NCBI GenBank assembly: GCA_977017575.1
Contig: CDRNVI010000002.1
Span: forward strand, 372,001 to 436,000
Reading direction: 5' to 3'
Length of the DNA: 64,000 bases
Origin: Paramoeba atlantica
Lineage: Eukaryota > Protista > Discosea
The translations under genes were made by a program, and so were the position numbers. How positions within the stretch are numbered: the stretch's first letter is position 1; every line of letters starts with the position of its first letter. Shown here piece after piece: positions 1 through 64,000 of the stretch. The notes beneath the pieces are model-generated. The model searched no databases and was not told the origin of the DNA. It saw only the letters and a program-made list of their open reading frames with translations.

Positions 1-701
1 CTCGTGGGCAACTTAAAGCATCTCACAGGATACTTTTGGTTAAAAAATTTGAGGAAATTGATTCTTTTTCGGCTGTCGCCAAGACGTTTAGGTGACTTAA
101 AACTTTTAGGAATCGATTTTGGAAGAGTAATGTTGCAGGGCCCGCGGAAACTTTTTAAAAGCGAAGAAAAGCTTTTTCAGATCGTTGAAAGCGCTTTAAA
201 AGCGCTTTTCGAGCTTTTTTTAGCTTTCGAACTTTCGAGCACGTGTGTACACCTTTACCCTGAGGATGCACTTATGTAAATGAGCATGTAGTGTGTTCAT
301 CCGTGGAATGCCGACTGAAAATGTGCGCCAGACTTACACTTGAAACGTTGTCGTAGAAATTTGGCCTAAAGCAGTACTCCCCCACTCATTAATAATTATA
401 AACCTCCAAAACTTATTAAAAGGTTCGTTTATAGAAATTTAATGAGATCATAATTCTCAGCCTCACTTCTATAATTATAAACCTCAAATTCTTCATTTTT
501 TATCTAGAAAGACACCTGTACCACATACTTTGCACTAAAAATTGTTTCCAAGTTTAAAGGAGTGTCTCGAAAATCAAGAATTTGAAGTCCGTAATAAGAA
601 AAAATCACTTATCGAATCTCATTAATAATTATAAACTAAATTTATAATTATAAACTAAAAACGTTTATAGATTATAATTATTAATGGACACTATGAAGAT
701 T

Positions 702-747
702 TGGATGGCACTGGATGGCAGCGGATGGCACTGGATGGCACTGGATG
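702..747. repeat. 10-bp tandem repeat (CTGGATGGCA)x~4.6
   Basis: Direct reading of tandem units. Confidence 0.9.
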
Positions 748-827
748 ACTAATTTTTGTGTATGTAATGGTTTACCCAAAACGAAAATTTGTGGGACGGT
801 TTGCTCACATCTCAAGTGATGGTGAGG

Positions 828-866
828 CAAGACTATATGCCAAGACTATATGTCAAGACTATATGC
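828..866. repeat. 13-bp tandem repeat (CAAGACTATATGC)x3
   Basis: Direct reading of tandem units. Confidence 0.85.
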
Positions 867-2408
867 CAGACGATGCACGAGATACAAGTTGCAACCCAAC
901 AGCATGACCGGTCGTAGGGGATCAGTGATGCTAGAAGCCAAAACGCATGAAAGCTGCTCATCCAAGTATCATTGAAAATTAATAGTATAGTAATAAACCT
1001 AACCCCCAAATTACAAGTACGATACGACAATAAATAATGTAAATACAATTTGCAATAATAATTAATGGAATGAAAATGAAGTGGATTATTAGTTAAAGCA
1101 CCCCTCTTCCCTCTGGTTCTCCCTCACACGTACTACAAATTAAAAGCATATAGTAAGTTTAATATAATTAAAAGCAAATAGTATTAAAAGCATACTGTGA
1201 CCCCCCACTTTAATATGCTCCCCCTTCCCTCCCCCCCTTAATATGCATAAATTTTGGTGAAAGGGGACTTTTTTTCCTCCTAAAAAAAATTGATTTTTTT
1301 TCACGGTGGTAGCGCAGACAAAATTTCTGTACTTTCCAAGCGAGTGATTAAGCATCATATTTTTGCTACTTACACGACTCCGCTCTATCATTTTTCTTTG
1401 CACAGACTGTAAAATGTATGTCCTATCACTTTTTGTAGTTGGGAACCTTGGATGGCGTGATAATAGAAGCATGTACCGTACGATGTGAATTAAGGAGTTC
1501 TTGTGCCGGTGACAATTACAAAGAAAAGTCCTCTGTAAGTAGGGGGGGACACATTAAATATTCTCGAAAGGGGTTGGGAAGTAGGCCTCGATGACAAGGA
1601 TGCATAGAAGTAGCCGCCATCGGTTGTGTGCCGTAGTCGATTGAATCTAAACGCGGCGTCCCTGTCTCGGAACGGTCTTCTGTCTCTAAGGAAAGAGCAC
1701 TACGGGGCTTCTGAGACGATGTCCTCACTTCGACGTCTACGATTCCCTGATTCCCATCCGTAGGTGGGATTCGCTTAGGTGGAACAGGACTGGTCGATGG
1801 GCATCTCTATTGCTTCCAACGGAGTTTTTGCTTCAAATTATTCTTGGAGAGTTGCCGGTTGATTTCTGCATCCCACTTTTTCAGTTGAGTTTTAGAATGC
1901 ACTGTGTATAATTCACCAAAGGTTTCTCTCATTCATTGTTGTATTGTTGCCATAGCTTTGTGGTGCGTTTGAGACATAGTTCGCCATTTCGAAACAGCCT
2001 TATCCTTCACAACGAAAGGAACATCGCGACGTACGTTTCTCCGAGAACCTAAAACGACTCTAGAACGTTTGGCAACTTTTACTTTACGGGCCCCACTGCA
2101 ATCAACCAAACCTTCCTCGTTATCACTGCTTTCATCAGTGGTAGAACTTTCCTCTGTTTCGCTTAATTCCCCATCAGGGGTTTCGAGGCTAACATTTTCT
2201 ATATCACTACCATGTTCTTCATCAGAATGGTATTGGATGTTCTAATGGGTGTTCATAGGCACATTCTAAGGGGTGTTCTAGGCGCTTCCAGTGAACTTCC
2301 ATGGAGTTCGGACTTGGTAATTTGAGGACAAATTACCGCCGCAAGTACCACTCCGGCTCGCGGGCTCCGCCCGAGTACGGGGACGCCGATCTCTCCTAGG
2401 TCACTTCA

Positions 2409-2615
<207 letters not shown>

Positions 2616-2672
2616 TTTTTTTTTTTTTTTGTACTACGTTGTACAGAATGTTATGCGTCTGTAGCCCCTAAT

Positions 2673-5600
2673 ATGGCAAGCTCAGACGTTCCTGCACAAG
2701 CATCACGCGGGGAACGACATGTGAGGGTTAAAAGCACCACGTGTACAACATGGACTACGTTCGCTAGCATTAAATCAGCCGCTGTCAGCCCACTTGTCAG
2801 ACAGTTTTATCCGAATCCTGAGACCGGTCGCACCGCCCTCACTCACGCGCTTGATAAAAGTAAACCTGCACGCGGACTCGTGGTCGAGTCAGCCGAACTA
2901 TCTAGATATAGAATTCGACACCGAGGAACGAATGAAGAATGGAACTACTACTCAAGCATTGCAGATCTACATACCAAGCTGTTCTCTTCCACGTATTCGC
3001 GTGTCGACTCTCTCAGCCGCGCTCTCGCCAGCTACTTTAAGGGATCCCCTCCAAAGCATCTCCTTCCCTTTGACATTGAACCATTGCACGCAGAGCGCCA
3101 AGGAACTGCACCACCACGAATTGCCACGGAATGCAAGCACAGCTGCAAGAGCAAGGAAACGTGCTCCCACTTATGTTGTAAGCGGCACCTGGAATCATAC
3201 GAAACTATCAAGTCGGACGCGGAGCCCCAAACTGTGCCCAACAACACTACAAACAACGAGTGTAAGCACCTCTGTGGCGACAAACGTACCTGTAAGCATG
3301 TATGCTGCAAACGGCACTTGACCTCTGAGCGACTAGAATTCCAAACTGCGGATCCACCGGACCCAACCGAATCCTCGCAGCATCATGAAAATCAGCTTCC
3401 GCAAGCACCTATCGGCGGAGTCGAAGAATGCAAGCATATCTGCACGAACAAACGATCATGCAAGCACTTGTGCTGCAAACGACACCTCACGACCACCTTC
3501 GCCGGCCCCGACGCTAGTTCTACAATGCTAACCACGGAAACCACCAACTCCCACATTGAAATTAGTTCGACCCAAGTCCCTCCTCCCCTCAGCGAGCCGG
3601 AGCCCCCCTCAGACCCTACACCTATCACGTCTCCTCCAGTGGGAAACCCCCTCCCGACGGTAAGTACGGCCTACGGCACACTTCATTCAATCGGCAGTAC
3701 TATCGGAACCTATATTGTACATGCCGCCCGCCAAGTGCTAGCTGGAAGTGCTACCCCAGAACAGGAATCGCACCCCATCGGAGCCCATGTACACAACCCA
3801 TGCAGCAACGTCAGGGAGGACAATATCGAGAAAGGACCACAACACCGCGCATCCGCCGGCCCGGTCTCGCCTCAAGCGGCCTCGCCCACAGAGTGTAAGC
3901 ACATCTGCACGGACAAGCACACGTGCCGGCACCAATGCTGCAAACGACACCTGGGTATCGCTTCATCCGAACAGCAGCGTAACACTACTGAAACTCAGCC
4001 CACAGGTGACGCGCTCCCCGCACCGCTTTCCCCACCGCGCGGAAGCACTGCAGCACCCATACCTACCCTTCCTGATACGTCCCTACCTACCCTTCCCAGC
4101 CCACGACTCACAGAAGCCTCGGAACCAAGCGACGTGCAAGATGCAACCGCTCCCTGCAAGCACGACTGTCTAAATAGATTCTCATGCAGGCACCACTGCT
4201 GTAAACGAAACCTCCCCCATCCAACGTCCCGTGCTAGCCTCTTAGCAGCCGCAGCAGGGATTGCTGGTTGCCGCATGAATCTGAAGTTAAACTACAATGT
4301 GTGGGAAGTAGCCGATACACATGCCGAAGAGCTATTCCTTCGCTTTCGTATACAAGACGTTCAAAGCAAATCTGAGGCCGAAGAAAATGTGACTCTACTC
4401 ACAGCTTGCATCGTCGTAAGTTGCGCCCTTGCCGCCACGCGAGAACATGGGGATCACGGAATTACACTTCGACAACGAGGTCCCCCGCAGTGCCTCCGTC
4501 GACGCCCTATTGCTGCCGAAAAGGCGCGTAGGTTGCTTGAAACCGAGGCGTACCTCCTCCGCAAAAAAGCGAGGCACGCAACTTCGTCTGACCGTACCAG
4601 GCTTCTAAGGGAAGCGAAGAGCGCCCAATCAGCAGCAATCAACTTCTCGAAGGAAGCGGAAAGGGTACGAACCCGACGAGCGCAACAAGAAGCCAACCAT
4701 CGTTTCGCGAGAAATGCCTGGGCGGCTGCCACCGAAGTGCTGGAGAGACCGACGGGGGAAAGCACAGTGCACAAGTACCCGACATGCGCGGATACTGATG
4801 TCCTCGAGCATTACAAGCGCGAACTCAAAGCGTCACAATCGAAGGCAATGTTACCAGACCGTTCGCACCTCCCTGGGAATTCTATGGCGGAACAACATTA
4901 CTGGTCTGATATCACACCAGGCGATGTGACACGGGCTGCCATGAAAAAGAAATCTTGTTCAGCCCCCGGGGAGGACGCCATTCAGAATACTGCACTAAAG
5001 AAACTCAAATCTCTTCACCCCCACATCGCACACTGCTTCAATAACCTCCTTCGATGGAGAGTGTGTCCCACACAGTGGAAATCGGCCATCGTAAAATTAC
5101 TCCACAAGGGTGGGGATGATAGCAATCCCAAAAACTGGCGCCCAATCGCCCTTACGTCATGCCTAGGCAAGCTGTTCCATTCCATTATCGCCTCAAGCAT
5201 CACCGAGCACGTAACGAAGGAATATATTCTGGACACCAGTGTCCAAAAGGGGTTCCTACCGAAGCTAGCAGGATGCATAGAACATACAGCTGCCATTAGC
5301 CAATGCGTTCGCCACGCTAAACAGAACAGAAAGCCCCTATGCATGGTTCAGTACGACCTAACGAATGCCTTTGGATCGGTGCCACACGAGATTATCCTTG
5401 CTGCGCTCAAGTGGGCGAGGATAGACTCAGTCATTGTTGAATACGTCGAGCAAATGTACCAAGGATCATCTCTTCGCTTGAAACTCGCAGGTGGTCTCTC
5501 TGAACCCATCCCAGCCCAAAGAGGAGTCCTACAGGGTGACACTCTCTCGCCAATCCTGTTCAATATGGTCATGGAAGTTGTCTACCGCTACATCCGCAAA

Positions 5601-7178
5601 GCCCGTCCGACACTAGGATTCTCCACTGGACGTGACCTACACTTCTGCAAAGCGTTTGCAGACGACCTCACCTTTCTCACAGACAATGCACATCATGCAC
5701 AGGAAGTGACCGAACTCCTTGAGACTGTCCTAGCGTGCTTGCATATGAAACCCAACACCCAAAAGTGCCGTGTATACAGCTTAGGGTTCAACGGGAAACG
5801 AAGCTTCACAACTCTTCGCCCCACAATCAAACTATGTGGAGAAGCGATTCCCCATGTGGCAGATAAAGGCACAACGTTCCTAGGGATGACTATTGCCACC
5901 GGAAAGGATACCCCACGCATGGTGTTCTCCTTACTAAGAGACAGGATCCGAAGCATGATGAAGAGAATTGATGACAGCGACCATATAGGACACGCGCAGA
6001 TATGGATGTATCAGAATGCAGTACTGGGCCGACTACGATACCTTCTGACGATACACGATTGCCTTACATATAACCTTATTCGGAGACTCCAAAAGATATG
6101 TAGCAAATATTTACGAAAGTGGATAAACCTAGCGTCGTACGCACACCCCGACCAGCTATACATCCGGAACGGCGGCTGGGGTCTTACGTCCCTAGTAGGC
6201 TTATGGAAGGAGTGTACTGTCTCTTGCCTCACTATTTTAGCAGCTTCTACGGGCTCATCAGTACACCGTACACTTGAAGATCGTATGCAATGGGAAGCCA
6301 GCCTTCAACACTCCCAACGGAACCGCGCAGCAAACCTCGTCGTAAACCGATTAAACGACAGAAATGATGCGCTATCCTGGGTGAGACGGCACACGGACGA
6401 AGAGATGATAGCAGCATATCAACGACGAGCACCTATTGCAGGTAGATGGTTCAACAGCACTGACAACGAGGAATTAGCTGCGGACTATGCGAAAGCCTTA
6501 CATAACTTAAACGGAAAGGAGATTTCACGCTTCACATCCATGGTGCTCACAGGATACGCCCCTCCATCGCAGACTAATACGAGATCCTGGGGGAAATCAG
6601 ATGGGTATGTAACTTGCCCTATTTGTTCCGAGCGCAAACAGACACTGCGCCACATACTCACCTCATGCACGACTTCGTTAGAACAAGGACGCTATAAATA
6701 CCGGCATGACGCAGTTCTCAAAGTACTCTTTGACACTCTGAAAACCAGTGACAACATCCAGTCGATGTACTTCGACCTCCCTGGTGTACAAAGCAGTGGC
6801 TGCCCCCCTTCCTGGCTCACGAACTACACTGTACTCCGACCTGACGGTTGGTTGGCTCTTAAGGATGGATCTGAATTCATCCTAGAACTCACATGCCCTT
6901 GGGAAGAAAATTTTGATCTCGCACAGGAGCGAAAGAGAGCGAAGTACGAAGAACTCTTGAGATACCGTCAAACGACAAATCCCCGAACTACTCTACTAAC
7001 ATTTGAAGTCGGAGCGCGCGGCAAACTGAACAACAGTGTAATGGACCTCTCTTGGATTTTCGGACAAAAACAAACAAGACAAGTCCGAGAAATGCGGCAA
7101 AGAATGACTGAGACAGCTCTTCGAACGTCTTTTATGCTATACGTGATGCGCCACTCTCCCACCTGGAGTCCCCAGTAG
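2673..7178 (+). CDS. 1501-aa polyprotein: 5x Cys/His finger, RT, CCHC knuckle, restriction-like endonuclease
   Basis: First ATG 2673. RT motifs WRPIAL, QKGF, DLTNAFGSV, QGDTLSP, FADDL; CPIC-x8-HILTSC; RHD, RPDGW, LELTCPWE, KRAKY. Confidence 0.93.
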   Translation: MASSDVPAQASRGERHVRVKSTTCTTWTTFASIKSAAVSPLVRQFYPNPETGRTALTHALDKSKPARGLVVESAELSRYRIRHRGTNEEWNYYSSIADLHTKLFSSTYSRVDSLSRALASYFKGSPPKHLLPFDIEPLHAERQGTAPPRIATECKHSCKSKETCSHLCCKRHLESYETIKSDAEPQTVPNNTTNNECKHLCGDKRTCKHVCCKRHLTSERLEFQTADPPDPTESSQHHENQLPQAPIGGVEECKHICTNKRSCKHLCCKRHLTTTFAGPDASSTMLTTETTNSHIEISSTQVPPPLSEPEPPSDPTPITSPPVGNPLPTVSTAYGTLHSIGSTIGTYIVHAARQVLAGSATPEQESHPIGAHVHNPCSNVREDNIEKGPQHRASAGPVSPQAASPTECKHICTDKHTCRHQCCKRHLGIASSEQQRNTTETQPTGDALPAPLSPPRGSTAAPIPTLPDTSLPTLPSPRLTEASEPSDVQDATAPCKHDCLNRFSCRHHCCKRNLPHPTSRASLLAAAAGIAGCRMNLKLNYNVWEVADTHAEELFLRFRIQDVQSKSEAEENVTLLTACIVVSCALAATREHGDHGITLRQRGPPQCLRRRPIAAEKARRLLETEAYLLRKKARHATSSDRTRLLREAKSAQSAAINFSKEAERVRTRRAQQEANHRFARNAWAAATEVLERPTGESTVHKYPTCADTDVLEHYKRELKASQSKAMLPDRSHLPGNSMAEQHYWSDITPGDVTRAAMKKKSCSAPGEDAIQNTALKKLKSLHPHIAHCFNNLLRWRVCPTQWKSAIVKLLHKGGDDSNPKNWRPIALTSCLGKLFHSIIASSITEHVTKEYILDTSVQKGFLPKLAGCIEHTAAISQCVRHAKQNRKPLCMVQYDLTNAFGSVPHEIILAALKWARIDSVIVEYVEQMYQGSSLRLKLAGGLSEPIPAQRGVLQGDTLSPILFNMVMEVVYRYIRKARPTLGFSTGRDLHFCKAFADDLTFLTDNAHHAQEVTELLETVLACLHMKPNTQKCRVYSLGFNGKRSFTTLRPTIKLCGEAIPHVADKGTTFLGMTIATGKDTPRMVFSLLRDRIRSMMKRIDDSDHIGHAQIWMYQNAVLGRLRYLLTIHDCLTYNLIRRLQKICSKYLRKWINLASYAHPDQLYIRNGGWGLTSLVGLWKECTVSCLTILAASTGSSVHRTLEDRMQWEASLQHSQRNRAANLVVNRLNDRNDALSWVRRHTDEEMIAAYQRRAPIAGRWFNSTDNEELAADYAKALHNLNGKEISRFTSMVLTGYAPPSQTNTRSWGKSDGYVTCPICSERKQTLRHILTSCTTSLEQGRYKYRHDAVLKVLFDTLKTSDNIQSMYFDLPGVQSSGCPPSWLTNYTVLRPDGWLALKDGSEFILELTCPWEENFDLAQERKRAKYEELLRYRQTTNPRTTLLTFEVGARGKLNNSVMDLSWIFGQKQTRQVREMRQRMTETALRTSFMLYVMRHSPTWSPQ

Positions 7179-7276
7179 ATGCTATAGCAGGTAAAACGCG
7201 CCCAGCATTTTGACTTGATGATTGTCAGGATCAAGGTTGGGTGAAATCTCTAGTGATATATCACTATGATTAAATG

Positions 7277-11210
<3,934 letters not shown>

Positions 11211-11224
11211 TATATATATATATA

Positions 11225-12655
11225 CAGGGGTGTAAATTTGGATGTGGGGGGGTCTAAAATTCGTAAAACTTGGCCAATTGTGGAAAATAATAGCGCATTC
11301 GAGAACTCTCGAACAGGGCTCATGAACGCAACATGGCCGCGATAGGCACAAGGGGGTATTGCCCCCTCGACAAAGGGCCCCCAAATGCGATTTGCAACTT
11401 TCTAAAGCACGGGAAAAAATAGAAAAAGAAATTAATAATTGCAGTTTCCGCCGTTCTTTTTAATCACAATACGGCATCGCTTACGAAAGCTCTTCATAGT
11501 GTTTTTAGAGGCTATAGAATGTGTCGTTTGAAGATCTTGAAACGCTGCTTCGATCGCAATGATCAAATCTGTACGATTTCTAGGGGCCAAACCATTTTTG
11601 AAATTGTCCATTATGGACCATAAATGTTCAACGGGCATGAGATCAGGTGATTTTGCTGGCCAAGGAAGAACAGTAATTCCTGTTTCTTGAAAACTTGTCC
11701 TGGCCAGATTGTGCACCGTACAGTTATCCATTGCAATAACGCTAGAAAGGTGCCGCTTAAGGTGAGAAATTAACCCTCCAAGCTTCTTCATGGCTTCATC
11801 AAATAGCCCCCGTCACTGTACCTCGGTTTCCTTGAGAACGAACAGAAGGAAAAACGTGAAGGTGAAACCCATGCTTAAGACTCGCTGCTATCCAAACCAT
11901 AACACCATTCCCCCCATGCCATGCATCCAATTCACCTTGCTGCTCCTTGGGAGCGTCAGTTTTGCGGCAGAGGTACGTGATGTGCCCCCCACTCTTCCCA
12001 CAGGTAATTTTTTTCATCCATCCAAATGATATTGGACAGTTCCGCGTCACTCCACGTTAGCATTTCTTCACAGAAACGTACTCGCTTCTCTTTATGCACT
12101 GCGGTAAGTGCAGGGGATTTCCGGACTGTGCGCAAGACGATGCCATGTGATTTCATGTGGGTCGTCAAAGTTTGACGAGAGCAAGTGAACTCAAGATTTT
12201 TCATTAACCGGTGGAGCTCACTCTAGCTCCTGATGCCATAGGGTTGATCTCGAACACCCTCGTCTATCGCTTTCAAAGCAGCCTCACGTAGTTCAGGTGT
12301 CACAGCGATGTTCGTTGGGGCGTGTTTCTGGTTCTTGGAGTCTACTTCTCCAGTATCACGATAGCGCTCCACCCAGCGCTTCACAGTAGCATCATGAACT
12401 TGGAAATTGCGCGCGGTTAGGGAAAAAGACTGCGTTGCTTCGTAATCGGCAACAAGAACCATGCGCCAGCTTGCTTTTATGTGCCCAGGCGAGGAATAAG
12501 CCCTTTCGGAGTGCTTATGTTCCGGAGGTCGTCCACAATCCCGTCGTTTTGGCATGAATAAGGGCAAAAAACAGAAAAATTGTGAAAATTGCAGGATTTC
12601 GTCTTCCAAAAAACTAAGTTTTTTTATGTGCATTCGAAAATCTAATTAACACAAA
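11225..12655 (-). mobile_element. Tc1-like transposon (DD32E family), frameshifted, 5' TIR missing
   Basis: TA+CAGGGGTG TIR at 11225; ORF from ATG 12555 to 11432 with WMDEK, MDNCTVH, WPAKSPDLMPVE. Confidence 0.88.
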
Positions 12656-12881
12656 GTCAGCCCCCCTCTTGGGAGCCGATATGGTGATTTGGTCATTTTT
12701 GGAAAAAAAAGTTGAAAAACCAATTATTTTTTTTGATTAATTTTTAAAATTTTAAAATGAGCTAAAAACAGCGGGAACGTACAGATCTCAAAATTTTGAA
12801 CGAAAAAGTGGTATGATAACCCACCCACGCCCCCCTGTGCTAAAAATAAGGGGGGGTCACTTATTCGTGAGCGGGGGTTTA
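12656..12881 (-). mobile_element. Inverted 5'-end stub of the DD35E Tc1-like family
   Basis: Reverse complement of 12884-13107 including TIR and first codons. Confidence 0.85.
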
Positions 12882-12883
12882 TA

Positions 12884-14228
12884 TAAACCCCGCGTCACCA
12901 ATAAGTGACCCCCCCTTATTTTTAGCACAGGAGGTCGTGGGGGGTTATCATAGCACGTTGTCGTTCAAAATTTTGAGATCTGTACGTTCCCACTGTTTTT
13001 AGCTCATTTTAAAACTTTAAAATTCAGTAAAAAAAATAATTGGTTTTTCAACTTTTTTTTCCAAAAATGACCAAATCACCATATCGGCTCCCAAGAGGGG
13101 GGCTGACTTCTAGTGGAAAGGTTCTTTTAAAGATGAGGCACGGACAAGGAGTACCAATAAAAGAGCTAGCCCGTGATTTCAACGTTTCTAGAAGGATAGT
13201 TAAAAAATATTTGAACGAAAAAAAAATTACCCCAGTATACACTTTGAGTCCTGAGCGAAAAAAAATAATGAAAACTCGTAAAACGAAAATTGAGAAGATA
13301 ATAACCCCTCTTGACCCCGCTGGAGTACCGAGACTCAATTCATCAAGGCGCATAGCAGCCCAATTGAAGAAAAAGAATATATAAGTTTCAAAAAGAACTG
13401 TACAGAGAGACTTATCATCCCTGGATTGCAGTTATGCCGCTCGACCGCTATGCCAAGGACTTACCAAACGACAAAAACTAAAAAGAGTTCAATTTGCGTT
13501 GAATTACAATATGGATACTTCCCGTGTCATCTTTACAGACGAAAAAATATTTGATACGAATGATGGCAGAAGAAAAATGTGGGTAAGGCGCGGTCAAAAA
13601 GCAGCCCCGCGTCAAAAAGTACGTTGGGCACCAAGATGCCAAGTTTGGGGTGCTGTAGGAGTGGGGTGGAGGTACTTGGTAATTCTACAAAATGACACAT
13701 CTATTACAAGTGAGACGTACATAGAAACATTAAAAGAGGTAGATTTCCCCCCTAATCGTATTTTTCAGCAAGATGGGGCAACGGCACACACTGCTCGTGC
13801 CTCAAAGGAGTACATTGAAAGCGCAATGAGTGAACTTCTGAAAAATTGGCCCCCCAACTCACCAGATCTTTCCCCAATAGAAAACGTCTGGTCTATGGTC
13901 CAAGGGGCGGTGGACGAACAGACCCCATCGGATAAGCCTTCACTCATCCGATGTGTACGCAAAGCGTGGTCTCGCTTGTCTCAAAATGTGATCGACAAAA
14001 CGGTCTTAAGCTTTGACTCACGCCTTAAGGAGTGTATAAGATTGAAAGTCGAAAAAGTGAAAAAATGGTAATTCCTCAATAAAATATACGTATTCGCTTC
14101 TTTTTGTTTCATTTCTTCACGCGCAAAGTCCTTGTGTTGAGATCTGCAAAATGCAACAAAAATAAGCTCAAACGGACACTTACGGACGAAAAAAAAGTGG
14201 GGGGTCACTTTTCATGACGCGAGGTTTA
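12884..14228 (+). mobile_element. Tc1-like transposon (DD35E), complete, one premature stop
   Basis: Imperfect ~30-bp TIRs TAAACCCCGCGTCA../..TGACGCGAGGTTTA flanked by TA; ORF 13067-14071 with in-frame TAA at 13382; FTDEK, QQDGATAH, WPPNSPDLSPIE. Confidence 0.9.
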
Positions 14229-14232
14229 TATA

Positions 14233-15790
14233 CAGGGGTGAAAATCCCATGGTGGGGGGGTCTAAAATTCGTAAAATTTGTCCAATTTTGGAAAATAATA
14301 GCGCGTTCGAGAGCTCTCGCAGAGTTGTATGTTTTAAGATAGGCAGTTTGCGGGGGTTAGGGGGGTACCCCCCTTTGATGGAAGGGTCAAAAACACGATT
14401 TGCAAATTTGAAAAACTGTAAAAAATGGTCAAAAATTACCCTTAATACCCACAGGAAGACCCGTTTCGCTCAATAACGATGCGACAACGCTTGCGGAAAC
14501 TGCTCATCGTGTTAATACATTCTTGCTTGCGTTCTGATTGTAATCTTTCGAACGCTGTCTCAATGGCCGATACTAATTCAGCCCGATTCTTGGGTCGAAG
14601 ATCATTTTTGATGCTGTCCATGGTCCCCCAAAGGTTTTCAATGGTGTTTAAATCGGGGGATTTTGCAGGCCAAGAGAGTACATTAATACCTTCGTTACGA
14701 AAGGTTGTTCGCGCAGAATTATGAACAGGACAATTATCCATTGCAACGACTCCAGATGGGTGGCGCCTCAAATAATTTAAAAGTCCTTTGCGCTTCTTCA
14801 TGGCGTCATTAAAAGCATCCCCTGTTACAGTTACTTTTCGGCCGGAAGGGTCGTGGGAGGGAAAAATGTGTAGACGAAATCCATGATTTAAACTGACCCC
14901 CATCCACACCATGACGCCGTTCCCTCCATACCAAGGTTCTAGCTCTCCCTGCTGTTCCTTGGCGGGGTCAGTCTTCCGGCAAAGGTAAGTAATTTTGTTT
15001 CGTCCCCTACCGCAAGTGAACTTCTTCTCATCGCAGAAAACAATTTGTCTCAGTTGGGTATCTGACCAAGTGAGCATCTCAGAACAAAAATGCACTCGTT
15101 TCCTCTTGTGTTCATCGGTCAGTGCGGGCTTTCTTTTTAAAGTTCGCATGATCATACCATGGCTCTTCATGGCGTTAACCAAAGTTGGTCTTGAACACTG
15201 AAATCCAAGAAAAAGCACAACTCTATGGAGTGCACACCAGTTCTCAATCCCGTACGGGAGGTCACGGTATCCCTCATCAATGAGGCGGATAGCTGCTTCG
15301 TGCAGCGCAGGGGTACTGACAGGAGATGGGCGTGAAATAGGAGAGCTTTCCACGTCTCCAGTGTTCTCATAGCGTATCACAAGACGTTTTACTGTATTTT
15401 CGTGGACGCCGAAGTTTTGGGCTGTCCGAGAATAGGACCCTGTCTCAAGATAATCTGAGACAAGAAGCATACGGTGACTTGGTATCACCCGTGCGGGGGA
15501 GGAATAGGACCTGTCGCTGAGTACACCACGTGAGGTTCGGGAACGAATCCGTTTCTGGGGCATATAGTGCTAATATTGACTGAAAAACAGCTAAAAACTG
15601 AAAAAACGTAAATTTGGGCAAGAAAAAAAATCACGATTTTTTTGGTCTCATCGTTTCATGTTGAGTCACAGGCCGCAAATAGTGCTAAAATATACAACTC
15701 TGCGAGAGCTCTCGAATGCGCTATTACTTTCCAAAATTGGATAATTTTTACGAATTTTAGACCCCCCCCACCACGAGGTTTTCACCCCTG
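14233..15790 (-). mobile_element. Tc1-like transposon (DD32E), complete, with ~100-bp TIRs
   Basis: TA-CAGGGGTGAAA...TTTCACCCCTG-TA; intact transposase inside. Confidence 0.93.
14442..15563 (-). CDS. IS630/Tc1/mariner-superfamily transposase, 373 aa
   Basis: N-terminal HTH; FCDEKKF, VMVW, MDNCPVH, WPAKSPDLNTIENLW. Confidence 0.93.
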   Translation of the reverse strand: MPQKRIRSRTSRGVLSDRSYSSPARVIPSHRMLLVSDYLETGSYSRTAQNFGVHENTVKRLVIRYENTGDVESSPISRPSPVSTPALHEAAIRLIDEGYRDLPYGIENWCALHRVVLFLGFQCSRPTLVNAMKSHGMIMRTLKRKPALTDEHKRKRVHFCSEMLTWSDTQLRQIVFCDEKKFTCGRGRNKITYLCRKTDPAKEQQGELEPWYGGNGVMVWMGVSLNHGFRLHIFPSHDPSGRKVTVTGDAFNDAMKKRKGLLNYLRRHPSGVVAMDNCPVHNSARTTFRNEGINVLSWPAKSPDLNTIENLWGTMDSIKNDLRPKNRAELVSAIETAFERLQSERKQECINTMSSFRKRCRIVIERNGSSCGY

Positions 15791-15822
<32 letters not shown>

Positions 15823-16242
15823 AGGGGGGAATATTAATAGGAAGTAAAGCATATTCTCAACACGATTGGGGTCACCCGCATTGGGAAGTGCTCCGCCCAT
15901 GGGAAAAATCAGAAGACGTATAATAAATTAACAAGGAGTGAACTGAAGTCTAAGGCGGCATAAATAAGTGCAGCATAAATATTTTGCTTTTTGAACACGA
16001 AAAAGAAGCATCGGAAATATTTATAAACTACTTTTCCAGATGCACTTGATAACATTGAAGAATTGGGAGCACAACGATTATCAATTTAATATACCGTCAA
16101 AGTATTTACCAGCAAAATAAAATCATTGGAATAAACTTTTTGTTGTAAAAATTGGCTGAATGATAATTTACAAAATTTACTTTTCAGCGAATCGCATCGT
16201 GTTATTGATATTGATTAGGGATTTGGTTTTTATTATTTTCAA

Positions 16243-19200
16243 TTAGCGGACACCCGCCTTCCTCCACTCTTTTACCGCGGAGGATAGTATCGCGGCGTTG
16301 CCTTTTTGAACAGCCACATTAATGGCTTGTAGTGCATGACGCAGGAAACCTTTCCTGTCATACGTATACCTTGCGATCTCCTTTAGGAGGAGTACGGTGC
16401 GCTTCCCTGCCACACCAAAAACGGTAAATGCAAGGGGGTAGAAATGCATACCCCTTTTCGTGGCCATGTCACTGTGCGCTTTTACTTTCAAGCTTTCCAC
16501 CCTTTCTAGAGTGTTGCCAGGCGCTACCCATTCGGCCTTAACATAAGAAGGGACGAGGGGGTTAACGACGGTCACGTCCACCAGACATATCTTCCCTCCC
16601 AGCATAAAGCAGACGTCGGGGCCCTGACCAGCAGAGAATCGGGGTTCATGATTGTCAGGAGTGAATCCGTACTGTCGTAGCAAGTGCACGAAGGCATTCT
16701 TAACAAGTTTGTGGCGAGTGGCCGCAGTGTCGCCTTTGTTAAACATCATCTTTGTTTGAGAGGATGTCTCCGCACTCACATTGTGCGAAAGGGTCCGAAG
16801 TAGGTGCTATCAAGTATCGCATGCGCATGGCTGTTTGCCATTCTGCGTCGCGCATGAAGTACTCACCCCGATTCCTACGCGCCTCTGTCCATTTGCGCTT
16901 TCTCTTGTCCATCAACTGAAGTGAATGGACGTCATGTAGTTCGCTGGTTTCTTTACGCACTGCTGACTTCGACTCTTCATATCTTGTCAAGGCAGAACGT
17001 CGTCTTTCCATACACCCTAATACCTCAGCTTTTGTGCGAGAATACAGAGTTGCCGCTTGCTGCGCAAAAGGTTTCGCCCCCAAAAGGTCGCCCGTCATGA
17101 GAGTACTGTGAAACGGGTTCTTTTCCAGGTCTTCGAAGCCTCCTAGCAGCTCTGAGGCACACTCCTGTATGGTCTTGTCCGCTAACACGTTGGCTTTTGC
17201 CGTTACCTCCGGCTCATGACACCGCATTAGGTAGTCCCACCGGGGGACTCCACATCTCTTCAGCAAAATGTAAGCACTTTGTAACGAGAGATGTTGCAGC
17301 CGATCCAGGAATGTCTGCAATTTAGGCATTTGGTTGACTACCCATCTGGTTTCATCCGCGCCTTCCTTGGAGACGAATGCACCTAAGAGCTTTTGTCCTT
17401 GCTCCGCATGCTCTATGTTCATACCTCTGAAAGGAGCGTACTGGTCATTGAAATGCGTCGAAAGCTTACATTTGGCCGGATGTACCTCGAGTCCTATTCC
17501 CGAAGCGTGATCACAGAGAGCGCCAAACGCCTGTGCGACACGTTCTGCCGGGCCGATGATTGAAAGGTCGTCTAGGTAAGCCCAAAGCGTCAGATCACTG
17601 AACTCATCCTTCAATTTTCCAAGAATTTGGTGCAAGCCGAGAGAAAACAGTAACGGTCCTAATGGGTCGCCTTGTCGGACTCCCCTCAGAACCTTAGTCG
17701 GCGAACACGACGAGTTAAATATCGTAGTTGGAGCCCCATATACATATGAGGTCACCCCGTATAGCTCGTGAAATTCATCATTTCCCCTTAGATACTGAAA
17801 CACCGCGCTTCTTTCAATTGAATTGAAGGCGTTACGGATGTCTACTGTCAAGAGCACAAAGTCCGCTTTTTGACGAAACGCGTTTCTTGCCCTTAATATT
17901 ATTTTAGGTCCTCCGTTTCTTGTTCCAACACCAAATTGTGTATCTTGGAAAAGTCTGCCCGTTGCTTCTGCTACCCTGTCCATGGCGATTTGGCTAGCCA
18001 ATTTAAGAAAGATTTCCCCCATTGCTATAGGTCGGCAGGCTGGGGATCCTTCTACGGAAGGGCCCTCCTTGCGCAGCAAGATCAGAGTGGAGCTGGTTAA
18101 GACGTCCCTTAGCTGAGCGTCTCGGGAGTTTCGCAGCACTGCTGTAGCTATCCAAGTAACGCAGGCCACGATATCCTGGTCCTCTAGGAGCGGTATAAGA
18201 AGTTCGCGTGTCCAGCCTGATGGGCCCGGCGCGGATCCTTTGGCGAGCTTTCTAGCCCTGTCAGTTAAGGTTTGCTTTTCGATGTCCATAGATTTTGCCG
18301 GCAAATGTTTATAAACCCGAAAGGCCTTTGGGTGAAGTCGATCTATGGCCTTAGCGATCTCTTCAGTAGATAGTGGTTGTCGTTCCTTCGCCTCTAGCGC
18401 TTTTGCCGCTTTCCCGATCGCACCAAGTTTAAGCAGTGCCTCTGCTCGGCCTACCGGGTTAAACTTTGCCACACTTTTGGTTGCAAGCGAAGGGGTAAAT
18501 TTTGGTTCTTGCTCGGCCATCCGCTTTCGTAGTTCATACGCCAGTTGCCGATGAGTCAGTTGACTTTCGGGCAGGAATAAGAACTGCTTCACTGCGCATA
18601 ATAGGTTCCACGACATCTTTGCTTTTGTGTCTGTGTGTTGTATTTCAAAGTCTCTGCATATTCCACCGCATAATTCCTTCCAGCACGGTAATTGCAGGTG
18701 ATATAATTTACGCAGACTAGGTCGCGTAATCAGTTTTGTGTATGTTTCCCGCAGGCTTTGTATTTCGTGGAGTTGACGAGGCGGAAGATTTGTCGTATTA
18801 CACAGTTTCTGTGAGATATGCGATCCCGATTGAACCTCTTTGGTTGAACAATCTTCGAATATTCCTCCAGCCATCTTCTCCAGTATGGTCCCACGTGGGA
18901 CTGCTTCTGAGGCCCCAGATATGCAAGGGCTTCCAGGGTGAATTTCTTCCAGATTCAACACATCTTTAACTCTTGTTTTGCTTCCCTTGGGCCGGCCGCG
19001 TGGGCGCTCCGGGCCTGGGTTTTCCTCTATCGTCGAGCCTGCTTGGATCTGAAGTGACCCGAGATCCAACGAACCTGAAGGTGTGAACTTTCTTCCGGGG
19101 GGTCGGCCCCTCTTCTTACCCGGTCCGGGGTTGCTTTCAATGCAGCCCCGGATCAGCTGGGTGCGTACTTGCGCTTTGGACCAACCAGAGTTGGCGATGA

Positions 19201-19612
19201 CGTTTTTAGTTGACCGGAAACACCACACTGCCCGTGGGCCGGGGTTGCTCTCAATACCCCCTCTTATTAACCATGTATGAACTTGGTCTTTGGACCAGCC
19301 AGTTTCTGATGACAGAACTTCCGGTGGCCTAAAGCACCACCATGAAACCCCGCTCGCATCCTTAATCTGTTCCCAGGATTTTGACAAAGAAAGTTCAATG
19401 CCTAGAAAGTGGCAGATAGCAACAGGGTACTCAACCGGCGCTACACCCTCAGGTATACGGATTGGGTGATCTTCAATTTGACAATAAATTGGGATTTCGT
19501 TGCCTGACTTTTCTCCTGGTGGGGCCTTGATAGTAGCCCCGTACACGCATTCCGTCGTCGGGGGACCGATAATCCCAGAGAGAGGTAACTCTTCATATGA
19601 GGTGGGATCCAC
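16243..19612 (-). mobile_element. CRE-clade non-LTR retrotransposon with 2A-like repeats and AT-hooks; one frameshift near 16770
   Basis: GSAPGPSGW, RPIAMGE, DIRNAFNS, QGDPLGP, YLDD, CECG; REL motifs RH, GPD, VDVTVVNP, LKVK in 16243-16779. Confidence 0.9.
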
Positions 19613-19681
19613 GATTTGACTACTTATATACTCCCCCCTTCATTAATGTAAGCTTTGCGTTAGTAATTTAAATTGTGTATA

Positions 19682-19900
19682 CAGGGGGGGCCACGAAAAC
19701 TGACAAAGTCCGCATTTTAGCGTCCTGAGGCCGTTTGAGCTGATTTTTGTTGCAAACGAGAGATCTCGTTCTGAATATCGTGTCTACGCTATTTGGAGCC
19801 CGTTTCTGCTAATCAAAAAAAAGAATTTACAAAAAATTGAAATTTTGGGCAAAATATTTTGCAAAAAGTATCGAAAAACGTAAAAAAGGCTATTTTTTCT
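19682..19900. mobile_element. Terminal fragment of a Tc1-like element
   Basis: TA+CAGGGGG terminus; CCGTTTGAGCTGATTTTTGTTG shared with the DD35E subterminal region at ~29884-29905. Confidence 0.5.
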
Positions 19901-20062
19901 TCTTTTTACCTTACTATGGGCAAACGGAATAGACTAAACCGTCGCCAGCTATCACCAGAACATGTTCATATCCTGTGCGCATTGTCTGCGCACACGAAAG
20001 ACAGGACAGGGAAAGGAGCAAGTAATCCCCAGTCGTAAGTTTCGGTTTGTTTTATATACATA

Positions 20063-20856
20063 CAGGGGTGCAAATCAGATGCTGGGGGGGGTCTAAAATT
20101 AGCAATGTTCGCGCAATTTTGGAAAAATTATAGCGCATTCGAGAGCTCTCGCAGAGATCTATGTTTTGGCGCTATTATCACATTAAAAGAAAACAAATTT
20201 GAAAAAGATATTTTTTTAAAGGGTTTTTAACCCCCTAAAAGTTGCAGATTTTTCAATTTTTGCAGTTTTTTCCAATTTTTGCAATTTTTGCAGTGTTTTT
20301 TTGTTTCTCAGCTCACTATTATGCCGCAAAAGCGATCCCGCTCTAAATAAAACAGTAAAAGCTTATCTGATAGATCACGTGAACCCCCGGGGCACACAAA
20401 ATATTCACACAGGATGCTTCTCGTAAAAACATTACGAGAATACAAGCTCCTACAGTGCCACTTGCCAAAGACAAGGCGTCCACGACAGCATGTTAAGTTG
20501 TGGGTTAAGCGATTTGAGGAAACCGGGGATGTTCTATTGAAAAGGCGGTTGATTACATTAAAACAGATGGTCATGACATGCTCATAAACACTTTGAACAG
20601 CATGCCGCGGCGTTTCGACATAGTAATAGAAAAAAAAGGGGAAACTTGTAATTATTGAACGTACAAAAATTTTCATTCATTTTTTGCATTTTGACGTTTT
20701 TGGGCTTCTCCTCAGTTGACCACCCCCTTACACCCCGGGAAACCGCCTATCCAAATACATAGATCTCTGCGAGAGCTCTCGAATACGCTATTATTTTCCA
20801 AAATTGCGCAAACATTGCTAATTTTAGACCCCTCCAGCATCTGATTTGCACCCCTG
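20063..20856 (+). mobile_element. Internally deleted non-autonomous DD32E-family element
   Basis: Both ~100-bp TIRs flanked by TA; retains MPQKRSRS start and C-terminal ..MPRRFDIVIEKKGETCNY*. Confidence 0.85.
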
Positions 20857-21880
20857 TATGCGTTGTGTATGATCCGGATCAAAATGGTTTCGTTATTTAC
20901 ATACGGTTACGCGGTACAAAAGTATATATCATTGGACCTGTGTATAGAGCTAAATAGAATTCGATATGGTTTTTGTTCTATGATATTACATTCTTGAATT
21001 TCAATATTACAATTCAAAATTATTTCTATAAATGCCTTACCGAAGCTTTAGAAAAAAAATTATAGATTTGTGAAAATTTATATTTTTGCTCGGAGGTCAA
21101 CTTTTGCGACAGTTCTTTTCGGAACTATACCTATCTTGGATCAAGACGAGGACGAAGCTCATGAAACTTCGCTCCGCAAAGTGCTGATCAACCTTTTGCA
21201 CTCTGAAATTATAACCAGTGCACATTTTTTTCGTCCACAGCAGCGGTTTTATTTGTATATTTGTCGTATCTAAGTTTTTCTGTGGTTTTGATTAGTGTCG
21301 TGCAAATCCTCTTTAGGTACTAGTATACCATTTTCTTTCTTTAGGTACCATTTTCTTATTTGCTGTACTTCAAGCTTGAAAGTAAATTGATTGCACGAAG
21401 TAATTTGGCGGGGGTGTAAGCACACTTGCGCAGTGCGTGAGGAGCAAAGAATTCCGACGGAAGCAGAATTTTTCGAAACCAATTCGACATTCTTTAAATG
21501 TCAATGCGTTCGTAATTTGAACGTGTAAAGGGGCACACACGCTACTCCGTAGTTATGAGGAGCTACAAAGGTTCTGTACGACCGAAAGGAGCGAGTACTG
21601 GGGAAATTTTAGTCGCATTAGAAAAGAACCATCGAGTCATGCGCCAGTGGGAAAAGGCTTTAGTCAATGAAATATGAAAAAAGCTGATTGCAGTTGTATG
21701 TGAACACCCGTTTTTTTTGGAATAGCGGTCGATGCAGGTGTTGACAGCGTATTGAATGAGCATGTTCTAGTGGGGATTGTTTACGTGCCTGACCAGCAGT
21801 ACCTTCTCCCGCCTCTGTATCACCCAAAGCGCAAAGCTTTCAATGGAAAGGAAACAGCCGAATGCCTGTTAGATACGTTA

Positions 21881-22180
21881 GACGGTTGTCTTCGAAGCAG
21901 TGTAATCCGGAACATTCATCCCAGAATTTTTATCAAACTTTTGCACAAGGAAGACGGTTGTCTTCAGCGCACAACCCTTAACATTTTTTCCTGAACTTTG
22001 AACATGTCGTGAAGAAGACGGTTGTCTTTGATACAGCGTAATCCATAACATGCATCGCGGTATTTATTCGAACCTTTACATAAAGAAGACGGTTGTCTTC
22101 GACGCAAGGTAACCCGTAACATTTTCTATCTGAACTTTTGAATATGAAGACAGTTGTCTTCGCAACAGCGTAATCCATTG
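21881..22180. repeat. Degenerate ~66-bp tandem repeat with palindromic core GAAGACGGTTGTCTTC
   Basis: Five cores at ~21881, 21950, 22014, 22085 and 22146; alternate inter-core segments resemble each other. Confidence 0.8.
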
Positions 22181-22625
22181 TATCTTCAACGCTCTCCATT
22201 GTATGCGTATAATTTTCCAAGTTTTATTGATGTCTAACGAACATAAATGCTACACTTTTTCCCTACACCAAAGCTGTATAAATTATACCATTGTACACTT
22301 TAAATATTCTGTTGATAACGGTATCACGTAACATGTAGGACATTAATGTGGGGACGTTACGTAGGAGGGTGTGAAGTCATTTCATCAGACGATGAAGATG
22401 GTATGCGCGTAACGACATAGTAACTCTTCCAGTACTATTAGAACTACATAGCAACTAGAAGTACCTTGTAGGTGGAAAAAAATCGTATTTTCCCAAGACT
22501 GTTTTGGACCACAAAAATTCCTCTCCGATTTCATTCTACCTTTCGACGTCGAAAAGGCCACGAATTCGACGTCGAAACACGTTCTACGCCGTAGAATGGC
22601 AATTTTCGACGTCTAATGAGAGCTA

Positions 22626-23667
22626 CAGTAAACGTCACTATTCTGAGAGTCGCTAAAAATGAGAATTGGGCTGTCAACGTACAACTGGCTAAAATGAGAA
22701 TGCACCTTGGAAAATGAGAATGGAGCTTCGGTCATGTGTCAACGTTCAATTCAATTTTACACTCAAAAGTGAGAATTGAAAAACAACGCTTTCGTTCTCT
22801 CACTGATTAACTCACTGCTTCATCTTCACTAACTGGAGAGTATGCGAGAGATCGGTGGAAATCACTGGGGATACCGTATACTCCCCCAGTAATGGACCCC
22901 CCAGTAGCAGAGATTTCGCCATTTTTGGGCCGACACACAGTAACAAGGATTTGTCTCGGGAGGGTGGTTGGAGGGGGGGTGTCTGGACAGGATGAGGGTG
23001 GTTGTGCAGTAGCGAATCGCGTGGTTTCTGGGTTGGCTGTACAGAAAATCAACGCACTCATGAACGAAAAAGGCCTTTGCCCACCGAAAAAGCATACCCC
23101 ACCCAGTAACAAGGATTTGGCCTTTATGGTCCAAAATCGATTCTATTACTGGGGGGGTATAGGTAGGTGGAGATAGATGGGGGTCACACGGGATCACTGC
23201 AGATCATTTTTATCGTTGTCCCTTCTCTTCTTCCATTCATGAAAGGCACACAAATATCTTAGTGAGACCAAAAAAGAAAAGAAAACACTGATTTAGGTGA
23301 CTACAAGTAATGAAACTTTGTTTTTCTGAAAACAAAACGCTAATACACAAAAGGAAAACTTGTGCTGTTTGACTGCGCGGTGTTCTTCTGATGAAGAAGA
23401 ACTCCTTGGTTCTGCAAACCAAGGAGATAGTGGGAGATCTCTGGGGGTCATTTTTGTGCACCCAAAGCGGCCTGCTGCTCCGCTGCTAATATTTTTCTTG
23501 CAAAACGTTTTCTTTTTTAAAAATGAGAATTATGATTTGACCTCATAAAAAAGTGCCTGTCAACGTTCAACAGACCAATTCTGAGAATAGTGACGAAAAA
23601 CGACAAAAAAGCCGTTTTTTCTGTGTCAACGTACAACTGAGCATTCTGAGAATAGTGACGTTTACTG
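22626..23667. mobile_element. TA-flanked non-autonomous TIR element (~1.04 kb)
   Basis: TA-CAGTAAACGTCACTATTCTGAGA ... TCTGAGAATAGTGACGTTTACTG-TA; subterminal AAAATGAGAAT and TGTCAACGT repeats at both ends; no transposase. Confidence 0.8.
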
Positions 23668-24329
23668 TACATGTATGTATAATGTTGTGTCACAGAATTC
23701 CGAGTAAAAAGCATAGCTGCTGTAATAGTTTTCATGATAATAATTATTAATAATAATTATTATTATGCGATATCGAATTATTAAGAATTATTATAGCTTC
23801 TTCTCAGGGTGAAAGTGGCGCCGCGAACCGGCGCCGATTTTTTTTATAACGCACGTGATGGTGAGTATCTTTATCGTTTACTACCCATGCAACAAGTAAG
23901 TAGTAGATCTATAATAATTCTTAATAATAGCCTATTACTACAGGCTTCAATTATTAATAATTCTGCAGCTATGGTAAAAAGCCCTGTTACAAGCCAATAG
24001 TGCTTTCACTTGACAACAGCTACCTTTTTTGCCTATTTGAAGTCTCTTTTGAATTAGAATGTGCTAGACTGCCGAACCTTAAATCTGAATCATTTTGATG
24101 GTACCGTTCGTAGAGATTTTGCAACATCATACTCAATTTCTCGTGTCGAATCAAAATGTTATTAAATTTAATGCATAGTGGTAACATGCGCAATGCTTCG
24201 TTCTTCCTGAAATTATTTAGCATGTATAGGTACACAGTCCACGCTTCAGTATACACATCGTAATTTTCTTTTCGAAAGTGGGTCGCAGCATGAGAGCCAG
24301 ACATCATCATACCTAAACTTTTACTTGCT

Positions 24330-26246
24330 TTACCAAAACGAATACTTATTGGAACTTATACTTTGTGCCCAACAGTATCGCATGAATTCAAGTTGCGTAC
24401 GTGCATAGTCCCTTTTGAGGCGTTTTAACGTGGAAGGGCGAACGCACATTTCAGCATAGATTTGCATGCACTTTATCCAACTATATGCGCCGCCAAAGCG
24501 CCGACATGTGTTGATTAAGGCAGACAGTTGCATGTCCGCAGGTAGACTATTACATTCTGACATTTTTTCCAACAAGAGAAGAGATTCTCTCCAGCGTTTT
24601 CCGGCAACACATGCAGTCACAAACTCGGCGCATAAGAAGGGATCGGCAACACTCGTTTCCATCCATCTTTGTTTAACTATAATATCAAGGACTTGACTCC
24701 AGTGACTTGCCTTGTTCAAAAAATGTAGTAATTGAGCCTGAGATTGGGTAGAAACTGGGAAAGAATCTGTTTTTCCAAACTGGTGCGTTCGACAAGTTGT
24801 TTCCCACTGAGAGTTCGGGTACGCATCTGTCCTTGTTGAGATCGAATCATGCAGAGCAATAGTTTCTTTTTCTGAAGCACGGATATTTTGAACTTGATGC
24901 AAACCACGATGCCAGGATAATTTCGAAATTTCTATATTCTTTTCCATTTTAGACGCTACATTATTCAAACCCGGAATACAACATGTAGGTTTCAAGTCTC
25001 GACCAGAAATACAGTTTCCCGGATGCTTCGCACTAAAACATTTGAGCAGCTCGATAAAAAATAATCGACTACCCTCCACAGTTCTAGATAACCTAAAAGA
25101 ATGCAGCTGTCTTTTTGAAAACACGGAAATTACTTGGAGTGCAACGCGTCTCTGACGATATTGGACAGCTCTGCGCAACATTAAGAATAATATCTGCTGA
25201 TTAGGTGCCAACAATGCCATCCTCCACGGTAACTGTGGATGAAAAATCAATGACTTGATGCACGCTTGGTGATACACTGATATGTAACTTCCAGCATTTG
25301 AATATTCGTGTAAAAATTGGAATGCCTTCCGGCATCTTGGAATGCGGAAACGACGAAATCTGGATGTCCGAAGAAGCAAGAAAGCTAACAATGCACGATA
25401 CGACGGATCAAGCTTTTTGCAGTCGAGAACATAACTATCACCACGCAAGACTCTTGTTAAATACGGACACGTATTCCTTAAGTAACGTGCAAAGCTTTGC
25501 AAGTGTGGTACTTTGCGTTTTACTATGAGAACAATCAAACAAGACGTAAGTTCCCGGAATATTGACATTTTCTCAGAAAATACAGTTTGCGCAAGCCTGC
25601 TAACACTTTCTCTTAGCATACGCAGCAAGACGCTCCATTTTTCGGATTGATACAGCATTGATATAATAGCATTGCTCTGATCTACAGTTTGACCCCCATA
25701 CGATACTGTCAAAGTCCACATGGCAGTAAGCCATGTGGGAGTGTGGCAAAGCGAATTGAACAATCCTATCGCCCGATAATGCAAATTATGCGATGCAATA
25801 GACGCCATCTCCAAACTTTGCTGCGATTTTAGGAAAATAAGATGTTTTTGAGTTCGCCACTTTCTTTTCCCGAACTGTATAAAAGATTGCATCTTGTTTA
25901 AGTGGGGGAAATGTGTACCATAATTTCCTACGAAAGGACGAGAGTAGGTGTCAATGCATATTTTTATCATTCGCGTATTGTATAAACTTACGTTCGCCTG
26001 ATTATAACCCAAGCGGAATAATTTGTAGGACGCCGGTACCGCTTTGATAAAGTAACTAAGCGCAAAAAGGGCTTCTATCCAAGTTGCACCTAATTGACCG
26101 GATTGTACACGATTCATGAACATTTGCAATGTTATAAGCCAATGTGCGTGCATTAGTTTTCTCTTAAACTTTCTGGAAGTTTTTTCTTGGACTTTCACGA
26201 ATTGAACATATATGGATCGCGACACATGTAAAAACGCATGACACAC
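24330..26246 (-). CDS. Hypothetical host protein (~600 aa), possibly divergent PPR-like helical repeats
   Basis: Long ORF without TE motifs (first ATG 26153); repeated W-x2-(A/V)L helices such as RWRESLLLLEKM and SWIKCMQIYAEM. Confidence 0.55.
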   Translation of the reverse strand: MCHAFLHVSRSIYVQFVKVQEKTSRKFKRKLMHAHWLITLQMFMNRVQSGQLGATWIEALFALSYFIKAVPASYKLFRLGYNQANVSLYNTRMIKICIDTYSRPFVGNYGTHFPHLNKMQSFIQFGKRKWRTQKHLIFLKSQQSLEMASIASHNLHYRAIGLFNSLCHTPTWLTAMWTLTVSYGGQTVDQSNAIISMLYQSEKWSVLLRMLRESVSRLAQTVFSEKMSIFRELTSCLIVLIVKRKVPHLQSFARYLRNTCPYLTRVLRGDSYVLDCKKLDPSYRALLAFLLLRTSRFRRFRIPRCRKAFQFLHEYSNAGSYISVYHQACIKSLIFHPQLPWRMALLAPNQQILFLMLRRAVQYRQRRVALQVISVFSKRQLHSFRLSRTVEGSRLFFIELLKCFSAKHPGNCISGRDLKPTCCIPGLNNVASKMEKNIEISKLSWHRGLHQVQNIRASEKETIALHDSISTRTDAYPNSQWETTCRTHQFGKTDSFPVSTQSQAQLLHFLNKASHWSQVLDIIVKQRWMETSVADPFLCAEFVTACVAGKRWRESLLLLEKMSECNSLPADMQLSALINTCRRFGGAYSWIKCMQIYAEMCVRPSTLKRLKRDYARTQLEFMRYCWAQSISSNKYSFW

Positions 26247-26962
26247 ACAATAGGGTGTAAATCAGGTTCACGGAAACTTCAATAAAGTAAAATAAAGTTT
26301 TTTTTCTGAATAAAGTTACTACCATCAAAACATTAATTAAGAGACACATTAAACAAGGGAACGCCAACTAAGGGAACACTGATTAAGGTACTATACCCCC
26401 CCCTGCTTATGAGTTCCCCGGTTTTGAGAAAAAGGAACTCATAAGCGTACCAGATCAGAATTCGAGCCATAAAAACGCGAAAATTCGGGCCCGCAGCGCG
26501 AAGCGCCGCGGGTTTTCCTTTACAATAAGAGGGCGGAAACTAGAGATTTACGATCCCGGACGATCCCACCGGTCCTGGTTGAATTTACGTAGAGAAAATA
26601 CTTGGTGAAAACGCGAGTTCTAAAAATTCGGCGAAAGAAATAGCGACCATTTTTTTAGAGAAACTCATTCAATTGTTAAAAATCAAAAACGATCTTCATA
26701 TGAAGGTAAGAGAAACTAAACAAACATTATCACTCCTTCGTAAACACGCTTGTTACCGGTCCCAAGCCCGGCACCGCCATATTTGGCGGAGTGTGAGGGT
26801 GAAGATTTCAATCCATCTATGGCATGGTTATAAACTTAAGAATATAATTAAACTCCTCGTTTCTCGTATCCAGTAGAACTACTACATTTAGCTCCATTTA
26901 ACTAAACAATTTTACACGCCTGCAAATGCTACGCATCGATTCGCTTGGTCCCGGCCTGACAA

Positions 26963-27200
26963 TATTCATCCTCTGTAACGAGGCCCATGGGCTCCGTACC
27001 CTTCGGGGTACCACCGCCCCAGCATTCGTGCTGGGAGGCCCATGGGCTCCGTGTCCTTCGGGGCACACCTGCCGTTGCATTTATATTCATCCTCTGTAAC
27101 GAGGCCCATGGGCTCCGTACCCTTCGGGGTACCACCGCCCCAGCATTCGTGCTGGGAGGCCCATGGGCTCCGTGTCCTTCGGGACACACTTGCCGTTGCA
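26963..27200. repeat. 2 x ~119-bp GC-rich repeat with four UUCG-capped hairpins
   Basis: GGCCCATGGGCTCC-GTACCC TTCG GGGTAC and -GTGTCC TTCG GGGCAC subunits, each twice. Confidence 0.9.
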
Positions 27201-27883
27201 TTTGCGTTATACACCCTCCTCTCCGGCATGATTTTTTACAATAAAGTGAAAACAGAATAGAAACAGAAGGGAGAGGGTGGGAAATTGTGACGTGCTATGG
27301 CATGCCTGGCACCCAGGGCTTGGTCCCGGTAACATGGTGCTTACGAAGGAGTGATAATGAGGGAGTTGCTATGCTCTGTCCATGGTATCATGTTCAGGGG
27401 AACAGCAACTCCCCATTATCTCGGCGTAGTAAACACGCCTTGGCTTGCCTGGCACTACGATTGCCGAAAAAAAAAAAACTTATTCCATTAGTCCTCACTT
27501 GAGGCCTGTTAGCGGGAGTCCTCCCCCCTAAGAAGATTTGAAGTTGAAAAAAAAAAAGTGGAGTGTTCGGGAAAGGGGGGGTATTGTTGGTACGTTATAG
27601 ATCCTCCCATACGGAAGTATCAAGGCAACACCCCGGACGTCCCGGGTTGACGCTGGGAATACGGCTTTTCAGGATATCTCGCCTAGTAGGAATATTGATT
27701 CAGAAATTCAGACCGACGATAGTGAACGCGTTGCTTTGCTTGATGCGTTTATCCCCGAATTCTTTATTAGCAAAGATTCATCATAAATACTGAAGGAACA
27801 ACTTGGTCTCTTTACATCAACACACCTTAGTTCGCAGTAAACGTTTTCCTTATATTTCCTAACTCTTAATTCGTGATCTATAA

Positions 27884-28888
27884 ATGCCCGCAACGCGACG
27901 AGGATCCGGTTTGTGCGACTCTCCAGCGACGCAATCGACACGCAACACAGGGGATGAAAATGTACGAATTCCTTCAGAGTTGCCATCTGCTGAACGGTGT
28001 TCAACGAGAACAGATCTCAAAATACACCTACGCTTTGATCGAGCTGTAGGGTGTTCTCAAATCGCGAAATATATGGGCGAGATTTCTGAAGACGACTGCG
28101 CAGCAGCTGTCCTCGAGTACATAGACAGTGCATTAAAGGCCGCGACGGATACTGAGCGAGTATCTGCCACCAGCCAAATACTAAGTGTGCGTCGATCTCA
28201 AGATGTTTCACTCCTGGAATCTTTGGTTTCGGAAGAAGGGAACCGTTCTGCTCTGGCTACGTTGCTAATTGATCCGCCTAAAGAGGCGAAAAAATTAAAG
28301 GTGCGCGATGAGGAAAAAGAGGGGGGGCAACTTACATCATGGACTGGAACAGAACGACGTCCTAGCCTTGGGGGTCATTTAAGGGTAGCCCTTCTAGATG
28401 GCAACTTTCGGTTTTTTTCTTCCGGGCTGCTACAAACACGGTTCGGGCGTTTTTTCGAATCAGTTTTTCAGGAGGCTGGAAAAGGGATATCACCATCCAT
28501 ATGTCAGGAGTCAGAAGCCATCTCCGTATCCGCCAATCACTTTTTGCTTGAACTCGCGGCCCTTTTCCTTGCCTTTAATGCAAACTCTGATCAAGCCAAT
28601 ACTGGCAAGTGTGTGCAGGCGTGCCGCGAAAACGTGGGTCTTCTTCCGAAAGCGGATCGAATAATACTGCCCCCGTCTGTTCTGAGCGTGAACGGCAAAC
28701 AAAAGCACCACAATTTTTACAAAAGCCAAAATGGACTCCTTGAAGAATCTAGTCGATTAAAGAGGTTCACATTCAGAGGCGACCGCAATGCCAAATTTAG
28801 TCGCGGTCATGCAAGCGGGCAAGGAAATGTGCGACGATCCGATCACGCAGCCTCAGAAAATACAGCGAAAGCTCAAAAGGAGAACTAA
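27884..28888 (+). CDS. Hypothetical protein, 334 aa (host gene or ORF1 of the adjacent YR element)
   Basis: ATG-initiated ORF; no motif recognised. Confidence 0.45.
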   Translation: MPATRRGSGLCDSPATQSTRNTGDENVRIPSELPSAERCSTRTDLKIHLRFDRAVGCSQIAKYMGEISEDDCAAAVLEYIDSALKAATDTERVSATSQILSVRRSQDVSLLESLVSEEGNRSALATLLIDPPKEAKKLKVRDEEKEGGQLTSWTGTERRPSLGGHLRVALLDGNFRFFSSGLLQTRFGRFFESVFQEAGKGISPSICQESEAISVSANHFLLELAALFLAFNANSDQANTGKCVQACRENVGLLPKADRIILPPSVLSVNGKQKHHNFYKSQNGLLEESSRLKRFTFRGDRNAKFSRGHASGQGNVRRSDHAASENTAKAQKEN

Positions 28889-29444
28889 GGAAAACGAAAA
28901 TTCGGCGTTTCTACGATACCATGTTTATTATGATAAGTTAGGGAAAGATGGTTATGGTTTCGAGGTTTTAAAAAGTACAATTGTGGCAAAGGGAAAGATT
29001 CTTGGGGAGAAAAACCAAATGCCACAGGTAATTATTACAAAATATCACCTGAAGAGGGATCTGCACTAAAGGGTCCGCTAGTCTGTTTTATACGGAACAG
29101 AAAATAATTGCTAATCTGGTTACAAATCATTAATAATATATGCGTGGCATTGCTGGTGCCTCATCAATATTTTATGTTATTTTTACGTATAATTTTTAGG
29201 GGTTTTTTCCATGTTTAATATGATGTGTGTCACATCCATCAGACCTACACTTTTTCCCCACCAATTTTCTATTATCAATGCAACGCGAGGAAAGCCCTTT
29301 TACCATATTATTACTCTAGGATCATTATTACTCTAGAATCATTCAGAGCAAGCGCCCGTCTTATCTTTATTCAATTGTTTTACTCAACTGAATATTTCAC
29401 AGAAAAAAAAAACTACACTTTTCAGAGACAAAAGATAAAGTTTT

Positions 29445-31277
29445 GTATGACTGGTCTCAAGGACACTGATGACCACCGAGGTGGTGAAAGAAGCTACATC
29501 GAAAAACTGGCGCTGCAGTCTATTGCACCGGGAACTCAAAAATTGTATCAGAACCGCATTGACACTCTCAAACAGTTTTGTACAATGCATGGGTATGAAC
29601 GCATTACAAAACAAGCTTTGGACATTTTCTCCACTGTCAAGCGTCATGTGGAACTGCGAAATCAACATTACAAGGATACCGCAGCGCTCTACTTTTCTAT
29701 CAAGAAATTACTAATTTCGATCTAGATGAGAGTGAATCCCCTTGGGCGGCAGATCGCGTTATATTGCGGGCGGTGGAGGGAGCAGCGGTTGAAGGTAAGA
29801 TGCACCGCCAGGAAAAGCGTCCTAGAGGTTATAAACCCCCGCTCACAAAAAGTGACCCCCCTCTTTTTTTTTCGTACAAATGTCCGTTTGAGCTGATTTT
29901 TGTTGAATTTTGCAGATCTCAACACAAGGACTTTGCGCGTGAAGAAATGAGACAAAAAGAAACGAATACGCACAATTTAGAGAAGAATTAACATTTTTTC
30001 ACTTTTTCGCCCTTCAATCTTGTACACTCTTTAAGTCGAGAATCAAAACTTAATACTGTTTTGTCGATCACTTTTTGAGTTAAAGAAGACCATGCTTTAC
30101 GTACACATCGGATAAGTGAAGGCTTGTCCGATGGCGTTTGTTCGTCTACCGCCTCTTGGACCATAGACCAGACGTTTTCTATAGGGGAAAGGTCGGGCGA
30201 GTTGGGGGGCCAGTTTCTTAGAACATCACTCATTCGATTCTCAATATACTCTTTGGAGGCACGGGCAGTATGTGCCGTTGCCCCATCCTGTTGAAATACA
30301 CTATTAGGGGGGAAATCTACCTGTTTTGATGTTTCTATGTACGTCTTACTTGTAATAGATGTGTCACTTGGTAGAATAACCAAATACCTCCACCCACAGG
30401 ACTCAAAGTGTATTCCCCGCTAGATTTTTTTTCGTTCAGATATTTTTTGATTATCCTTCTAGAGACGTTAAAATCACGGGATAATTGTTTAATCGGAACA
30501 CCTTCTCCATGTCTCATCTTCAAAAGAACCTTACCACAATCCGTAAGCGCCCCTTTTGGAAGTCGATATGGTGATTTGGTCATTTTTGGAAAAAAAAGTT
30601 GAAAAGTCAATTATTTTTTTTGACTAAATTTTAAAATTTTAAAATGAGCTAAAAACAGCGGGATCGTGCAGATCTCGAAATTTTGAACGAAACAGTGGTA
30701 TGATAACCCACCCACGCCCCCATGTGCTAAAAATAAGGGGGGGTCACTTATTCGTGAGCGGGGGTTTATATCAGAAAGCATGTTGAACGAATTGTTATCC
30801 TGGGTCCTCCCTCTGAAAAATGGTCCTGAACTTGCGCGTGCACTCAAGGTCCAATATTACGCGGCCTTGCGCTCTTGTGAAGTCGAAGGACTCCGTGGAG
30901 GCGACTTACAAGGGGAAGGTGCGTGGGCCTTCCTACATATACGTAGCGACAAGGTTCAAAGGCAATCTTCCGATAGACAACGATGTAAACCACTATCTCC
31001 TATGGGAGCACAAGTAGTTCGAAGCGCCCTTTTAAATGTGGAACATGGTAAAATTGCGTTTCCTGCCTACAAAAAACGTTGCGCTGCTAGGCTTGTAAAA
31101 CAAGCATCCCAAGAGCTAGGGTGGCCCTCCAATGTATGTTTCGACGGCACTCATACTCTCAGACACGGTGGCACAGGTGTGGTCATTGAAAGCGCCGTGA
31201 ATATTATATCAAATGCTCTTACAGGTATGTCAAAACAGGTTCGCCAAAGCCACTACTTGGCTCCCAGATCACAATAA
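29445..31277 (+). pseudogene. Tyrosine recombinase (TATE/Crypton-like), frameshifted and interrupted by a Tc1-like element
   Basis: SAM-like N-terminus (SIAPGTQKLYQNRI); RPRGY|ISESML rejoins across the insertion; ALRSCE, RSDKV, HTLRHGG, SHY catalytic motifs. Confidence 0.8.
29832..30768 (-). mobile_element. Internally deleted DD35E Tc1-like element
   Basis: Both TIRs with TA duplication; homologous to 12884-14228 but lacks the central transposase portion (junction ~30400). Confidence 0.9.
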
Positions 31278-31666
31278 GCTTCTAGCTAAGAAAGTTTATC
31301 GATAAAATGTAAATAATAATGTAATTAGTAGCCTGTTTAACCCTTAAAATGATTAAAAATCATCATACAAGTGATCATGGGCTTTTATAAGAGCAGTCCA
31401 CAAGCGACTACCACTTTCTCCTTTATTAAGTGTTCAATCCGGCGTAGTTAGATCCTGGGTACAGTTTTAATGGTGTTACAGGATTTACCTACGTACCTAC
31501 AAGTATTGTTTGCATCTATTACACTACACAATGCATACTGCAGGTGAAAACATGCATGAGCCCGGAGACAACATGACGTACACCATGTCCATGCCGGTGC
31601 GATCTGAGGGACAATACACTTTACTATACCATATACTATGATCTTTTGGTTTATAGTATGGTTATG

Positions 31667-31718
31667 GCTGAATGCATACACTATTGTCACGCAGTTACGT
31701 GACAGCCTGCCAAAGGCC
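31667..31718 (+). mobile_element. ~52-bp fragment of CRE C-terminus
   Basis: GCTGAATGCATACACTATTGTCACGCAGTTACGTGACAGCCTGCCAAAGGCC identical to ~43841-43892. Confidence 0.85.
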
Positions 31719-32059
31719 TTTGATGTGTATGAGGAATGAGTGAGTGAGGAGACGAGATGACGAGGGGGGAGGCTCACAGATAGTAGGCAATCTGGGGTTT
31801 CTTCTTCTTGCCGTCACTAGCGTTTGGGTGATTTGAAGACTGGCGAGTGGGTGGTCCCCGCCGGGGAACTACCCATTCGCAAGAGAGAGAAAGTTTGAAT
31901 ATTGTTTTGTGGACGTCCATATATCTTTTGTTATCATTATAGTCAGGATAGGAAAGTTGAAAGACATGTAGTTATTTAGTTTTATTTACTTGATGAATAT
32001 TATTTACTTAGGACAATTCTTTATATATTTTGTACAAAGATTTTATGATGAGCAATTCC

Positions 32060-32690
32060 GTTCAGAGCATCTCTTGGCACCTCCGTCAAAGGAGACTCGC
32101 AGTCCCTGAATTGATCTTCCGGTTGTAGCTGAATGGTGGGCGCCGGGGTGCCATTCGTCTGAGCATCAAGGGTTCTCCACGGTTGAGGAACTTGTTGGTG
32201 TAGTATCGCTAAACTCCTCGTTTACTGGAGCTTTCTTCTCGCGTCGACGGAAAATATTTGTCAGCAGATCCTGCGAGAACAGTTTCGAGGGTATTGTTAC
32301 CGTGGAGTTTTTCGCTGAGGCTGGCGGGCTGAGCGGTGGAGGTAGGGATGGTTGTTCCCCGGTGGAAACACGTTCGCCGGATTTGGTGGCTTGTAGCGGT
32401 GAAGTGGGTGCTGGGGATGATGGGGAGTGCGATCCGGTAGAGTTCTGCGAGACGTTTGAACCTGCAGTTAGGCTCTCTTTCCTCATTCTTTCCTGGCGCA
32501 GAGCTTCGTGAAATTTCCAGCGTGCTTCCTTACGTTCTTTCCTTTGCTGAAAGAGTTCTTCGTCAGAGAGGATGCGTGCAGTCGGATTCAGCGGTCGCAA
32601 CACTATGTCATCGGTTGTCCTCTCCGTTTCTTCCGTTTCTTCCGCTCTAGCATCTTTGCCTGGAGATCTGACGGGGGAGCATAGAAAGTT
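32060..32690 (-). mobile_element. Fragment of CRE N-terminal coding region
   Basis: 32060-32260 is near-identical (reverse complement) to 61890-62110. Confidence 0.75.
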
Positions 32691-32692
32691 AG

Positions 32693-33009
32693 CTTGTTGT
32701 TGTTTTATTTTCCTAATCTTTTTCCTCCAAACATGGGCATGCTCACGCGTGCCAAAGCAAAGGAGACTGGCCAGGGGCGTTTCTAGTGTAAATCAGTAGT
32801 TTAGGCTGTTGGTTTAGAGTAGAAGCGTTGGGGCTTAGCGCACCTCGCCACCCGAGCTGCAAACTTCCATTGAAGCGATAAAATTACAAAGCAAAATATA
32901 TAAAGTCCATATTTCATCATCATAAAGAGAAAAAGAAAAAGAAAATCTTGTTGGATAGTTCTTGGATAGTTGGGTTGCTGTTCGTCTGTTGTAGGTAAAA
33001 AAAAAAAAA
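32693..33009 (+). mobile_element. Putative ~320-bp internally deleted mini-CRE
   Basis: SL remnant CTTGTTG, pyrimidine UTR, MGMLTRAKAKETG (CRE N-terminus) fused to QGRF*, 3'UTR-like sequence, A13 tail. Confidence 0.6.
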
Positions 33010-33045
33010 CTTTAACGATAAAGATACAGTTTCTGTACCTTGTTG
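33010..33045 (+). other. SL-like exon, 36 nt
   Basis: CTTTAACGATAAAGATACAGTTTCTGTACCTTGTTG, followed by CTTGTTG and a 5' UTR rather than GT. Confidence 0.88.
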
Positions 33046-33088
33046 CTTGTTGATTTTACGTAGTATTCTCTCGGGGCCCAGCTCTTTT

Positions 33089-33551
33089 ATGACGCAAACC
33101 AATACTCCTCAGAGCCCCGCACGCTCGAACGAAGACCACCCCTCATTCCATATGAGTGCAAAGGAAGGAACTCTCAGCGTAAGCGCTCTCGCCGACGAAG
33201 AACGTGCGCACTCTCTCGGCAGTTGGGACCAATTCCAAGGAAACAAGCATTTGATTCGCGCTGTCAGCACATACGACGAACAACTCTACACTACACCAAT
33301 CCCGGCGAATATTTCTAAGGAATGGTTGGAACGCGCACGTCACATCTCCCAGGAAAAGGAAACCCCAGACACGAGCCACGTAGAGGCCGAAGACGAGGAG
33401 ATGCAGCACTGTGGGGTGAGAAGGCAGAAAATTACTCACGAGGCTACACCCACATCAAAGATCCCCGATGAAGCTCGGACTCTCAAATCCGCAGGCGTCA
33501 GCAGGCGTTCGGGAAGAACACAAGGCAGTAAAAACACTGGGAGCCTATATA
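33089..33551 (+). pseudogene. 3'-truncated retrocopy of an LsmAD-domain (ataxin-2/Pbp1-like) mRNA
   Basis: WDQF..N..L...STYDEQLYTT....ERARHISQE matches the LsmAD motif; SL directly upstream; cut by a CRE fragment at ~33552. Confidence 0.75.
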
Positions 33552-33644
33552 GGAATTCATGCCATGTGTCATCGCGATTTATAGAGACATAATTCGCGCA
33601 AATGGGCAAAGCGTTGTCGCAAGTTTCGAAACACAAACGAAGAT

Positions 33645-36600
33645 GTTTAAGAAACATAGTTTAGACCCCTTTCGGGGCAATACCCATAATCACAATGATA
33701 GTCTCCTAAATTTCATCTCGTATACTTATAAAGAAATCAACTTAATAGGCACTTGCGTACATCCCAGTCTTGCCTTGCGAACTTCCCAGAAACTGGCGTA
33801 ACTGGGCGTAGACTTCGTTTCCATTTAAGTCTTGGAGTAATAACTTGAAGTCCATCTCCACTGTCTTCCTATCCAACATGGCTGCATCCGCAAGTGCATG
33901 TATCAGAAATCTTGTGTTCTGGTGGAGAGAACCGCAAGAAAAGATCGGAAGGCATTGAAACGCGAACTCTGGAATCATACCGGTTGTAACGTAGGTATCT
34001 TTCTTCCGTTTAATTACGTCTTGCATTAGTTTCACGCAAGTTTTAGATTGGTTCGATGGCGCAAGCTCGTGTATTATAGACACGTCGTAGAAGATTTCTC
34101 CGGTGCTCCAGAAAATGGCCAGATCCGGCCCCGATCGGTATAGCTGTCGACCGGTGCAACATTTTTCATGAGTCATTTTATTCTCGGGTTCGACCTTTCG
34201 GCTACACACACCACACCGCCACGCACTGAAGGCTCGCGGCTCTTTTTCACACGGTATCCCCGCCTTATTGGCTAAGTCGAACAGGTATTTCACCAAACTA
34301 TTATGTTTTGTTGTGGCATTAAAACCGTAGCACTGCACGCATCCAGGTATGTGGTGTAGAGCAGATTGACTGTTCAGTATTGTTTTGCACCCGGGGCATA
34401 ACAGCTTCTCAGGTAGACGAGGATGGGCTATTCCTAATCGCGTCATAATGGCCATCTCGAAGTGTCGCGATGGGACGAATCTAGCGGCAGACGTTAACCA
34501 GTCGTAACTTCCCTTGCGAGTAGTGGCGCTCAGTATTTTGGAAATATTTGGATTCTGTCTCAGTCTCTCCAGTACTTCCTCATGCTCTAAGGCTGCGATC
34601 GTTTTGTCATCTGTCGGGGGCTTTCGGTTTTGACCTTCGTTGGCAAGCGCTATATGATTTTCCACTGATCCACTCTGAGCAGAAAAGGATTTTTGTCGCT
34701 CATATGAGGAATACAATGAAGCTTCATACGCTGCTGCGCGAATTTTACTGCAGGACGTCAAACCTAAACCTCCCTTTTTCGCCGGTAACCGAGCCATCTT
34801 GATCTGATTCGCCGTTAGGGATCCAAGCCATGTGCTCAAAACGTCTTCACCTTTCTCATCAAAACAGTCAGCGATCTGCTCAGTGATGTCAGGCGGATGT
34901 ACACGCACTGCGTACTGCATCTTCACGTTTATGCTGTGGGATAATAAACTGAGCGACACATTGTTAAGCCCCATGATCTTCAGCCGACTGAAAGCTAAGT
35001 TATGTTGTTCAAGTTGGCCCGTCAGCCTCTCCGCCACCGTTGTATTCTTGCTAATGAATGCTCCCAACACCTTTGTGGCTTCATTTTCGTTGATGACTCC
35101 CGCATTCTCGAGACATGGCGGAATCGCAATTTGGTTCCTCCCGCCGAACCATACACATTTCTTGGCAGCAAGCTCTATAGATTGTTCCTTGACGATTTCT
35201 TGGAGTCTGCCGAATGCTTTTTCGATGTCGGAGGCATTCATAGATGATATTGTGACGTCATCGATGTATGCGTGTAATTCCACGTTCGGAAATTCCTTGG
35301 CCAGCGTCTCTCAAATGGGTTGCATATAGATACAAAAATAAAGAGAAGCTAACGGCGATCCCTGCCTGAGTCCCGACGAACTTGGCACGACTCCAAACAA
35401 TTTGTTTTCCGATCCGTAGAATAGAAGTTCAGAGGTGCCAGCGTATTCGACCTGGAAGAATCTTTGAAATGGTCGCAACGCGCTAAAGGCGAAAACGTGC
35501 TTTGCTATTTCTTTCCTGCATGGAGAATTAAACGCATTTTTAAAATCAATTGCGAGCATCGAATGACCTTTATTGTAACGCTCACGAAGTTTGTGGACTA
35601 TTCGTTCGCATCCAGCCCGAGCAAATACTCCCTGTTGCATTGGAGCGAAGAGTGGTGCCAGAGTGTGTTCATACCGTTGCATGAGTACTATTCCAGCCAG
35701 TTTGTTGAGAACCTCGCCCATTGCTACGGGACGCACTCCTCCGCCCCCCTTCGGTATGGCGACCAGCCGAGCCCGGTTTAGACGCTGAGTTACATCCTTC
35801 GAGAGAAAGCCGTTTAGAAGATCGCGTATCATGTGACACAAGCTTCCGCAGGACACCTCGTCATCGGTCATGAGGCGCACAATACCGTCGGTCATTCCCG
35901 TAGGCCCGGGGCTAACTCCTTTCGCCAGCCTTTTGGCAGCGCTACGTAGCTCTTCAGGTGTGACCCCAGCCAAGGTGGGCGCGTCTTCGGGTGCCTCAAA
36001 GTCACATGGTTTTTGAGGATGCAACTCTGTTAACTTGTCCAAAACCTCCTCGTCGGACAAATTGATTGATTTAAACTTTTGACTCAATGTTTTTGCCGCT
36101 TTACACGCGCACCCTTCCAAGACTAGTCTCTTTGCTTTGTTAATGGCACGTAAATCCTGGGCAGCATCGCTGTCAACCGTCGCCTTCGGAGTGAAAGGTT
36201 TACGTCTTGTGCTGCGTTTATCCACATCTCGTATTGTCACCAATGATAGTTTCATCGCTGACAATAGCCGATGCCAAATCTGGTTTCGTTGCGCAAAATC
36301 GACATTTGCGTAGTTCCGTATAATATCGCGCAGTGTGGCGACGACGCACGGAATAAATTCTGGACTCACCGTTCGCATGGTTGGGATCGGGAGATGATCA
36401 ATTCCCTCGTTTCCGCAAGTCAAATGCTCCGCTAGTTGATGATTTTCCATGAAAGAGTCTCGCCGTACGGTCTCGTCTATCGAGGGAGGGGCCTGGTGCC
36501 ATAATATACGATAAACTCTTACGGCTTCTTGTGGCGGAAGCGTTCCTTTGAATTCGTCGCCGACGCTGTACCCACGAACTCCTTGATACAACATAGATGA

Positions 36601-38179
36601 TTTCCCCAGACCTCCACGTTTGCTGTGTGTCCGTGTGACTTTCCCGATAGATACGTTGATCTCGTCGTTGCGATCGAATGTCCACACAATCGTGCATTTT
36701 GTTCCCGCTTTGATCTGTTTAGATTGCTTCCATATCTCGTCCCCTGGTATCGGAAATTGGGTTTTAATATTGGCGGTTCCTTCCAAGCTCTCTGCCCATG
36801 CTTCGTCTATATGCCTCATATCTTCCTCCGCTCCATTTTCTCCGATAAATCGAATTCGCTGCTGCGGAACACTCTTCTCGGCATTTGCTGGCTCACCGTG
36901 TACTATGTTGCTGATCCTTGCCAGCTCGGTCAAACGTATTCCGTCTCCCGTGTTGTCGTCAATCAAGTTTGTTGGAGTTGTCAGTCTGGCATTTTCAATA
37001 CTTCCTTGCACGTGATTAGTGGTTTCGTTCCCTATCTGCCTCACGTCGATCTGCTTAAGCAGGTCTTGTGGAGATTCGCAGTCGTGGTAGACAATGTCCT
37101 CTCGCGATGTGATTTCGTCATCCCCCGAGGTTGTACCGCTGATCTTGGTGGGAGTAATCTCGCTAATTTTCTGCGGCGTTGCTCCCTTAGTTAGTCGCGT
37201 CACGTGGTCGTCATTTCTTGCATTGATCTCACTTTTCCGGATGTTCTTGGGAGATTCCTCGTTCTTCTGATGTGTTGTGTGTGCCTCTGTATTCCTTCCG
37301 ATTCTTGCCAAAATCTCCTCATTAACTAAGTTGAGCTTCGGTCTGCGCTTCGGACGGTTCAGAAACTTTGGCTTTCGTGGGGCAGTATTGATCTCCCCTT
37401 CTATGTCTCTTACTCGGTTTTCTTCTGCTCGACTGTCTGGGGTCCGATTATTGCAGTTTTTGTTACTTCCTGGCGTTGTTGCTCCTGGCTTTGTTCCGCA
37501 CATCTTTCCTTCCTCGTCCCTCTCTCGGTCCTTTCTCGATCCCACGTCGTCCGCAGTCGTCGCATTTCGTGTGGCCCGATTTCGGCTGAAGTTGATCAAT
37601 TCGCGCGTAGATGATACGATTTTAATTTTTCTGGGTACTAGCAATGGCAGTGGCAACTGATTATCCACTTTGGACTTCGAGTTTTCTTCCGTGGAAAGCG
37701 TCGCAAGCGGATGGCGACTCGGTGATTGTGACAAAGGCAGCGCGGCTGGAGGGGGAGAAGGCGCGGCGGGAGGAGAAGGCGGCGCTACGGGGGGAGTAGA
37801 AGGTGGCGCGGCGGGAAGAGGGGAAGGCGATCGCGTCGTAGGGAACGACAGCGCGCGCGGCAGAGGAGGAGGCGACATTGGGAGCGGCAGCGCTGGAGGT
37901 GGTGATGGCGCACGCAGCGGAGTAGGAGGAGGTGACGGTAGAGGAATTGACGGCTCGCGCGGCGGCGGTGGAGGCAACGTCGGTGGAGGAGAAGCGCCCG
38001 ACGATGGCTCCCGCCCTAAAGGGTATTTTTTCTTCCGGCGGGTCGGCGGCACGGCTGGACAACGGGAGCTACTCCCGTCTCCTTCGCGCGGCTCCGGGTG
38101 AACATGCCCATGAAGGGTGAGAGAATAAGAAAAGGAAAAAAGACAACAAGGTACAGAAACTGTATCTTTATCGTTAAAG
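33645..38179 (-). mobile_element. Near full-length CRE-clade element with SL at the 5' end
   Basis: SL 38144-38179; ATG 38111 (MGMFTRSRAK) with frameshift ~38055; in-frame TGA at 35311; GVSPGPTG, RPVAMGE, DFKNAFNS, QGSPLAS, YIDD, CPGC, H..GC, TTKH, SGPD, YDVSIIHE. Confidence 0.9.
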
Positions 38180-38198
38180 GAGATGTATCTTTATCGTT

Positions 38199-39376
38199 AT
38201 AGGAGATGACGACACGATCAGTAATCAGCTGCTAGCCTCCCTAGAAAAGCACGCCACGATCTTCCGGAGGCTGACAAAAATGGGTGCCAACAATGCATCA
38301 ATGTTAATCCTCTCCAAGTGTGTTAATGTTAGACACCGATTCCACATCCGAGTGCACCACCCTGACACAACGCGAGCCTTGGCAGAATCATTTGACCAAA
38401 AAGTTGAAGACGTCTTAAAAGTATGGTTCGGACCTCTCAGTGAGGACCAAATTGACCTTGCGAGACTGCCCATAAAACAAGGTGGGCTCGGATTAAGTGC
38501 AACTTTTCCTCTTAGACAATCCGCATACGAAGCAGCAAAACATGCCGTTCTTGAGCGCTAAATTATCCCCTCAGCTCGGGCAGCATGTCACGTGTCGTCC
38601 GCGATGCCTTTAGGCGAAGTTACAGCAAATGCGAGCATTCCCGAGGATGAATTCACGACAGACACACGAATCAACGACATAACGCGCAAAAGACTGTTAG
38701 AAAACAAACAGATGGGCCCGATAATTAAGGCGTGCAGCCAAAAAGGGAGTTCTTCCTGGCTTATGGAAACGGAACGCATCATCAACAAGCAGCAATACAC
38801 TTTAGCCGTAATGCCTCGTCTAGGCATCGCGCACCCACACCTTCCCGAAGAACTCACCTGCCCTGGGTGCAAAACACTGCTCAATGCAAAAACTGCACTT
38901 ACCCATATCCCGGGCTGTGTAAAGTGTAAAGGCCAAAATGCCACAACCAAACACAATGCCCTGGTCCGTTTTCTGTACGATCTATGCTTACGTGCCGGAA
39001 TACCTTGTGAACGGGAACCCCGCCAATTTACCTCGTACACTTGCTCTTCCTGCTCAACGAATGTCTCTCCCGATGGAAAGAAAGAACATGTCAGATCCTG
39101 TCAAGGCGCCACTTTCTATAGATCTGGGCCAGACCTTTGCATTCACTGGGCTACGGGAGAAGTATTTTATGACTTAACAGTCATACACGAGCTCTCCCCC
39201 GCTAACCTGAACTCTTCATGCCAAAGCTTGCTGCGAGATGTCTTCAATCGAAAACAAAGCAAGTACGTAAAATCAGGACTTATTCCCGCAGATCAATTCG
39301 CATGCGTCCCAGTCTTCTCCAGTGGGAGCCTGCACCTCAACACTCGCACTCTGTTGGGCACTCTAGCGGACCCTCA
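38199..39376 (+). mobile_element. CRE fragment (RT thumb to REL)
   Basis: LEKHATIFRRL, LPIKQGGLG, CPGC, TTKH, SGPD, YDLTVIHE; one stop at 38559. Confidence 0.88.
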
Positions 39377-39590
39377 GGGACACCTCGTGTATTACGGTTA
39401 AGTCATAGTAGACCTCGCCGTTGTTCCAATAAATAACGAGATCCGGTCCGGATCGGCATAGCCGTCAACCTGAAAACTCCCCCTGTCTGTCTCACAGGTC
39501 CGCAGACGCGAGCGAAACCTTCTTTGATTGCGTTTCCCCGCTCACGATACAGGTGCAGGAAGGAAACCAGCGCTGGGCATTCGAGTCGCA
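39377..39590 (-). mobile_element. Inverted CRE endonuclease fragment
   Basis: Minus strand reads RSGPDLVIYWNNGEVYYDLTVIHEV. Confidence 0.8.
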
Positions 39591-39599
39591 GATCGCCCG

Positions 39600-40904
39600 A
39601 TCGATCCTCCAAAGCGCGACAAAACACGCAAGTCAAAATCCAATGTTTCTCTTAAAACGTTAGAATCATCGCCAGTAGGATCGAACAGCGCTCAAGGGCC
39701 AAATCAATGCACATCACCGCGGCCAAAGCAAACACCTCCGCCGCCAGCAAACGCCATGCCACCACCGAACACCACGCTAGAGACACAACGAGTCACCGGA
39801 ACACCACCGGACACCACGCAAGACACACAACGAGTCACGTCACCGCGGCCAAAGCAAACACCTCCGCCGCCAACAAGCGCCGCACCACCACCGAAAACAC
39901 CACCGCCGAACACCACGCTAAAGACACAACAAGTCACGTCACCGCGGCCAAAGCACGCAACACCGCCACCGATAACCACGATTCCACCCCCGGACAACGC
40001 ACAAGCCACACGAATCACGTCACCGCCGAAGCACACGAATCCCCCATCATTATCAACAAGAAGCCTCGTCCGTCGCAGAAAAATTTACTTTCCAAGGGAG
40101 CCTAAACCGTCTGAACATCAGGTCGTGATAAATCAGCGCACCACACAGTCACCAATGAACACCACTACACCGTCGGACACCACGCAAAACACCGCGTCGG
40201 ACACCACGCAAGACACACAACGAATCGAGACACAACGAGTCAAGTCACCGCGGCCAAAGCAAACACCTCCGCCGCCGACAAATGTCACCCGAACACCACC
40301 GAACACCACGCTAGAATCACCGAACACTACGCTCGAGACACAACGAGTCACGTCACCGCGGCCAAAGCACGCAATGCCGTTACCAATGAACACGACTCCA
40401 CCACCAGACACCGCACAAGCCACACGAATCATGTCACCTCCGAAGCACACGAACCCCCCATCAATATCAACAAGAAGCCTCGTCCGTCGCAAAAAAATTT
40501 ACTTTGCAAAAGAGCCAAAACCATCTGAACATCAGGTCGTGATAAATCAGCTCACAGGGTTCAAAAACAACGCAACAACATCTACTCCCGTGTCCTACGT
40601 AAGAGCGTTGTCGGCGTCTCCGGAGCGAATAAATTCAAATGAAACGCCCTTGAGTGAAGCAGTCCCGAATGAAGACATTACAAACAAATCTGACCGAAGG
40701 GAAGCTACCCCAAGCGAAGCCAATCCAAGAGCAGCATCGGCTGAAGCACGCGGACGGATAAGCACGCCTGAGGCTAACGAGGTGCATTGGAATGATATGT
40801 CGGACCACAACACAACACCTGTAGCAACTCCCGGGACCAATCATCAACCAAAACATTCTATGATTGTGAGTCTCCAGAAGGGGCGCAGGCTCCGGTCCAA
40901 TTAG
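39600..40904 (+). other. Pro/Thr-rich repeat ORF fragment, probably the low-complexity N-terminus of a CRE subfamily
   Basis: Repeated TQRVTSPRPKQTPPPP and STRSLVRR.KIYF..EPKPSEHQVVINQ blocks; CRE N-termini in this window are similarly Pro-rich. Confidence 0.45.
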
Positions 40905-41216
40905 ATCTTCGAGGCGAAATCAACGAGAACCACGCAGGGGGAAACAATGTAGGGGTAAACAACAGCGATGATGATGACGATGATGATTTGGGCCTTTTGA
41001 CTCCGAAAAGTTATGGCCCCTCAACTCCCCAAACGGGCAGTCCGAATACGTCTTGCGACGTATCCGGAGAGCCAGCCGTAGCAAGCTATGGCTGACCTCC
41101 GCTTGGAGAGGAGTTAAGTTTCCAATATTAAAATATATCAGGAATTCACCCTAGTTTTGTAGTACCTCGTTATATTGGTACCAGGTGGCCCTGATTTGGT
41201 ATTAGGTTGTATGTTT

Positions 41217-41552
41217 CTAAACTTTAGGTTTTCTTATTCGACGCCGTTTTAGTTTTGAGGTTTCCTTATGTATTTCTATTTTTTGATTCCAAATCTTCTT
41301 ACTCTGGGCTTCTTGTTTCCATGTTATCTCCTTCATGTCGATTCTCTCCAAGGCATGTCGCAAAGTTTTCTCATATTGGCTTGGGTTTCCCAGCCGTTCA
41401 ACATCAAATAAAATTTTGTTAGGCATTCTATCTGGACTCATGCGGGCGATGTGTCCTGCTAGTTGAAGTACTCTAGAGTCAATTTTTATTTGCAAACTTT
41501 CTATCCCTGAAATGGAAAGTATTTCTTCGTAAGTATAAATTTTTCCAACAGC
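41217..41552 (-). mobile_element. C-terminal fragment of an RTE/ingi-type LINE
   Basis: LAGHIARMSPDRMPNKILF ... W..EAQSKKIW pattern. Confidence 0.65.
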
Positions 41553-44500
41553 GATGGAAACACAATCGATCAAGACGAAATCATTCACACACTTGTCCAA
41601 ACAATTAATCCTACAGAGCAATTCCCGCTTCCCCCCGATGAAGTATACGAGCGATCAAACGGAGTCAAAATCGGAGATACGTGCGTCATTGCCTGGAGCT
41701 TCGATTGCAACCCCCTGCTTAACGTGTCGAAAGGAGTGGTAAAAAGTGTTCAAAAGCGTATGAATGCCGCAGGCATGAGGAAGATTACAATGGAATACGT
41801 CGGACTGCATGGACACAAAGTAGGGGATAAATTTCCAGGCCACATACCACCACACGCAAACGTGCGCATTTTCAGGATAAACTGGGCTTCAGAAAACAGC
41901 ACAGAGGATTCAACTAAATCACGCAGTACCAAGCGAGCTTCCTATCACACCGAAACTGACTTAGACCTAGAGCCAATGCCAACCATGCGTTCAGTCGGCC
42001 CAGATTTTACTCCGTGCGTAGTCGCGATCTACCGCGATATAGTCCGGGAGTATGCTGAAAGCACTTATCCCCACCGGAACCGCATTTGGAATAAGGTCCT
42101 CTCGGCCATGAAATACTCTCTGGCCACCATTCGTAAAGTGAGCACAAAGCGCCGCCGACGTAGACCCATTGGAGAACTGCAGCCACAAGGGAACGACCCG
42201 AAGGATCAAAGCGCGATAAACGATAAGCGAGCAATCAAAAAAGCAGTGAGCCAACTTCACGCCGTTATTAAGAGCACATCCGGAGTGCGACAAGGCTCTG
42301 CCCTCTCTTCTCTATACTTCTGTGCCCTGCTCCAAGATGCGCTAGTTGAAGTCGCCAAGCTGTTTCCTGACGTGAAAATCCGAGCGTACATGGATGATGT
42401 CACTATGTCGTCGAAAAATCAATCATGCCTAGAGGCTGCATTCTTACACCTCCGCGAACTATCTGCCGACTTAGCGCTTAAAATTAATTTTACAAAATCG
42501 GAGTGGTTTAACAAAGAAATAGATAACGCGACGAACGAGCTTCCATCCACACTTCGATCTTTAGGTGTAGCCCAACGCGAAGATGTTATCAAAATCCTCG
42601 GTGCCTACATTGGAGAACACAATAAAGTCAGCGATCGGCTCGTTGGAAAACTTGAAAAGCACAAATGTCTGTTCCGAAGGTTAAGGAAAATGGGGCCCAG
42701 CAACATTTCTTTGGCAATGCTCCAACGATCTGCACTCCCGCGTAATGACTATCATCTACGAGTTCACCGACCGGCCGACTCCTTACTCATTGCACAACAT
42801 TTCGATAAAGAGATCGACAGCATAGTTTCGCACTGGTTTTTTGCTGATACTTCCTCAACGCAACTAGCCTCGCTTCCACAGCACCTTGGAGGACTAGGTT
42901 TGACTCCCTCCGTCTTGAAACATCGCTATTCTTTTGACACAGCATCCAAGTCTATTGACGAGCAAATGAAAACCACAAAAGCTCCGGTAGACTTGCGCAA
43001 GTCAAAGACTTCCAAGTTTGGGGACAGTGGCATCATAAAACCATCACCGAAACAACAGGCAGCCCGAACTCAAGCGATGAAGGCATTAAAACAGGAACAG
43101 AAGAAACTGGCAACGGAGCTACGCAAAGACTTACGACTCGACTCCATACTTAAGCTAACTACATCCTCTTTTCGTCATTTACAGTCTACGTCCGGTTACG
43201 TCAATCCGTACCTCTTCCGATATGCTATTATGATGCGATTGGGGATCAAACCTCCAACATTGACAGATAAGCTTGACTGTCCTGGCTGCGCCGCCGAAAT
43301 CAGCTCCTATGATATCTTCCAACACATTGTTGGGTGTACGAAATGTAACGGAATGAACGCCACCAGAAAGCATTCTTATCTCGTCAGGTTCCTTGCGTCA
43401 CTCTGTTCTAAAGCTGGTGTTCCCTGTGTAGTGGAGCCGCGCTCGCATGCCTCCTTCTACTGCATGAAGTACAAGGCTCACATTTCCGAGGGAGCGATAG
43501 ACAAACACCCTTGCCGAGCCCGAAGAATAAGATCAGGCCCTGATCTCGGAATCATGTGGCCTCACATGGGTGAAGTGCTATATGACCTTACAGTAGTTCA
43601 TACTGGAAGCCCTAGTTACCGTAAAATGACGGAAGCTCAGTTACTGCAGAACGCCATTGAGAGAAAACAGAAAAAGTACGTTCTATCTGGTGGAGTAGAT
43701 GAAGATTATTTTAGATGCCTACCAATGACAGAGAGTGGTTATCTTCATGAAAACACACGCAAACTATTAACATCTTTAGCCAAAAAAGCAAACCTAGATA
43801 TATGTGAAGTCACCGAAGCTTTTCAACTTGAGATTGAAAAGCTGAATGCATACACTATTGTCACGCAGTTACGTGACAGCCTGCCAAAGGCCGTCTGGCT
43901 AGGCTCGATAAAAGCGCAATAATTTATAATAGTAATTGGAATTCTTATTACTCAGAATATTTGGGCCAGCGAATAAGTTAGTAGTTTACAATGTCGAAGT
44001 TTCAATGTCGAACGTTGGACGAGGTACGACATTGTAGTTTACGGTTAAGGCCATCTTTTTGTTAAGACCATCTTTTTGTTAAGAGATCCCACGTTATCTC
44101 CGAACTGGGCTGATCACGGCGTACATGAGAATCCTCCTGAAGACCATCGTTTTTTGTAAGACCATCGTTTTTTGTAAGACCATCGTGAGCCTGGTATTAG
44201 ACGGTTGTGTTTCAAAGGCGTCTCAGCTGCTAGACCAGGAAATAAGAGCGAAGGTCCTAAGCGACGCTTAAACTTTCCAAAAATTGCGCGAACTGCACCC
44301 GGAGATACCTACAACGTTCCGACTACCCAGTGATGCACCAATAACGGCGTGCATCGACCCACTCGAGCTGCGAGAAGCAGGGAGACGGATGGCAAAAGTC
44401 GCAGCGCCTGGCCCCACAGGAACCACCGATTCCATATTGCGAATGCTCCTAGACGATGAAATATGCTGCTTAAGCCTTTCGCATATGATGACCGACCTGA

Positions 44501-45381
44501 TCAACGGATCGCTGTCCAAAGAGGTCATGAAACGACTACTACGTGCGCGAATTGTCGCAATACCCAAGCCTGATCAAGGTGTACGCCCGGTAGCTGTAGG
44601 GGAAGTATGGCTAAAACTTGCGGAAATAGTTCTGCTCCAACGTCACGAGAAAAAACTAACTCCACTTTTCGTACCTCTGCAATACGGAGTAATGATCAAG
44701 TCCGGGTGCGAAAAAGTAGTTCACGAGCTTGCAGAACGATACTCGGAAGGTTGCGCGATTTTGTCTATTGATCTCCAAAATGCATTCAACTCGCCATCCC
44801 GGGACGATATCGCAAGAGCTGTGTTTGGCCAATGCACTCTCAGACCGTTCCAGCGCTTGTTCTACGCAGAGTATGGAACCCCCTCTGAGCTTTTGTACTA
44901 TGGTAGGGACGGAGAGCTATTCGACGTGTTGTCCAGCTCTGCAGGAGTACGCCAAGGGTCGCCCTTGTCAACAATCTTATTCTGCGCATTCCTGCAGCCA
45001 GTTTTGGAAACTATTAAAGCCGAGTACCCACAGATGCACGTTTATGCTTTTATCGACGATAGGAATTTTGCATCGAAAGACACCGTACTTTTGACAAGTG
45101 CATTCGCAAGACTTAAAGAATTACTTCAACAGAGGCTTATCGAACTGTCTCCCACCAAATGTTTATGGCTTGAAGGTACCAATCACATTTGCATCCCGAA
45201 CGAACTACGCGAACAAGGGATAAAAACGGAGTCACATGCCATGAAAGTATTGGGTGCGTACGTGGGAGATGCCACTGAGGTAAAAGGGCAATTGTTATTG
45301 AAGCTGAAAAAGCATCGAACCGCCTTCCGCCGCCTCGAACAAATGGGCGCCAGCAACATATCCCTTCTTCTACTATCTAAT
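41553..45381 (+). mobile_element. CRE copy A (41553-42251 + 44185-45381), split by nested CRE copy B
   Basis: RAIKKAVS|LVLDGCVSKA rejoins across the insert; RT QGSPLS and FIDD; truncated at 45381. Confidence 0.85.
42252..44184 (+). mobile_element. 5'-truncated CRE copy B with GTGAGC target-site duplication
   Basis: GTGAGC at 42246-42251 and 44185-44190; QGSALS, YMDD, CPGC, SGPD, stop 43922, 3'UTR ending in AAGACCATC(G)TTTTT(T)GT repeats. Confidence 0.88.
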
Positions 45382-45546
45382 TGAAGTCTACGGAAAGAAT
45401 TTTGCTAGAAGATTATATAGGTTATTGAGATGATTTTATAGCATAGTGATTGTATTTCATATGTTCAAGTTGATATGTAGAATATTGGTTCATACGTTTT
45501 CATCTGTGCGTATAGATTTTATTCTCGCTTTACGAACAAAAAAGAA

Positions 45547-48500
45547 ATGGTACTACCGTCTACGAGGGATTTAGTTGCGCGTACTCGGAGCAGCTCTCCG
45601 TTAGAAAGTCTACATCGTGAGGAATCGCAACGCGAAGAACAACGTGAAGATGGAGGTCGAAAAAACCCGTTGAATGTCAATCGTATGCGTGCCATTTGTA
45701 CTCGAATTCGGGAGTTCCTTATGTTGATGCCGGGAGAAAGTCCCGCTCTTGGCATTACCGCGGAGTGGAAACGGAAAGACTCGCCTAATTCAGAGATTCG
45801 TAAGACGACGGCAAAAGTTCGCAAGGAAGGTTTGGACCTATGGGAAAATGAAGCAAGTAAGGAATATCCGTTTCCGCATCCTGACATGAATTATTATGAT
45901 ATTGAAATTGATTCGGAAATTAACCAGGAACAAATGGAAGAGGAAGCCCAAGTGGAGAATGAGATTGGTGAGCACATGGACCCCAATAATTTGGATCCGT
46001 ACGAGCCCATCACTTTCGAGGCATGGATTATGTCGGCGGACAAATTCAAAGTGCGAGATTTGATACGGGAGTTGAAAGATGCGCCTGAATTCGGTTTACG
46101 CATAGATCAATTCTTTGTGGATCGAACCTTTATCAAACAACAAGAACGGAATTTTGAGAACCTTTTCGTAAAGTGGATCATCTACGCTCGATAAACCCCG
46201 AATTGGAACAAAGGCACATATCTGGAAATCGGTAAAGGTATCATACAACTCTTACGCGACTCATACTGGAAGGCACGAAGAATGGATGTGGAAGCGGTGC
46301 ACCAGAAAATGAGCAAAGATGAACGTCCTCAAGATAAATTTTACCAGCACATTGCAGAGCAGATGGAGGAGCGTAACAAGCAGTGGAACAAAAGTGTGTC
46401 TATGCGAGGACGGGGACGAGGATTTCGCGGTGGAATGACCAGTTATCGAGGGCGAAGCTACGCTCAGAATGAATTATTATGCTATCATTGTCGTGAACCG
46501 GGGCATATGCAACGATTTTGTCCTGCATTGAAGAAAGAACAAGAGGATTTTCGTCGCAGGGTGACTGGCCCTGCCGAACAAGGCAGCAAAAGGTATTAGG
46601 AATACCACACCCAAACGGCCAGTATGAAATCTGCAAGAACATCGCGAGGAAACAAGAAACGTTTATTGAACCAGAAACCAATCAATCTGCAAGTAACAAA
46701 CAAGAGGAAGCCAGCAAGCACTTTCGAACGAATCTCGAAACATCGAAAGCTGGATGCACCATGTGTGAAATGCACGAAAGGCAGACCGCTCTCTTCTATG
46801 AAATTGTATGGAGGTACTTTGAGCTTACAAACCAATTGGCATGCAAAGCAGGATTTGCTGAAGCACATGATAGGAATAAAAGAAATTACACCTCAAATCA
46901 AATACGCCATGGATGCGATGTCCCAGACATGGACGAACGGCACATGGAACACAAGAAGCAGGCTATGGGAAAAATTGAGCACATTTTGCCGGTGGCGAAA
47001 CATAGATGTCAATCCGATTCATGCTGTAGCGTTCTTAACACAGCTGCCGATAGCGTTCCAAACAAAGTTGACGTACGCCAGGAACTTACAAACATTGCTC
47101 AACCTCATGACAGCAAACACACTACCCCTAAAGCTATATTGCCGCGCACTACAAGCACAGGGAGCCGAAGAACCAATCCACCAAATGAAGCCATTAACAC
47201 CAGAGCTATTAAAACACACCAGAAGCCGCTTACCTCACCGAGAAAGTCTTGCGCTTCTGCTGTCGTGGAAAGCAGCGGCACGATGGTCCGAAACAGCGGC
47301 TCTGACAAGGGACAGATTTGTGGAGGTGAACAATCATCAAGTAGTCATACGGTGGGGGAGAATGACGAAAGCTTCACGATACAATCCTTACCGGCGGTCG
47401 ATGTACACAGTTGTGACGGGACCCGGTACATCAGAGATAGCAAATTTTGTAAGGACCTTAAAGCGGCACCAACCCTTGACAGAAACGACAGTAAGACAAA
47501 TGGACCGTCTTTTAGTCCAAATACTGGGGCCAGGATACGGCACCCATTCAGTGAAACGCGGCGCAGTTACTCATCTGTTCAAAGAAGTGGCCAAGGGAGA
47601 AATACCGTTGGAAACGGTGCAAACGCTAGCCAATCATCAGGAAGTAAGCTCTCTACTCAGGTACAATGCGGATCCCATAACGACAGCGTTGGCCCTCGGA
47701 ACACAACAAGCCACGCAGAAGCTGCCGACGCATTAGAGGAGGAGCAAGCATACCGCCAGTTTATGCGGGATATCCCGTATATCAAGACCAAGTATACAAT
47801 ATTACGAACGAGAAGGTCTTCTAAAGTTGCAAGTAAGGTTGACATGAAAATTCCTTTGCATGTAAAACATGGAATTCCACGTATGGACGTGGATAAAGTA
47901 TTTGACTTATTGAACAATGAGGCCAAAGAAAGGTATAATAAGTTGTGGAAGATGATATGCTCGACCGAGGGTTCTGTAAGCGTAGGCAGTCAAGGAATTC
48001 AGGACAAATCAGTTTCGACTATGTTTTTGTGCGACAGCGATGTGATGAGTTTGATAGAAACGGGCGTTGTGTCCAAGGTAACGCCGGAAGACCTTACATC
48101 ACGACCGACCATTCAAATCATTTTACCATTTACTGTTATTGAAACCGATGAGCATGATACACTTGAATGTCGTCGATTTATTGCATGGTGTAAGGAGGAT
48201 AATGAACGATTAAAAGATTTGTACGTCCCGTATGTGCCGTTGCGACATGGATCATACTATCTACATCGGGCTAGTTACGAGTTTGGACTAAAGAGAGATC
48301 TTGCGTGTGGCTTCTATCAAATACGACTTCCCGAACATGCACGTGCCAAATTTAGGTTCTCAGATAAGGAAGGAGCGACATACGAATTAAATGTATTGCC
48401 CATGGGCCACAGATGTGCCCCAGAACTAATGCACATGATCACAGCTGCTCTCGCAGGCGACCCCAATTACTGCAACAGAGAACAAAGCTTTACAACAAGT

Positions 48501-48877
48501 GCTTTGGATATATACATTGATGGATTTCGGTGTGCAGGGGATTACGATGCAGTCAAGAAGTTCGGAGATTTTGTCAATAAAAGGGCGGTTTTCATTGGGG
48601 CAAAATATAAGGATGCAGAAGAAGAACCTAAAAAACAATACGTCTTTAATGGCGTGCACTATGATCATCGTACTGCGAAAGTTTGTCTGGCGCCAAAAAT
48701 TATTCATCGGTTATCAAAGGATATCTACTTTGGAATTTCGTATGGACAGTTGGAGTCATCTGTAGGAAGATTACTTCACGCATCAATGGTTTTGCGGAAA
48801 TCGATTCCGGAGCATCATTTTGCTTTGAAGTTAGTAAGAAGGCGCATTAACGCTTTAAACCGTGATCCAAAACTTTT
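45547..48877 (+). mobile_element. VIPER-like YR retrotransposon copy 1 (gag 45547-46599, YR 46624-47736, RT truncated ~48877)
   Basis: CYHCREPGHMQRFC knuckle (gag has a stop at 46192); AARWSE, GRMTK, HSVKRGA, LLRY; RDLACGFYQ, LPMGHRCAPE, YIDG. Confidence 0.85.
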
Positions 48878-48917
48878 GTACCCTTCTTACTTTCTTTTAC
48901 CCTTTTCAAATTGCGTT

Positions 48918-51900
48918 ATGACCAGCATTCTTAATACTGTTCGTCGCACGCTGTCGATGGGGAGGCCACAGAGTCCTATACGAGAAGATCCGGCATCTCC
49001 CAACCCTGTCGATCCGAGTCTGCAATACGGGGGACAACGTACGACGCTGAACCCGGAGCAAGTGGCGGCTTTGCTTAGGGGGGGAACAGGCTCTGCAGCG
49101 ATGTCTGACGAGGATAAGGCGGAATTCGCGCAAAAAGTCCGGACTTTGATCCTTAAGGGTTACGATGTGTCTGTAGAAGCCGTGTGGGGTCACCATGGGG
49201 ATGCAGTGCGCGAAACTGTGATTGGCAACGTTCGTCTGAAATCCGACGATTCAGGAGGCATTGAAGCCGTTTGGAACGATGATCCCGGCATGGCATACGA
49301 CTTTCCTTTTCCAGACATCGAATATTATTCGTTGGAAATTACCCGGGTGCGAGCAAAGATGCCTGGAGGGCGCAAAGCGGACGAAGAACCTAAGACTCCT
49401 AATGCGCCTATCACCGATCCGGCTCGTTTCACCGCAAACGATCCTCTAACATGGGGCCCGTGGCTAGAATCCGAGGATGAGTTACGCGTACGAGACCTTA
49501 TCCGTGATTTACGCGTCCATCCTGAATTTGGTTTGTTACTGAACGCTCCTCCTATCCGTGAACGTCTATCTAAAATAGTCCAAGAGTGGATCCAAGCGGC
49601 ACGAGTTTTTCCCCTATGGCGAGAGGAACATTTTCTCGAAATCGTACGCACAGCCATCGAAGAACTGCGAAACCACTATTGGGCCTCATCCGGAATTCAA
49701 GTCGAACGTGTACAATTAAAACTCCACAAGGATGATGACACTAAGGATGCGTACTCGAAGGCAGTTGCGGAGGAAAAGCTGCGCCACATGAGTGTTTCAA
49801 AAATCGCCACTAATCGCCCGGCCTTTCTTTGCTATCGATGCCACAAGCCAGGTCACTTTCGCGCCAACTGCCCATTAAATCAATCTTCTACGCGTTCGAC
49901 CCCGGGTTTTCGGGGCGGGGTGACGAGCGGCACAACAGGTGCAAAGAGGAGCCAATAGGCCAGGTTCCCCACCCCTTATATCGCTCGTGCCTGTCCGCTG
50001 AAGAAGCGGCGGGTGATTTATCCAGGTATATTCTGCAATTCATCACTGCACTCTGCAGGGAAGGTGCGTGCCTTCACGGCATGTCACGGAACGGTACTGC
50101 ATTCGCCACGGAATCCGGTGGCGGAATTAACGACAAAGTCAAATATCCCTCAAGCCAAACGCCAACGCCTGCAACCGCAAGCCAAAGAACCTCAAGAAAT
50201 GCGTCCCGCGGGAGACAACACCAGGGAAACAAAATTGCGCTCAGTCCAGCAAAAACTAACATATACAATTCTAAATCTACCGCCTCTGAGTCCTATCGCA
50301 CGTCAGATTCAAAGCGCAATCAATCCAATGTGGATAAATGCTACATGGCTAACGAGGGCGCGACTTTGGGAAAGACTGGGAAAGTTTTGTCTACAAAGCG
50401 GTTTTCCGCGAGATCCAGTACACGCCGTCCTTTTCTTAAATCAACTCGATCTCGCACCAGCAACACTGTTAAGCTACACCCGAAATCTCCAGACGGTGTT
50501 TCAACTAAGCCAAAAGGATCCAATCCCACTCAAAATGTTCGCGAAAGCCCTACAAGCAAGGGGGGCTCTCGAGCCTACTCGTCAGATGGAACCGATTACT
50601 CCATGGCAGCTGCGCCGGCTCAGGGAAAAATTGTCGTTAAGCGAAGGGATAGCCGCCTTGATTTGTTGGAAGGCTGCGGCCAGATGGACAGAGGTGGCCG
50701 AACTGACTCTGGAACGATTTGTGTGACATCAACCAAACGAAGTAATAATTTATTGGGGGAGGAATACAAAATCGACGCGTCTCAACCCGTACCGGCTATC
50801 GATGTGCACAGCGATCCAAGGGGAAGGAACTCAGGAGATCGCAAATTACGTCCAATTCATGGGGGAAGGCCAACGCATAGCGAGTACAACGGTTCGGGAG
50901 ATGGACCGAAAGATGCAGAGGATTCTAGGTCCGGGATTTGGAACACATTCCCTGAAGCGCGGCGCGATAACTCACCTTTTCAGCGAGGTGGCGCACGGAC
51001 ACGTCGCTCTCTCCGACGTTCAAAACATAGCAAAGCATCAATGCATAAACTCCCTCTTGCGATACAACGGCAACCTTATTACGACGGCGAAAGCCCTCGG
51101 TACTCAGCGAGCTTCGGTTCTCCTCCCAATACAATGACTCAAAAGGATGTAAATCTTTGTTTTGATCAAATACCGCACGTTCGACGATACAGCATTATTT
51201 GCGCGCGCCGTACATCCCGTCTTGCACGTACCGAAGATATGGACCTTCCCCTACACGTTAAAGTTGGAATACCCGTTATGGATGTACAAAAAGTAAAGAA
51301 TTGGATGAGCCCTGAAGCGCGCCGCCGGCTTGAAACGGTAATAGGTGAATTATTTAATACACGACTAGGAGCCCAACCAGAGCCTTCAACAAAAGGTAAT
51401 CTTGTAAATGCCGACATCACGGGTTTACTTGAAGCCGGAGTGATAGAAAGAGTGGAGGAGGACGACATACGCCGGTATCCAACGCTGCAATACGTAATTC
51501 CATTCACGGTAGTCGAATCCGACGAGGAAGGCAACGATAGGCGCCGTTTCATATCATGGACCAAGGATGATAACTTGCGATTAAAAGACTACAAGTCAGA
51601 CGTGCCTTTGTTGCATCCTTCTCGTTATCTCCATGAGGCTGCCGAAGAAGCGGGGGTGAAGCGCGATCTCCGATGTGGATTTTATCAAGTTCCAATTCCG
51701 CGCCAGGCTCGTGCCAAATTTCGCTTTCGAGATCTAAATGGCGTCTTACACCAGATGAAGGTTATGCCAATGGGGCACCGATGCGCCCCTGAAATTATGA
51801 ACAAGATTACAGCTACACTAGCAGGCGATCTGGCGGTATGCAAACCCGAACTAGTTTCATGCATTGGATCTGTGGACGTCTATATAGACGGGATTCGTTT

Positions 51901-52735
51901 CGCAGGATCTCGAGAACAAGCTGATAAATTTGTGAAATTCGTGGATTCACGGTGTAAGGAAGTGGGAGGTTTGTTCAAGGAGGCTGGTTTTGACCCCTCC
52001 ACTGAATATGTTTTTAACGGCGTCTTCTACAATCACGTAACCCATAAGGTCAACCTGGGGCCTAGGGTTATACGGAAAATGTCACGAGATCGGTTTCGTA
52101 ATATTATGTACTCTCAATTGGAGACGGCGGTGGGGCGCCTCCTCTATGCAGCAGCGGTCTTGGGTCATATTATTCCAGACTATCATTTCCCCTTAAAGAT
52201 TGTTAGACGACGTATCAATGAGTTAAACCGATGCCCCGAACTCGCACATCAACCGGTTCCTCTTCCGACAGCCACCCGATCGATTCTCGCGAATTGGCGT
52301 GATATCATTTTGGTCAATGAGCCTATATCACCACCTCCGCATCCTGACGTTGTCCCGCATAAACACCGACTGTACACGGATGCGTCAGCTAAAGGATGGG
52401 GCGCGGTTCTTTACCGGGACGACGGACAAGTGATTATTGTTGGCGATAAATGGCAACCTGAGTTCAAATACGAAGTGAATCACGCTGAGGCGATGGCCGT
52501 TCGACTTGCGTTTGAAAAACTGACACACCACTTTCAAAAAGGAACCTGTGTTGATTTGTTTATTGACAACACCTCTTGCCAAGCAGCATTCAACCGCAAG
52601 ATCGCGAAATCCGACAGTATTGCCGGAGAGCTCAAGCGTGTGTTGAAGACAAATCAGAACCTTGGCGTATGTATCATGGCACGTTATGTGAGATCTGCCG
52701 AAAACCCAGCGGACCCTATCAGCCGCACCGGATAA
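48918..52735 (+). mobile_element. VIPER-like YR retrotransposon copy 2 (gag 48918-49958, YR to 51137 with TGA at 50724, RT-RNase H to 52735)
   Basis: CYRCHKPGHFRANC; AARWTE, HSLKRGA, LLRY; RDLRCGFYQ, MPMGHRCAPE, YIDG; RNase H LYTDAS, EVNHAE, FIDN, NPAD. Confidence 0.9.
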
Positions 52736-52967
52736 GCATGTATACATACATGTATGGAAACTCGCATAGGTATGAATGTACCATTAATTAGTAAGACTCA
52801 TTATATAGAATCAAAAAAAAAAATTAGCTATATAGAAAATATATACTATTCAATTTTATTACGCGGTAGGAATTCTTGAAAAACGTTACGAGTTTTTAGT
52901 AATTGGCCGCCACCATTTGCTACAAACACGTGCGCGCGGGAGTTTGGATTACGGGCGAACGGGTTGG

Positions 52968-53700
52968 TTCGCGGAGTTGGTGGACGGGATGCCCGTTCGT
53001 AAGTTTGAGGAGTTGTTGACTGGGTTTCTGTGATTGTTTTTATTATATTGGCCAGGTACCTTGATAATTCGTCAGATAGATATAGTTTATTGGAAACTAA
53101 AAATAGTCGGGATGATTGGACTGAAACTTTCATTGAAGCGATATATTACTAGGAAAATTGGTTTTAACATGGTTTACTTTCATTATGATGCAGGGGAGAG
53201 AAGACGTTGATTTCTAGAAGTATACGTTTAGAAATTTAGGATGATTGACATAATGGCCCTTCGGGGCACATAATATTTATATTATAAATTGTTTTTACAG
53301 ATTGTGGCCCCGAAAGGGGCACCCGTTGTTAGATGTAATGAGATTTATAATTTAGTAGTACTCGGGATGAAGTAATATATATTGTTTTTGTGTATAGCGA
53401 CACTCCTTCTTTTACCCTTTTCAAATTGCGCCCACCCACCAACCCCCAACCATTTCGCGGAGTTGGTGGACGGGATGCCCGTTCGTAAGTTTGAGGAGTT
53501 GTTGACTGGGTTTCTGTGATTGTTTTTATTATATTGGCCAGGTACCTTGATAATTCGTCAGATAGATATAGTTTATTGGAAACTAAAAATAGTCGGGATG
53601 ATTGGACTGAAACTTTCATTGAAGCGATATTTTACTAGGAAAATTGGTTTTAACATGGTTTACTTTCATTATGATGCAGGGGAGAGAAGACGTTGATTTC
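52968..53700 (+). repeat. 486-bp AT-rich structured repeat unit X (53215-53700) preceded by a partial unit
   Basis: 52968-53214 matches the 3' half of 53215-53700; a third copy lies at 57192-57407 + 58435-58711. Confidence 0.9.
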
Positions 53701-54192
53701 TTGTACGAACTGAGCCCTCTGCCGTATGCCGCTCGGATGGATCTTCAGGAGTGGACCCAAAGTATGGTCAACAACACGCCCATTTACCCTCCCCCACGCC
53801 CCGATACGGTCCCGCACTGCCATACACTTTTTACAGATGCTTCGTCGCACGGGTGGGGAGCGGTGTTGTATTTGGATCATGGACAGGTTGTGATCGCAGG
53901 TGAAAAGTGGCCAGATGACTTTGATTACGAAGTTAATAAAGCAGAAGTAAGAGCTGTTTCGAAAGCTTTTCAAAAATTCGATCAGTACTTTCGGGGAGGT
54001 ACTTGTGTTAAACTATTCGTGGATAACACATCATGCGTGTCTGCAATAAATCGAAAAATTACTTCGTCAGACGGCATAGCAGAAGAGCTGCGAAAGATAT
54101 TGGACTTCTTAAACAGGAAAGACATGGCAGTTGACTGCTCGTATGTGCACACATTGAAGAATCCGGCCGATGCACTGAGCCGAGGGCTATGA
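53701..54192 (+). mobile_element. RNase H fragment of a third VIPER-like subfamily
   Basis: LFTDASSHGWGAVLY, EVNKAE, FVDN, NPADALSR. Confidence 0.85.
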
Positions 54193-54574
54193 TACAGAAG
54201 TAGTTGTCGAATTTTTTTTTCAATTAGTATTTTCAAAGCGTGAGGTTCACATCATTAGGATATAAATTTACAATACGTTTTTTTTTCATAATTAAAGAAT
54301 TTTATTTTTCTAAACGTACAAAAAGGAAGGGACAACCCTTTGTTCGTTTACAACAGAGATCATAATGTTTTTTTTATTATTATTAGCAAAATCGACATCG
54401 AACTGGCGTGCGGGATAAAAATTGTATAAGACTTGCGATCGGGTGGTCGCCGCCGAGGCTACCCGTTCGCTAGAGAATATGCAGTTCGATGGAAATATTG
54501 TTAATGGGGTACCCCTTTTTGATTTTAGCATAAGACGCATGTTTTTGCAGAAAAGTGATGATATACTCAGAAGA

Positions 54575-55206
54575 GATCAATAATGCTCACCTCCGAGAAC
54601 GCGATCACACACGTCACTGGGTGCGTCAAGTGCACGGGAAACAACGCCTCATCTAAACATCACGCAATGGTGAAACGTCTGCACGAGTTATGTGCGAAGG
54701 CAGGAATACCGTGCGAATTGGAACCGAGACACCTATCTTCTTACAAATGCGCAGCCTGCGGAGACACTATAGAAGGAGATCGAAAAGTGGAACACCAACG
54801 AACATGCGGCACGGCATCTTTCCATCGCTCCGGTCCTGACTTGGCTATACACTGGGCATCGGGCGTCATGTATTACGATTTCACCATTGTGCACGAACTT
54901 TCGCAATCAAACCTAAGTCGAACCGGAACCCAACTTATGAAGGACGCCATTTCTCGAAAGGTCAAAACTTACGTAGCATCCGGGTTACTGAATTCCAGCC
55001 AGTTCCAGTGTGTGCCGATACTATCCGGAGGGGCCATGCACACAAAAACAAAGCAACTAATACATGCTCTCGCCGATGCGTGCGGATATGAACGGAACAG
55101 CACGGTACAGGACTTCACACTACGTCTCCAGGAATTGAACGGAGCCGTGGCCCTTTCCCAGCTGAAAAAATATTTGGTTTCACCCCTAGATGAAGATTCC
55201 TTCTAG
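54575..55206 (+). mobile_element. CRE C-terminal (knuckle/REL) fragment
   Basis: HVTGCVKC, SSKH, SGPD, YDFTIVHE, ends DEDSF*. Confidence 0.85.
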
Positions 55207-55296
55207 TGCTGCGTATGAAATTGTATTTGCTGATTTACTTCTATGTTTGGAGACTACAACAACAACTACATGGCTGTTTTAGAAACAAAAAAAAAC

Positions 55297-58200
55297 ACGG
55301 AGTTTAACGAATTGTTTGCGAAGAAAAGGAGATCTCTTCGACATCAGATACACTGCACGAAACGCTTGCAAGTTCAGAAGCAAACTCCTTTCCAGACCCC
55401 AATTCGTGCAACAAGGCCATTGTTCAACGTTGGGCAGGGTCAATTGATCCGGCTTTTAGCTTTCCAGTTGCGACGGATATGCTATGGGAAAGATCGAAAA
55501 ACGCGAGGCCAAAAGAAGAATGCCTACTGGCGTAGAGCTTTGATAACCAAGCGCTTCTAAATATATCTCACGGAACTGTAAAATCAATAAAAAAACGTGC
55601 TGGAGTTGGAAAGCTATCGATGTCTTACGAAGGAATCGTGGGGCATAAGGTTGGAAGTAAATTCGATGGTTTCCTACCGCCGCATCCGAACGTTCGCGTC
55701 TATGAAATATTTTGGCTAAAACATACAAAACAACCTGAGATCGGGATGCACCAAGAACTGCGAACCAGGACACATACAGAAGAAGATTTGGATAAGAACC
55801 CCATGCCCACCATGCGGATAATTCCTGCGGAATTTGTGCCATGCGTAATTGCAATTTATCGTGACATCGTCCGCGACTACGCCGATTCATCATATGAACA
55901 ACGAAATCGAATTTGGAATTGCATTCTATCTGCTATGAAGCACTCCCTGGCTACCATCCGCGACTTGAGCGGGAAAAAAAGGCGACGACGTCCTTTACCT
56001 GATTCTGTTGCAGGAGAAGAAAATAACGGGAAAAGCACGAGCGACACTGATGATACCAGAGCGATGAAAAAGGCAACAAAATTGGCTCTTGAAGGATGTG
56101 TGTCCAAAGCCACCCGTGTACTGGACCAGGAAGTCAAACAGTCATCACTAAGAGATGAAGAGAAGATGGAACAACTCCAACGATTGCACCCGCAAATTCC
56201 GGTGACGTTCGGGCTCCCTGCGGATGCACCGAAGATAGCTTGCATTGATCCTCACGAATTACGAGAAGCCGGGAAAAGACTAGCCAAAGGATCCTCACCT
56301 GGCCCAATCGGAACAACCGACACCATCGTCCGATTACTCTTAGATGATGAAATATGCTGTACGAGTCTGTGTCACATGATGCGCGACCTCATTAACGGGT
56401 TGCTCTCCAAAGAAGTTATGAAACGTCTGCGCAGAGCACGGTTAATAGCACTTCCGAAAAAGGCAGACGCAGTGCGTCCTATCGCGATGGGGGAAATATT
56501 TCTGAAACTAGCTGGACTTGTGTTGCTATTGCGAAATGAGCACTCGTTTGAAAGTTTGTTTCTTCCGATGCAGCACGGCGTTATGAGTAAAGCAGGATGT
56601 GAGACCATTGTGCACGAGCTCAACCGTAGATACCTTGAGGGCAACGCTATCCTTACCTTAGATTTAAAGAATGCTTTCAATAGCCCTTCAAGAGATGAGA
56701 TTGCGAAGGCTGTATTTGCGTTCCATACTCTCCGTCCGTTCCAACGGTTCTTCACTGCAGAGTATGGTGATGCGTCAGAACTGCTCTTCTACGGAAAAAA
56801 TGGTGAGCTTTTCGGGACTGTCAACAGTGCGGCTGGCGTGAGGCAAGGTTCTCCCTTATCGTCCTTATATTTCTGCACGCTCCTCCAACCCATTCTCGAG
56901 TCAATAGCGCAGGATTTCCCGACGATTCGCATATATGCATATGTGGACGATATTAACTTAACATCCCCAGATACGAATCTTCTCCAACAGGCGTACCATA
57001 AGTTGAAGGAAATGCTTGCCAAGCAAAACATTATTATGGCACCAGAGAAATGCATTTGGTTTGGAGGCATCCATAAGCTAGAAAATCCCGATGGTCTGCG
57101 TTCAGAAGGAATTAAAACCGAACACGAAGCAATAAAACTACTAGGGGCATATGTAGGAGAAACAAGCAAAGCAAGTGCACTCCTTCTAGAATAGAAGTAT
57201 ATTTTTAGAAATTTAGGATGATTGACATAATGGACCTTCGGGGCACATAATATTTATATTATGATTTGTTTTTACAGATTGTGGCCCCGAAAGGGGCACC
57301 CGTTGTTAGATGTAATGAGATTTATAATTTAGTAGTACTCGGGATGAAGTAATATATATTGTTTTTGTGTATAGCGACACTCCTTCTTTTACCCTTTTCA
57401 AATTGCGTTATGACCAGCATTCTTAATACTGTTCGTCGCACGCTGTCGATGGGGAGGCCACAGAGTCCTATACGAGAAGATCCGGCATCTCCCAACCCTG
57501 TCGATCCGAGTCTGCAATACGGGGGACAACGTACGACGCTGAACCCGGAGCAAGTGGCGGCTTTGCTTAGGGGGGGAACAGGCTCTGCAGCGATGTCTGA
57601 CGAGGATAAGGCGGAATTCGCGCAAAAAGTCCGGACTTTGATCCTTAAGGGTTACGATGTGTCTGTAGAAGCCGTGTGGGGTCACCATGGGGATGCAGTG
57701 CGCGAAACTGTGATTGGCAACGTTCGTCTGAAATCCGACGATTCAGGAGGCATTGAAGCCATTTGGAACGATGATCCCGGCATGGCATACGACTTTCCTT
57801 TTCCAGACATCGAATATTATTCGTTGGAAATTACCCGGGTGCGAGCAAAGATGCCTGGAGGGCGCAAAGCGGACGAAGAACCTAAGACTCCTAATGCGCC
57901 TATCACCGATCCGGCTCGTTTCACCGCAAACGATCCTCTAACATGGGGCCCGTGGCTAGAATCCGAGGATGAGTTACGCGTACGAGACCTTATCCGTGAT
58001 TTACGCGTCCATCCTGAACTTGGTTTGTTACTGAACGCTCCTCCTATCCGTGAACGTCTATTTAAAATAGTCCAAGAGTGGATCCAAGCGGCACGAGTTT
58101 TTCCCCTATGGCGAGAGGAACATTTTCTCGAAATCGTACGCACAGCCATCGAAGAACTGCGAAACCACTATTGGGCCTCATCCGGAATTCAAGTCGAACG

Positions 58201-60326
58201 TGTACAATTAAAACTCCACAAGGATGATGACACTAAGGATGCGTACTCGAAGGCAGTTGCGGAGGAAAAGCTGCGCCACATGAGTGTTTCAAAAATCGCC
58301 ACTAATCCCCCGGCCTTTCTTTGCTATTGATGCCACAAGCCAGGTCACTTTCGCGCCAACTGCCCATTAAATCAATCTTCTACTCGTTCGACCCCGGGTT
58401 TTCGGGGCGGGGTGACGAGCGGCACAACAGGTGCAATTGCGCCCACCCACCAACCCCCAACCATTTCGCGGAGTTGGTGGACGGGATGCCCGTTCGTAAG
58501 TTTGAGGAGTTGTTGACTGGGTTTCTGTGATTGTTTTTATTATATTGGCCAGGTACCTTGATAATTCGTCAGATAGATATAGTTTATTGGAAACTAAAAA
58601 TAGTCGGGATGCTTGGACTGAAACTTTCATTGAAGCGATATATTACTAGGAAAATTGGTTTTAACATGGTTTACTTTCATTATGATGCAGGGGAGAGGAG
58701 ACGTTGATTTCAAACTAGAAAAACATAGAACCATCTTCCGCCGTCTCAAAAAAATGGGTGCGAACAACATCACTATGCTCCTAATCGCGCGATGCGTAAA
58801 CGTTAGACACAGATATCATATCAGGGTGCACCGTCCCGAAGAATGCTTTGCACTTTCCAAGGAATTTGACAAAGAGGTAGAAAATGTTTTAAAAACCTGG
58901 CTTGGGCCACTTGATGAAAATCAAATACCACTGGCAAGATTACCTGTCAAAATGGGCGGTCTTGGCCTGACCTCCTCGGTACTGCTTCGCAAATCGGCTT
59001 ATGAGGCTTCGCAGCATGCTGCTCTTGAACGACTAAACTCTTTTTCAGTTCGGGCGGCAGCTCCAAAACCTCCTCAGCCAATTGGAAATGCAGAAGAAGG
59101 CAGCGCACGACCACCAAGCGATGAATATGTAACCGAAGCTATCCTGAACAAAGGAATACGTGACACTCTTGAGAACTTGTGAAAGTAATCTGCGTATTCA
59201 ATTTAGTTCAATACACATGAATATTTCAGCACGTAAACCATAATATTTTATTATATACCAAGGAAAGTGTTTATATCCACGTTTAAAAAGTTTTTTAGAG
59301 GGAGGCTATTGAAGTAGTTTCCCATTCGTTAGTACTGTGAGAAAATGAATTATAGTAGCGCTACTAAGTGACATATGTTGTTTTACTTTATACTTTATAT
59401 ATTGATGTACAAACATATTCGATGGATTTGACGAAGGGTAGGATTACATTAATGTATTTTACACTTGATTTGAGTTTTTCAATCTTCACGAATACAATTT
59501 ATACGAATGCGCTGATTAAATGAAGGACAACAAATTGGCCCCCATTATTCGTTCGTCAAATGAAAAAGGGAATTCGCAGTGGATTCACGCTAGTTCGCGA
59601 CTAGTTCCATCAAAACTCCTCACCTTAGCTCTTATGCCGCGTCTCGGAATTGCTCACGAAAAATTGCCAGAAAATCTCCAGTGCCCAGGGTGTAGGATTA
59701 CCTTGAGCGCAGCGTCTGCCATGTCGCATGTATCCGGATGTGTGAAATGCCCCGGGAACAACACAACCATGAAACATAACGCTCTAGTCAGAAGAATTTA
59801 TAATCTATGCTTGAAAGCTGGCATTCCGTGTGAGCGAGAACCCCGACAATTTACTTCATACAAGTGTTCTTCTTGTGGAGATATTATGGATTGCGGGCGG
59901 AAGCGGGAACATCAACAAATCTGTAAAGACGACGTAATGCACAGATCCGGGCCGGATTTAGCCATCTACTGGGCATCTGGGGAAGTGTACTACGACCTGA
60001 CTGTCGTGCATGAGCTGGCTCTTTCTAACCTGGGCAAGCGTGGAAGTGCACTAATGAAAGAAGCCTTGCTTAGGAAACGACAGACATACGTGAACACAGG
60101 GCTGATCACCTCCGATAAGTTCCAGTGCCTCCCAATCCTCTCCGGAGGATCAATGCATGAAAACCTTAAAATCCTGCTCAAGAGCCTGGCTGACGCTGGC
60201 GGTGTATCTCGCGAAACAACGCTACAAGATTTCACTTTGCACCTGCAAGAGCTCAACGGCACAGTGACTTTCTCCCAACTTAGAAAGTACCTGGCGGACC
60301 AGCACACAATGGAATACGGATTTTAG
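55297..60326 (+). mobile_element. CRE copy C (55297-57191 + 58712-59179 + 59523-60326), split by two inserts
   Basis: Coding pieces rejoin as LLLE|KLEKH and TLENL|KDNK; QGSPLS, YVDD, CPGC, SGPD, ends MEYGF*. Confidence 0.88.
57408..58434 (+). mobile_element. gag-only duplicate of VIPER-like copy 2, inside repeat X
   Basis: Near-identical to 48916-49942; CGA>TGA in the knuckle at 58328; AATTGCG on both sides. Confidence 0.9.
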
Positions 60327-60435
60327 CTTTTCTGGTTTTAGTATCCCGGGTTTTTGATAACCGGCTCTGGGGCTTCGTGTTCTTGGGTTCTTTGTATTAA
60401 GATCATCATTCGTCGAAAAGTTAGAACAAAAAAAA

Positions 60436-61880
60436 ATACTGAACGCACGGAAAATGAAAATCAAAAAAAATTCTTGGATGTTCCACAAAAGTCCTTGACT
60501 TATGCAAAAGTCCTTGATTTCCACCGTAAATTTCCGTTCGTTGAGTACTCAACGAAAATCCTTGTTTACCCCTTCCGCAGGATTGTCGCTCAAAATATGT
60601 ATATGGATCAGTCAAAAACGCTTCGATGAAGATAAACTGAAGAAACGGTGAAATTCCTCTACGAGCCTTCACAAAACACTTCGATGAAGCACCAAAAAAG
60701 TCAAAATGTCTATATGGATCCGCGAAAAACGTTTGCGTGAAGATTTGAAAAAATAAAAAAAAAGTCAAAAACAACTCGGAACTGTGGAGAATTGTACACT
60801 TTCGATGAAGCACATCGAAAGTTGTACACTTTCGATGAATCTTCATCGAAGGTGTTTTTGACTTTTTTTGACTTTTTTAACTTTTTGTTTTTGAACGAAT
60901 TTTTCCATTGGCTGTTGAAAACACGTTGCATGAAACATATAATTTCATTTTAATTTCAATAATTTTTTGTTTTTTTGTCTGAATTCTGACTTTCCGTTTT
61001 CTTTCACATTTTGGCTTGGGGGTACGTTCGTTGATTTCTCAACGAACGTACCCTGTGACCGTAAAAAATCTGCAGGACCTTAGAGGGAGGAGGAAGAAAG
61101 GCCCAACTGATAACTACTTGATAATCTTGATAATCTTGACCAACTACCTTGATAACAAATTTTAGTACCCATTCGTGGGAAGCAATTTGCGAAGCCCAAC
61201 TACCTTGATAACAAATTTTAGTACCCATTTTGGCCGCGCGGGGGCCCCCGCGTGAGCGGGGGTGCGCGCGGCCGCGAAACGGCGAGGGCCCGCGTGAGCG
61301 GGCCTGAGCCGTACCCCGCGTAGGGTTCCCCTGTGCGTCGTTAGTGGGAAGCAATTTGCGAAGCTCACTGAATTTCGTAGTTTTCGCTACGCAGGCGTTG
61401 TCAACGTATATAGCGAAGTGTAGGATACTGAACGCACGGAAAATGAAAATCAAAAAAAAATTCTTGGATGTTCCACAAAAGTCCTTGACTTATGCAAAAG
61501 TCCTTGATTTCCACCGTGAATTTCCGTTCGTTGAGTACTCAACGAAAATCCGGCACTTCGTTGAGTACTCAACGAAAATCCTGTGTTTACCCCTTCCGCA
61601 GGATTGTCGCTCAAAATATGTATATGGATCAGTCAAAAACGCTTCGATGAAGATAAACTGAAGAAACGGTGAAATTCCTCTACGAGCCTTCACAAAACAC
61701 TTCGATGATGCACCAAAAAAGTCAAAATGTCTATATGGATCCGCGGAAAACGTTTGCGTGAAGATTTGAAAAAATAAAAAAAAAGTCAAAAACACCTTCG
61801 ATGAAGATTCATCGAAAGTGTACAACTTTCAATGTGCTTCATCGAAAGTTGTACACTTTCGATGAAGCTTCATCGAAGGT
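60436..61880. repeat. ~450-bp direct duplication (period 989) rich in TTCGATGAA/TTCATCGAA palindromes around a GC-rich hairpin core
   Basis: 60436 and 61425 begin identical blocks; 15-bp perfect stem at 61020-61053. Confidence 0.85.
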
Positions 61881-61889
61881 CCCCCCTAC

Positions 61890-62525
61890 CCAAATATTTT
61901 CCGTCGACGCGAGAAGAAAGCTCCAGTAAACGAGGAGTTTAACGATACTACACCAACAAGTTCCTCAACCGTGGAGAAAGCAACTGCCGATTCCTCGCAC
62001 CCTGATGCTCAGACGAATGGCACCCCGGCGCCCACCATTCAGCTACAACCGGAAGATCAATTCAGGGACTGCGAGTCTCCTTTGATGGAGGTGCCAAGAG
62101 ATGCTCTGAACGATTTTTCAATCCAAGAAGGAAAACAAAGTGAGGAGGAGATCGTAGAGAGCTTCCTAACCACAGTTAATCCAACTGTCAACTTTCCCAT
62201 TCCGCCGGACCAAATTTGGGAGGAAGCTCAGGGTACCGAACCAGGTGACACATGTCTTATCGCTTGGAGTTTCGATCGCACACCAAAGTTAAATGTCTCG
62301 AAAGGAATCGTAACGCTGATGCGGAAACGTGGGAGCAGGAGTAAGATAACGTTAAGCTATTCCGGCATACATGGAAACAAGAGGGGAGAAACGTTCTCGG
62401 GGCACCTCCCACCGCATGCGAATGTACGCGTCTTTCAAATAGTATGGACCAAGTTATCATGTTCCCCCGCCCCAAAATCTAAGAATGCCGCATGCGTGCA
62501 CACGGAACAAGATTTGGACTATGAA
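61890..62525 (+). mobile_element. CRE N-terminal fragment
   Basis: FPIPPDQIW..GDTCLIAWSFD..VSKGIV..LPPHANVRVFQIVW, shared with other CRE copies. Confidence 0.85.
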
Positions 62526-63330
62526 CCTTGTTGTACCTTGTTGATTTTTTTTCCTACTCTTTTTCCGAGAAATGGGCATGCTCACGCGTGCCAGGGCGAA
62601 GGATACGGGGATAGCTCCCGTCGTCCAGTTGCTTCCCCCCACACGCCGGAAGAAGAAAACCCCTCAGGAAGGGGGCTCATCGGCTGCGCCGCCCGATACA
62701 GCAACGCCGCCTTCCCCGACCGCTGCGCCGTTTGCTGCCTCGCCCCCTTCCTCTGCTATCCCATCCGCTGCGCCGCCCGATGCAGCAACGCCGCCTTCCC
62801 CGCACGCTGCGCGGTTTGCTGCCTCGCCCCCTTCCTCTGCAACGTCTTCTGCGCCGCCTCCTTCCGCTGCGCCGCCCTCTTCCCCCGCTGCGACTAATGC
62901 GCCCACTTCTTCTTCCGATGCGCCGAATGCTGGGCCGCTTTTTCCCTCCGCTGCGCCGAATGCTGTTCCCCCTCCTTCTTCTGCTGCGCCGTCTTCTCCA
63001 GATGTACCGTCTGTTGCTCCGCACTCTCCGCCATCAACACGACCAAGCATGCATACCTCATCGCGAAGAGCGAGAATGAGAGCATTGAGTTTAGCGACCG
63101 GGAAGGAGGACGCATTCCCACGGGCAAAAGTATCTCATCCTTCGCCACCGACATTACCCCTTCCCTTGCCCCTCCCGGTAACGACGCCGTGTCCAGTCAA
63201 ATCAGCGTCAAACGAATCAGGAATTACGTCATACGAATCAGTGTCATTGCCGGCGAATGCGGGTACATGCGCAGACGAAGTCCCGCTAGGAGAATCGAAG
63301 GAAGCAGGAAAGTGGTGCATTCGCATTACA
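62525..63330 (+). mobile_element. 5' end of a CRE element with tandem SL remnants
   Basis: ACCTTGTTG TACCTTGTTG + pyrimidine UTR + MGMLTRARAKDTGIAPVVQ..PPTRRKKK, then Pro/Ala/Ser repeats. Confidence 0.8.
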
Positions 63331-63569
63331 CCCCCGTTCCCCTGTTTTGCCCGGTATTATGTGATAAAAAAAAGTTTCTATTTGGGTCTAAAGAGTGGTT
63401 TTTCGGCATAATTAGGTGATGCCCTACCAGGGAAAAATATGCCTATAGTTAAACAGCATGCGATAAACGTGGGAGGAAGGGCAAAAATCTGAGAATTTGC
63501 TCATCTGGGCAGTGAAAAAAATCCTGTGAAACTTTTCAAAAAATCTCATCTTCAAGTAAAATAACTCGG

Positions 63570-63960
63570 TTTGATAGGAAAGGCAGATCCGAGGAGTCTG
63601 CAGGCCATCCTGGGAGAGTGTGAGAGCCTCCTCTTTGGTTTAGGTGGGGGAGATTTCATCATCAAAGCTCGTGTCTTGTCAAAAGACGTGTCATTTCTTG
63701 ACCCCCGTTTCGAGTATATTCGTCGTAAAAAGATTTGAATTCACACCAGTGATGGAGGAAATTCCCGTCGACATCCATAGCGCCCCATAACATTATTTGA
63801 GGTGGATGGTCCGTGCGGGATTTGGATACTGGGGAATCCGAACTGAGAAGTCGTAATGAGGTCAATCAGGTTCATTTGCTCCCCTGTTTGCTCCATAGGG
63901 GGTTCCGAATTTTGCATCCTAGTCACGAATGATTCAAAAGATTCACCTTCCTCCCTCATA
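63570..63960 (-). pseudogene. Degenerate Tc1-like transposase remnant
   Basis: HPPQIMLWGAM..DG and GWPADSSDL on the minus strand. Confidence 0.6.
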
Positions 63961-64000
63961 TGACCTAGGGAAGCTGCATACGCTTCGACGCCCTTTTCTT

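Follow-up and report, generated by a model that had tools for sequence, protein, structure and literature searches.

An array of five copies of a Cys/His finger otherwise known from the Mer3/HFM1 helicases precedes the reverse transcriptase (RT) of element 1, a LINE retroelement located in the window, i.e. the whole stretch of 64,000 nucleotides that was analysed. All five are genuine fingers of the Mer3/HFM1 type, maintained by selection, and arrays of this kind are the N-terminal module common to a whole superfamily of LINEs with a restriction-like endonuclease (RLE) in this spliced-leader-using protist. On comparison of the sequences and of their insertion sites, the array is probably a general nucleic-acid-anchoring module rather than a reader of TG repeats.

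The finger array and the elements that bear it

The window contains two head-to-tail elements on the + strand, whose parts are listed in Table 1. When all six frames of the window were searched with the pattern C.H.C.{5}C.H.CC, five matches were obtained in element 1, at exactly the positions that a previous sequence-only reading had given; all five lie in the frame of the single ORF, and each is followed by K-R-(H/N)-L. That reading had counted at least three further motifs in element 2, of which two were recovered as strict matches (at 7839, previously placed at ~7849, and at 8112). The remaining one, at ~7558, did not stand as a complete motif: its apparent first Cys is a read-through of the (TG)n tract, and since full-length relatives (L027) have R-K-H-V-C at this position, the site is a degenerate finger cut by 5′ truncation. 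Element 2 is in fact 5′-truncated, and starts at 7551, directly after (TG)136.

Table 1. Features of elements 1 and 2 in the window
Feature	Position	Strand	Basis or remark
(GT)88 microsatellite, next to element 1 on its 5′ side	2414..2589	.	TRF and sequence
Element 1, 5′ end	2590..2672	+	Spliced-leader-like 3′ part (..GATACAGTTTCTGTACCTTGTTG), T run, short 5′ UTR
Element 1, single ORF	2673..7178	+	1501 aa from first ATG; identical to P0001
Conserved N-terminal domain	2673..3128	+	~125-150 aa, precedes the fingers; sequence comparison
Finger 1	3132..3191	+	CKHSCKSKETCSHLCCKRHL; regex
Finger 2	3261..3320	+	Regex
Finger 3	3429..3488	+	Regex
Short conserved block in the long linker between fingers 3 and 4	3672..3743	+	YGTLHSIGS..ARQVLA; kept in element 1 and family D
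Finger 4	3894..3953	+	Regex
Finger 5	4155..4214	+	Distinct type, ..NRFSCRH..CCKRNL; kept as last finger in element 1, element 2 and L021
RT domain	5112..5894	+	PF00078, E 8.5e-28
C-terminal CCHC knuckle	6615..6668	+	CPICSERKQTLRHILTSC
RLE motifs RPD .. ELT .. KRAKY	6837..6947	+	Motif reading
Element 1, 3′ UTR	7179..7277	+	Ends ..CACTATGATTAAATGA directly before (TG)n
(TG)136, between elements 1 and 2	7278..7550	.	TRF and sequence
Degenerate finger at the start of element 2, 5′-truncated	7551..7610	+	Reads ..VCKDKLLCAHLCCKRHF
Element 2, finger	7839..7898	+	CGHKCHNKTECLHSCCKRHL; regex
Element 2, last finger	8112..8171	+	CNHRCANRFTCKHACCKRNL; regex

The seven strict motifs of the window compare with an analytical expectation of 7e-6, and none arose in 300 shuffles. 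Each finger spans 20 aa and is basic (pI 9.0-9.6, with 5-6 Lys/Arg). The linkers are acidic and contain 31-46% Pro/Thr/Ser, versus 23% across the whole ORF, in agreement with their earlier description as Pro/Thr/Ser linkers. The consensus is C-x-H-x-C-x-[DN]-K-x2-C-x-H-x-C-C-K, in which five Cys and two His are invariant. These seven columns showed no variation among 35 distinct retroelement fingers, where two Lys are also >90% conserved; in a mixed set of 107 fingers the same seven ligand columns were invariant and the two Lys nearly so. When element 1 was compared with its relative family D, fingers 1-3 were ~83% identical (~74% at non-ligand positions), and the linkers ~35-40% identical, with many indels.

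The ORF of element 1 is homologous to RLE LINE proteins and is the only one in the element, there being no ORF1. The N-termini of R2-group LINEs normally carry C2H2 fingers plus Myb, the DNA-binding module of R2. Neither was detected in the element 1 ORF with Pfam or a C2H2 regex, although C2H2 fingers, Myb or a Ulp1 protease are present in RLE relatives at a greater distance; the proposal that the usual C2H2/Myb module has been replaced was thus borne out. With its RT, CCHC knuckle and RLE, element 1 belongs to the RLE (R2-group) LINEs, but its N-terminus, devoid of C2H2 and Myb, is unusual among them. The domain that precedes the fingers is common to element 1, its relatives D and C/E2, and L021, and is probably also present in the families of the ENA assembly ERZ24900291. 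An AF2 model of this domain was of moderate confidence (mean pLDDT 69) and gave nothing significant in Foldseek; the ESM Atlas returned a weak lead (0.83) to phage-integrase SAM-like domains. The best VIA-align matches were to the DNA-binding parts of I-HmuI, Paulinella sCTP and I-TevI (Z 6.4, 6.3 and 4.6, respectively, all under a noise level of ~8), so the possible likeness to homing-endonuclease or Paulinella DNA-binding domains is only a lead.

The array is widespread in the genome (45.7 Mb, 248 contigs). A 21-base DNA pattern of the half-motif C-x-H-x-C-C-K was found at 449 sites, compared with 5 for the control, in clusters of 3-6; the genome contains ~450 such fingers, in arrays of 3-6 copies and in many families, as fits a finger that the sequence-only reading had called multimerised. 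At least 140 relatives of the element 1 RLE domain occur in the genome, many of them in intact ORFs of 1400-1860 aa that include fingers. In at least five families, copies start with the remnant of a kinetoplastid-like spliced leader, a 3′ part that varies in length, and a T run comes next; such a start points to copying from trans-spliced mRNA and to a euglenozoan-like host.

The closest relatives outside the genome were P0002 and P0003 from assembly ERZ24900291, which are 38-39% identical to element 1 over the RT-RLE region. P0002 has three strict fingers; P0003 has two, with a third just upstream in its locus (L002). In an RT-RLE tree (FastTree, local supports) the finger-bearing LINEs (element 1, P0002, P0003 and P0079) formed one clade with 100% local support. 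The tree covered, among other rows, sponge and metagenomic RLE LINEs and rows that are Ulp1/NeSL-like, Myb/R2-like or (from the window) CRE-like. The clade falls within an unnamed group of 18 rows, together with the sponge and metagenomic RLE LINEs, and is separate from the three other sets; it may be HERO or another clade. Members of the CRE clade (SLACS/CZAR/CRE1) insert into spliced-leader RNA genes. The present elements do not fit that clade: their flanks are microsatellites or unique DNA, and they are separated in the tree from the CRE-like ORFs of the window.

Relation to the Mer3/HFM1 helicase finger

An HMM was built from the 35 retroelement fingers, a search that the sequence-only reading had proposed, and compared with 1.84 billion representatives (E <= 1e-3). 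It returned 209 proteins, with the strict spacing in 149 of the best 150. A Pfam scan of the 14 longest matches identified ten as DEAD + Helicase_C + winged-helix + Sec63 single-cassette helicases and two as partial Sec63 helicases, the other two being an RT protein and an SNF2-family protein; in 12 of the 12 helicases scanned, the finger follows Sec63 directly. Of the helicases looked up, four bear the names HFM1 (spotted gar and oribatid mite), MER3 (Blastocladiella) or Sec63 (Pichia). The resemblance to Mer3/HFM1 noted earlier was therefore upheld by named HFM1/MER3 proteins with identical spacing. Single helicase fingers scored E values of 1e-4 to 1e-6 in hmmsearch, while hhalign of the retroelement against the helicase fingers gave a probability of 99.1% (E 6e-19), a value that is partly circular because the helicase fingers had been selected with the retroelement profile. 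None of the 35 retroelement fingers, and none of the 16 helicase fingers, departs from the pattern C-x-H-x-C-x5-C-x-H-x-C-C plus Lys.

The fingers of the two groups of proteins are thus alike in ligand spacing and conserved Lys, and they differ in number and place: Mer3/HFM1 proteins have one or two copies after Sec63 (two in tandem in the yeast-type Mer3), whereas the retroelements have 3-6 copies N-terminal to RT-RLE. They also differ in their tail, which is mostly CCKRHL in the retroelements of this genome; the helicases have CCKxG[VIL], a form also seen in the elements of ERZ24900291. Other carriers are an Elsinoe SNF2-family protein (at its C-terminus), a Zymoseptoria hypothetical protein and a Cantina transcript. 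In HFM1 the motif has been termed a 'zinc finger motif', and human infertility variants fall in it (PMC8383409). The literature search returned no functional or structural study of the HFM1 finger.

Pfam has no family for the finger, either with the whole ORF or with each 32-aa finger as query, and PDB sequence searches with the single array and with the profile gave no match. A search for homologous proteins with the finger region recovered only element 1's own protein. One finger, modelled by AF2 without metal from 107 aligned sequences, gave a model of only moderate confidence (pLDDT 74) and had no fold match (Foldseek on PDB; VIA-align wide), which says nothing about fold novelty since the domain is too small. 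The ESM Atlas gave a weak lead (0.80) to NF-X1 (PF01422), a finger that also begins with C-x-H-x-C and forms tandem DNA-binding arrays, but has a different ligand pattern; this identity was ruled out by Pfam, with no match at E <= 10.

The sequence-only reading had regarded the finger as co-opted. The host has a single-cassette DEAD/Sec63 helicase (on C30, with a duplicate on C3), and the 357 residues covered beyond its Sec63 domain contain no finger; among the matches listed for the half-motif, none falls in the region of the C3 copy. Since the host helicase lacks the finger, recent capture from the present host Mer3-like gene is unlikely. The link with Mer3/HFM1 may reflect ancient common descent, transfer or convergence. 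Two fingers of this type also occur at the C-terminus of a metagenomic RT ORF (L033) whose place in the tree is with the APE-type LINEs, so the finger appears to have been used more than once.

Insertion sites and the possible role of the array

Insertion sites were compared among families with similar arrays. In the element 1 family (five fingers), two independent copies directly follow a (TG)n or (GT)n tract; the loci on C2 and C12 are duplicates. Members of the element 2 family (four fingers plus a degenerate one) have (TG)n and a TG-rich satellite as 5′ flanks, and L021 (four fingers) has (ATGT)81. Family A (5-6 fingers, ORF of ~1850 aa) was found at 11 loci, with the same flank within at least two pairs of them, and family B (4 + 1 fingers, ORF of ~1860 aa) in five copies; their targets, read from the 5′ junctions, are unrelated and non-repeat, although the two families may share a short target motif. 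Family D, with four fingers, was represented by one insertion, in unique DNA. The element 1 family therefore returns to a repeated target, as RLE LINEs do, whereas families A and B, judged by their 5′ flanks, do not. Similar arrays thus go with (TG)n, with (ATGT)n or with unrelated sites, so that the target does not follow from the array, which by itself does not explain why some copies landed in TG repeats. It is the N-terminal domain, and not the fingers, that is confined to the microsatellite-associated group (probably together with the families of ERZ24900291); in its place, families A and B have no more than ~70-90 unrelated residues. As all elements seen end in ..TATGAT(A/T)A, pairing of the RNA with the target and the specificity of the nuclease stay candidates for the choice of target.

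With moderate confidence, the array is best read as a zinc-dependent, multivalent nucleic-acid anchor of low specificity, used throughout the clade and replacing C2H2/Myb in function. Each basic finger (pI about 9) would fold around zinc, its seven invariant ligands forming either a two-zinc cluster with one bridging Cys or a site for one zinc plus structural residues. During target-primed reverse transcription, the array would keep the protein attached to the target DNA or to DNA/RNA junctions, and would in this way have a role in integration. The choice of (TG)n would more likely come from the endonuclease, from the family-specific N-terminal domain and from pairing of the RNA 3′ end with the nicked repeat.

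It seems unlikely, though worth considering, that the ligand of the fingers is the RNA of the element itself, or that they are chaperone knuckles, serving cis-preference or strand annealing instead of binding target DNA. L1-like elements have a Cys-rich RNA/DNA-binding motif at the C-terminus of the RT ORF, and the CCHC knuckles of gag and ORF1 proteins are nucleic-acid chaperones. The present knuckles are small, have a basic pI of about 9 and are joined by flexible linkers, in elements whose single ORF is not accompanied by an ORF1; the APE-grouping LINE lineage, whose RT ORF has two of these fingers C-terminally, is also consistent with a role of this kind. However, in RLE LINEs (R2) RNA binding is usually assigned to the region directly upstream of the RT.

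The sequence-only reading had suggested that the array may read TG repeats. A sequence-specific reader, each finger of which would read a few (TG)n bases in duplex or single-stranded form and thereby set the site, now appears improbable. The array does occupy the same N-terminal place as the zinc-finger/Myb DNA-binding module of R2. The two independent insertions of element 1 in (TG)n, those of element 2 in (TG)n and the TG-rich satellite, and that of L021 in (ATGT)n would suit a reader of this type, as would the retention of non-ligand residues by orthologous fingers of element 1 and family D, and the conservation of the last finger of the TG group as a type of its own. Yet families A and B have equally regular arrays at unrelated non-repeat 5′ flanks, a further family sits in (ATGT)n, and the sole insertion of family D seen is not in a repeat despite the ~83% identity of its fingers to those of element 1. 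The feature confined to the microsatellite group is, moreover, the N-terminal domain.

The chances are poorer still that the fingers are a protein-protein motif which copies the HFM1/Mer3 finger and recruits a host recombination or repair factor. Docking would agree with the position of the motif in HFM1/Mer3, where it lies in the disordered C-terminal tail after Sec63, and with its presence at the C-terminus of one SNF2-family protein; but the Mer3-like helicase of the host is without the finger, which leaves no evident partner in the host that would be adapted to it, and 3-6 copies suit avidity for a polymer better than docking on one partner. Finally, a chance or low-complexity Cys/His pattern devoid of function, in whose favour nothing speaks except that the motif has no database model, can be dismissed with near certainty, being refuted by the counts in the window (7 versus 7e-6) and the genome (449 versus 5 sites) and by the invariance of the ligands across elements only 39% identical.

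Comparison with known systems

Engineering of RLE LINEs such as R2 for site-specific gene insertion is under way, and where these elements go is decided by their N-terminal DNA-binding modules. A whole clade in which C2H2/Myb has been exchanged for arrays of other small fingers widens the known repertoire of such modules. The coexistence in one genome of elements with near-identical architecture and different insertion behaviour makes the part that sets the target directly testable. For the helicases, the retroelement arrays provide the first natural 'multimer' context of the HFM1/Mer3 finger, which argues for a nucleic-acid-binding role of that finger, and an easy system in which to study it. 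A bolder proposal would be that the HFM1-type finger is a modular nucleic-acid reader, that its arrays direct LINEs to (TG)n, (ATGT)n and other targets, and that the same property explains substrate recognition by Mer3/HFM1. This is a long shot; were it true, site-specific LINEs would have, in addition to C2H2 and Myb, a third kind of programmable targeting module in these arrays.

Two parts of the picture were already known, namely LINEs of the RLE type with specificity for (TG)n (Togen) and the HFM1 zinc finger motif. The statement that no retroelement had been described with this finger was in line with a literature search (Repbase lay outside its scope), in which no paper linking an HFM1-type finger with a retroelement was found. 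Surveys of kinetoplastid transposable elements list only INGI, CRE, VIPER and TATE (PMC12278014). Togen elements, RLE non-LTR elements specific for (TG)n microsatellites and known only from fish (Kojima & Jurka 2015, PMC4640811), resemble element 1, as far as their published description goes, in encoding an RLE and in being associated with (TG)n. With the R2, NeSL and CRE LINEs, element 1 shares a single ORF, an RT and a C-terminal CCHC plus a PD..(D/E)xK nuclease; copies that insert into repeats and are often truncated at the 5′ end are a further common trait. In contrast, where those LINEs have C2H2/Myb at the N-terminus, element 1 has an array of HFM1-type fingers.

Ends of the elements and their genomic setting

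In at least five of the families of LINEs with a restriction-like endonuclease (RLE), those of ENA assembly ERZ24900291 (loci L001 and L002) included, copies start with the 3′ portion of a sequence resembling a spliced leader (..GATACAGTTTCTGTACCTTGTTG). This remnant varies in length, is repeated in some copies and is followed by a run of T; together, these sequence features suggest that the copies bearing it were made from trans-spliced mRNAs. At the other end, a similar terminal motif, ..(C)TATGAT(A/T)A, closes all four elements compared (elements 1 and 2, L001 and L002), three of which are followed by a simple repeat: (TG)n behind element 1 and (TA)n behind element 2 and L002.

The whole (TG)n-element 1-(TG)n-element 2 arrangement is present twice in the genome, on contigs C2 and C12. 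Since the upstream flanks of the two are 100% identical, the sequences indicate not independent insertions but either a haplotig or a segmental duplication of recent date. A copy of a related family, L021, lies directly behind (ATGT)81, not (TG)n. A Tc1/mariner insertion interrupts the first finger of this copy, and the end of that insertion (CAGGGGTGTAAATTTGGATGTGGGGGG) also adjoins the 3′ end of element 2 (window ~11216).

Locations of the features described
Feature	Location	Remarks
Spliced-leader-like 5′ ends	window 2590-2615; 5′ ends of element copies L003-L026; L001:2615-2641; L002:2364-2390	
3′ terminal motif	window 7255-7277 and 11195-11215; L001 ~7500-7525; L002 ~7330-7347	
Duplicated arrangement	C2, window 2414-11130; G000:C12:561020-571142	
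L021	G000:C21:255666-259058	minus strand
N-terminal domain	window 2673-3128	~125-150 aa
F3-F4 linker block	window 3672-3743	
Extra finger, ..CCKV[FY]GP	G000:C9:477085; L023:442-537; P0079 residue 550	
Host Mer3/HFM1-like gene	L037, G000:C30:1035800-1040428; L038, C3:441316-445944	single-cassette DEAD/Helicase_C/Sec63
L033 reverse transcriptase ORF	JGI metagenome 3300045502, 954-3524	856 aa

Protein regions around the finger array

Upstream of the fingers, a conserved N-terminal domain is common to element 1, family D, the family of element 2 (C/E2) and L021, and is probably also present in the ERZ24900291 families; families A and B lack it. Its AF2 model reached a pLDDT of 69, and the top rows of a fold search were the DNA-binding parts of I-HmuI, Paulinella sCTP and I-TevI, with Z values (6.4, 6.3 and 4.6, respectively) under the noise level. 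Within the long linker between fingers F3 and F4, a short block (YGTLHSIGSTIGTYIVHAARQVLA) is kept between element 1 and family D, and element 2 has a related stretch. In families A and B and in the finger-LINE protein P0079, a single additional finger, different in type from the others, follows several hundred residues after the array, nearer the reverse transcriptase.

In copies L006 (family D) and L027 (C/E2) the fingers are split over two different reading frames, the shift falling between F3 and F4 in the former and between F1 and F2 in the latter; either the two copies are defective or the change of frame is deliberate. Intact copies were seen only for element 1 and families A and B.

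The finger outside RLE LINEs

No HFM1-type finger was seen after the Sec63 domain of the host Mer3/HFM1-like gene. A metagenomic ORF, L033, has no RLE; its reverse transcriptase groups with those of APE-type LINEs, and its C-terminal end consists of a pair of HFM1-type fingers with the CCKRHL flavour, apparently an independent, C-terminal use of this finger.
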